DNA of 62,844 nt, counting the filler, from Diploschistes diacapsis (lineage: Eukaryota): NCBI GenBank assembly GCA_023645945.1. It is 8 parts of 8 records of this genome, joined end to end, with 100 filler letters (N's around TTAATTAATTAA, not from the genome) between each part and the next. Parts side by side here need not be neighbours in the genome. Positions count along the whole stretch, not along the records: positions 1 to 24,680 come from JALAIB010000233.1; 7 more parts are not named here. The stretch is one strand, 5' to 3'. How positions within the stretch are numbered: position 1 is the stretch's first letter; every line of letters starts with the position of its first letter. The notes under the pieces are model-generated. The model ran no database searches. It saw nothing but the letters and a program-made list of their open reading frames with translations, and had not been told where the DNA came from. A program made the translations under genes and the position numbers. Shown piece by piece: positions 1 through 62,844 of the stretch.

Positions 1-39
1 TCGCGATCTTTAGAAACAAAGTTTCTATATTATTATAGA

Positions 40-209
40 TGTAACGCCCAAAGGTGCGCCCTGGGGTTCAGGTCCCCCCGCTGCCACAGCCACGCACCTA
101 CATATAGTGTAATAGGGAAACAGTGCTTCGGGGTTCCTGAAAGCATTGTGTTAGTCTTTTGGCTCAGTGGGATAGCGCTACCCTATTAGGCACTACCCCC
201 GCTGTTACA
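40..209 (+). mobile_element. Solo LTR (170 bp) of an LTR retrotransposon with 5-bp target-site duplication
   Basis: Starts TGTAAC and ends GTTACA; flanked on both sides by ATAGA (35-39 and 210-214). A reverse-complement partial copy lies at 60514-60599. Confidence 0.9.
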
Positions 210-1860
210 ATAGAACTTCTTTCTGAACAAAATACTTTTGATTCAGAATAATGTATAACTTCCCTTCTTACTTACAACCGTAGCTTTATATTTCTAAATT
301 GGCGAGGGCCATCCGTTTAGCTTTCATAACAACTCGTACAGGCGTGATAGGTGGGAGAGGACTGCCGAAAATGACAGTTTTAGAGTTCTCCCGATCATAA
401 GATCCCAGGGTCCCCTGCTTAAGCTCGATGGCCATAAAATTAATCAGCTTAGCGCTTTTATTAAATACCGAGGAATCTCTAGCCGCTGGCAAAGAAAGCT
501 ATTTGTTAGGAATTGCCGATCTACGCGCTTTATTTTCTGTTCGAAGTGGAAATAAGGTGACTAAATAGGCAAGTAATGACTAGAAAAATAATGCTAAGTA
601 CAATAGTAATGTATTACTACTGTAGGAGGTAGTGAATGAAGATAAAGATAGCGTTAGTAAAGATAAGAGGTGAGAGGTCTTTTATAGACACATTTCACCT
701 AACTAACGCCTAATGATTAATATACATTTAATCTCCGATAATGTTGGATTTATAATCCAACATCATGCGCCCCATAATCCAACATAATAGTGGATCTAAT
801 TTCCCCCTATCTCGTATCCATGGTCCTAGTATTATTAGATTATTAATCCAACATTTGGATTAATGATCTAATGATCTAGACCATCTGCAATCCCACCTAG
901 TAGTCCATAACTACTAGTAGGATGTTTGACTATAGTAGGATGTTCAACAGTTGTTAATGGCGTGTCCTGAAGGGTTAAAGAACCTTCAGGGTCCTACTAG
1001 TGTTAACTAGTCAGATAGACTAACCCATTTAGGTTAATAATCTGACAAATAACGATTAATTTCGAAGAATTATTGAAGATTTAAACTATTTCTTGGCATA
1101 AATGGCCGGAATCTGGGGGTGGCCGGAATCCCCGTCAAACACGTTAATATTCGAATTAAGTAATATTAATAATATCGGATTTGACGGGGTTTATCAGGTA
1201 TTATATATTGTCGCGAAAATACTAAGAATGACGTATTTATATTACGTAAGCGCGGATATTCGTGACGTGGGAGCTTTAGCGAGTTTTTAAAGCTAGTTAT
1301 CCCGCGCTAAATTAGCGGGTTTTTAATTTATGATTACGTAATAAAAATCATTGGCCTCGCCATCTTTGCCGGTTTCGCCAGTGTTGCCAAACGTTAACGT
1401 AATGGAGCTATAACGCTGCCGCTACAATGGTATAGTAATAACATGTTAATCGATGCCGTATTTTAAAATTTCATCTATTAAGCTCTGAATAAAGGCGGCA
1501 TGGTCGAATGTTGAAGATCACTACTGATGGACCTTTTCGAAGGTCTGTGTTTGATTCCTACTGCTGCCAACCTTCAATATTCTTTATGCTAGGCTTGATA
1601 ACCTGGTTTAGTCTTAAAGCAGTTCATGATTCTCGCCGAAGCGATCGGCATTCGGTATCGGCAAGGGTTTTGATTTGGATTAACACATCGATAGATAGGC
1701 GGAATAATAATAAACAATTTAATCACAGCTAAATAGTGTATATTAGGATGCTAATATAGCAGTATTTAAAGTGTTTATGTGGCAGTTTTTTTCCGAAGTT
1801 GCAGTTTTACAACATATATTGGGCTACAAACAACATGTTGGAAGCAATAATTCAGCTTTA
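210..1860. repeat. AT-rich, RIP-degraded transposon remnants
   Basis: TpA-rich and CpA/TpG-poor, no credible ORF, short repeated motifs (e.g. AATCCAACAT), embedded TIR fragments. Confidence 0.7.
1103..1144 (-). mobile_element. Terminal inverted repeat of a pogo/Fot1-like (Tc1/mariner) DNA transposon, probably the 5' end
   Basis: TGGCCGGAATCTGGGGGTGGCCGGAATCCCCGTCAAACACGT followed by TA. The same TIR with its internal direct repeat occurs at 56683-56726 and 59282-59325 next to DDE transposase remnants. Confidence 0.8.
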
Positions 1861-1862
1861 GC

Positions 1863-2048
1863 CAGTGTTACGACAGATCCGGATCTGAAGTGGATCCCAG
1901 ATCCAATTTGTTGAGTTTGCATTCGCCCCCACGGTGGTCAAAAAATGGCCCCAGCTGCTGGTACACCTGGGGCACAAATTACTTAAGGGCCAAAGCGGCG
2001 TAGCTTGGATCCCAGATCCAATTCAGATCCGGATCTGTTATAACACTG
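1863..2048. mobile_element. hAT-type MITE (186 bp)
   Basis: TIRs CAGTGTTACGACAGATCCGGATCTGAA and TTCAGATCCGGATCTGTTATAACACTG; 8-bp TSD GCTTTAGC (1855-1862) / GCTTCAGC (2049-2056); no coding capacity. Confidence 0.85.
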
Positions 2049-2492
2049 GCTTCAGCTAATAATCAAACCATTATCCCTGCTCTAACATCCAATTTTCAAT
2101 GATTTTGAGGGTAGTGGAGCTATTCGGATCTATTGAGTTTTGATATATTTTGTTATTAACGACCATCTATTGTAATCCTTATTTAGATATGCTCGAATAT
2201 TTGAATTCGTCGTTCTCCAATGTTAATCTGGTGCAACCACGCCAGACCACTTTTGGGGAGCCAGGCCAATCGCTAAACGGTTCTGTGCTTACAGGATGGG
2301 GAGAGCTCTTTCCGACAGGACACAACTTTGGTGGGAACTAAAATAATGAAGTTTAGTCCTAAGCGACAGCCACTATAGCTCATTTGGACAGGAGCGTGAG
2401 TTGAGCCTCAAGCCTTGCAATTTATCAAAATCGTCTGGCTTTATCACTTGCTGATATATTCAGGTCAAGGTAACAAAACCTGTACTCTGCTA

Positions 2493-4391
2493 TCATCGAA
2501 TGACTCCCCATCTCTCCATTTTCCCACCACCTTCGCTATCTACGCCATCCTTGTCTCTTTTACCAAAGCACTTCCAAAATCGCAGCGTCTCATCGCCGGC
2601 CCCCGTCACGACAGTCTGACCGTCAGGACTCATGGCGAGATACAACACTCGATAAGTATGGCCGGTTAGGCTAGCAACCTGCGCCATGCTTGGATACTTC
2701 CACACAACGATTTGGTTTTGACTGTAACCATGCGTACTTACTATCTCATTGCTGTTTTTGCTCCATGCCAGGTTACATACTTGCGATCCAGTGTCGATCT
2801 CTTGTACCATAGACCCAGTCGCAGTGTTCCAGAATTTGATGCGTCGATCTGCTGTCCCGCCACCAGAAGCCAGCAGCGAATGCTGATGAGGAGACCACGC
2901 GATAGCCTTGACAGCGGCATTATGCTCGCTAAATTTGAACAAAGGAGTCTCTCCCAATTGATCCCACACCATGAGCTTATTGTCATTACCTCCAGACGCT
3001 AGCTGACCATCCTCAGCATTCCACCGTAGGCCGCAAATCTCCTGTTTGTGGCCCACGAGCTTACGGAAGTATTGGTCGGCCTGACGTACATCACGGTGGT
3101 AAATCAGTCTATCCCTAGATCCAGAAGTGAGTATGTGATCGTTCCACGCAAGCGCACCAGCCCTGGCAGTATGACCAGTCATTGTCCTTAGCCGTCGACA
3201 CCTTTCAGCATCCCATATTTGTACCAAGCCTTTATTGGTGCCAATCGCTATGTGGGAGCCCCGTTGAATCCAGGAGACTGAGGTGACGGTATCGTCGGCA
3301 AGCTCACAGAGCTTGGTGACTCGCCCAGACATTGAATTCCACATGTAAACGCATTGTCCCAATCCAACGCCCAAGATGTTGCTACTTCCCCAGTCAACTA
3401 GGTTGAGATAAAAGTCATCTGCAAGTTCTGGCGCGTCCAAGACCTTGAACGGCACCTTACTCACGGCCCTTGGGGCTTTCCGCGGACTCAAAAGTAATCG
3501 TTGACTGTCCAGTCTGACTGGTGAGAGGCTGTATAAGTCTGATCGAGCGTTCATATTCGGGCCATGCCTGCTTTGTGGCGTACGTGATGGCGTAGGTTGA
3601 CCAGAGAAATTCACGTTATGTCTTGGTGATATGTAAGAAAAGAGGTTCTTGTGCGGTGTAGAGGGCGTGAGGCTGGCGGGCGGTAAAGCTGACGGCGAGA
3701 CATTTGTGGGTGGTGTTCTCGAGCCAGACATTTCGTGAACCGCATTAGATTGGATCGAACTGCGCCGCGGTGGGTCAGGGGACAGAGATGGTGGCGTCGG
3801 TTGAGGTATGGAGGTATCGAATAGCTCAGAGCGGAGTAGTTTTGAAAATGTTCGGTTGGCCTCCTCGGCTGGAAATAATTAGAGCTATTCCTCAAACAGC
3901 AATTACTGCACTTACTTCTTTGGAAATGAAGCTCACCATTGGCCGGTCGTCGCTTTCCCTTCGACGGTGAGCTTGGAGACATCTCATCATGAAGTAAGCT
4001 GAAACTGGCTTGCAAGTCTTGCCCCTCTCGGTTTGGGATGAAGCTATGGGCTATGGTAAGCCCCTTTTCGAAAAACAATATATGGGTGGGCTGAATATGT
4101 GCGAAATTCGAGGCTTGCGCAGACTTGTAAGGGCTGTACTTACCGATCACCATATATCCGTTGTCTCTTCCTACTCGGACTTCCAGTGGGTGTCTTCTCT
4201 CTTGTGTAGCTAGCCTCTTTGAACTCTTGCAGCGCCTTGCTCAACGACTCTGCATCCACGGCCTCTGATCCACCACTTTCTAGACCTCTTCCCACGGTAC
4301 CATTGGAGTGGGCACGTTTTGAGCCATGCGCAAGCGGAGGTGTCGGGCCTTCGGTTGATGAAATTATGTTTGATGCATCCTGGCGGTCCAT
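2493..4391 (-). CDS. CDH1: APC/C activator Cdh1/Fizzy-related WD40 protein (3 exons)
   Basis: C-box DRFIPNR reconstructed across intron 4143-4044; VLDAPELADDFYLNLVDW motif; WD40 repeats; C-terminal IR tail (WGVIR). Confidence 0.95.
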
Positions 4392-5272
4392 GTGATCATG
4401 CCAAAACGGCGTGCTAGATCAGGGCAATCCTGCAATAGAGTGGCTTGAAAATCACTTGTAGTGTTGCTCAGGTCGATCGATAGATGTTGGCTACTGATCA
4501 TAAAACCACTTTGGTAAATGCAATCATATCCCAAGGATTGCTTTTCCTATCGGACATGGACACTGGATGTCGGGTAGCAACAAACTGCTGGACCACCACC
4601 AATATTCTGAATAGCTTAACCAAGACACGAGTATCTGGACGAACTGTATGCTTTAGATTGGAATGTCTGGCGCGCGGCCCTGCCACAGAATGGCTTTCGA
4701 ATTGGGGATTTGTGGAGAGATGTATTATATGGTTACCGGCTTTCAACGGGTTCTTGGGTGAAAAAGATGTTTTCTCAACGGTATGGCAAATAACTGAGGG
4801 TAGTTTAGAAAGCTCCAAAGGATTAGATATCTGGAAAGAGTTTGTATGATATGAGGTAACTGTCAATTGAATAATGTAAAGTGAAATTTCCCGACTCTAG
4901 CTTCAGTTAATGATCAAAATGCAAGTCGCGCCTTACCGTCTACTTGTTTTGTTTTGAAATGCGCATTTTCTGAGCCGCTACCAAAAGAGTATCTGCTACG
5001 ATTGGATAAGAACGCTCCTTTACCTGAATCCTTACTAGACCTTTGTACATTACCAAGCGCCTTTAGATGACCGTACCTGAGTTGCGTGCCCGTGGACCCT
5101 GTTCCCGCCTGTATACATATTTGTATGTCTGCGTCCAATGCCTATACTTCTTACCCAAGTGCAAGTAACATTAAATTGTGGCATCCAACCTATCCAGCTT
5201 TCCTTAGCCTTGCGCGCTTCTTCTCTTATAAGGGAACTCTCTTCCCGTTCCAAAAGTCGGTCCTACGGTAGT

Positions 5273-7622
5273 ATGGCACCTTCGGCTCAGCCAGGTCTTG
5301 ATTTCATTTCCTTCGTGAACAGTTCACCTTCCCCCTACCATGCTGTGCACGAGATACGTCAACGGCTAGAGAAAGCCGGCTTTCAACAGCTTCTCGAGCG
5401 GGATGACTGGTCAGAAAAATGCATCCCAGGCGGAAAGTATTTTATCACGAGAAATGCTTCTACAATCGCTGCATGGGTACGTTGATTAGATTCGGACATT
5501 GTTCGAGGGTCATTTCCAAACGGACATAGCGGCAAGTGCTAAGCATTGAAAAGGCTGTCGGTTCAAAGTGGAATCCAGGCGGACCTTTCGCCATGATCGG
5601 AGCCCAGTATGTCGTCTGGACTAAGTTTTGGTTACTCTTTTAATGGGAGAGCACAGTACGGACTCTCCGTGCTTGCGGATCAAGCCAGTTTCTCAATGCA
5701 AGAGTGAAGGTTTCTTACAGTAAGTTGACAGGCTATTTTAGTAACTGTTTAATCGGTTAAAGCTCTGGGATACTCAAGGGACGGGCTTTGCAGTGGCCTT
5801 GAGCATTTACTTGGGTTGTACGGTCTTGATATTGCGTCCTGAATCAGTTTGAGACTATCAAGCAACATTAGATTTCGTGCTGGCATCTTGACTCCCTAAC
5901 TGACATGTCTGTAGGGTGCGTTAATGGTCATATCTCCAAACCTAGAGACGGGAACGAATGATGCACTTTGGCCCATCCTCTTCCACTGCTCAGTGGACCA
6001 TTTGACTATCCGACAACTTGGAAGCATAATTGGCTGACATGAACCTAGGTTGGAGTAGAAACATAGTATGTTTACAATTAACTTTATGTCGGAATTGACT
6101 CATTTTCCATAGTGGTGGTGGATTATGGCACACTTGGTATGTTGCAACGGTTCGATTACAAACGTTATCGGAGCTGATAACTCTTTTATACAGGTTCGAC
6201 CGTGACTTGGGGGTGGCAGGAAGGGCAATGATCGAGTCAAAAAAGGGCGACATTACGCACAAACTTGTCAAGCTTGCAAAGCCCATCCTTCGAATTCCAA
6301 CACTAGCGATTCACCTTGACCGCCAGGAAAAGTTTGAGTTCAACAAGGAGACACAGTTGTTCCCAATTGCGGGAATGGTCGCCGCAGAGCTTGAAAGACA
6401 AGGCCTTTCTACGGCTCCTGGTTCAGCTTTGGAAAAGCAGTCTACTGGACCAAAGGAAGAAGACAGTGTCTTCGAACCTCTCAAGCCCTTAGAGGAGCGT
6501 CATCACCCACGTTTAGTAAGGAGTCTTTCTCTTCCTGGAGTCACACCCAGAACATTCCAGTGGCATACGTAACTTCTGCCCAGACGTCTTGGCTTGTGGA
6601 TTCACACTGCTGCCCCCCCATAACTATAGCTTGGCGATGGCTAACAACATTATCGCAGATTGAATTAATCGCAGACGACGCGGGTGTTGCTGCGAATCAA
6701 ATCCGAGACTTTGAACTGGTAGCGAAAACCTTTCATATCCTATGCTGTTTACATATCGGCTGAACGCATTAGGTCCTCTACGACACACAGAAAGCGTGCA
6801 GGGGGGGCTTGAATGATGAGTTGATCTACTCGGCCCGCTTGGACAACCTCGAAATGTCATATTGCAGTGTGGAGGCCCTGATAGACTCCGTACAGTCCTC
6901 TGATCTGGATAACGACCACTGTATTCGATTGATTGCTTTATTTGACCATGAAGAAGTAGGCTCGATGAGTGCACAAGGTGCTCAATCCAACCTTCTGCCA
7001 ACTCTCATTCGCCGTCTGTCCATTCTGCCTGGGAGCGCTTCAGGCAATAAGAAAGTAGCTGGCGACCCTGCCGCATATGAACGCTCGCTTTCGACTTCTT
7101 TCCTGATCTCAGCTGACATGGCACACTCTGTTAATCCGAACTATGCTGGTACTTAGGTCTACACCCTTTAGCAAAGTTGTTTACTTATCATAATTGATGT
7201 TGCAGGAAAATACGAAGCAAAGCACAGGCCTGTAATCAATCAAGGCACCGTGTTAAAGATCAACGCAAACCAGCGCTACACGACCAATTCGCCAGGAATT
7301 GTCCTATTGGAGGAGATTGCTCGTTCTGCGAAAGTGCCTTTACAACCTTTTGTAGTCTCTAACATCAGCCCATGTGGATCAACGATTGGACCAATGCTTT
7401 CTTCAGCTCTTGGGGTCCGCACACTGGTCAGTTCCCATTCCATGAGAGTATCAATGACTTGCTTACGTTCAACATCAGGATCTTGGTAATCCTCAACTGA
7501 GTATGCATAGCATTAGAGAGACTGGAGGCTTGTATGATGTGGATCACGCAATAAAGCTATTCAAGAGTTTTTTTGTGCAGTACCCAGCCTTAGAAAACAA
7601 GATTTTTGTCGACAACATTTAG
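5273..7622 (+). CDS. APE4: Aspartyl aminopeptidase (M18 family), multi-exon with micro-exons
   Basis: Spliced motifs SPSPYHAV, GAHTDSPCLRIKP, VGVETYGGGLWHTWFDRDL, IPTLAIHL, SARLDNL, FDHEEVGS, SADMAH, PCGSTIGP, QLSMHSIRE; stop TAG at 7620-7622. Confidence 0.93.
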
Positions 7623-8063
7623 CCACCATATCAGGAAAGATTAGCTTGAGCCTGAAATTTAGAAGTGTGAAGCAACATTTTTTCGAAGCTTTCCATTACA
7701 ACATTACAGACAATGCCTAGAGCATTAAGAGATTGTTTCACTAGCAGTAAGCTGCCTACAAAGCTTCTCACTTTCCTCTTCCATTCTGATCCTGCGGGTA
7801 TGCTTGGCAGGAGAAGTCCCACGACTGAATGGAACACTGGGGATACTTTCAGTTGTAGCAGATTTCTCGGCCTTCTAAATAAATCTGGCGTTTGAACCAA
7901 TTCTCTCTTGGGTATAACGTTGGTGTGTATTGATCCCTTGGAGGCGGGCATCTTTAGACTCGGAGTGATGGGGTACTCCACGAAATCAGCTATCTGGAGA
8001 CTCAAATTGGTCATATATGTCTCTACAACTAATTTCACATTCGAATCCCATGGCTTCTTCCCT

Positions 8064-9285
8064 TTAGGAAGGGACGATAAGAAGGTCTCCTAGCTTATCT
8101 GCCCAGAACATGGGTTTAATAGGGGCATCCTCTTTGTCCCACTCCTCTCGTTTACTCACTCCGGTCAGAACTGCCAATGTGCCTCCAAGGCCGCCTTCGT
8201 TTCCGAAGCAGATGTCCGTGTTAAGCCTATCGCCAACCATGCACGCACGCTTGCGATCAAATGCGAATTTTCCTTCTATCGCGTCCATCATAGCCTGACT
8301 GGGCTTCCCACAGCGTATTGGTTCTTTCCCTGTCATTAGGGTCAGAGGCGCTGCGATAGTGCCAGCTCCAGGAAACAAGGCGTGCGCATTAGGCAGAGTG
8401 CTATCGACGTTCGTTGCTAGGAATTTTGCCCCCCGCTGAAGGTACGCGAAAGCGAGAGAAAGCTTGAGGTAGTTAATATGGAAGTCCAGGCCAGCAAGAA
8501 CAACGCCAACTTCTGGATCGAGCGCTTCTCCAGATGCGATAGAAGTAAAGTCCGATGGCTCTATTTCCCTACGGAGAGAGGGATCTGTACCACCCACAAA
8601 AGGCACGTTCTCTGACGCCAGCTCCGTTTCGATTCCGGATTCACCGAGCACGAAGACTTTACTCCTTCCATCCGGTAGAGTCAGGATCCGGGAAATGTAG
8701 ATTGCTGCAGAGTACGACGATCCGAACACTTCATCCTGCATCAAGGTTCTAGGTCAACTTTGCCAGTGGCCAAGAGCTCTCCAAACCTCTGTTGCTGGGA
8801 TGCCCATCTTCTGTAACTTCTGCCTGTAGTCTCCTCTTGACTTTGTGCTGTTGTTTGTTACAAATACAATTTGCTTTCCTGTATTGGCGGGGAACGCCAC
8901 GCCTTAGTAACTCGTGTCGCGTCAGAGAATGGTGTTTTGGGTATACCATTCCTTCTTAGCATTTCCAAAACCTCAACAACACCCTCGAGGAGGGAATCGC
9001 CTGACCAGAGAACGCCTTTGATGGTGGCAATTAATCAGCCGTAGTCCCATGGCTCCATAGTTAGAGTGTGCTTGGTGGTTCTATTGAATGGACCTCCACT
9101 TGATCACGCACCATCACAGTCGAACAAGAAGACCTGAATACCTCAGTTAATCGTGTGTAGCCCAGTGAGCTAGCTTTTATGAAAAACCAGGCGTCCTGAA
9201 GCCTTGGAATCTGACTTACATCAAAGCTATCGATGAACCTTTTGATACCTTCCGGATCGCCCGTTAGTCTTCTTGGGACTATCAT
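8064..9285 (-). CDS. PHO13: HAD IIA phosphatase (4-nitrophenylphosphatase / phosphoglycolate phosphatase-like), multi-exon
   Basis: Spliced FDVFLFDCDGVLW, FVTNNS, FLATN, GKPS and MVGDRLNTDI motifs; ATG at 9285. Confidence 0.9.
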
Positions 9286-9577
9286 TGCGGCTCGATCCAA
9301 TAGGTGTGGGTGGTGGGGAATGAGGAAGCACGCGATTGACTCTATCTTAAGCTGTTCGTTTCAGCCGGAGATGCTCCTCTGCCTTTCTTTGGGTGTTCCC
9401 GTAACGGTAAAGTACGGAACAAGAGGCACACTGTAATACAAGATAAGCTTAAAGGAATGCAATACCGTGATTTAAGAGACGAGGTTGAGTTGGGCACAGT
9501 ACAGTATGATAATATTAAAGAAAAGCCTTTATCACTTAATGAGTTAAGCTCATGCATCTAAAATGCTTAATTACGAT

Positions 9578-11087
9578 TTACAAAACAAGTTTGCCTGGAT
9601 CAACTTGCAATATCGTCTTCATTCTTTCGAGGAAGACCCTTCCACGTATTTTGTCTGTTTGCGACACCACAAGGGAAAAAGAACTAAGTGGTACGGCTTC
9701 TGAAGGTACTCGTGGCCTGGGAGACGGTAAAATCTGGCTCTTTGCTCTGGTTCCAGTCAACACATCGATAATATTCAAACACTCCTTATGAGAGGGCTTG
9801 GCAGGGCCTGAGAAGGTAGGCAAAGCAATGACCTGAGGGTTGAAACTTCCGTGTGAGTGTTTTGCTCCTACTTTACTCAAGCCTAGAACCTGATCAAACA
9901 ATTCGTCAGCGGTTGGCGGAGTGTTCGGCCGTGGCAGATCAGTGTTGGAAATCTCTGCGGCTCGAGCGATGAAGGTCGCCAGCGATACGTCAATGCCTAG
10001 CGCATCATGTACCCTTTGTTGAACTTTCTTAACAGCTGCGAAGGAGATAGGGATGGTAATTTCGGTTCTGGTCTCAATCTGCTTTAACGGCGTCTCTTTT
10101 TCCGAGGGAATTGAAGGGCTAGGCTGTCTGGCTGTCGTGCGATTAATGTTGGTGAGATTCAGATGACTAAGCTTTGCAAGCCGATCGGACTGTTCTCGTG
10201 GATAAGTGGATTCGATTGCTCCAAGATAGGCAAGGACATCGCCCTTAAGCAGACGGCCACCAGGGCCTGTCGCTGGAATCTTGCCCGCCGTTTTAGCGTC
10301 CAACCCGTTCTGGTGGAGTAACTGGATCACAGAAGGGTATAGTGGATAAACTCTTTTATGGCCTGTCGGAAAGGTTCGTTTGTCAGACTCTGCGCTGAGG
10401 TCTGACCTAAAGTTTATATCGCCAGCAGGTAGTGATGATTTTGCAGCTGACGATTTGGCTGACCCGGAGTAAGAAGTTGACTCCGCCTTGGGAGGTGACG
10501 CTTCTGTTGAACCCAAGGGTTCTGATTTGGCTGGAGAAGGTGAGGAGTTGTCTGTCGGAAGCTGTAATGTACCCAAATCGTCATCGGGCTCCGCAAAGAC
10601 TGCTATTCTTGTCCCGACTTTAATTCCTTTCGAGCCATCCGGCTGCTAAAACTGTCCATCAACGAAGTTACATTTTCCTTCCTTAAGTCACATACCATTA
10701 TCTTCGCCATGACTCCATCGTCCTGAGCTTCGACATCCATTTGGGCCTTGTCTGTTTCTATTTCCAAGAGAACGTCTCCAGCCGTGAAGGACTGGCCTGT
10801 TTTCCATGCATAAGTCAAGGGAATACACCATATCGATTTGAACAATCTTGCCTTCCTTGACTTTCCAAGCTGCAATATTACCCTCCGTCATAGTCGGAGA
10901 CATTGCAGGCATTGCAAAACTTTGCGCTGCACATCGATTTGTATAACGGTGAAACTCTGGGAAGAATTAGTTAATTATAGAGAAATCCAAAGTGACTGTA
11001 AAACATACGTCTGGTGGGAACACATGTTTGGCATGCATGTGTAGATTTCCTAATAGTTCCACGAAAAGGTGAGAGTGCCCAAGCCAT
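9578..11087 (-). CDS. PDX1: Pyruvate dehydrogenase complex protein X (E3-binding protein), mitochondrial
   Basis: Lipoyl domain [16 protein letters not shown]...[14 protein letters not shown]3-binding motif [16 protein letters not shown]; no E2 catalytic domain; basic presequence from ATG 11087. Confidence 0.9.
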
Positions 11088-11342
11088 TGCAGGCTAAGTC
11101 TATCACCTCGGATGGACCACAAAGTAAATGAAGCCGTAGCTATCGTATGTCGGACAATTTGCGTAACTGTCTACCTGTAAGTAATCATACCAAGACATTG
11201 CCCAACGCAAAGAGAACCATACGCATAAGAGAGACAGATCTAGGAGCAAGCCGGCAATACTTTTTTCCAGGTGTAATAGTGCTTATACGGATTTCAACTG
11301 TACAAGTAGCATTTTTTGTACATCAACTTCAACACTTTACCA

Positions 11343-12365
11343 ATGATCATACCCTCGTTTGCATACGGTAGGTCCTTTAGGATTGGAAGCTTCCTTAATC
11401 TCAGAACATCGATACATAGATCGACCAAGTTGCGGAAGTTTCATATTCACCGACCTTTCATTCGTCCTCGAGGAAGACCGATTTCTACGTCCCTTAATGT
11501 CATTGACCATGGCACCATAAGATATAGAAGCTCAAAAGTTCTCACCACAGAACCCACTCATCGAGGAGTATTCAGGCCTACAACAAACCGATATGCTCTA
11601 AAGTCTTCCCCTACACTTTTGTATCAAGCCCCTTCACCCTTCTGGTACAGGACTGGATGTCTGTTGATCTCAGTTTTCTGCTTCACTTGGGCGTCAGTAG
11701 GCACTGCTCTTCTTTCTTCTGATTATGTTGACCAATTCCTATTGACAGCGGTCTCAATCTCTGGAATGTTGTGCTATATCCTCTCCAGACCCATAGCCCT
11801 TTCGTCCATTATGCTACTGGTGGTGTATGCCTATTCATGGCTTCGATTGGATCACTATTCGTGTACAAGGTATTTGCTTTTCATATTACAGTTATAGTCA
11901 CTACCTAATAGCATGTAGGCGCTTCGTTTTGTACGCACGGTTGCTGCTGTTCCCTTTACCAAAGCTTCCGGGGGCAGAGACCTGTTGCTCAGAATCGAAA
12001 GGACACCTGTTTTGCCAGGCTTGCGGTCCAAGCCCATTCTAATCTCATGTGGTTCTGTAAGCCTTTCTGCCAAGCTTTTCGCGCCAGCAAAGGAATTATC
12101 GATGGCCGATAGGGTGGAGAGGCAACGCCAACAAAGGCTAGAACATGAGTTCCTAGCATCCAGACGACTTACACTCCCCTTCAGACAAGCAGGTTATTGG
12201 ACTCGACGCAGCTTTGAAGGCTTCCAAGGTATTATGTTTGATCAACATTACCTGTTTCTAAAGTGTAAGGGACATTTTGGGACCTGGAAAATGGATCGAA
12301 ATCCTGCCTGGGCGCTTGAGGACGGCCGCGCTCTAGACAGCCTTGTTAAGCATGGCTTGGGCTAG
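11343..12365 (+). CDS. Hypothetical fungal membrane protein, probably mitochondrial
   Basis: Arg-rich, acid-poor N-terminus, then LLYQAP followed by hydrophobic segments; ORF pieces 11316-11897 and 11985-12365 separated by intron-like sequence. Exon borders are uncertain. Confidence 0.6.
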
Positions 12366-12701
12366 GAAAGTTAGAATTGGATTTATTTTCGCCTCGAGCT
12401 GGATCGGAGTTCTGAAGCTATTGCGGACTTCTTCAGAGCTGATATGAGATGCGCCCTCACTGAGCATGTCGCAAGCTGACAGGCTTTTGAACAATTACGA
12501 TTCAACTATACTTTGTTTTCTTAGTGCTCCAAACCTCAGCCTACTGTACGCAAGCAGATGGTATTGCAGTATTGCTCGTCTTTGCATGAATGCGAAGCTA
12601 GACCCGTGCCAACCTACGCATTTCAGCTGCTGCGAACCCAGCCTTGACTCATGTATTTCTAGGCACCGCAAAGAGATCGAAAAAGCTATATCAGACTCAT
12701 C

Positions 12702-15700
12702 TCATCGGTATTTTCGAAGCTGTCTATATTAGTCAATGTTGCTTTGTGCTTGGAACTCTTATAGACTTACATCAAGTGTCAGCGCTTTGCTGGTATTCGA
12801 TGATTGATCCCTATGAATTCCGACCAAAGCCTCGCTGCCTTGAAAGAGGCCAGTTTTCAAACTGATGACAATGAACTGCATACCGGGGCCTGCATGCTCC
12901 CGAATATAGTTTGCAATTTTTGCGACATTCGCATTATCGAGTGCAGCATCCACCTCATCAAGCACAAAGAATGGTGAAGGCTGATAACTGTGTATCGCAA
13001 AAAGCAAGGCGAGAGCTGCCATCGTCTTCTCCCCTCCTGAAAGATGCTCCATGTCCCTAAAGCGCTTCAGTGGCGGCATGGCGTGATATTTGATGCCATC
13101 CAGATACGGCTCGTCCGAATCCTCCATGTCGAGTGATCTATACGATTTGTAAATTTTAAATTACTAACGTAGCAGGCTTACTCACGCTTGACCGCCCATT
13201 GGAAGCGTCGCACTCTTGGTGAGCTCCCGATATATAGGACCTATCTGGTCAGAAATATGGGAAAATGCTTTGTTGAATAGTTCAAATCGCTGATCTTTCA
13301 CGTCCTGGAAATCATCTTTAGCCTTTTTGGCCCTCCTTCTTGCGTCTTCGAACTCCTTCTCTGTCGTTTTAAGCCGGCTTTCGACGCCTTCTAGGCGCTC
13401 GATTGCTCGCATGTTTGGAGCCATTTGTTTCAGCTCCTCCTCCATTGCCGCAATCTTGTCCTGGAGCTCTTTGTCAAGAGCCTCATCATTACTCTTGAGA
13501 CAGACGTTAGAAGGAGGATGACCATTAGGCAGAGTAACGTACCCCTTTCAAACCTTCATCTAGATCTTCAAAATCAACTTCGATTCCGTAGTCTCGCACT
13601 GCCGACGACGCACTGTTGTCGATTGTATCTTCATTCGTGTCCATGGCATCCGAACCACCATATAGAATAGCATCCAATGGAAGCTGGTCTAGGCTTCGGG
13701 ACCCTGTAGTCAGTGGGATGCTAATGTCGTCAACTTTACAGCGCCGCAGTAAAGCATACCGGTCCACGGCATTACGCTGAATCTCGGCTTCAAGCCGTGC
13801 AACTTCTCTCAGTGTTCCCTCGACGTTCTTGTTCCTCCTTTGGACTTCGCGACGTTGCTCGGCGACTTTCTCTGCACTTTTCTCATGGACGTCTTGTTGC
13901 TTTGCAAGACTCTCCCTTACCAAGTCAAGTTCTGATGCAAGTTCATCAGCCTCATTGGCTATCCTCTCCTTCTCGGATGTTAATTGATCCAGAAGGGATT
14001 CATCTCTCCGCTCTTTTATGTGGAGTCCTTCAATACGACCTTCAACTTCCTGCAGCTGTTGCTGCTCGAATTTTTTGCGGTTCTCTAACCTGCTCCTCTG
14101 CTGCTTGAATTCAAGCTTCTTTCGTGCACCTTCCTGCTGCAAAGACCCCTGTAGAGCTTCGTACGCACGTATGCTCTCGTACTGGAGGCGTCCACAAAAT
14201 CCAGCAAACACGCGGTCTTCGACTTCGCTGATCGAATCTTGGTAGGATTTGAGGTTTGCTTGTAGATGCTCAAGCTCATTCTGCCTTTCGAGATACTTAG
14301 GCTTTGCCTCACTGAGCTCTTGTTTCGCGTGCACCAATTCTTTGTTTTTGCTTTCAAGGTTTCTGTTGAGCGCTTGAAGCTCCTCCTTTGTATATGCAAG
14401 TCTTTGCTCCAGACCGGAAAGTTCGCTTTGAAGCGCTTCTTCCTCGGCCGTGTTTCGACGACCGTCAGGGAGATTTCTTAGATCCTTCACGAGCTTGTCA
14501 GCTAGTTTACGCAGGTTTTCAACGTCAGCATCATCCCATCGCCTGGAATTCTGTTCTTTCCCCCTTCCACCGGTCATGAGGCCTCCTTTATGTATAACTG
14601 TACCATCCAAAGTAACGGCTTTGGCCTCCACACCCTTATCATAGCAAATATACTTTGCGATACGAAGGTCATCGCAAATAACGGAATTTCCACAGGAATA
14701 AGTCATGGCTCGTTCAACGGATCTGTCGTAGTCAATAGTATCTATAGCCATTCGCGTACCCTTATGTATGCCCTTCAAATTTGAATCAACAGTCGTTCCT
14801 TGTATTGTGTCGAGGGGAATGAAAGTTGCGAGACCACGATGCTGGTCTCGCAGAAACTGTATACAGTCTTTGGCTGTTTTCTCATCATCCACAACAATCG
14901 CGTCGATGTGACGGCCAAGCACCGTACTGACTGCTTCATCGTATCTCTTTTGCTTCGGTTTACAAAGTTCATGGACTCTTCCCTTGACTCCGGGGAACAG
15001 CCGTTTCAAATCAGCTATGGTAGCTTTCATTTTCATCTCCTTATCGCTTTGTTTGCGACCATCCTCTGCTTCAACGAGTCTATTGCCAACCTCCTGAAAT
15101 TTCTCCTCGAGCTCTGTTCTCAGTTGCCGAACGCGCAGTTTTTCAGATGTAAGGGTGGTGTAAGCTTTCTTCTTGGCGTCAATGTCTTTTTGAATTTGGT
15201 TGACTCGCTCAGAAGCCATTATCTTCTGTTCGCGAATCCCATTGATATCATTCTCGAAGTCGCCGATCCGAGATTCGATTATTTCTACTCTGCTGCGAAG
15301 GCTGTTCACAGTTTCTTCGTCTGCACGCTGCTGACGAAGGAGATTGTCGGCTCGCATTTGGTCAGTCGAGGTCTGCCTGTTCACTTCCTCCTTCAATTTG
15401 TTATACTCCAGAAGATCTGCTTCGCTCAACGTCCTGCCTTGCTGTTCGCTTAACTTTCTCCACTCAGCCTCCCATTGCGCCTCCGCTTTCTCGACCGTCT
15501 TAAGATCTTTTGACAAGCGTTTAAGGGTTTCGGATCGGGTCTCACGTTCCTTCGCAATCGCTGTGATTCGCGATTTCACTTTCGACTGATTCTCTCGGGT
15601 AACCAGTATCTTCTCCGTAAGGGGGACCAGGCTGCTCTCCTTCTCCTCGATTTCTTTTTCTTTCGCTTTGATATTGCGCTCCATTTTACCAACCTCTCGG

Positions 15701-16722
15701 CCGGCTTTCGCGTGATCTCTCTTTGCTTCCTCTAGGCTATTTTCATACTTCACGATTCCTCGACGGTGCTCTTTCAACTCCTCTTGGTGCTTCTTTATTG
15801 CCTCCCCAGACTCTTCGATCAAGCATTGAAATCGATATAGCTTCCAGAGGATATGTGCGACAATCGCTTGATCGCGCTCATCGGCCTTTTTCGCATAATT
15901 TTCTGCTTCTCGCTTCTGCTCTTGATATTGTTTGATTTCGGAGTTGATACCCCTGCGGCGGTTGAGATTATAGTTTTGGTTTTCGATGGCCTCTTCCTGC
16001 GCTTCTTTAAGCTTTTCATACTCGACTTTGTACTCTAGGCTGCCAGAAATTTGCTCAATGAGTCGAGTCAAATCTTTGGGCGATTGTGAGGCGATCGCTT
16101 CCACGTCTCCTTGAAAAACTAGAAAGTTTCTCGCTTTAATCAGAATGTTCTCGGCCTCGAGGGCCTCATTGTACTGTTGAGCGGTGACTACTTGGTTGTT
16201 GATGCGATATTCGCTCACGCCTTGATTTGTAATGGTTCTTTTCCACAGCTGCTTGTCGCCGGCGTCATCTTCATACACAGCCGTAACCCAGGCGCTCTTC
16301 GGGTCACTGCGCTCCTGAGGGTTGGTTTGTATCCCCGTACCGACTGTTTCACCATTGACATGGCCATTGACGCCATTAGTCGTTGCAGATCCATCTTCGT
16401 TGATAACGGAAGTCTTCAGGACGCGACCTCTATAGACGAGATCACGCAAGTGAGATGAACGAAGGTGAGATGATTTGATCCCTAGAACGAAAGATATCGC
16501 GTCCATGCTGGGCTTTTGAGCAGATGCGGCTGATCTTGAGAATTAACTTACGAATTTGATTTTCCCGAGCCATTGGGCCCTATAATGGAAGTAAAGTACG
16601 AATCGCCAAAGAGGAGGATGTGATGTCCTTTGTAGGATTTGAAATCTACGACCTTTAGCTTCAGAAATGGGCTATGAACACTTTCACTGACTGTATAACT
16701 CTAGCCGAATAAGCTTACCCAT
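12702..16722 (-). CDS. SMC1: Cohesin subunit SMC1
   Basis: MGKLIRLELYNFKSY start; Walker A GPNGSGKSN; FLVFQGDVE; hinge; signature LSGGEKT; Walker B FFVLDEVDAALD; last exon LRKYR*. Confidence 0.97.
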
Positions 16723-16803
16723 GTTGAGGACTGAGGTTGTATTATGTCAAGCGGTGACAAGAAAAGGCCGAGAAGGAGAGCTTAAGTTCTTTCGAAATTC
16801 ACG

Positions 16804-16809
16804 TCGCGT
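16804..16809 (-). promoter_or_regulatory. MCB-like element (ACGCGA) upstream of SMC1
   Basis: TCGCGT on the + strand, about 80 bp upstream of the SMC1 ATG; SMC1 is a G1/S MBF-regulated gene in yeast. Confidence 0.35.
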
Positions 16810-17378
16810 CCCGCCAACTTTGACTTTTACGTGTACTTCGTACGTACATTATAGCTCTCTACAGTTTACACAAAATGGCGGAGCGCATCCGGCTGTGAAG
16901 CATCTTGGAACCTCGACCGATTGAGATAAAGTGTGTAATTTGTACATCTCCATACAAATTTTGTAGTCAGCCAACCAAATCCAAATATTAAGACACGAGC
17001 TTCCTCCGATATGGCTGCGAGCATTGTGCGTTGCTATTGAGACCAAGTCTATTTCTTTCAATCGCGATTAACCAGAGCACACATGATGTTACAGCCCAAC
17101 ACTTGCACGGCTACCGGACTCGTGACCCTCATTACCCAGGGACAGCTTTTAAAGTCAAATCTTTGTGAGTATAGGTTATTTCTATCGTAAATAACGTCTG
17201 CTGCCGGCTTGATACCTCAGTTGCGCCCAATCACTTTTCCCAAAGTAATCTACACTCTACCCCAAAAAGTAAAGCTAAAGTAATAGTCGCTACAGTTGTT
17301 TAGTGCTCTGGATTGACCTCGAGACTAATCCAACGTCCATCTCCCCACGATCTGCTAAGTCTACACCATTATAGAGAC

Positions 17379-18997
17379 ATGTCGAGCCCAAACAGCAGGC
17401 CCAAAGCCAAATCTGAGCTTTCACTTTCTGATGCAAAGCTTGAATACCCTTCAGATATGGTGCATCCAGATGCTGAGGATCGTTCCGAAGCAGTATTGAC
17501 ACCCGGCATCGATGATATGGACTTGTCTTTCCCCTCAAGCCCTCATCTACTTCCTCGAAATGCTTCGTATTCGAGTAACATCAGCTCGTTTCAGGAGGAC
17601 TGGGAGACGTTTCCTCCACTCGATAGAATTACAATGTTTGATCTGCTGGACAACTTCGCCCTACCGAGGCAGCTGGAGAAATGGCAGAGTACCCTTGCAG
17701 TCCAGAAAGAGAAAGTTAAACGGCAGAGAGAGAAGCTCAAATCTACGGGTATGAATGCAAAGGATCGTGTTGTTGAACAATGGCGGAGAAGGCTCCCAAC
17801 GCCTGATGAGCAGCTAGAAAAGTACCGCAAGCGGATGCGAATATCCGTTGAACGACTTGGGGCGCGCTGGAACGCTACCCTGGCCGTCACCTTCCGCGAA
17901 AAGGTTTCGTTCATCGCTGGTGTCTTCAACATCTTTATCAGCGGGTACCTTGTTGGCGGAATTCCGGAGTACTTCTATTATTGGTACACAGCGCAGGTCG
18001 CTTATTTTATGCCCATTAGGGCGTACACTTACCATAGGCAAGGGTATCATTACTTCCTTGCTGACCTCTGCTATTTTGTTAACGCCTTGCTACTTCTCTC
18101 CATTTGGGTCTTTCCACAGTCGAAGCGTTTATTCATCAGTACATACTGCTTGGCAAACGGTAACAATGCTGTGGCAATCGCAATGTGGAGGAACTCGATG
18201 GTGTTCCACTCTCTGGACAAAACCACAAGGTCAGACAGCCCTCCGAGCCCTCTTTACTATGCTTACAAGGAAATAGTCTTTTCATCCATATCATGCCACC
18301 GGTTACTCTCCACTGTATGGTTCACCTCACGAGCGAGGCTGTTCTCAAAGAGCGCTTTCCCGCTATATACGCTATCCGAACGAGTGATCCAACTAGCTCA
18401 GAACATTACTCGTTACGGGCGATGATTATCTGGGCCACGGTTCCGTACGCCGTCTGGCAGCTTTTTTATCACTTTATGATAACTGTAAGACGGCGGGAAA
18501 AAATTGCAGCAGGTCGTCCCACTAGCTTCACCTGGCTGCGGAGAACATACGCAAAGAACATTCTAGGACGGCTCGTCCTCAGCCTTCCACAGGCCTTGCA
18601 GGAATCTGCGTTTATGATGATCCAGTATTCCTATGCACTCCTCACCATGATTCCCTGCCCCTTGTGGTTCTGGTACAGATGGGCGAGCGCCTCGTTCCTT
18701 TTGGCTGTATTTGGGTGGAGCGTCTACAACGGGGCGGCTTACTACATTGATGTATTTGGCAAACGCTTCGAAAAAGAACTCGAGCAGTTCAAGAACGATG
18801 TTACAAAGTGGCAGTCCTCGCCATCCTCGCTGGATGATGCGGGCCTTCTTACCCCACAACCTCAGCCTTCCGGCGCTAATGAGTTCGATCAGATCCCACT
18901 ACTAGATGGTGGCAACAAGCCGGTGGAATCTTCCGGTAACGATCAAACAGATTCGCATCAGCTGGGCGAACGGAAGGCTATGGGCAAATCCGAATGA
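17379..18997 (+). CDS. GPC1: Glycerophosphocholine acyltransferase (DUF2838 family), 2 exons
   Basis: YHYFLADLCYFVN, WRNSMVFHSLDKTTSLFIHIMPP (across one intron), GRPTSFTWLR and NGAAYYIDVFG motifs. Confidence 0.88.
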
Positions 18998-19330
18998 CAG
19001 CAATACAGTGCAAGGACAGAATGGATAAAATAATTGTTCGAACAACTACCCGAATTTCACCTGAGATTGGTTGACGTCTCAGCAGAAGCTCTTGGGATGC
19101 ACAGGCCGACAGGGGTGGGATGCTCCCCGAAGTTGTTGCGCATAGATACCCCACGCCTTTTTGTTTTATTGGGCGTTTGTCCGTTGCGTGCGAGACGTAC
19201 GGGGCTTTGGCTTTGGCGATAATTTAGCCACTAATAATGAATAGCTGTAATCAATCGGCATGATGGTATAGGTACTACCTGGGTAGTAGTGTACAGCAAT
19301 GCGAGTACCTTTAGAGCTTCATGCATGTTA

Positions 19331-19376
19331 TGTAGTAGCAGCAGTAGCAGCAGTAGCAGCAGTAGCAGTAGTAGTA
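19331..19376. repeat. (AGTAGCAGC)n compound microsatellite
   Basis: gtagtagcagcagtagcagcagtagcagcagtagcagtagtagta. Confidence 0.9.
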
Positions 19377-20168
19377 TACGAGTGGGTGTAATTGGTAACA
19401 TTCTACCCCCATGGTAATCGATGCTTTCGTAAACCATACCATACGTATAGGTCCAAAGTCAGCAATTCAAGTTATCCTTTGACCTTTGAGATGCGGGACA
19501 TGTACAACAATGCAGAAACTCTGAGAAAGCGGGGTCATCAAATCTGCGATGAAGGCTCATGGGATTCTTGGAAATGCCGTATTGAAAAATCGATTAGGTT
19601 TTGAACTAGTAGCCGCTGCTACTGCAAGCCCTGTTCCTCTACTTTGCAACAACCTGATTACTGGACCTGACAATGTTGTCGCTCCTGGAATTCATGCAGG
19701 TAGCTGCGGGATTTTATGCTCCGGGAGACAACAAACCACAGGTGGAAGCCATATGGTACGAAAATGAAGTTGAATTTAATTAATTGCTATGTACATCGAC
19801 CCTGGCTGGTACAGACGAAACCAACTGCTTTGCACTTTCGCTAAAAAAGGGGGTATCACATGTTTCATGACGTCATAAAAATCAACGTGAAACAAGTCCG
19901 TATCATTAAAATTTGTTTCCCCAACAAACTCCGTTTGGACGTTTGAGGTATTTTCATCGAAGCCGAACGACCAGCGTCCGGGATTACCCTCAATTTACAT
20001 TGGCCTTCAAATAGCCGATAAATTGATGGTTGGTAATTGACTGGGAACGCTTCATAGTGCTGCGCATCTCCGTGTAGCTGTTTTATGTTGACAGGGACCT
20101 GTAATCTGCTTTATAGGGTTTTTGAGTTGAGATGCGAAGAGTTGTGGTATTCGTATGTTCAGCGGAAG

Positions 20169-20489
20169 TCACAGAGATTTCTGCTCCAAGGCCACTACAC
20201 AAGAGTGACAGTAGTGTAATGTACCGAACGTTATGACTTCGGCTTTGCGATTTGTCGCATCAACGCTTATCGAGCGTTCACATCGCGTGCACCGGGCCAG
20301 ATCAAGCGACGGTGACTTCGATGGTTGGGACGAGCTTGAGGAGATAGATGGTGACGATCGAAGAGAAGAACTGTCGCCGCATGACGATATGGAGGAGGAT
20401 GTGGCCTGAACCGGGCGGACTTGAGGACGGTGCAGAGTAGGCTGATAAGCAGCCTCGGTTTGGAGCTTCAGAATATTCGCGATCTCCAT
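20169..20489 (-). CDS. Small Ser-rich protein with a C-terminal CxxC...CxxC putative zinc finger
   Basis: 106-aa ATG ORF in good context (ACAATG); ARCTRC and YCHSC; TATAA about 170 bp upstream on the minus strand. Confidence 0.65.
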   Translation of the reverse strand: MEIANILKLQTEAAYQPTLHRPQVRPVQATSSSISSCGDSSSLRSSPSISSSSSQPSKSPSLDLARCTRCERSISVDATNRKAEVITFGTLHYCHSCVVALEQKSL

Positions 20490-21134
20490 TGTTCGAGGAT
20501 CAACAGGTATTCAGATTTGCTGTGTGAGGGTGCGGAAAGCAAGACGGCGTTCGGGTATTCGGATTGGGAAAGATGGAAGAGGCAAGCTCTGAGGGTACGG
20601 ATCTTTTGGCAAAAGAACAACAATGATATCGAGAACGAGATGAGCCTGGCAAAGGAGCGTTATAAAGGGTTTTTGGAAGACGGGAAATTAAACCCGAAAT
20701 CGAGTTATCAGGACATGGAATTCAGACTCGATCGACCGATGTGTTCTGATCGCCAGATCCCCAATTTCTTTTTCCATAGCCAACTTGATTTCTCACACCA
20801 AACTCGTTCGGGGCATGCAAAGACAGACAGAAGCAGAAGAGGATAGCACTAGTAGACGACGGTGCGAAGTATCTCCCTAACGGTATGTTGTATGTTGGAG
20901 GTTTTGGAGGGTATTCGTAACACACCCGATTGCATCACCCCCATAGTAAAGCTTATCTAAGTGTGCTTGGCATTGTCTGCTGCCCCTCGGTATATTCTTC
21001 TAGCTCTATATAGAAAGCAGCAAAAAGGAAAAAGGTCAGCTAGATTTCTGTCGCGGCTCCATCCAGATTCTCTAGCCCTACCTCCAATTATTTCAAAGCG
21101 CGTCAGCCTTCCAACTTGTTCCGAAGGCAGCAAC

Positions 21135-21923
21135 ATGGGCTTGCCCAACCTCTACAACTTTGAAAACGTCGATGCTGTCGCGGCTGCCCTCCGACAGTAT
21201 GTTCTTCAGTGCCAGGCTGCTGCTTTCCAGCGGCACGATTCGTTCAAAGTAGCGGTCTCTGGGGGCTCATTACCTAATACTCTGGCCAAGGGACTCCTGG
21301 CAAAGTCAACCGACGCAGGCGACGAGCTCAATTTTTCCAAGTGGGAGATATTCTTTGCGGATGAGAGGGCAGTGCCTTTGGACCATGAGGACAGCAACTA
21401 TAAGCTACTCAAGGATGAGCTACTCGACAAAATCCCAGCAGCCGTTGGCCAACCCGTTGTGCATCCGATCGATATTAAATACCTTGACAACGTACAGGAG
21501 ATGGCCCATCAGTACCAGGACAACATGTTGCGTTCATTCGCTGCAAAGGACAGCGTAAAGCTACCTGTTTTTGATCTGCTACTGCTCGGCTGTGGGCCGG
21601 ATGGCCATACCTGCTCTCTGTTTCCCAACCATGAGCTGCTACGGGAGCACGATGCCTGGGTGGGAGCAATCTCGGACAGCCCCAAGCCTCCACCAAAGCG
21701 CATCACCTTGACCCTTCCCGTCGTTACACACGGCATGAAGATCGCTTACGTGATAACTGGAGATGGCAAACATGATATACTGAAGAAGATATTCGATACC
21801 GAGGAAGGCAAGAGCCTCCCCTGTGGTCTTGTCAATGAAGGAGGCGGGGAGAAAGTCAGTTGGTTTGCGGACTCGAAAGCGCTTGGAGAAGGCATCCGCT
21901 TCCCAATGAGGGCGAGCTTGTAG
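21135..21923 (+). CDS. SOL: 6-phosphogluconolactonase
   Basis: AVSGGSL, FFADERAVPLDHEDSNY, LLGCGPDGHTCSLFP and DSPKPPPKRITLT motifs. Confidence 0.95.
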   Translation: MGLPNLYNFENVDAVAAALRQYVLQCQAAAFQRHDSFKVAVSGGSLPNTLAKGLLAKSTDAGDELNFSKWEIFFADERAVPLDHEDSNYKLLKDELLDKIPAAVGQPVVHPIDIKYLDNVQEMAHQYQDNMLRSFAAKDSVKLPVFDLLLLGCGPDGHTCSLFPNHELLREHDAWVGAISDSPKPPPKRITLTLPVVTHGMKIAYVITGDGKHDILKKIFDTEEGKSLPCGLVNEGGGEKVSWFADSKALGEGIRFPMRASL

Positions 21924-23343
21924 GCAACGATCGTGCCAGTGCCACGACGTAAGCATATCATATCTACCTTGCCATGAGTTTTCCGTCATTGAGGCGCTAA
22001 CGGTAGGCGAAGGCTGATATTGCTGTCAGTAGCAGCTGCAAGGAATATAACGCTTAGGCAATTGTTAGGCGCAGGGAGAGGCTGCAAGCACGCGCAGGGG
22101 AATAGATGCATGAGCTCCGCACTCGTTTTCTTGACACTCGCGCTTGCCGAAACATATGCGATGGCTGACTCGAGCTACTGTGCTCGCATGTAGCCGTATC
22201 CCCAAGGCAAGCAGCAGTTACCCCTAGCACTTCGAGATCCGCTAGCACCAAAACGATTAATAGCAGCTCTTAGCTCGGTAGCACGACGATGTGATAGCCA
22301 TAAACAAGTCTTCAAATCGACCTTTACGCCCCACCATCAACTCGCCACATCAGATGCTCAGTCGGCTGTTTGCATCTTTGCAAAATCCATTTTGCTCTTT
22401 TGCGTTGAACCGGCTCCTACACTCCGCACAAATCACCGTGCCCAGCCTCTACTGACTGGTCCAGACGCCAGGATCAGCCGCAAGGCCGCCATAGTACTTG
22501 CACTTCCGCTGTCGTTGATTTCGGCAACCACTTGTGGGCTGTTCATTCCTCTTCGAATGACGTATCATTCGATCAAGGTATTTTCAACTCACTTGCACTT
22601 GATTCGAGGCAGTAGACCTTGTCTAAGCCAAGCTTGTATCGAACGTTAGGTCTGGTGTTTATTCACCAATAGACAGGAGCGAATGCTACAGAATAGTTGA
22701 CGCTGGAGTGGAGCCCCTAGTTAGTTGCTGTATGGGACCATCTATTTTATGCGTATCTACAACTTCTTATTCTTCCTGAAGTTACCTGTCACAATCGATT
22801 TCATGCTCTGCGTGTTGGCCAATCAAGGGGACTGACTGATGTGACATTTTCCCTTACTTTCTTTGCCCTTGAGATTCTTATTTCTATTTAGCCTAGTGAA
22901 GTCTCTATCCAGCATGTCAAACCATTCAGTCGCGACGACGCCCAGCGAACCTGAAGCTTCCTTTTACTTATTGCTGTGCTTCGCTTGCATCCTTCAACGC
23001 TATACACAACCCTTTTACAGACTATCGCCCATACTATCTACAATCTATCGTCCGGGACACTCCGACTGGGCATTCACTGTCTTCAACAACTCGGTATTGG
23101 CCAGCCTCCGCAACCTTGCCTTGGCCTTTAGCAACCATCTACTTGCTGGGCTTGGAAGCCTTGAAGGGTATATGTCATCTTCAACCGCATGGTAATTTAG
23201 ACGTGGATGGGCACGTTGAATGACTACTCCAGCCCGCACAGAAGGTAAACAAGGTCCATTGCCGGAACCAACAGGAGCAAGTTTATTCGCACGCTGTCAA
23301 AAGTAGCGTTTAGCGTTCGCTTCTTGTACAAACACCAGGATCT

Positions 23344-24578
23344 ATGGAAGACTTCGAACAGAAAGGGAAGGTAAAGAGTAAAGGCTGCGTTACTCTCTCG
23401 GCAATGAAACCATCTGTACCTGCAAATAAGGACGAACACGTCTTCGTCATCTTTGGCGTGAGTAAACCATATATTTTCAGAGCGACCGAGCTGATGAGGT
23501 CGCCGGTAGCTACCCTTCAAGCCAAATTGTCGCAGCGTCTGCGGAAATACTGCGTGGAAGCCTGTCAAGGATTTGCTGAGAACTTTACTGCGTAATGAGC
23601 TACAAGGTCAGTCTGGTGCGGCCCGAGACGAACCCAGGGTCAACATCCATGACATCCCTAACGGCTACTTTGACCCGTATGCCACGGCGTCGTTTAAGGA
23701 GGAGGAACACGCCAAGACTATGTTCGGTAAGAAATAAAGACGCGGTGTATTGCGCGGGCTGACTCAAGGGAAAAGGACTACTCGCTGGAAATTCTTGGCA
23801 CGGGTCTATCCTGTCTGTGTTCTGGTTCAGGATCCGCCCAAACCACTCTCAACAACTGGTTGCTGCTCCCCATTATCCTCCCGATCCCATTCCGCTAGAG
23901 AAGATCTCGCCCATCCGGGATAGCCGCCTGTTACGGCGGCAGTCTCCCCATACATCCTATGGCAGCTCCTCCGGACGGCGAGCGTCCATCCCTCGTTTGA
24001 ACCAAGATGTCTTGCATCCACCGTCGGGACCGTCCGCTATGCGCAACAACTCAGTCTCTGGCCCGCACCACATCACTGGGGTGGTCTCGGGACCTTTCCC
24101 TCCGGCTGCAGTCCATCCCCCAGCATCCTGCACCGTCAGTCCCCCCTATTCTTGCGGCCAGGCCGCGTTCTTCCCCCTGAAACCGCAACAGCAGATGCAG
24201 ATCCACCAGGCCGTGAACCAGCACGCTTTCGGAGGCGACGGCCAGTACTGCACTGCATACCTCTCCACCACCGCGACGCCCTACGCGAACTTCCTCCCCA
24301 ATCTGGCAAACGCGGCAGTGCAGCAAAGCAGCCTGGTGGCCGTGGCCAATTATCCGGCTCCGGCCATGACCATGCAGCCTCTGGCGCGAGCGCTTCCAGA
24401 ACCCCAGGGCTCTACCATGCGTGCTCGCTCCACACCCGGTCTCGTCGGTCCGCGTGGTAAGGCTTCGCAGAGGAGGACAAATAAGGCACCACCGGAACCG
24501 GCGACCAGCCAGGGATCAAGGAGAGGGAAGGAGTCGGGTCCTGTCATCGCCAACGGGTCTGGCGACAGTCTCGCTTAG
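23344..24578 (+). CDS. RRM-domain RNA-binding protein with Pro/Gln/Ser-rich tail (3 exons; start uncertain)
   Basis: Removing introns 23458-23509 and 23727-23775 gives VFVIFGLPF...WKPVKDLLR...YATASFKEEEHAKTMFGLLAGNSWHGSILSVFW, an RNP2/RNP1-like pattern, in frame with ORF 23817-24578. Confidence 0.65.
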
Positions 24579-24583
24579 GACAA

Positions 24584-24584
<1 letters not shown>

Positions 24585-24674
<90 letters not shown>
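24585..24674. repeat. (AC)n(AG)n microsatellite at contig end
   Basis: Short AC run followed by about 39 AG units directly before the gap. Confidence 0.95.
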
Positions 24675-24677
<3 letters not shown>

Positions 24678-24680
24678 GAG

Positions 24681-24780
24681 NNNNNNNNNNNNNNNNNNNN
24701 NNNNNNNNNNNNNNNNNNNNNNNNTTAATTAATTAANNNNNNNNNNNNNNNNNNNNNNNNNNNNNNNNNNNNNNNNNNNN
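24681..24780. other. Artificial contig spacer (N44-TTAATTAATTAA-N44)
   Basis: Six-frame-stop linker inside an N run; identical spacers at 49345, 51597, 53848, 56099, 58350 and 60600. Confidence 0.98.
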
Positions 24781-25634
24781 GAATGAAGGCGTAGGGCGGG
24801 AGCGGGGGATGGGGAGGGTCAAGGACATTCGAAAAAAGAAGAATCAACGAGAAGACAACACGGTACATCACGCATCGTGCACTAGAAGGCGCTTCGATAC
24901 AGCGTCCCGCAGAGCCCTGCACCCTCACAGAAGAGGAAATTTCATACCGGATAGATACAGTATCGGCCCACCAGTTTTACAGCCAAGGAGTCTAGAATCT
25001 CCATGCCAGGAATCAGTCCAGACGCTTTGCAAGCTTTTTTGCCCTAAAAACATCTTCATTTAAACAAAAAAAAAAAAGCTTGTATGAATCAAAGAGAATG
25101 TTGCTTTCCGATCCAGTGATTTTGTTATTTGTAACTATTACTTGCGGTGTATATATACAACCGTCCACCCGATCCTGATTCCGATTGGCCCGTCTGCCTA
25201 TCCCATCTATTTATACAAACAGTTACGCTCCCGCTCTCACCCGGCGGTTCCTGGGAGCCTTATACCACGAGCCTCATGCCTCATGCCGCATAGTATAGCA
25301 TAGCATAGCCCTCCCAAATAAAGTACCCGTGAGGAGACCCCTATCCGAAAAATCGCAGCTTGAGTGCGATACAGAGGCCTAACAAACAGACGGACCCTGA
25401 ATGGAATCCTTTGCGAACTACGTTCTCAGCTCTCGGTTCCTCTCATCCCGTTCCCCCTTGGCAAGAACATGGTCATGGCTAGCATGTCTCGAGGACGGGG
25501 AAAGGGCTGGAATTAGATACATGCGGAATCTTTTTCTTCCTGCCTTCTGCTCTTCCTTCTGTCCGGGGTGTCTAGCTACCTAAATAGGCACTGAGAACAC
25601 AAGTCCCTCCGTACGATCTCAAACCCCGCAGAGC

Positions 25635-28600
25635 TTAGAAGCCGAAGGGATTGTCCGGAGCTATCATCAACACGTCAGCTTTGGACTCAAAGCAGAAGCA
25701 AAAGCAGTTTCCAGACTAAACACGAAACATAAAAATAGAGGACACTTACTAGCCTGAGAAAGGTTTGCCCTCCTGCCCGTCGGCTGGGCAGCCAACTTCT
25801 TAGCCTCGCCACCGATACCAAACTTGATATGCGGCGCCGGTCCCGTCTTCTGCGGCTGCAGCGGAGCGAGCATCTGCTGTGGTTGCTGTGGGATGGGTGG
25901 TGGCGAAAACTGCTGTGGGATCTGCGGCACTGGTGGTGGAGCTTGTTGCTGCTGTTGTTGTTGTTGGCCGAACCCGATGCCGTTCATGCCGTTCATGGCG
26001 GTGTTTTGTGGTTGGAGGGGTGGTGAGAGGACGGATTTGATGGATCCCGTGGGCTGGGACTGGAGTGGGTTGTAGAATGGTGGGGAGAATTGGTTTGTAT
26101 TTGGCTGGAAGCCGATGATTGGTGCTTGCAGAGGTTGCTGTTGTGGACCGCGGGGATCGGCAAAGGGGCTGCCTGTTTGCTGGCCCATGAAAAAGGGGCC
26201 TTGTGGGGCGCCGGTCATCTGGGGCTGTAGGCCTTGCTGCATTTGTGGTTGTTGGAGCTGGCCATTGGGTTGCATACCGTATAACTGGTTTGGCTGGAAG
26301 CCGGTGAATTGTGACTGCTGTTGCTGCGGTGGACTCATCTGCTGCTGTAATCGCATTCGTTGTAGGTCGTTCAACGTTTGGGTCGGAGATGTCATCGAGT
26401 TCTGGTTCTGGAAGCCTGTATTGGCGACGCCGGTGAGCTGAGGTTGTAGAGGTGGTGGACCGAAGCTGCTTTGTTGAGAGGCATTCTGTGGAGCAGAAAG
26501 GGGTCTAGCCGGGGGTGGTGGCATGATTGACCCCTGCTGTTGAGGCATTTGCGGTGCCTGAGGCCGTTGTCGCGGCGCTGCATTCATCTGGAACTGTCCA
26601 GTTTGCTGAGGTATCGCTTGAGGTATGGGTTGATTCTGCAGTTGCTGAGGCATCGCTTGAGACATAGACTGATTCTGCATTTGGTGCTGAGCAAAGCCTG
26701 AAGGCTGCTGAGGGAGGCCGGTTGCTTGCTGGTTGAGTTGGCTGAAGAGGGCTGGCGTCGCACCTTGAGGGTTTTGCGCTTGCTGTTGTTGAGGCTGCAT
26801 TTGAATCTGCGGCTGCTGTAACTGTGTTTGGGGAAGCTGAGGTTGAGCGGGTGCAGGGGTAGACGTCTGTGACTGTTGCGGTTGACTCTGGGCTGGTTGC
26901 TGGATAGCCCCAGTATGCGTCACAACGGGCTGTAGTGGCTCATCAAGAAGGGATAGCTCTTTCATGGCCCCTGTAAGAACAGGCTTTGCTGGCGGTGGAG
27001 CGCTAGCCGCTGCGGAAGCTGCAGGACTCGTTGCGGAAGGAGGTTGGGACGGTTGGCTGGTTTGCTTCGTTGGCTTAATGTCCCACGCATCATCATCGAA
27101 TGCGCCAGGCTTCTTGTCTTTCTCTGGAGGCTTGGGAGGCGCCTCTGGAGATTCTGGCCGATCCTTGTCCAGCTCGAACCTGGGTGATTTCTGCCGTAAG
27201 GCCTTGGAATCAACGACATCATTCGTCTGTACAGGCGGCGCCGGTCGCCCTTTACGCGTGTTGTTTTTGAGGGTGCCTCCAGGGCCTGAGAACAGGCCAC
27301 CAGCAGGGGCTGCACCGTCTTCCCTTCCCTGGTCGTCAATCACTTGTTCACCACCAAAGCTGACATTTCGTAGTTTCGATTTATTGCCAGTTCGGCCGTA
27401 CTTATTGTCGAGATACTTCATTACGCGGAGTATGTCGCCTTCCTTGAGCCCTAATTTTCGTAATACTTCAGGTGTGATATCTTCTAGCACGCCTTGGTCC
27501 ATCGAATCTTTATTGAAATTGTAGCTGTACCTCTCGCACTGGTAAGGACTTACACCACATTTCAGGAAAAAATCAAACCAGTCGTATTCCGGTTTCTTAG
27601 GCACATCTTGGAGACGCGCCCCCGGCTTTTCCGATGCCTTGCGATCCTGGGAGCCTGAGTCTTTTTGAGTTCTCCTAATAATTTCGGAGACCGGCTTGTC
27701 ATCGTCCAAAGACACTCCAGCAACCCTTTCGACATACTCGAGATCCTCGACAGCCATCTTCGCAACCGGCACGGCGATCTTGACGCCATTGAGTTTGTGC
27801 AAGTGGATCTTGCCGTCTTTTAGACCGATGAACTGAGCGTCGACTTTGAAAGATCCCGTTCTGTCCGTCCATGTACGAATCTTGCTGATATCCGGCTCTG
27901 TGAAAGTGTTTAGTACTGGCATGAATACGCTAAAGGAGTTAACCTACTTGTCTTTGATGACTTGCCTTCAGATCGACTTTCTCTCTTGCCTCTTTGCGGT
28001 AAAGATGCACTATTATCGGGTTTTCCTACCAAGCTGCTACCCCTGTTAGGTAGCTTCAGCCCAGGTCCTACCTCGGCCGCGGTTCTATCGTCTCTCTCCT
28101 CACGCTCTCGAGAAGCTCGTAGTGCCTCACGGGCGAGTCGCTCCTCTTCTACCCTGTTCTGTTCTACGGTCGATTTGCCAGCATTGATGCCGGACATGCT
28201 CAGGGGTGGAGGAATTACCACCTCGGTCGTGATCTCGACGTAACTGCTTGGTACTACGCCCTCTTTACCGTTCTTTAGCCTCCTGACCTTCCACCACTCT
28301 TCACTGCGTTGGTCATCAAGAACGATAACCTCGTCTCCTTCAGCAACGGTGACTTCATCATCGCCCTGCGCCATAAATTCGTAGAGCATGTGTCCCTTCT
28401 TCTGCCTTTGCCCGGTTCCTGCTGCAATAACCTCTCGCAACCCCTCTGCTCTTGCCATGCCTGCTAGCTCTCCGAGACTGGACACTATCTCTTGCGCGGT
28501 ATCCTTGGCACCTGCATGGAAGTCTATGCTCTTGCTCGGTTTCACCAGCTCCAAGAAGACATGCTTGCCTTCGATAGAATAATGTGTTAGCTTGTCTGCG

Positions 28601-29614
28601 GTCCACTCCTGTTGCGGACCGTCTCGCTTCTTCTCCGGTATGATCATGATCACCCCTGTCGCGAGATTTATACCCAATGTTGTAGGCATCTTTTTCTGCT
28701 TGCCCATGACCGATACCATTTCGTTAACATTGTAAAGATGGTAGCCACCTGCAGAGGGTAGACCTCCGTCTGCATCACTGCGTGACCTGGATATCCGATT
28801 CTCTGGAGGGGAGGAGAGGACTCCAGAACGATCTGGACTTGGTGGCGTTATTTGGGTTGGGGGAGGTGAAGGAAGGCTTGGGGGAGAGGGTTCACGAGCT
28901 AAAGGGTCATCAACTTGCTGTGAGACGGGTCGTTGCGGAAGACTCGGTGGAGGACCTTCATCCTCGGATGGTTCAGGCGTGAACTGAACATGACGTGTTC
29001 TAGCTGGAGCAGAGGTTGCACCAGTGGCTTGCTGATGGATTATGCTTGCAAGATTTGCAGCGGGGGTATGAACAGGGCTTGTTGTGGCAACCTCTTCTAC
29101 CACGGTTTCCTCCTCCTCTTCTTCCACGGCGGGCTGAAGAGGTCTGGCTGGCAACGCTGGAGACGAGTCTTCCTCGACAGCCTCAGAGATTTCTATGTAG
29201 TTGGCGGGAGCAAAGCCGAATTCGCCATTGAACCCGACCAATGTCCAGTCCGGATCCGACGTATCGTACACGGCCAATGACGCGTCTTCCGAAAAGGATA
29301 TCTCTTCATCAGTCTGTCGTGAATAGTCATAAAGAGCTCTGGCTTGATGCAAGGGTCGCGCCTGTAGATGTCCAGATTAGATCCTGCGTTTAGCACCGAG
29401 GAAAGGGGTCCGTTACATCTTCAACGTAGTTGTTCGGTATCAGTCCGAAAGGCTCCCCGCCTTCCTCGTTCTCCGCTCTTTTCTTTGCTTTCCACCAATC
29501 ATCCTCGGTATTCTTCTCGAGAATATAGACAAGCTCGCCTTCTTTGATCGGCAGTTCCCCATCGGCTTGAGGTGAGTAATCATACAGCGCAGTACAAACG
29601 GCAATAAAACCCAT
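25635..29614 (-). CDS. SLA1: Actin cytoskeleton-regulatory / endocytic adaptor Sla1 (4 exons)
   Basis: Three SH3 domains (ALYDY, MLYEF...WWKV), SHD1 (RTWTDRTGSFKVDAQF), SHD2 (YDWFDFFLKCGV), LQPQxTG repeats, C-terminal TPDNPFGF*. Confidence 0.95.
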
Positions 29615-29887
29615 GGTGCCGGCAGACTCAAGACTGCAATAGGAAAAGAAGGTTCAGACGGACCTCAATCGAACCAAAGGTGACCGAACTGCCCATAAGG
29701 CAAGCAGGAGAGTTCAGGAGTAGATTCAACGTGAATGGAATATCTGCAGCTGGAGGTTGTCACTGACGTACCTGGTAGCGTGTCCGAGATGATTGGTCGT
29801 CCAAAACAAGCAGGGAACTCTCCAATTTTGGGGCGCGCCACTGAGTTACAAATATTATAGCTCGGACAAATATTGTACGAGTCCTTA

Positions 29888-29896
29888 ATGAGTCAT
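29888..29896. promoter_or_regulatory. Gcn4/CpcA (AP-1-like) consensus site ATGAGTCAT
   Basis: Perfect 9-mer inside the pseudo-palindrome TAATGAGTCATTA, about 275 bp upstream of the SLA1 ATG. Confidence 0.35.
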
Positions 29897-30149
29897 TAGG
29901 AGGTATTAGTGGCTCTCTACACTAAAGATATGGAACCCCAATACTTCAATCGGCGTTCGAAATCAGTCCTATCTTCGATGGATTCATCAACGGCCTTGAG
30001 GCCTTTGTGTAGGACCTAAATTAACAAATTGCCTCGCTATATGCTCGCTAATGCTATCGTGACCCTCCGAACAGAACCACGACTCGCGATTCGTGTCTTC
30101 ATTTCAAAGTTTGCCATACTCCGCCACTTGGTCTACTTATGTTATCGCG

Positions 30150-31295
30150 TCACTCTTCGTCCATCATCGTGACCGTATCCAGTTCATTTTGTACGAGTCT
30201 CCGGAACTCGGACATTTCGATTCCTGCACCTCGCGTCAGCCGGTAAAGGCTTTTCATCGTTGTACTGATATGTTGTTGGATTGCAACTTCTGCTTGCGAC
30301 TGACTGTGAGCCGAGCGCTCTAACTTGGCAACCGAAGAGGCAGAAGAGGAGGCAGATGAGGATGAAGAGGGTCGGGTGTGGATGAGGTCTTCGAGGGGCT
30401 TTTCTGCAGGCTTTGGCTGTTGGACTTCGGCCAACGTCCTTTGCACGAGCTGATTGACTGAAACCGGCAAAGCGTTGGGCAGCGAGTTGCCATTCAGTGA
30501 CGAATAACCAATCGTCTGGCGATTTGCGGACGGATCGTCGTTGTCCATTTCTGGCTGTACTCCGTCATATCGAGCATAATATTCATCCTCTGCCTGAGCG
30601 TTGCTTTTCCCCGAATACGGTGGTTGGAGGCCCGGCGTGAGCCTTTGCGCAGGCGTTTGTGATTGTGCCTGATCATATTGTGCCCAATAGTCATCGTCAT
30701 TGTTTGCGGTGTTTTCCGTGGCTCTTGCTACCGAATGTTCATGACTCTCCCCAGCTTCAGGTCTCAGTCTGTTCTGCTGAGTATCTGCTCTGAACTTCTC
30801 GTCTGCCTCACTAACGGTATTGTACCAAGGCCTCGATGTATCGTTGGAGGGGTCTCGCAGCGGCTTCAGCTCGCTCACACGCCAGCCATCTTCGCCTCCT
30901 TCTTGGTCTCCCTCACACCAAATAGAGTGAACCTCTAGCCCGACATCGGATAGACGAAGGACGGACTGTAGCGTTTCTTCGTCAAGCTTCCGATATTGTA
31001 TTCGATCTATCTCGCCAAATTCGACCTCCCCCGACACAGGATGGGGCTCGAATGATACTGTTTCGATGATGTTTGGCAGCTCTAAAGCTTCATCTGATTC
31101 CCAGCAGAGAAGTGGAAGCCATGTGGAGTCTGAGGAAACTGTGTCTGATAGAAGCTTCACGCGCTGTCGGAGGATGGGCGATAGCATTGGTAGTAATGCA
31201 GGAGGAGGTCGACGCGAGACAAAGGCAAAGGGTAGGCAGGCGAGGAGGGGCAGCAGAAGAGTGTCTTTGCTCGGGGGCGGAAAGTATGGAGCCAT
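30150..31295 (-). CDS. Uncharacterised fungal protein (single exon, about 381 aa)
   Basis: Long ORF with ordered-looking blocks (LLPLLACLP...PPPALLPMLSPILRQRV; DDDYWAQYD; QHISTTMKSLYRL); ATG at 31295. Confidence 0.85.
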   Translation of the reverse strand: MAPYFPPPSKDTLLLPLLACLPFAFVSRRPPPALLPMLSPILRQRVKLLSDTVSSDSTWLPLLCWESDEALELPNIIETVSFEPHPVSGEVEFGEIDRIQYRKLDEETLQSVLRLSDVGLEVHSIWCEGDQEGGEDGWRVSELKPLRDPSNDTSRPWYNTVSEADEKFRADTQQNRLRPEAGESHEHSVARATENTANNDDDYWAQYDQAQSQTPAQRLTPGLQPPYSGKSNAQAEDEYYARYDGVQPEMDNDDPSANRQTIGYSSLNGNSLPNALPVSVNQLVQRTLAEVQQPKPAEKPLEDLIHTRPSSSSSASSSASSVAKLERSAHSQSQAEVAIQQHISTTMKSLYRLTRGAGIEMSEFRRLVQNELDTVTMMDEE

Positions 31296-32042
31296 CGGTG
31301 TCGAAAGCAAGAGAGAATGTAGAATAAGAATAACGAAGAAGCAATACAGAAGGCGTGAGCCAAGTGCTTGGGAGGCTCTATAAGTAACTTGTCAAAGGAT
31401 CAACTAGAGGGCATCTATATCCATATATGCAAGAAGCTTGGTACACCCATGAGTGAAGTGACATGCGTTGCAAGGCATCCACACCAGTTGTAACCTCTAT
31501 TACTGCACCACCGGCAGGGCTGCACGACTTCCGCTCGCCCGCAGATCAGGAGGGGATGATTTGTTTTTCAAGTCAGTAACTGTATTGTACACGAGAATTG
31601 ATAGAATACCTGGAGTATCACCAAGAAGAAAAGCACTGGGGTATTTTAGCTTTTATAAACGACAGCTCTGTTCAACTCCAACTTCTAACGATAGATTGAA
31701 GTGAAATTGAATGTTTCAAAAAACGGTAACGCAAAACACGGTTGAAGAATGACTGACCGTAGACTACATTAAACCGGGGGAGAGGGAAGAGCGAAAGGCG
31801 TATTTCATCAGTACCCAAAACCAACTTCAGCTCCGCAGAACTAGGGTAAACTAGTAATTATCCCACAATACTCAAAATATGTCGTCATGTCAATTATAGT
31901 ATCGTATACAAACGTGGTTTTAACCCTATCGAATGCATCCCGTTGATGCGATGGACATGGCAGGAATCACGGCGGTCGAGGCAGTAAGAGCTAGGTAGCC
32001 AGGCGTCTCAAAGGCGCCTCGAAGGCGCTTCGAAGCAGCGCC

Positions 32043-33689
32043 ATGGTATCTCGTGAAAGTGAACCGTTATCTTCTCCTCTCATCGAAGATCAGGTCGAAA
32101 GCGATAGGAGATTGAGACTAAAGATTGACTTGCGCTTGTGCTCAATAGCCGGCGTCTTATGCAGTCTGAATCTGCTCGACAGCAGCATCATCTCCAGCGC
32201 GAGCGTGACTTCTATGTTATCAGACCTCGACTTGGATGTCAGCAACAGGTTCTCCATCTCGATATTTATCTTCACAATTGCAAGCGTCAGCTTTCAACTT
32301 CCTAGCACCATTGCGGTTCGTCTGGCTGGTCCGCGAATTTACTTCGCCACGGTCACATTCCTCTTCGGTCTCCTTACGCTATGCACCGCTTTTGTGCGCT
32401 CGTGGGGCGAGATGATTGCATTGAGGGTGCTTCTCGGGATGACCATGTCTGGCATCTACCCGGGTCTCACGCTGCTAATCTCCACCTGGTACACAAGAGA
32501 GGAACAGCAGCTTCGGTTCGCTTTCCTGCAGACAGGGGAGGTCTTTATCCTCGCTACCGGAGGGATTGTGAACTATGGCCTGAACCATCTAGACCGTGCA
32601 AGAGGGCTTCGAGGATGGCAGTGGATGTTTCTCGTGCAGGGACTTATCACTATTGCCTTCGGTATTATCACGTACTGGTGGATGGTTGATTTTCCTGAGC
32701 ACTCTCGCCAGAGCTTCCGTTTCTTGGATAAAGCGGAGAGCGAACGTGCTGTTGCACGTATACAAGCCGATCGTGGTGATGTAGCGGCAGAGCGTTTCAA
32801 GCTTTCGATTATATTGCGTCAATTCCGCGATGTCAAGATCTACGGATTTGCTATCATTTTTTTCCTGCAAAACATCGTGTCAACTGCGCTGTCATACTTT
32901 CTGCCCATCATGTAAGTGGTCCTGGTAGGCGCACTCGTACGAGTAGCTGATGCTTGAAGTCTTCAAGGTGGTATGGGCTTTAGTAGCGACCAGGCGATAC
33001 TCTTGTCCCAGCCAGTAAGGTTTGCAGTGATTTCCAGAGCGTCCATTATTGATATTTCATATAGCCATATTATTATGCTGCCATTCCCGCAATAATATCA
33101 TCTCGAATAGGCGATAGTAAGTTTCACCCGATTATCTCACAGTACAAGCTTGACTACATTTAGAATATCGTCTGCGAGGCCCAATCATCATAATCAACTG
33201 CATTTGTATGATAGTGGGCTTCACCATGCTTGGATTTCCAAGTCAGGTAGCGGTTCGCTACATTGGTGTTTTCCTAGCAACAGGTGCCTACGTCAGTAAC
33301 TGGGCAGCGTTAAGCAGTTACCAAGCCAACAATATCACCGGCCAATGGCACCGTGTAGTGACTGCGGCGACAATAACTGCTTTCAACGGTCTTGGCGGGG
33401 TTGCAGGAAGCTTCATTGTTCGCCAAACCGAGGCACCGCGGTACCTCACCGCCATCTGGGTGTCGATAGGGTATGTTGCACTGGGACCCAGTAGAACTCG
33501 ACTGAACGAAGCAGCTCCCAGATATTGAGCATAGCGATAGTAGCCGCTTTTTCAATATATTTCATTGTTGCGAACCGGCAGCAGAAGCGTGGTAAACGCT
33601 TAATAGAGAGTACAGTTGGTTTTGACATCTCCTTTGAAGGGTATCGCAATGCTAAGATGACTTAGGAGGGCTTCAGGTATACATACTGA
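32043..33689 (+). CDS. MFS transporter, allantoate/nicotinate (anion:cation symporter) family, 6 exons
   Basis: KIDLRL, ISTWYTREEQQLRF, GLRGWQWMFLVQGLIT, ANNITGQ and C-terminal GFRYTY* motifs. Confidence 0.9.
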
Positions 33690-34512
33690 AATTCATCGAA
33701 TTAGTGGATGATCAATGGCTGGCTAGACGATGTCGAAATCTCAGGTTGCAGATTTGAATGACACCAAAACTTGAGGAGGAAGCTGCCGTTTTTTGCAAGT
33801 CAGCAAGTCGTTTTTGAGAGCCTTTAAAGGTTTAAACAGACACAAAAAACCCGAAGAGGCTTTTTTTTTCTCTTTCTCCGTTTCTACCCCTACGGTAATT
33901 GCTTCTAAATATGTCCTTGAAGCTCGCTGTCATTTATATCCGATGTGATATCCTGCTCGACTCCACGACACCAAAAGCAAGGCCACCTTTGCCAGCCTGC
34001 TTAGGCCTACTTCCTGTGCCGTTGGCAATGCGTATCGCTCCCAAATAGCAAGGTCTGGCATGCCGGTCCCATATGGGGTTTTTGACGAGTTGTACCCGCT
34101 TGATATAAACAGATGTAGTGCAGGCGTTGAAAGGATAAGAATATGCTCGGAATCGCAAATTCCTTTTGTCGGTTATCTTGTCTAACATCTATTTTTGATA
34201 CCATATCAGACCCAGCTCAGCCCTATCAGCCCCTGTTCTCGGCGTGGTGGTTTCAGCAAGGGGTGCGAAGGTCTGGGCTTGGCAAAATATATTTTATCTT
34301 CTGGCGTGGCCGCATTGTTGCTCAGTAAACGCCTCCAATCCTTTGACCTTCGTTCCTTTTGATCATGTTATAAGTGATCGGACTCAACTGCCAACTCTAT
34401 AAGCGCAGGTAAGCTTTGAGGTTTGCCAAGAGACCCAATCACCCTAGCCTTGCGCAGAAATAAAGCACTGACCCTTGTTCAAAGCATCACCTCTGCATAA
34501 GACATAGCCACA

Positions 34513-36993
34513 ATGGCGAGTCCAAACAACACCGTCCGTCATAGAGGTGTACAGAACGCAAAGAAGAATCAACAACAGATTGTTGTTGAGACGCAAAAGA
34601 GCAATGACGTACCAGTCAATAAACAGAAGCTTGGAAAGGCTGGAGGATCAGAATGGGACTTCAAACTTGCAGCTGTCATCTTGACTGTGCTCGCTTTCGC
34701 AACGAGATTCTATGGAATCAATCATCCCGATCAGGTCGTTTTCGACGAAGTGCACTTTGGAAAGGTTCGGAACCCCTCGTCATATAAGCGTGAACCACTG
34801 GAAAACCCCTTGTTAATTTGGTGAGCTTCAGGCTAACTTGTCGGTGATACCTATAGTTTGCATCATATTATCTGCAAAGAACATACTTCTTTGATGTGCA
34901 CCCTCCGTTTGGGAAACTGCTGTTTGCCTTCGTGGGCTGGCTGGTCGGTTATGATGGACACTTCCTCTTCGAGAACATTGGGGACTCGTACATTATCAAC
35001 CAAGTCCCATACATTGCCTTCCGAGCGTTGCCTGCCATTCAAGGATCACTGACCGTCTTGGCTGTCTTTTTTACCATGTGGGAATCTGGGTATTCTCTGC
35101 CTGCCTCGATCGTGTCAGCATGCCTCGTTCTCTTCGACAACGCCCATATCGGTCAGACACGTCTGATCCTTCTGGACGCTACCCTCGTCTTCGCCATGTC
35201 CCTCAGTGTTCTGTGCTACGTTCGCTTTTATAAATTGCGGTATGCATCCTTCAGCCGCAAATGGTGGAAATGGCTGCTCCTTACCGGGGTGGCCATGAGC
35301 TGTGTCATTTCCACCAAATACGTTGGAGCCTTTACTTTTGTCTCTATCGGTGCCTGTGTTATCATCGATTTATGGGATCTTCTTGACATCAATCGCAGAC
35401 AAGGAGCTCTGAGTCTCCCGTTATTTGCCAAACACTTTGGAGCTAGGGTCGTCGGCTTCATAATCGTACCCCTATTTTTCTACCTATTTTGGTTCCAAGT
35501 CCACTTCGCGATCCTATACCGCTCGGGTCCTGGCGACGAGTTTATGACTCCAGAGTTCCAGGAAACTCTAAGTGACAACCTCATGGCCATGCAAGCGCTT
35601 CCGATACATTACCACGATGCCATTACTCTGAGGCACAAGGAGACCAAGACATACTTGCATAGTCACCCTGACAAATACCCATTGCGCTACGACGATGGAA
35701 GAGTCTCAAGTCAAGGCCAGCAAGTTACCGGGTACCCGTTCAATGACACTAACAACCAATGGGAGATTCTACCAATGCGACCATTCGCCGATAGTGAAAA
35801 GCTTGGCCACCCTGTCAGGGCTGGCGATATTGTCAAGCTACGCCACATAGCAACGGATATGCTCCTCCTTAGTCACGACGTCGCATCGCCTTACTTTCCG
35901 ACCAACCAAGAATTCACAGCCGTATCGTTGGAACTGGGGAACGGAGATAGGAATAACGACACAATGTTTGAATTGAGAATCGAGCACTCGAAGCCCAAGG
36001 CTCCATTTATGACAATGTCCTCGCATTACAAACTAGTTCACGTCCCGAGCAAAGTTGCTATGTGGACCCACACGACCCCTCTGCCGGATTGGGCATACAA
36101 ACAAGCAGAGATAAACGGCAACAAAAACGTTATGCAGTCCAGCAATATCTGGTATACCGATGATTTACCTGCGCTTCCACTGGACAGCCCTCGTCGTATC
36201 AAGGAACAGAAGAAAGCTAAGACTCTGCCTTTCTTGAGGAAGTATTTTGAACTGCAGCGTGCCATGTTCTACCACAACAATGCTCTAACTAGCAGCCATC
36301 CTTATGCCAGCCATCCAGTTCAATGGCCATTCTTGTTACGAGGCGTCAGTTTCTGGACTCAGGCAGAAACCAGAAGCCAGATCTACTTCCTTGGAAACCC
36401 TGTGGGTTGGTGGATAGCCAGCAGTGTTCTTGCAGTGTTTGTTGGTATCATCGGTGCCGACCAATTATCCCTCCGTCGCGGTGTTGATTCATTAGATGAA
36501 CGTGAGTTTCATCCAGCTGCACCGCAAACAGCTCAGTGCTAAATCTGTCTCAGGTACCCGTAAGAGATTGTACCAGTCAACGGGCTTTTTCTTCCTAACA
36601 TGGATGGCGCATTATCTCCCCTTCTACCTCATGGGCCGTCAGCTATTCTTGCATCACTATCTGCCTTCACATCTCGCCTCCAGCTTAGTGACTGGATCGC
36701 TTCTGGAGTTCATCTTCTTTGCCGAGCCCAACCCGGAAGATTCTAATGCGAAGAAAGTGCTCGAGTCCAAGAACTCTAAGAATCAGACGCCACCCGGAGA
36801 GCCCATCACGGCCGGAACACGTCTTGACAACCAGAACATGATACCTATCTGGGGCGCTTCTGGGTGCATAATTGTACTGGTTATCTTCGGCTGGTACTTC
36901 TTCTCTCCAATCACATATGGGCAACCCGGGCTTGATGTTGCCGGCGTGCTTGCTAGGAAGTGGCTTTCATATGACCTCCACTTTGCTAAATGA
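34513..36993 (+). CDS. PMT4: Dolichyl-phosphate-mannose protein O-mannosyltransferase, PMT4 subfamily (3 coding exons)
   Basis: VVFDEVHFGKFA, FFDVHPPFGKL, MIR region YPLRYDDGRVSSQGQQVTGY, RQLFLHHYLP, end DLHFAK*; probable 5'-UTR intron at 34409-34484. Confidence 0.93.
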
Positions 36994-37344
36994 TTGAAAT
37001 GAGAAAATTAATTACCGCTAGGAGGAGGAGGGGAGGAAGTGAAAAGCCTGCTTGTTTAGCGATGTTCGTTGTTAGGTGCGTCAAGGAGAGGTGGACTGCA
37101 CCATGTAAAACACAAAGCGTTAGGATTAATCGCACACGTGCTTCTTTTTTTTTAACGGTTTCGGAGTTCTTCAAAAGCTGCTATCTGTACAATGTGTAGA
37201 GTTACATTTTTTCTATCACGCCGTTATGCTCGCTTCTGTTGCGGAGATCAGGCCATTGTGCTTGCATCTACTGCTGGTGTATTTCTCCAACAAGCCGCTC
37301 ATCTTCGGCTGTTTCTTATAAACAAGCTGCCACCTTCCAGAACG

Positions 37345-38054
37345 CTAGTGCTTCGCTTCATCCACCGCAGACATTGTAAGATACGCCTCGAGGTCGAACT
37401 TGGGGTCGTTTGGATCCGTAACCACTATCATCGCGAACCAAGCATTAGCACATCTCTAGTTTTCAAACAATGTTATAAACGCAGCCAGAAGATCTCGAAA
37501 CCAGCCCTGGCTTCCCCCTCTTACATAGAGCACATTCCTAGCAAAGGCCCAACGCCTAGACAACCAAACGGCTCTAGCAAGAAGCCCCTCCGATTGATAT
37601 AACCACACCTTCCTCTTTCTCCTCCATTCCCTTCCCCCCAAACAATTCCGCACATTCAAAACATTCCAACAACAAGAACGACAACAACTCACCATTCCCG
37701 TCCTTCCCCACAGCCTGCGGCCTCGTCTTTTTCAGCCACTCGGCCTTGGCCTGCGCGATCATGCTCTCCTCCTTATCGAACTTGCGCTGCGTCTGGTGCG
37801 CCTTCTGCTGCGATGTGAGCGCCGACTGGTGGTACACGCCGTAGAAGATGCCGAGCACGAGGGTGGACCAGCGTAGGACCTGTTGCCCGGGGGAGGAGAG
37901 AGGGTGTTAGTTAGAGAGCTGGGAAGAACAGCGCGCGTTGATGCACGAGGGATGGGGAACGGGAAAGAGGATAATGGTAGGTGGGTGGAGAGGTAAAGGT
38001 AGAGGAGGAGAGTGAAGGGAGTGGGGGCCGTACGTTGACGCCGGAACTGGCCAT
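37345..38054 (-). CDS. TIM11: Mitochondrial ATP synthase subunit e (3 exons)
   Basis: Spliced MASSGVN|VLRWSTLVLGIFYGVYHQ...IAQAKAEW...|VTDPNDPKFDLEAYL; GxxxG membrane motif. Confidence 0.9.
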
Positions 38055-38743
38055 GTCTGATAGGTGTGTCTAGGAGGAGGAAGGGAAGGGAAGGGGGAGC
38101 GAAAACGGATGCGGAAGGGGAGGATGGAATGGAATGGAGGTTGGAGGGCGATTGGAGCTTCTGGATTGAACGGTGGAGCTGTGCGCTGCATGCGCAAGAT
38201 GACTCTAGCGGTTTAGAGGGGTTTGTGGTTGTCAATGATAGGTGGTGGTCGTTGTGGTCATGGAGCTTTAGTTACGGGATGGGCATGCGAGAGCTGTCGT
38301 CCGAAAAATCTATATTCCTGCGTCGGAACAACTGTCCGATAACTGTCTTGGCAAAAAGTTGTGGATTCGCTCAGTGCCAAGAAACGGGCTTGGCATGAAG
38401 CCATTACTTACTGACTTTGAATGAGAAGATCCCCTAATTTAGCCAGATTGGAAGTCGGCCAGAAGAGCATTGACTATCCTGTGTAGGTATTCGTAAGGTT
38501 ATTTGATGTAACTTGTAAGACGACCAAGTCCAATCCAGCCGCATTTATTGCGGACAACAGGCGCGCTCACCTTAGCTTGCTGACTAACACTAACCCTACC
38601 CACAATCATCCAAAAAAGCCCATATCTTCTCAACATTAGATCATCAGCAATCTTCACGATATCCAGCCAAGGTAAGCCTTCTTGCACCATGCATTTGTGA
38701 GACTCAATACTTGTAGTTTTACTGACATCCTTGGCGTCTCTAG

Positions 38744-39779
<1,036 letters not shown>

Positions 39780-40570
39780 GTGGATTGGGGCCATTGGTCT
39801 CTCGAGGTTCTTGGTTCGGGCATTCGGCGAGAGATGCACTGGGCTGGAGTACCATGACTTTCAGGACTGCAATAGCATGAGACTCCCGGCAATAGTGCTG
39901 TTAGCGATATTTCTGTAGGGTCAGTGCAACTACCATCTCCATTGCATAAGTTTCCGAGCCTTTCTTAGTGCAATACATCTTGCTGCTTGGTGGTGACACA
40001 CAAGAGGTTTCTATATATGATCTAAGTCAAGTCCCGAAGCATAGAGTTGTAGATGGGTTGCCCGCCTCGATTGATTTAGCAGCGTTGTCCTCATATAAAT
40101 TTGAATTGGTGAATATTTCTATGCCAATCACCCTACATGCGATCCATGTCAATAAATCAGTTTTAACAGTGGAGATTCCGTGCCAATTGAGTAATTCAAA
40201 GTCTGCTTATGAACGATAAATAAAGGGGCAGAGGATGCGCAATGAGTCTTGTAGGAGACTTAGGTGCTGACTATAGATCTTACCCCATTAGGGAAGGTGT
40301 TTGCAGAGCGCATGAAGGCTTAGATAACCTCACCTAGCCATCTCGTAGTTCTGAGAAACAATAATCCGCCATCGTACTCTCTCACGTACGAGCTGACTTA
40401 CTTAAAAGCGATTGATTCAAGAGCCTTTGACTAATGCTCACGCTCTCCTTGGAGCTGGCGAATAGCACAAAACTATACGCGACAATAGTATTGACCGCCT
40501 GTCTCACAGAAGGTTCTACATAATAGTTTCAGTACCAGCGCGGCTTAACTTGAATTCCTTTCCCTCCAGG

Positions 40571-41305
40571 CCTGTCTGTTAAACTCCTTCGCCGAGGCCG
40601 ACGCCGGACTCAACTATTTAGTGGCTCCCCAAACCGGAACGAGCGAGACAGCAAGGAAGGATCGCGTACTCGCCGCTGCCATTTGTGAATGGCTTTCTCG
40701 CTGATTAGATGCCTTATTAAGTCACTGGATCAAGGCTGTGGATACCGATCACCAGGATCGCGTCGTTGCGGGCATGCGCTGGATGTTCTTCAAGCAAGAT
40801 CCATTCGGTGATAGTCCGCCGGATATCCCTACTTTCTGGCTAGGTAAAGGGCCGATGAGAGGGTTCGCTAACGCGATATTGGATAATCTTTTCGGCAAGC
40901 TCCTGTTCACTAAGAAGCTGCATGTACGTAAGTTTACTGTGACTAAGCTGGCTTGCTTATCCTACAACTGATGCGAGTCTAAAGGCATCTATGCTACTTT
41001 CACGCTCCCATAGTACAGTGGGCGTGGCACTGGCCGCATGATGGTGGATTGGGGAATCCGGAAAGCGGATGAACTTGGACTGGAGTGCTACGTCGAGGCA
41101 AGAATGCAAGCTTTACGAGCTATACAAAAAGTACGGCTTCCGCGCTACACGAGTGAGGGAGTTGAAGCCTCGTCTGACGCTGCACGAGGATAACGACGAG
41201 TGGAAAGCGTGTAAAAGCTTTTGGAGGGCTGAATTCTGCGGCGGTGTATGGGCCAGTCAATGGCATTTGGCCAGAGGAGGCGGAAAACATCGGGCCAAAG
41301 GGTAG
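40571..41305 (+). pseudogene. GNAT-family N-acetyltransferase pseudogene
   Basis: HWIKAVDTD...RVVAGMRW and FTLP*YSGRGTGRMMVDWGIRKADELGLECYVEA, then LYKKYGF in another frame; in-frame stops at 40702 and 41011 and a frameshift near 41105. Confidence 0.75.
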
Positions 41306-42367
41306 TTTGGAGACGAATCTATGGGGGAAGGGAGATGTGCTTTGATGCATTATCATTGAGCATTCGCTACGATGATAGCCTCTTTTTTTGTGCCATTCGT
41401 GGATCTTAGAATTATCTAATTAATTTGTAAAGCTGTTTCCCGGAGGTTAGCAAAGCCAGCAAAGCCAGCAAAGCGGCAGAAATATCTTACTGTCTGGGTA
41501 GTCATGCGTCAGGCTTTGTTCTCTACCATATGTCATGCTAAGATAGTTACATCCAACATTAGCCCAACGCGGAACCTCTCCACTATCGTTCTGCCAATCC
41601 AATGGAAGAAGGTCCCGTACCTGGGCTTCGGGTCTACCATCGCCCTTATGACTATCGTTTCTCAGCATCACCACCCTGTTAAACTAAGCCAAGTCAGTCA
41701 GCAGGCGACTGCCATGGTAGCTTCGAGCGCCGATATACGGCCTTAAGATGCGTACAATTAAAACTCTGTATCGTTACTAAAGCCAGATGCGAAGCCAAAC
41801 TACTGTAAGTGACCACCTCAAAACATACTGTGTTCCTTGTTGATCGTTCATTAGGAATATCTGTCAACATGCTTGACTTCAAGATCGTCCAGTCCAGCCC
41901 CTGGGTTCTTAATATCCCACGACTCTTCTTCTCGCAAATCTAACCCATACTACCGTCGCTTACTGCGCTTGAATTCCCGGTCGCTTACCTAAGCCTGGAA
42001 GTTCCCACTCGAGGACGGATAGGACATCCTATTTCTTTCTTAGTATACTGAAGTATATTTGGGACGATAGCATATGAGATTCTACATATATTCAGAGGGG
42101 CTCAACTGCACGGTAATCAAGTTAAAAGTGGCGGTAGTATAAGATTGTTTGTTCCTTACTCACTCACATATATATACGGGCATTTACATGTCATATTGGA
42201 CATGCTAATGTGAGCAATCACCTTTTGCCAAGACCGAGTCAGGGCGTCCAAGGGATGGCCCAGCCTATATGTACAAAAGCAGAAGATCTCGCTCCTGTGT
42301 GAATTCAACGCTCACAGCCCCACTCTCTACCAACAATAGCTTGCGGATTTCAAACGCTTCAAAGACC

Positions 42368-43292
42368 ATGGGAACAGGGCCAACTAGGATTTCCACATTC
42401 TCTCTCTTCCCCTACCTCCCCTTCGAGCTCCGCAACCAGATATGGCGCGACGCTCTTCCTGAGAGGATTGAGCCCACCTTATACTTCTACAGAGATGGGT
42501 GTTGGCCGCCTCGACAACTGACTCCACCCGACAATGATTTTGATCATCGAAACGAATACTTGACTATAACTTTCAAGTCCCGCCAGATGTTACGGGGCAA
42601 TGTTCAGCTCGAAATGCCCCTATTCTTCGTCAACCGCGAGGCCCGCAAGATTGCCTTGGCCTGGATTCGCGCAAATGGCATCAAGATGCGCGCGGGCACC
42701 GAGAGGCAGCCGCTTGTCTTCGCGCACCCTTTCAGCCCTGTGCGTGATGTGCTTTTCATCGCGGCTGAGAATCGGGACGAATTCCTCTCCGAGCCTGACA
42801 ATCGAATGTTCGAGGGCGACCTCTTGGCCAAGTTTACCTACATACAGTTCGAGGTTACGCGCGTAGCTATAACTGAGGCGCTGCTTCGGAGTGAAGCTAC
42901 TGCAGCTTTCGCCGATATATTGGTAACTGCTGTTCTCCATTCTTTCTTTCCCTTCCTAGAACTGGGTCGAGTCTGACTTACGGGAAATCATATAGTACCG
43001 GTATTTCCATCGAATTGAAGTGTTATACATTATTGTCGACGCGCAGCCGGATTCACAGCACGCAAACAACGATATGAAGGTGCAGCGGCGATGGGAGCTC
43101 GAGAGCAGGCAGGGAGGATCGCTTTTCTGGAATCACGAATCTGGCGAGTTTGACGGTGGAGATGGCGAGAAGGGCAACGATAAACGTCTAGTCAGGCTTC
43201 TGAGGGAAGCTCAGAAAGGTTTTTGCGAAGAACTTGCCAGAAATCACTTTCATAGCTTTGAGATTCGGCCTGTTTTTACCGTCAGAGGATGA
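42368..43292 (+). CDS. 2EXR-domain (F-box-like N-terminus) protein, 2 exons
   Basis: FSLFPYLPFELRNQIWRDAL and PLFFVNREAR motifs; intron at about 42923-42995 joins ORFs 42269-42976 and 43020-43292. Confidence 0.8.
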
Positions 43293-44445
43293 GCGAGGCT
43301 ATTCAGGGATTATAATGTTGGATTCGTTTGGCGGAAGATACGAATCCATGATTATTACAATACTTTTTTTCGATTTTAACATCATGAAGCCTAATGGCCA
43401 GTATATCATATAAATCTTCTATTTCAAGGTGCTAAGTGCTGAAAATCGATTTGGAAGGGTTCTAGTCCTGAGCCGGCGCTGGCTGGCCGTCTTGCATGGT
43501 CTATAGTGTCTGCTCTGCATACCGGCCCTGTGCCTTGTTTGCTTAAAATCTCCTTCCTCGGCCATAAATGTTCCTCGTAACTTCTTTGCCGATAATCACC
43601 CACATAAAATAAAAGCAACTTCTGCGCCAGAGCGCCTCAGCAATCATGGCTCAAGGCCACCAGAATTATTGATGAGCCCGGCTCCGACCCGTTCGAGCTC
43701 TGAATCTAGCATTCACGTTCGAACGACCAAGTTTCGATGGCGTAAGAAATATCGATAGTAAGACCTGCAGGTTGTCGTCGGCCGACGAATGGCGCCATGC
43801 AAGCTTCAATTATTGCATTCCCCGTTTTACTTACTTTCTTCTACCCAAGTGGTTGGAGAGTCTCGACAAGTAGTTCAAAACCAATCTACTCCCTCTTGTT
43901 AAGCCCTTATAGAACCTATCATGCACCTTCGACCGCAAAGCCGCTCGGAGGTCAGCACTATGACTTCCCTTTGATGAAGAAATAACGCTTTGTTTTTGTA
44001 GCGATGCTTCATTTCGGGTTCTTCGGAAAGGGACAGTTAATATCCATGTCGCCGCCCACAAGACTGGGGGCGAAAGCAAACAAGCAGCCTCTAAGCTTCA
44101 AACAAGGGGCTATTAAAAATCAAGATGAATACACTGAGTGATCCAAAGAGCTTCAAGCATCATTCTGAAATGAACTCTAAGATTCTTGGACTTGATTAGA
44201 TCACGTTATGTTGCGGACTGCTGCTGTTATCTTTTCGCGTCTTGCCTTCTTTCGCATCGCCCGTGAAAGGAGGCAAGGTTTCTTTCCTAACACAGCAGTG
44301 TTATGGAAAGCTTGGTCACCGATTCCTCGAGTCATGCAAGCAGCGTTTAGTTTGCATTCGAAAGAACAGCCTATCTTGCAGATGAGCATATTGATCGCAT
44401 TCGACGCATTTGAAGTAACAGTGCATTTATACCATTAACGGAAAC

Positions 44446-44895
44446 ATGGCTAATCAAGAACAGATTAGTATAGATGACTATCATATGGTCACGATTTACT
44501 ACTACGATCGACCGTTTGCATACAAGCTCGATGTCATAATTCCAAGAGAGAAAGAACTCTTTGCATGTGCCAACGAAAACATTCATATCCGATGCGACAA
44601 TATTGGCCTGGCAGATTTTATGGAAGAGAAACTACAGAACGTGATCGACAACCCGGGCAGGGTATTGTGCCTAAAGATTATGAAGCACTTGGCCGTTAGC
44701 AAGATAAGGAGAATTCATGTCATTAGGAACAAGGACGATAATGGAACATTCCTCGCGGAGGTTGAAGTCGGTGCACGCAAAGTCTGGGTAACGGAGCACA
44801 GCAAACCTCACCACGAAGGAGCTACTGTTTTGAAGCAGGATTTGGGCGAAAATGTAATGGTCAGGCTTTCTCATTGCAAAATAGGCGACTTTTAG
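44446..44895 (+). CDS. Hypothetical protein (149 aa, orphan)
   Basis: ATG-started ORF with globular-looking composition; no recognised motif. Confidence 0.4.
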   Translation: MANQEQISIDDYHMVTIYYYDRPFAYKLDVIIPREKELFACANENIHIRCDNIGLADFMEEKLQNVIDNPGRVLCLKIMKHLAVSKIRRIHVIRNKDDNGTFLAEVEVGARKVWVTEHSKPHHEGATVLKQDLGENVMVRLSHCKIGDF

Positions 44896-45041
44896 GAAAT
44901 CAGGCGGTGAAATTATCAATGCATTCAAGCCCCCTCTTCCAAAAATGCCTCCCCAGGCTCATAGAACTGAGTTAATATGTCTGGTAAGAGAGCACAACAG
45001 TCCTACCATCTGTATAATATTTTTCAATGAATCAGCAGAGA

Positions 45042-45635
45042 TCACCCCCATCTGCCATCGTTGCTACCCATGTCATAATGGTTGCATGACTTCTTGATTA
45101 CTTCATGGGAGGGCCTTGATCTGGTCAAGACTGCTTTCTGCCATTCTTGCTCAATTAGACAATACGCTAATCGTGGATAGTGCTCAGTACCAACCGCATA
45201 ACTTCTGGCTGCCAAGGCTATATGGACGCTCTCCAGCAAATATAACGATCACAACAAGTATGAAATCCGACATAATGCAAGCAAGCAACACTAATCATGA
45301 TTCTGCGCTTGCTCCACCCGTATACAGCTTCCAAAGCCTTGACTTCCTGTCCGTAAGCCCAATCGGCATCGTGATAGGTATCATAGGCAAGACTCCTGAT
45401 CTGAATTAGTGATTGGAATATCACATGCCTTATGCGCAAATGAAACGTACACATAGCTTCGGCAATAGCCGCTGTCATTCAGAACGCCTTTCGCATCACC
45501 GTCCAATCCATTATGGTGCAAATAATCCAGCATACTAGGCATCCATTGCTCATCCTTTACTCGACCACGAAGCCTGGTTGCCTCTTCAATGGGCAATACA
45601 GATCGAGCCACTCGTTCGTTATCGCTTGAGGACAT
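45042..45635 (-). CDS. Possible small multi-exon hypothetical protein
   Basis: Consecutive minus-strand ORFs with one good intron signal (GTACGT...ACTAAT...CAG near 45451-45400); reading frame across it is ambiguous. Confidence 0.25.
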
Positions 45636-46531
45636 TAGCCGAAGCTCTTATGTCGAATGCCATTGATACTCACACCGCATAAATCAGGCTAATAACCGCT
45701 AAGGTCTGGAATTCGTGATACTACGATATTCTATTCTTGGGCATGGTCAACAGGATTGCAAACCACTCTAAATCCTAGACGAGGAGAGCGACGCCCGTTG
45801 ATGAAAACAATCTGTCCCTCTTGATCATCTTTTCACAAGCGGATCGTAAAAGATCTGACCTTAATGGCCTAGATACCAACAACTCGATAGAAGGAGATAT
45901 GTTTACTCTAGAAGGACCTTGTCCTGGGCAAACGTTCGACGGTATTAGGCATATTGCAGGCTTCCTCGGGATTCAGGACGGGTATATCAACAGCAAAAGT
46001 TTGTCCGCCTCGTCGCACGCAGCACCACATACACCGACCTGTCTGGCGCGCACACTACTCATAGATTCTGGTTGGCCTGCCTTTGTCGTTCATACATGAA
46101 GGATTTCATGGGGGAGGCTGAGCCTGGTTTGTGCTCATAGTTGTGATAGTTGAATGGTGTAGGATTTGTGGAAGCAGTCGCGGATCACACATAAAGGAGC
46201 GTAAAAAAATAATCTTAAAAGGTATTATAAAAATGATTGCGTGTTGCTTGTGATACAATAGAACCGATGGTCATTAGGTATGCTCAACACACCGGTTGAC
46301 ACTCTCTTACACAAACAGTATAACAGCAGTAAAAAAGGGCCTGTAAAAGGAGGGGGGGAATGTATCAAAAAAATAAATATAAATAACGCTCCGAATAACC
46401 GTTGCGCACTTCATTTTATTTTGCGGACTGTACGAGAGAGACTAAGCCGCGTCGCTACAGCATCCCTTAGGCCAAGACATTTGCAGCGAGGCTTGATCGA
46501 TCGAGGTCTCAAATACCCGGTCCGAAAAACA

Positions 46532-48765
46532 ATGAGCGTCGAACAGCGTAAGAAAGAAATTTTGGCGAAGAAGGCAAAGCTAGCAGAGCTCAAAAGAACG
46601 AGAGAGCTCCGGGAACGCGAGAAATCGCAACGAGAGTCTCTAGGCCTAGGTGCTGCAGAGGTATATTATTTCCTGACAAGCGTTATGACTGCTTGCTGAA
46701 TTAAGTCTCTCATAGGGAAGCAGCTCGTCGCCTAGCAGAGCAGAAGCGCGAAAAGAGCTTGACAATCTAATCAGCTCGTTGGTCGACAAGCCTCACTCAG
46801 GCAGGAGCTCTCGCGGAGCATCACCGGCCGCCAAGGGAAGCAGACCGGGCTCGATAGGCGACGCCACTACCCTATCGCCAGACAGGGGAGATGGGGGTTT
46901 TGAGACACCCACAAAGCAGAAACAGCCTGTGTACACCACATCACAAGCTACGCAGACACTCTCCGAGGGTGACATCTCTACAACATACGAAGCTGCACCG
47001 GCACTGAAATCCGAGATTGTTACCTACAATGCCGGGACACAAACGACAGAGCAATGGTCGCCGCAACGACAAGATGATTTCTCTGATGACGACTTCGACC
47101 GTGCAGGTTCGCCATCGCGGTCTCCACCGGCACATAGGAGATTAAGCAGGAAGGAGAAGGAAAGAGAAGATGAAGTGCGGGCTAATCTACGGCGAGAAAT
47201 CGAAGATGAGCTCAAAGCTCTTAAAGATCCCACGCAAGCAGACCCAAGCGAGGATACCGTGCAAAGATTTCCCGCCAGGGCATTGACCACCGAGGAAATG
47301 AAGGCCGTGACATCGTCAGAGGACTTCCTGGACTTTGTAGACAGGTCGAGCAAAGTCATTGAAAGAGCACTAGATCAGGAGTACGATGTTCTAGCGGACT
47401 ACGCTATGGATGGACTAGGCGAGTATGACGAAGACGAGGACGAGGGTTATGCGACTTCGACGGGTCGAAAAGGAAGGAGACTGAAGGAGGTGGCCCAGTT
47501 CTACTATGAGAGGTGGTGCAAGAAGCGAATGATCAGCGATATCAACTTCTCGCCCAAGGTTCGAAGGCGAGACTCCTATTCTTCCAAGCGTATGATGTTG
47601 ACCCATTCAGTTTCCCGAGCTCCTTCTCGCATCTTATACCAAGAATCCTTCTGCTCCTCAGGATCCCTCGGGTCTGTTGCAAGTCTGGAATCTCCACCTG
47701 CACTCTCGGCCTGAATATACCTTTCACAGCACATCCGATATCCTCACAGCCAAATTCTCTCCTTTCCACCCATATCTGATCATCGGTGGCTGCTATAGCG
47801 GACAAGTTGCACTATGGGATACCCGCTCAAGGTCAACGCTTCCGGTTCAGAAAACGCGACTTACAGGAGCAACATCCGGAGGGCATACCCACCCGGTATA
47901 TTGCGTGGACGTCGTTGGCACACAAAACGCCAATAACATCATTTCCTGCTCCACAGACGGCCTCTTTTGCGCTTGGAGCGTGGACATGCTGGCGCAACCT
48001 CAGGAGTATCTACAGCTCGTAAACCCATTAGCAGGCAAGACAGACGAGATGGCACCTACCTGCATCGGATTCCCACCGTCCGACCCAACCTCGTTTCTGA
48101 TAGGTACCGAAGACGGCACAGTGTACCCTTGCCATCGCTATGACCGCGCAGGAGCCCGAGCCGGAGTCGACAGCGACCTTCGCTACAAGGACCATTCCGG
48201 GCCCGTCATGGGCTTGAATTTCCATTCAGCGCGCGGCCCGGTCGACCTGAGCGACCTCGTTTTGACGAGCTCTCTGGACTGGACCGTCAAGCTGTGGAAG
48301 GTGCGCCCAATCACCTCGTCTTCTCGAACGACGGGGTCCACGATGTCAAAGTACAGCGCCGACTACGAGCCGCACGCGGAGAATATATCGTGCGTTGCAG
48401 ATTTCCCCAGGGAGGACGTGGTGTACGACGCGCGGTGGGCGCCGCAGCGGCCGGGTGTCTTCGCGCTAGTCGATGGCGCCGGTAGTGTAGAGGTTTGGGA
48501 TATCTTGGTGGACACTGAGATACCCGTTGCGAAAGCTACGCCTTCTAGTATGAGGGATACTGCGGGCTTTACGGGCTATGGTCTAAAGGGTCTGAACAAG
48601 GTTTCTTGGGATGAGAAGGACGGCAAGAGGCTTGCTGTTGGGGGAGCGGCAGGAGTGGTGACCGCTTACGAGGTGGGCAGCGAGCTCGCGGGCGAGGGGG
48701 TCAAGGCGGAGGACTGGGCGAATGTGAAGAGGCTGGTTGGTAAGATGGAAAGAGGTGTGCGATGA
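46532..48765 (+). CDS. PAC11: Cytoplasmic dynein intermediate chain (WD40), 3 exons
   Basis: N-terminal KKEILAKKAKLAELKR coiled coil; light-chain site TYNAGTQT; FLDFVDRSSKVIERAL; WD40 repeats with GHTHPVY and LVLTSSLDWTVKLW. Confidence 0.93.
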
Positions 48766-49085
48766 AGATGTGTAGTGGCACATGTTACATACTATGTCTG
48801 TAGATGCCATCGCTTTTGGCAAGCCATCAAGCCTTAGGTCAACTCCCACTCATGTTAGGTTCTGAAGCTCAAACCGTTGTTTGAGCATTTGCAACCATTG
48901 ACTGCGTGAGCTTCAATGGGTGATCGAACAACCCGAAAATGCCGAGAGCGTTGCAAGATCCCGAGCCGCCACCAACCGGGCGCACGCCGCCATCGAACCT
49001 CGGTCAATGGATACGCACAATCTCCGTAAGCAATGATTCAGAGTCTCTCACCTCACACGGGAAAAAAGCTTGCTGTTTCACATTA

Positions 49086-49305
49086 ATGCAACGGACCATA
49101 CAACTAGCGGGAATATTCCAGCTACGTAAACGGTCTCCAGCCACCATCTTGGGGAAAGCTTCAGCATTTCATAGCGCCGCTTCATCGTCAGCATTTACTC
49201 GCCACAGTTCCTCCCCTCCACCACCAAGTCGGAATCTCAAGCGCCAGCAACACCGCAGAACCATGGCCTCTGCAACGACCATCTACGACTTCAAGCCGCT
49301 GGACA
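49086..49305 (+). CDS. HYR1: Glutathione peroxidase (Gpx3/Hyr1-like), first exon only; truncated by contig end
   Basis: MASATTIYDFKPLD from ATG 49263 matches the fungal Gpx N-terminus and is followed by a GTACGT donor at 49306; an in-frame upstream ATG at 49086 adds a presequence-like extension. Confidence 0.7.
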
Positions 49306-49444
49306 GTACGTCTCGCCTACCCATTTGCCCCCCCCCCTTTTTACNNNNNNNNNNNNNNNNNNNNNNNNNNNNNNNNNNNNNNNNNNNNTTAATTAATTAA
49401 NNNNNNNNNNNNNNNNNNNNNNNNNNNNNNNNNNNNNNNNNNNN

Positions 49445-50612
49445 AAAAATATTTATAAAAATAAATATATTAGAATTTATAAGAACTATAACGACGTTCT
49501 TATATAATTAACTGCTTTTTAACGAAATAAATTAATAAATAAATAAAATTACCGTTCTCCCGTTTTATTTATAAAAGAGTAAAATAACTTTTAAGATTTT
49601 TTATTTATTACGTAATTAATATTATTATAATTAAACTATATATAAGGAGTGGTTAAAAAGATACCCGATTAATTATAAAATACCAAGTGGACTATTATTT
49701 AATTATTTGGATCGTAATATTATTTTTTTCTTTCAGCCTTATCGGCCCGATAAGCACCGAAGGATAAGCATAAGTATTAAATAAAAAAGAATCCTAAGTT
49801 GTAGGACAGCGATGTCTTTTTTATCTTCGAAACAAAAGAAACGTTTAAGTTTTATCATTCGTCTTCGGGGTTTTCTAGACATACTACTTTATAATCATTA
49901 TTTGTTTTCTTAAGACTGTATTAGGATGTCTTTTGTTTCTATTAAATACGCTCGTTGTGTTAAGTTTAATAAAAAGAATTGTATTTCTATTATTTGAGAG
50001 GTAGTTGAAAGAATCATCCTTTCGAAGAGGGAAGAAATCGATAAGGATTAGAAGTTTATTAACGAGAATAATAAGTAAGAAAAGGATTTAAAAAATTAAT
50101 TTCGTGAAATTAAAGATCGTCATTTCTAGCGTAAACGTTGTATTCGCCGTAATCGAAAGGTTTTTAAATTGACGGAAGATCGTGTTAACGAGCAAGCGCG
50201 TTGTTTGATGAAAAATTAGATTTAAAGTCGTTCGAGGCATATATCAATATTTAAAAAGGTTTGTTAACGAAGCTCGATCTAGAATTATTTAAATTAGCGA
50301 TAATGTCGCTTAAGTAGTTGAACTGAGTTTTAAGGGATAAAGCTTCCGTCCTATCGGGTTAGTTTTAATTGATATCTCGTTGGTTTTATATTAATTAGTT
50401 TATTAACGGGCAAGTATTTTAATATTTCTTAAATTTATTTTTATAATTTATTAATTTTGTAGAAGGTTCCTACGTGTTTTAATTTTCCGGGTATACTTTT
50501 TATTTAATTCGATATTTACTTTCCTTTACGTCAATAATTCTTTTGATTTCGTATTCGTTTTCGTTATTTGATTCGAAATAAAAGGTTTTTTATAGTGATG
50601 TGTCTAGATGTG
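49445..50612. repeat. RIP-degraded repeat containing a decayed Cys-rich / coiled-coil ORF
   Basis: Very AT-rich; remnant ...DCIRM...KYARCVKFNKKNCIS...coiled coil with TAA/TAG stops from about 49812. Confidence 0.55.
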
Positions 50613-51596
50613 TGTAAAGGTTAATACTACAGTGTGACAATAAGGCAGATAAGTGGCTATTCGGTGGCTAGATCTCTGCTAGACGATAGATGCATTGATG
50701 AAATAACTTCTGAAGAATTATCTGTGTCTGCGAAAATTCTGCTCTTATAGAAGAACACGCTAGCGGGTCTTGGTATATGTTTAACATACCCTTTGGTAGC
50801 TCTTATGGGGTTCTACGTATTATAATTATTTTTTTTCCCCAAATTCTATCTTTAGAACGTTTAATTATCGTAACGTGTCTTTATTGTTAGTTATACAATA
50901 ACAGATTTCTAATGTGTCGTCAATCTTCTATGTTCTAATAATATTAATTATTAATACTTAATTCTATCAATATTTATTGATTCCTGGCTAGCGCGTCGAC
51001 GGCGAATCGTTAATATTTTAATATATTGTTATTATTGATTTTTAACTAACGCGTCGACGGCGAGTCGTTAATACTTTAATATATTATTGTTATTAATTCA
51101 CTACTAGCGTGGGTTTAATATAAAGGCTTTATTTTTTTATCTCTTCTCTTCCTTTCTTTATTCTTATTCTCGTCAAGTACTTATCTTATTCTCGTAGAAG
51201 CTCCATCACCATATCTAAGAATAAAGACGTCCCTGTTATCCCTAAAGATAAGGGCATTCGCCCTAAAAAGATAAAAATAGCGACGTAATATCGGATCGTT
51301 ATTAATAAGCTAACGCATTATTACTTCCGAGTATGAGCTAAACGAGTTTACTTATATCCGATATACGAAATAGATTTTAACTCGTTTGTATTTTTATAAT
51401 GATATCCTAGCGCTTCGTTTAACTTACGACGTTTATTATAAAGAACATCATATTTATAAATCGGTAAGTTAACGAGCTATAAACGAGATATTTATTGATT
51501 ATTAAAGGTTCCGAATAAGTATATTTCCTAAATTATGAAACTATAGGCCATTCGTAACATTATTTTGGACGATAAAGGAACCGAGCAGGATATAGA
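50613..51596 (+). mobile_element. LTR (starting TGTAAAGG) and adjacent decayed internal region of an LTR retrotransposon
   Basis: About 330 bp shared in reverse orientation with 62230-62574; homology begins at the TG; two tandem units of about 58 bp at about 50988-51100. Confidence 0.7.
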
Positions 51597-51696
51597 NNNN
51601 NNNNNNNNNNNNNNNNNNNNNNNNNNNNNNNNNNNNNNNNTTAATTAATTAANNNNNNNNNNNNNNNNNNNNNNNNNNNNNNNNNNNNNNNNNNNN

Positions 51697-52707
51697 TTAA
51701 AAAAATGAATCCTACGAAAAGAAATTACGAGACCCACGACGGGGAATTTTTAGCTATTATAATAGCTTTTAGGCAGTAACGTTATTACCTTAAAGGCGCG
51801 TCGCAAGCGATTGAAATAATCACCGACCATAATAATCTAAAAGGATTTATAAGTTAAAAAACACTTTCAGATCGTTAAGCCAGATAAATAATAAAATTGG
51901 CATTAATAGACTTTATTATATCGCACCGTTCAAAGGCGAATAACCTAGCTAACGGCCCCTCGCGAAGGCCAGATTATTTCGAAAGAAATAATTAAATTCG
52001 GGGATTATTATTAATATTATAAAGTAAATTGGCGCAACTGAATGCTGTTGTCGCCTCGCCGGCGAAAAGGGAGCAAGCCGCGTTATAGAAGCAGGCGAAG
52101 ATTGGGATTATTAATCTGTTCTAGGGGTTTAGGGAATCCTATCTTAAGGTAATAATCTTGGGGAATCTTGGCCTAGAAAAGTAAGCTTAGATGAATAGCG
52201 ATCTAATAATGATGCTGTATTTTGTCGCTAAGACTGTTGATTATAAATAGCTCGTCTCACGTTTAATTATTTAGAAAATAATAATAAACGAAACGGTATA
52301 TAGATCGCCGTCGGAGAAATTGCGAGATATAATTATTACTTTATAGCGAGAGGATGAATTTATTAAAAAAAAGTAAAGTTTTTTAAAGCAAGCGACCCGA
52401 CGATAAGACGCCGGTAATACGCCGTAGAGGTTCAATAAGAAAGGTTTATTATAATATAAAAGTAGAATCTATATCCCGGTAAAAGAATTTATACGAATAG
52501 AACTCCTATATATTTATCATAATAATAAATTAACAGGGCATTTCGGTACCGAACGGACCTTAAAACTATTATAAAAGCACTTTTATTAAAAAAAACAACG
52601 TGCCGCTGTTGAGTAATACGTAAATAACTACGATATATACCAAAAGGTCAAAATACATAAATATAAATCATATAATAGTTTAACGTTATTATCAGTACCC
52701 CAGGGAC
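51697..52707 (+). mobile_element. RIP-degraded Ty3/Gypsy pol fragment (RNase H and integrase zinc domain)
   Basis: NYETHDGEFLAII, IITDHNNLKGF, ANGPSRRPDY and YHNNKLTGHFGTERT motifs with many TAA stops. Confidence 0.85.
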
Positions 52708-53424
52708 TGAGACAGCCCAGCCCAGGTGCTTGCCAAGACACGGCAGGGTCAATGCCCAGGTGCTTGCTAAGATACGGCAGGGTTAGGAGATGGCTGTATA
52801 GATGAGTAGTTCTCGAACCCCGGTAAGTCTAACATCCATATTACTTAACGGTACCCTTTTCCTATCTAAATAAATTTTTTTTTAATTTTTTAAATCGAGA
52901 TCTTTTATTTATAGATAGTGAAACTACACTTAATCCTTTCGGATCAAACTTAACCTCTAATAAAATAATATTTTTTCTTACGCTAACGTTTTATATTCGA
53001 AAAGTTCATTTTATTTTCGTATTCGTGACGAGAGTTTAAAACGTTAACCGAATTAAGTATTTAAATGAATCTACGATAACCGGAACTCGAAAATACTATC
53101 TACCGATTTATCATAAATAATAACTTCCGCTAATAAAAAGGATTAAAAGAAAAAAAAGAATCGATAATACTTTCGTCTTTTAAAGAATTAATCGAGATGC
53201 TATCGATTGAAAAATACGATTTAATAAATGAATCGTTAATTGAAGAATAATCCGTAAAATATCCCGCGTTATAATAATTATTAACGTTAAGGATCTTTAA
53301 ACGATTTAATACCAGCGAAGAACCAGTACGGGAAGGATCCCAGAAGGGCCCCCGCGACGAACCCAAGCGACGAATGTCCTCGTTCAAAGATCCGATGAAA
53401 GAGTAGGTCAATTGGGACAAGGTT
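52708..53424. mobile_element. LTR-like insert with a 34-bp tandem duplication, plus further degraded retroelement sequence
   Basis: GC-richer block starting TGAGACAG interrupts the pol remnant; tandem copies at 52721 and 52755 differ mainly by C-to-T changes. Confidence 0.5.
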
Positions 53425-53847
53425 ACCGAGAACGTGATAGACCTGTAGTCATGGGAACAAGCAGAAGAGATCCATAGGCAGGCCCGGTGGGCGGAATTTC
53501 TGTCCTAGTTCGACTTCAAGATTCAGTATCGCCTTAGGGCAAAGAACGTGAAAGCCGACTTACTAACGAGGGAACTTAACACAAACGAGGCTTTTAAGGT
53601 CAAAAAAGACCCTTATATATAATAGACGTTAATTAAGCCCAGCCAGCTTTTCGAAAAAATTAAGTAGGATCTTAATATATACGTTTTAAATGGGAAAGAT
53701 TATGTTCCCGAAACGCGAGAAATAATTATAGAAAAGTCGAATCTTATTGAGGTATATAATCCGATCGACGAAGTTGTTTTCGCGAACGATATCTCGACGA
53801 TAATTAAAGAAATAAAAGATATTAATCGACGTAATTTAGTATTTAAC
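53425..53847 (+). mobile_element. Second Ty3/Gypsy pol fragment (end of RNase H)
   Basis: RQARWAEFLS*FDFKIQYRLRAKNVKADLLTR. Confidence 0.8.
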
Positions 53848-54423
53848 NNNNNNNNNNNNNNNNNNNNNNNNNNNNNNNNNNNNNNNNNNNNTTAATTAAT
53901 TAANNNNNNNNNNNNNNNNNNNNNNNNNNNNNNNNNNNNNNNNNNNNCTTGTAGAAATAGAGATCATAACATTTTCGTAATAAAATTTGTAAAACTTATT
54001 ATAATATATATTTCATTTGTTGAGTTTTAAATTAATAAATTCCATAAATATTGCATTATAATTATATATTATTATGACATTGTTATTATATTACGTGCTC
54101 GGTTACTAGGGTCTGTTCGGGTACTCGGGTTACGACTCTATAAAGCTCAGTAACATAATCTAGCTTCAGTTGACAACGTAATTCATTCATAATCTATTAA
54201 AGTTTAATACGTGTATAATCTTTGACTGGCACCGATAATTTGATTTGTATATAAAGGAGCTTAGTTGCTTCTCCGGGAACATGTAGATATAATGCTAAGA
54301 TTATCGACAATGCAACCAACATGTATCAGCACCTATATATCAGGAGTTTGTTAAGGAAATGAGGGTTGTTGATCTTCCTCACATCGCCCAAACTTCTTGG
54401 AATTTCAGGGCCACTGAAATCAC

Positions 54424-55755
<1,332 letters not shown>

Positions 55756-56198
55756 CTAAACTAACTTGAAATTGAAGTACTAGAAAATATAAGTCCCTGT
55801 ACTCAAGGGTAGATATCATTAGAAACCATAGAGACTGGATGACGTGTAAGCCCGGGCCGTGTAATAGCGATTTGCAAAGTACTATGTCTCAGGACAATTG
55901 TAGTAACGGTAACTTTTGGAAATGTGATTAAAATCATAGATTTTCATTCAGGTTCTATAAGGCTAAGAAAAATCTGGGCTAAGAAATATATTTATACATT
56001 CATCAATAATATAATTATTATTTAAATTAATGAAAAATATTTGGTTTTAATAATATATTAATTTCCCTCCGGGGACATGTGTAACGCCCGCAGTGTGCNN
56101 NNNNNNNNNNNNNNNNNNNNNNNNNNNNNNNNNNNNNNNNNNTTAATTAATTAANNNNNNNNNNNNNNNNNNNNNNNNNNNNNNNNNNNNNNNNNNNN

Positions 56199-56427
56199 TG
56201 TTTATATATAATCAATTCGTTCGCCGTTTATTATAAATTTAATAAATAATGCTCTCGAGGCTCGCCGTTTACGAGAATGAATGCGACCATCGAGCGGTGA
56301 CGAAAGCACGCTCGCCGTTCACGAGAGTGAACGCGAGTAGTGAGCACATCACGTGACCTCCCGTCCTGTGACTGGCCTATATACAACAAAGCTGGGACGT
56401 GCCAAGTCTGGTACTTGGATCGTAACA
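56199..56427. mobile_element. End of an LTR inserted into a pogo transposase
   Basis: GC-richer block ending ...CGTAACA directly before the transposase 3' remnant. Confidence 0.55.
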
Positions 56428-56726
56428 AAAAAACATAAATTAAATAAACGAATTAAATTAAAAGATCGTTTTATATTTAATAAAAACGAAATTGTTAAAA
56501 TAATAATTCGAGCTAAATCGAGTCGAATAATTTCGAAACGATTTATAACGCGTAAGAAACGTCGTCGCGTTTCTAAAATCGAGAAAGATGAAAAAAATAG
56601 ATTCGATTTAGATCGATTAGATTCTAATTGCCACGAATAAATTGTATTTAAAAACCGTAAAATGTTAGCGGTAGTGATTTAGGGTGGCCGGAATCTGGGG
56701 GTGGCCGGAATCCCCGTGAAACAGGT
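56428..56726 (+). mobile_element. 3' end and TIR of pogo/Fot1-like transposon (RIP-degraded)
   Basis: KRIKLKDRFIF...RKKRRRVSKIE C-terminus shared with two other copies; TIR at 56683-56726 followed by TA. Confidence 0.85.
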
Positions 56727-56728
56727 TA

Positions 56729-57300
56729 ACTTAAAGCGATATATAATTTTAGCGTAAGAACGATAGAAGCGATACGCGGATAAATATTAACGTTTCGTTA
56801 AAAAAATTAATCCCGATGGTTTAATTTAGTTGAATATACGTAATATTAGAATTACCCGAGCCTGTAAGAAATCAAATTATAAATTAATCGGCCTTTATAA
56901 CGTGTTACGAAAGCTAAGCGACGTCGATGACGAACTAGATTTACTAACATTAATATAATAATTCAAAATCTTTCACTCGTCTTTGCTTTTAAAAGACCTA
57001 TAAGACTTTTTAAAGAAATAAAAGCATTTTAAATTATTTTCGGTAAAAGTAGAAATCGGAAAAGAATAAGAAATCGAAGAGATTCTCGACGTTAGAAAAG
57101 GCCCCGAGAGAAAACTAAATGTCTAATATAAAATACGTCGGGTAAGATAGTTAACCGAGGATAATTAATATTTCGTTACGAATTTCGAAAGTATTTTCGA
57201 CATCTTACGGGAGTTATATTAACAAAATCTTAAAAAAGTGAAACCCCCGTGATTAATAGCGGCCAAAGACAGGCAACCCACGTCAGTAAGAACTATAAAC
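56729..57300 (+). mobile_element. RIP-degraded chromoviral Ty3/Gypsy integrase C-terminus with chromodomain
   Basis: RACKKSNYKLIGLYNV (GPY-like), IFHSSLL, E*EIEEILDVR...YKIRRV...EDN*. Confidence 0.75.
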
Positions 57301-57861
57301 GGGTGCGAATTTTTAAAATAAAAAGCTATCGATTATCACGACGATCATCTTCCTATAGAATTTAAGAATATATTTAATTAGAAACGACGCTGAAAATGAT
57401 TTAAAGAAATAGAAAATATTAAATATAAAGAAATAACTGTTATCTTTTTAAAGAAATAAAATAAAAGAGTGAAAATCGAGGTGCAATATGACTAAAAAAG
57501 GAGCATCGCGTTTATAAGAAATATAAACATCTGGAGAAAAGGGTAATAAGATAGATTAATTTAGGCGCCTACTAAGCCACCGGGGTTATATAACGACAGG
57601 GTTACATAACGATAAGGTTACATAATAGATGCCAGCCGTACCAAGGATGTTAAGGGGTGGCTATGTAGGCGGGTAGTGCCTGAACCGCATAGGACTGGTA
57701 TCTACATATTATTTATTTATGTTATATTCTTTCTTAGATAGTTTCTTCTCTAGCTTTTCGAATCGAAACCTTTTACCTGCAGATGTCCAGCTACACGTAA
57801 TCCTTCCGGATCAGGCCCAGCCCCCGGTATTGTAGTATCCCATTCATGCGCTGGCGTTTCA

Positions 57862-58349
57862 CTAGTCGTCGCAATCAGAATCTAATCGATCCGAATCGAA
57901 TCTATTTTTTTCTTCTTTATCCTCCTCGATTTTAAAAACGCGACGACGTTTTTTACGCGTTATAAATCGTTTCGAAACTGTCCGATTCGATTTAACCCGA
58001 ATTGTTATTTTAAAAACTTCGTCTATATTAAATATAAAACGACCTTCTAATTCGATTCGTTTATTTAATTTACGTTTTTTACGATTATTAAGAAACGTTT
58101 TTTGTTCTCGAAATTCTTTACGAAGCGTTATAAATTTAATATACGTCGATTTAAGCATACGGGTTATTCGACTCGAATAACGTTAAATCGGATTAATTAA
58201 TTTTAAAACGGCTCATAACGTCTAATTAAATTTTATTGACCTTTCGTAGTTCAGTCGCATTTAATAAAGAGCTATATAGTAAGAATAAATCTAAATCGAA
58301 TTAATTCGAGGTTAAAAAAGGCTATAAGATGGAGGTAAAGGGGTTTAAT
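57862..58349 (-). mobile_element. pogo/Fot1-like transposase 3' fragment (RIP-degraded)
   Basis: Highly similar to 59365-59850; differences are mostly transitions. Confidence 0.85.
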
Positions 58350-58689
58350 NNNNNNNNNNNNNNNNNNNNNNNNNNNNNNNNNNNNNNNNNNNNTTAATTA
58401 ATTAANNNNNNNNNNNNNNNNNNNNNNNNNNNNNNNNNNNNNNNNNNNNAATGGATATATTGAAGTCTAGAGGTCTATCTAGGAGGTTATCCTACTTTGC
58501 AGACTTTTATCCTTATGGGATACGCTAAGCCCTATTACCTACACTATTCCTAAACCGGTCTAATTAGGATTCCAAGAGGTTCAGTTGAACTGAACCTCCC
58601 TCTGGAATTTAGTTAAACTCCCAGCTATGCTTTCTACCTGTCTACTTAACATTCCCTCACAGGCGGAATCGTCCGGCATGACTATATAG

Positions 58690-59279
58690 TTTAATTAAAT
58701 ATCTTTTGGACTAAACCGAGTCCCTTAATAAAGGCGTCGTGTTTCGAGTAATTTAATAATTTCGTAAGCTTATCAGCAACCATTTTATCGATAAAAACAT
58801 AAAATACCTTGATACGTCCCTACTTAACCAGATCTCGTACGTAATGATAAGTAATATCGATATGTTTTAAACGATCGTTAATCCTTACGTGCTTTATTAA
58901 ATTTAAAGAATCAATATTATCACCGAGTAAATTAATAGTATATAAAGATGGTCTTATAAGGTCAGAATAACCAATATCTCTTAAAAACTGTAAGCATTAT
59001 AAAGCTTATTTAGCGGCGTAAAATAAATCAATATACTTAATTTCTATAATTGACGTTAAAACTGAATTCTGTTTCTTACTTATTTAAGATATTAATCCAC
59101 CGCATAATTAAAAGATATATCTATACGTAAACTTTCGATTTAACTTATCTCCCTTATAATCTATATCGGAATATCCCCGTAATTTCGAAAATTTAGGTTT
59201 AGAACTGAATTAAACTTTAGTATCCTTTATCTTCCGAATGTAGCGGAGTAGTCCCTTTAAAATATATAAATAATAGATA
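58690..59279 (-). mobile_element. RIP-degraded Ty1/Copia RNase H fragment
   Basis: GYSDIDYKGD, LIS*ISKKQNSVLTS, LLGDN, RLKHIDITYHYVRD and MVADKLTK motifs. Confidence 0.88.
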
Positions 59280-59281
59280 TA

Positions 59282-60513
59282 ACGTGTTTGACGGTGAGTC
59301 CGGCCACCCCCAGAGTCCGGCCACCTCAAATCACTATCGCCAACATTTTACGGTTTTTAGATACAACCTGTTCGTCGTAATTAGAATCTAATCGATCTGA
59401 ATCGAATCTATTTTTTTTCTCTTTATCTTTCTCGATTTTAAAAATGCGACGACGTTTTTTGCGCGTTGTAGATCGTTTCGAAATTGTCCGACTCGATTTA
59501 ACCCGAGTTACTATTTTAAGAATTTCGTTTGTATTAAACATAAAACGATCTTTTAATTCGATTCGTTTGTTTAATTTACGTTTTTTACGATTATTAAGAA
59601 GCGTTTTTTGTTCTCGGTTTTCTTTACGAAGCGTTGTAAGTTTAGTATACGTCGATTTAAGTATACGGGTTATTCGACTCGAATAACGTCGAATCGGACT
59701 AGTTAATTCTAGAACGGCTCGCAACGTTTGATTAAATTCTTTATTAACCTTTCGTAGTTCGGTCGTATTTGGTAGAAAGTTATATAGTAAGAATAAATTT
59801 AAATCGAATTGATTCGAGGTTAAAAGAGGGCTATAAAATGGAGGTGAAGGGGTCCGGTAGGTCGAATAAAGCTTATTAAATACGGTTATAAAATTAATAA
59901 ATTATAATTTAGTATCTATAAAGCTTGTTTAAGCGTTTTAACTCGTAATAACTCGATTCTGAGTTGTTAAAAATAATTCGATTTATTCCGAACGTGCCAT
60001 ACGCGATCTATTAAGTCGAGTAATATGATCTGTCTTTTGCGCCAACGCGCTTTTTAACGGCGAAAATACTGCGATATCGAATGATTAAAGAAGATAAAAA
60101 TTATGCGAAGGTAATATTATCAGATCGATTCGATTAGATATATAAAAGCGAATAATATTAACGGTAATATAACTGCCATAATCGTTTATAATTAATAAAC
60201 GACGCGTTTCGGGTCGATTCGGTTTGGTTAAAGGTTTAAAGATACGTATAAGTTATTAATATCCGTGTCTATCTGTTATTTATCCTTTATTACTGGTATT
60301 AAACAGTCAGTTTCGAGGCGTTTCGACTAAAATCTAGTTATTATTAATATTTATTACTTTAAAAAGGATTATAGGCGGTAATATCGCGCTAATAATTAAG
60401 GTATATTCGATCGTAGTTATTTATTTTTTTTAAAAACCTATTAATTCGAGCCTGTTCGACTCGAAAGGAAAGTTTTAAATAAAAAACTATTATTAATGCT
60501 AAAACCTAATTCG
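59282..60513 (-). mobile_element. pogo/Fot1-like DDE transposon (3' part with TIR), inserted at a TA in the Copia remnant
   Basis: TIR ACGTGTTTGACGGTGAGTCCGGCCACCCCCAGAGTCCGGCCACC after TA; DDE remnants RRLLIINDYGSYIT and LPSHNFYLL*SFDIAVFSPLK. Confidence 0.9.
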
Positions 60514-60599
60514 TGTAACGGCGGGGGGAAGTGCCTAATAGGTAGCGCTATCCCACTAAACCAAAAGACTAACCACAATGCTTTCAAGAACCCCGAAGC
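60514..60599 (-). mobile_element. Partial copy of the 40-209 LTR family, inserted in the pogo transposase
   Basis: Reverse complement of about 125-209; ends at the TGTAAC terminus; cut by the contig end. Confidence 0.88.
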
Positions 60600-60699
60600 N
60601 NNNNNNNNNNNNNNNNNNNNNNNNNNNNNNNNNNNNNNNNNNNTTAATTAATTAANNNNNNNNNNNNNNNNNNNNNNNNNNNNNNNNNNNNNNNNNNNN

Positions 60700-62574
60700 G
60701 TTTTTTATAATAATTCCTTTTATTTTTTTATTAAATTCCGGTTCGGTACGCGTTAAATTCGTTAATATTACGATTTTAGGCGAATTTTCGATTAAGTTCT
60801 AGAAACCGTTCGAAAACGGGAAGTAAAGCGACTTCGATGAAATAATTAGGACTATAAAAGAAATCGAAAGAAGGAAAAAACGCGAAAGATAAACGTGGGA
60901 ATACGATCGTTTCCCGTGTCTTATATTAATCGTTAGGAAATGCGTCTCGGTTTATTTTCGAAATATTTTCGGCTTTATATTATATTTCTTGCGAGCGCGG
61001 TTCGCTGCCGTTTAGTTTACGAAACATTATCTCGATCATAACGGGTGGCCTTTATAATTATAATTTACGCATTTATAACCTTAAGGTTATTCTTTCGTCG
61101 AGTAAACGTTCGTCTCGTAAATCGTACCCGCGTAAAACCCGTAATATTTCGATCGTCCGTAACGGACTATTATGTATTTAAAGCTGTAATAATTAAAATA
61201 TTACGTAATACGATAGCTTCCGTAAAATAGTTCGCAATCGTGAATTTTATTATTTTAAAAAAAATCTTTCGTTATTAATCTATTAACTATTTCCGGCGTT
61301 TCGATTATAATAAATAATAAATTTATTTTCTTTCCGTTCATTAAAGTTCGCTTTTTTTATATTATTCGGCGTATTATATTCCTTAAATTCGGGTTTATTT
61401 TATTAATAACGTATACCGCCGCGTTTTATTCCGTAATATTTACGGAGCTTATCCGTATCCTATACGTTATTATTATAAATTTTTTTCGTATTACCTTCGC
61501 CTTTCGTTCGAGCATCGTTATTTATTCTTTTATTTTCTCGGCTTCGTTTTTTATTTCTTTTTGATTTATTACGAATCTTACGTCCCTATTAAGGAGCCGT
61601 CGGGCTGTAATAATGTTCTTTATTCCAGCTTTTTTCGCGTCCGTTACTAACTCGGGCCCATTCCGTTACTTTCTCGTTTATATTTTATCTCTTAACCGAA
61701 TTGTGATCTTTTTAATCGTTCTTTTTAGTACTTTTATTACCCTATTCTTTCTCCCGGGGGTAGAACTCATTATTTAGATCCAGCTTTTATTCTCGATATT
61801 ATTACGATTGTTTTTTTATTTTTTTATAGTCCTTTATATCGCTTTTATATTTTCTTTAATCGTGTTTAATTTTTCTTTTAATTTTAACGCGTTTTTTTTA
61901 CGGTTGAGTTCCGGCGCGCCGGCGCCGTTTCCGCGTATCGCTTCCGTTATTATAGTCTAGAATTATATTAATCTTTCGCTTTATTTTACTCTCACGTATG
62001 TCTCGATTGCTTACATTGCGTCTTTTAATTTATTTTTCGCGTTCGAGCTCCCCGCCGGCCCGCATGCGCGGTCTTACTAGGGATAAGACGCGTCACGACG
62101 CGACTCTCCTTCTCCTCGTTGCGTTATTGCCATCTCTCCGTTGTTGCCCTGGGGGCGATTATATAATCGATCTCGTAACTCCTCAATTGTCAAATTCGAT
62201 TAAAGATCTTCTAATCGACCGAATTATATATTAATGATTAATATTACTAAAATATAAAAGATTAACGACACGTTAAAAATCTATTATTATATAATTAACG
62301 ATAAAGATACGTTACGATACTTAAACGTTCTAAAAACAAAACTTAGGAGAAAAAAGGATAATTATAATATATAAAATCTAATAAGGGCTATTAAAAGGTA
62401 TGCCAAGCATATATTAAAGCCCGCTAACGTGTTCTTATATAAAAATAGAGTTTTCGCAGATAGAGATAGTTTTTCAGAAGTTATTTCATCAATACATCTA
62501 TCGTTTAGCAGAGATCTAGCCACCGAATAGCCACTTATCTGCCTTATTGTCACACTGTAGTATTAACCTTTACA
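60700..62574 (-). mobile_element. RIP-degraded retroelement sequence ending in the TGTAAAGG LTR family
   Basis: 62230-62574 matches 50613-50950 in reverse; the remainder is AT-rich, CpG-retaining and stop-ridden. Confidence 0.65.
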
Positions 62575-62844
62575 CTAGCCGTTGTATGGCCAAATTATTT
62601 AAAATCTTTCGTATTTTGACGAATAAAGCCACACAACGACTTTATAACGTAGAAAATATGTTGTTTTTATATTTTTAATGAAATCTACGCATAAAACTGC
62701 TCATAATGGATCATCTAAATAAAAAAAATTTGCTTGGTTAAAGCAGATTTTAAAAGATCCGAAAATCCGCATTTTCGAGTCGTTCTTTTTAATTCGCCTA
62801 AAATAATTAACTGATGACGTAATCAATGTGCACCTTTTATATAT

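Follow-up and report, generated by a model that had tools for sequence, protein, structure and literature searches.

Spliceosomal exons of a single nucleotide have already been published for fungi and plants. In Fusarium, a 1-nt exon has been described for CYP621A in 20 orthologues across the genus, where its inclusion is documented by RNA-seq junction reads from the SRA (PMC12940212, Nelson and Syed, 2026). One-nucleotide microexons have also been reported for the Arabidopsis gene APC11 (PMC4674806) and for APC11 and VPS55 across land plants (PMC8831610), and a long-read annotation of Coprinopsis cinerea lists 13 one-nucleotide exons in 13 genes (PMC12230235). Single-base exons have been described for organelles as well, i.e., for placozoan cox1 (PMC5436844) and for mitochondrial genes of Ophiostoma (PMC12308204). 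A further tight arrangement of splicing units, the stwintrons and the [D1,2]/[A2,3] overlapping internal introns, has been characterized in the Pezizomycotina (PMC5587772, PMC7138796).

The candidate discussed here is the G at position 5915 on the plus strand of the window, i.e., of the whole 62.8-kb stretch of DNA that was analyzed. It is the proposed third base of a CAG (Gln) codon in a gene for an M18 aspartyl aminopeptidase. The initial annotation of this locus treated Arabidopsis APC11 as the sole report of a one-nucleotide exon, which is outdated in view of the cases published for Fusarium CYP621A, plant VPS55, and 13 genes of Coprinopsis.

Comparison With Described Systems

The exon of Fusarium CYP621A, as it has been described, resembles G5915 in several respects. 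Both are located in nuclear genes of filamentous ascomycetes and within conserved motifs, the AG-G-GT core is identical with the G being the exon, and in both cases the apparent intron has more than twice the usual length. Both were also found in the same way, via flanking exons that are out of phase and via comparison with relatives that are intron-free at the site. The CYP621A exon, however, belongs to a P450 and supplies the second position of a Gly codon, whereas G5915 would be the third base of a Gln codon in an M18 peptidase. In addition, the Fusarium exon is confirmed by RNA-seq and occurs genus-wide, whereas G5915 is predicted from DNA and known only in near-identical relatives. The sub-introns also differ in size, with 195 and 133 nt here, whereas in F. 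graminearum CYP621A they amount to 139 nt altogether.

The plant exons of APC11 and VPS55 are likewise described as single nucleotides between two U2-type introns that are needed for the reading frame. They were overlooked by gene predictors, and a sequential removal of the introns, by intron definition together with recursive splicing, has been proposed for them. They are ancient, occur throughout the land plants, and have been confirmed experimentally with RT-PCR and reporter assays, while G5915 appears to be recent and is a prediction. The Coprinopsis exons are also internal 1-nt exons of fungal nuclear genes whose models are broken if the exon is omitted, but in contrast to the present ascomycete, their host is a basidiomycete, and its genome is rich in introns in general. 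The organellar single-base exons are situated between two mitochondrial introns, while G5915 would be situated between two spliceosomal introns.

Like the two introns proposed here, stwintrons are described as two tightly packed U2 units that are removed in consecutive reactions and have a mid-site with a G that is part of both AG and GT or lies next to them. However, the units of stwintrons are nested or overlapping and nothing stays in the mRNA, while the units proposed here are consecutive and one base stays. The interval is not a stwintron sensu stricto, because its excision as a whole leads to a frameshift and a stop codon and because its units are consecutive. The ratchet points of recursive splicing consist of AG/GT, i.e., of a zero-length exon, in very long animal introns. 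G5915 is not a recursive splice site of this kind, because TAG-G-GTGCGT has one base between the AG and the GT. As summarized in PMC4674806, ratchet points share with G5915 that the first reaction produces a new 5' splice site, which would be CAG/GTGCGT in the present case. They differ in their location in very long animal introns, while the introns proposed here are short, fungal, and leave one retained base.

Because the CYP621A, VPS55, and Coprinopsis cases have been published, G5915 would join a known kind of exon and would not represent a new mechanism. One-base spliceosomal exons, including one with the AGGGT core, are established, and G5915 is a further candidate predicted for this group.

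Gene Model and Splice Signals

The gene encoding the M18 aspartyl aminopeptidase extends from 5273 to 7622 (+), from ATG to stop, and is otherwise intact. The model comprises 11 exons, namely 5273-5476, 5554-5606, 5657-5719, 5915, 6049-6065, 6113-6136, 6194-6515, 6659-6718, 6773-7148, 7206-7426, and 7479-7622, all on the plus strand. With G5915 it encodes 494 residues without any stop codon, and all ten introns are of the GT-AG type; the other ten exons without G5915 are open over 1,484 nt. The assignment to family M18 is based on matches of five separately translated exons to the Pfam profile PF02127 (Peptidase_M18), with 38.6-124.7 bits compared to a curated cutoff of 24, and on the colinearity with named orthologues. 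The closest database relatives carry the name aspartyl aminopeptidase. Full-length fungal orthologues have identities of 61-68% to the model over residues 1-492, and their alignment is free of gaps from RNASTIAAW to residues past FDRDL.

Exon 3 (5657-5719) encodes (H)TDSPCLRIKPVSQCKSEGFL and, with its last two bases CA, the first two positions of the Gln codon. It ends with ...GGT TTC TTA CA at 5719 and is directly followed by GTAAGT at 5720-5725. Exon 5 (6049-6065), which has only 17 nt, begins with GTT GGA GTA GAA and encodes VGVET and the first two bases of a Tyr codon, while exon 6 (6113-6136, 24 nt) encodes (Y)GGGLWHT and provides, with its last two bases, the beginning of a Trp codon. 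The interval from 5720 to 6048 has a length of 329 nt and is an outlier compared to the remaining eight introns of the gene, which have lengths of 47-143 nt. A direct join of 5719 to 6049 results in CAG TTG GAG TAG, i.e., in a frameshift and a stop codon at 6056-6058, just as had been claimed initially.

The interval contains the signals for two introns around one G. Intron A, with a length of 195 nt (5720-5914, +), has the donor GTAAGT, the branch motifs CTAAC (5896-5900) and CTGAC (5900-5904), which are located 15 or 11 nt upstream of the TAG, and the acceptor TGTAG, which ends at 5914. Intron B, with a length of 133 nt (5916-6048, +), has the donor GTGCGT (5916-5921), the branch motif CTGAC (6034-6038), which is located 11 nt upstream of the TAG, and the acceptor CCTAG, which ends at 6048. 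In their fit to the consensus, the splice signals of both introns equal or exceed those of the gene's eight remaining introns. Introns A and B are each longer than seven of these eight introns.

Between the two flanking exons, the reading phase is off by a single base. Within the interval, an AG-N-GT is preceded by a branch site and an acceptor and followed by a consensus donor. Both features are expected of a one-nucleotide spliceosomal exon. Inclusion of G5915 gives ...TTA CAG GTT GGA... and restores FLQ-VGVETYGGG. If intron A is kept the sequence reads CAG TAA, and if intron B is kept it reads CAG GTG CGT TAA. The coordinates and signals between 5720 and 6049 that the initial annotation had given all match the sequence, and its proposal that the conserved motif is restored by a 1-nt exon flanked by two GT-AG introns fits every DNA-level test that was run.

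Requirement for Exactly One Base

A set of 120 proteins was retrieved with exon 9, 54 of which are N-terminally truncated or variant. In all 66 proteins that have both motifs, the spacing from H[T/S/M]DS to V/I-G/A-x-E-x-Y-G is 22 residues, as it is in the model, and a Gln precedes the second motif in 67 of the 67 proteins that show it. A second set consisted of 80 related genomic loci from metagenomes; seven of these are short contigs without the region, and the remaining 73 cover the site. A comparison of intron positions in orthologues had been suggested as a check of the exon, and it turned out that in 73/73 informative loci the site is uninterrupted by an intron and has the identical spacing, with the pattern ...G[F/Y]x[Q/T]-V/I-G/A-x-E-x-YGGG. 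Judged by this pattern, 71 of the 73 have Gln at the site, while L044 and L079 have Thr instead. With the stricter criterion of a tblastn search, the site was found to be without intron in 72 of the 80 loci. The PF02127 profile leads to the same number: exon 1 covers profile positions 1-53 and exon 7 starts at position 107, leaving 53 positions in between, and the intervening exons have 159 nt (53 codons) and fit these positions only if G5915 is counted. Because the motif spacing in proteins, the contiguous loci, and the Pfam positions agree, exactly one base is required between exon 3 and exon 5.

Alternative canonical solutions were enumerated by considering all AG...GT/GC pairs within 5720-6048 that leave a stop-free microexon with a length of 3n+1. 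Among the 11 solutions, only the 1-nt exon combines a GTRNGT donor (GTGCGT) with zero inserted residues. The other ten, which have the donors GCTTTG, GCGTCC, GTCTTG, GTTTGA, GCTGGC, or GCTCAG, were rejected because they add 2-18 residues after poor donors and all orthologues hold the exact spacing. Also rejected was the use of an upstream GT (e.g., G/GTTTCT) in combination with an AG within exon 5, which would remove the conserved GFLQVGV, while the spacing in the orthologues is exact. A -1 frameshift of the ribosome on an mRNA that was spliced only once was rejected by inspection, because there is no slippery heptamer at ...TTA CAG T.

If both strands of the window are counted (125,688 nt), the motif YAG-N-GTRNGT has five occurrences, which equals 0.013 per 329 nt, and AGNGTRNGT has 12 sites. 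When 20,000 sequences with a length of 329 nt were simulated by a first-order Markov model, AGNGTRNGT was present in 2.5%, YAGNGTRNGT in 1.3%, and YAGNGTRNGT together with a CTRAY branch motif 4-40 nt upstream in 0.5%. Chance alone should therefore produce a site as good as the observed one in 0.5-3% of stretches of this length. A second 1-nt exon was sought among the five YAGNGTRNGT sites of the window, but the other four are not microexons: the site at 33467 is an ordinary donor at an exon end, and the sites at 51105, 54867, and 58546 are in non-coding or opposite-strand contexts.

Proposed Splicing Route

Taken together, G5915 probably serves as a constitutive exon of one nucleotide in a functional M18 gene, the host of which is probably a lichen- or rock-associated ascomycete. 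The splicing route was modelled on the proposal for Arabidopsis APC11 (PMC4674806). The 329-nt interval would consist of two separate U2-type GT-AG introns, each with a complete set of donor, branch site, and acceptor. Only one base separates the acceptor of intron A from the donor of intron B, and the two introns most likely could not be recognized simultaneously. They would be removed sequentially, by intron definition and in a manner resembling recursive splicing, and either order should be possible. If intron A were removed first, G5915 would be placed behind ...ACA, which would generate the ideal donor CAG/GTGCGT for intron B. If intron B were removed first, the TAG/G acceptor of intron A would stay unchanged. 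Both orders would yield ...TTA CAG GTT GGA..., and thus FLQVG. From the DNA sequence we infer the usage of the predicted splice sites, the sequential removal, and the expression of the gene.

As an extension of this explanation, G5915 may be included incompletely or in a regulated manner, and the skipped form may be a target of NMD and tune the enzyme level, a possible regulatory role that the initial annotation had put forward. This would be in line with the fact that every other outcome, i.e., direct splicing from 5720 to 6048, retention of intron A, and retention of intron B, leads to a stop within four codons. Skipping itself has a precedent, as an artificial 1-nt exon in the potato invertase gene was skipped in 33% of the transcripts (cited in PMC4674806). 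However, the same source calls the natural APC11 exon constitutive, and under intron definition the closer branch site and acceptor (195 versus 329 nt) should win, and an incomplete or regulated inclusion of G5915 seems unlikely.

Related Samples and Integrity of the Gene

Six sequencing runs were listed for this stretch, none of them an RNA run, and four were compared at the locus, all as DNA contigs. X1 is a lichen metagenome and the probable source run of the window; an adapter-like loose end suggests that it presumably stems from an Illumina transposase library. X2, from another study and labelled with an organism, has one contig over 5447-6186, which differs from the window by 16 substitutions and by two small deletions in introns (5645 and 5860). 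X3, a rock metagenome from another study, has contigs covering 5708-5868 and 5846-6048, the latter of which ends before bridging the last junction. X4 stems from a more distant relative, and its contigs leave out 5737-6464. Indels at 5720, 5915, and 6048 were sought in the contigs of X2 and X3, and none was found (with the X3 contig ending at 6048). Within the interval, X2 has nine and X3 has six substitutions, and none of them is located in the donors, the acceptors, or G5915. The only change in a branch motif is G6036A, which is present in both X2 and X3 and converts CTGAC to CTAAC, also a consensus branch motif. The AG-G-GT core is kept in X2 and X3, but these relatives are diverged by only about 2-3%, so that its conservation has little statistical power; at this divergence about one change is expected by chance in the approximately 34 signal positions, and one was seen.

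The gene could be a young pseudogene or a decaying paralogue, which has lost one base at an exon-intron border and contains the AG-G-GT by coincidence. The fact that the entire interval is lineage-specific would be compatible with this scenario, and so would a possible frameshift in X2, where the G-run of exon 9 at 6801-6807 is 2 nt shorter in the single contig available there. If it were real, this hints at a frameshifted copy in that relative, and at a dispensable gene. However, minority variants in length also occur in X2 at further homopolymers (6187, 6209, 7568, 7598, and 7678), and X3 and X4 match the window at the G-run; therefore, the short G-run is probably a read error. In addition, two loci on different contigs of one related assembly (L007 and L009) may represent two paralogues and hence indicate redundancy. 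The state of the gene argues against decay. The ten other exons form an open reading frame and the splice sites are all canonical, and differences between X2 and the window, counted by hand, are less frequent in exons (11/1,060) than in introns (20/858). Among the 40 of 78 differences that were listed, which include all differences of both long X2 contigs, the exonic changes across the runs are nine synonymous and six conservative replacements (I/M, E/D, I/V, P/S, S/A, and I/V). A composite site of the observed quality would, moreover, have to be one of the few expected by chance in such intervals. We thus regard a pseudogene as quite improbable.

A single intron of 328 nt that is non-canonical at one end, spanning 5721-6048 (TA...AG) or 5720-6047 (GT...TA), would give the same CAG codon, with G5720 or G6048, respectively, as its third base. 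Such an intron would have to ignore the GTAAGT at 5720 or the TAG at 6046-6048, which are both perfect canonical sites, although a fully canonical option is available within the interval. Introns with TA-AG or GT-TA ends are not known to form an established class, and this solution is very improbable.

The loss of a base at 5720 or 6049 by a sequencing or assembly error, which had been named as a finding that would refute the exon, is extremely improbable despite the GG and GGG runs at the junctions and the fact that the X1 reads may be those behind the window, because the Logan contig of X1, from an independent assembler and with a depth of 90, has 0 differences to the window over 5100-7469, and because X2, which spans all three junctions, and X3, which spans those at 5720 and 5915, have no indel there. 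The DNA sequence at this site is not an assembly slip.

Origin and Significance

Eight of the ten intron positions of the gene (i2, A, B, i5, and i7-i10) are unoccupied in 72-80 of the 80 related loci and are never occupied in any of them, and the intron at Trp/Phe-Asp-Arg-Asp-Leu is the sole one that looks common to about 13 loci. Both introns flanking G5915 appear to be lineage-specific. As no informative orthologue has an intron at the site, the one-base exon seems to be young.

An origin of the two introns by duplication is unsupported, because the best local alignment of A and B has a score of 16, which was reached by 42% of 1,000 shuffles, and the only common sequence is CTGACATG-N4-TAG/G at their 3' ends. 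Introner-like copies of A or B were not found in the 62.8-kb window beyond chance matches of 10-15 nt, and look-alikes were not found in the other DNA windows that were scanned. An Rfam search of 5000-7800 yielded no match except for a sub-threshold, snoRNA-like one at 7686-7748 (-) with an E-value of 0.47, and the predicted fold of 5700-6070 is not more stable than those of shuffled sequences (z = +1.26). It is conceivable, albeit only tentatively, that the one-base exon is newly born, and that the lineage, in which this gene has acquired many introns, gained two of them at neighbouring phosphodiester bonds of a single protosplice site (CA^G^GT).

If confirmed, G5915 would add to the one-base exons known from nuclear genes of fungi. 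As far as the literature was searched, it would apparently be the first one for a peptidase and the first one for an ascomycete associated with lichens or rock. It is of practical value for annotation, as predictors will truncate or frameshift the gene, as in the published cases. Its scientific value is its apparent youth. None of the informative orthologues has either of the flanking introns, so that the way in which a one-nucleotide exon arises could be traced in closer relatives. If the exon is indeed newly born, it would offer a rare opportunity to study its origin, the obligatory two-step splicing, and a possible NMD-coupled skipping near the event. Furthermore, the model of a 'cryptic AGGGT rescue after one-base loss' that has been put forward for the Fusarium exon (PMC12940212) would become testable versus a double intron gain.

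Sequence variation and AT-rich stretches

Three sequencing runs of other samples, X2, X3 (a rock metagenome) and X4, were compared as DNA contigs with the window. In X2 and X3 position 6036 carries an A instead of a G. Intron B, the intron directly after the proposed 1-nt exon, thus has CTAAC as its branch motif in both samples where the window has CTGAC, and the motif still fits the consensus. The run of seven G residues in exon 9 of the aspartyl aminopeptidase gene (6801-6807) is 2 nt shorter in X2, which has a single contig at that place, and X3 and X4 agree with the window. The shortening would be a frameshift, if it is real; X2 also has minority variants of homopolymer length at 6187, 6209, 7568, 7598, and 7678.

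Elsewhere in the window, the AT-rich stretch at about 50865-51350 contains a segment of about 60 nt twice, close together, with the core ...CGCGTCGACGGCGA(A/G)TCGTTAATA..., and the two copies could represent repetitive sequence or what is left of a mobile element. Another AT-rich region, at about 58200-58320, is broken by runs of N, which stand for masked or withheld sequence.

Intron density

The model of the peptidase gene (5273-7622) contains ten introns, a density that is unusually high for the family, and includes plus-strand exons of only 17 nt (6049-6065) and 24 nt (6113-6136). This high density is not universal among the genes of the contig. The gene is flanked by long uninterrupted reading frames on the minus strand, one of 461 amino acids (2493-3878), which by eye resembles a WD40-repeat, Cdc20-like protein, and one of 229 amino acids (8064-8753), which, again by eye, resembles a HAD phosphatase.

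At eight of the ten intron positions, 72-80 of the 80 orthologous metagenomic loci (L001-L080) align in one frame and free of gaps, and the intron is therefore absent there. Only the intron at 6137-6193 is seemingly shared, with about 13 loci (L009-L019, L021, L024, L041, L057). Taken together, these sequence comparisons suggest a lineage-specific gain of introns in the peptidase gene.
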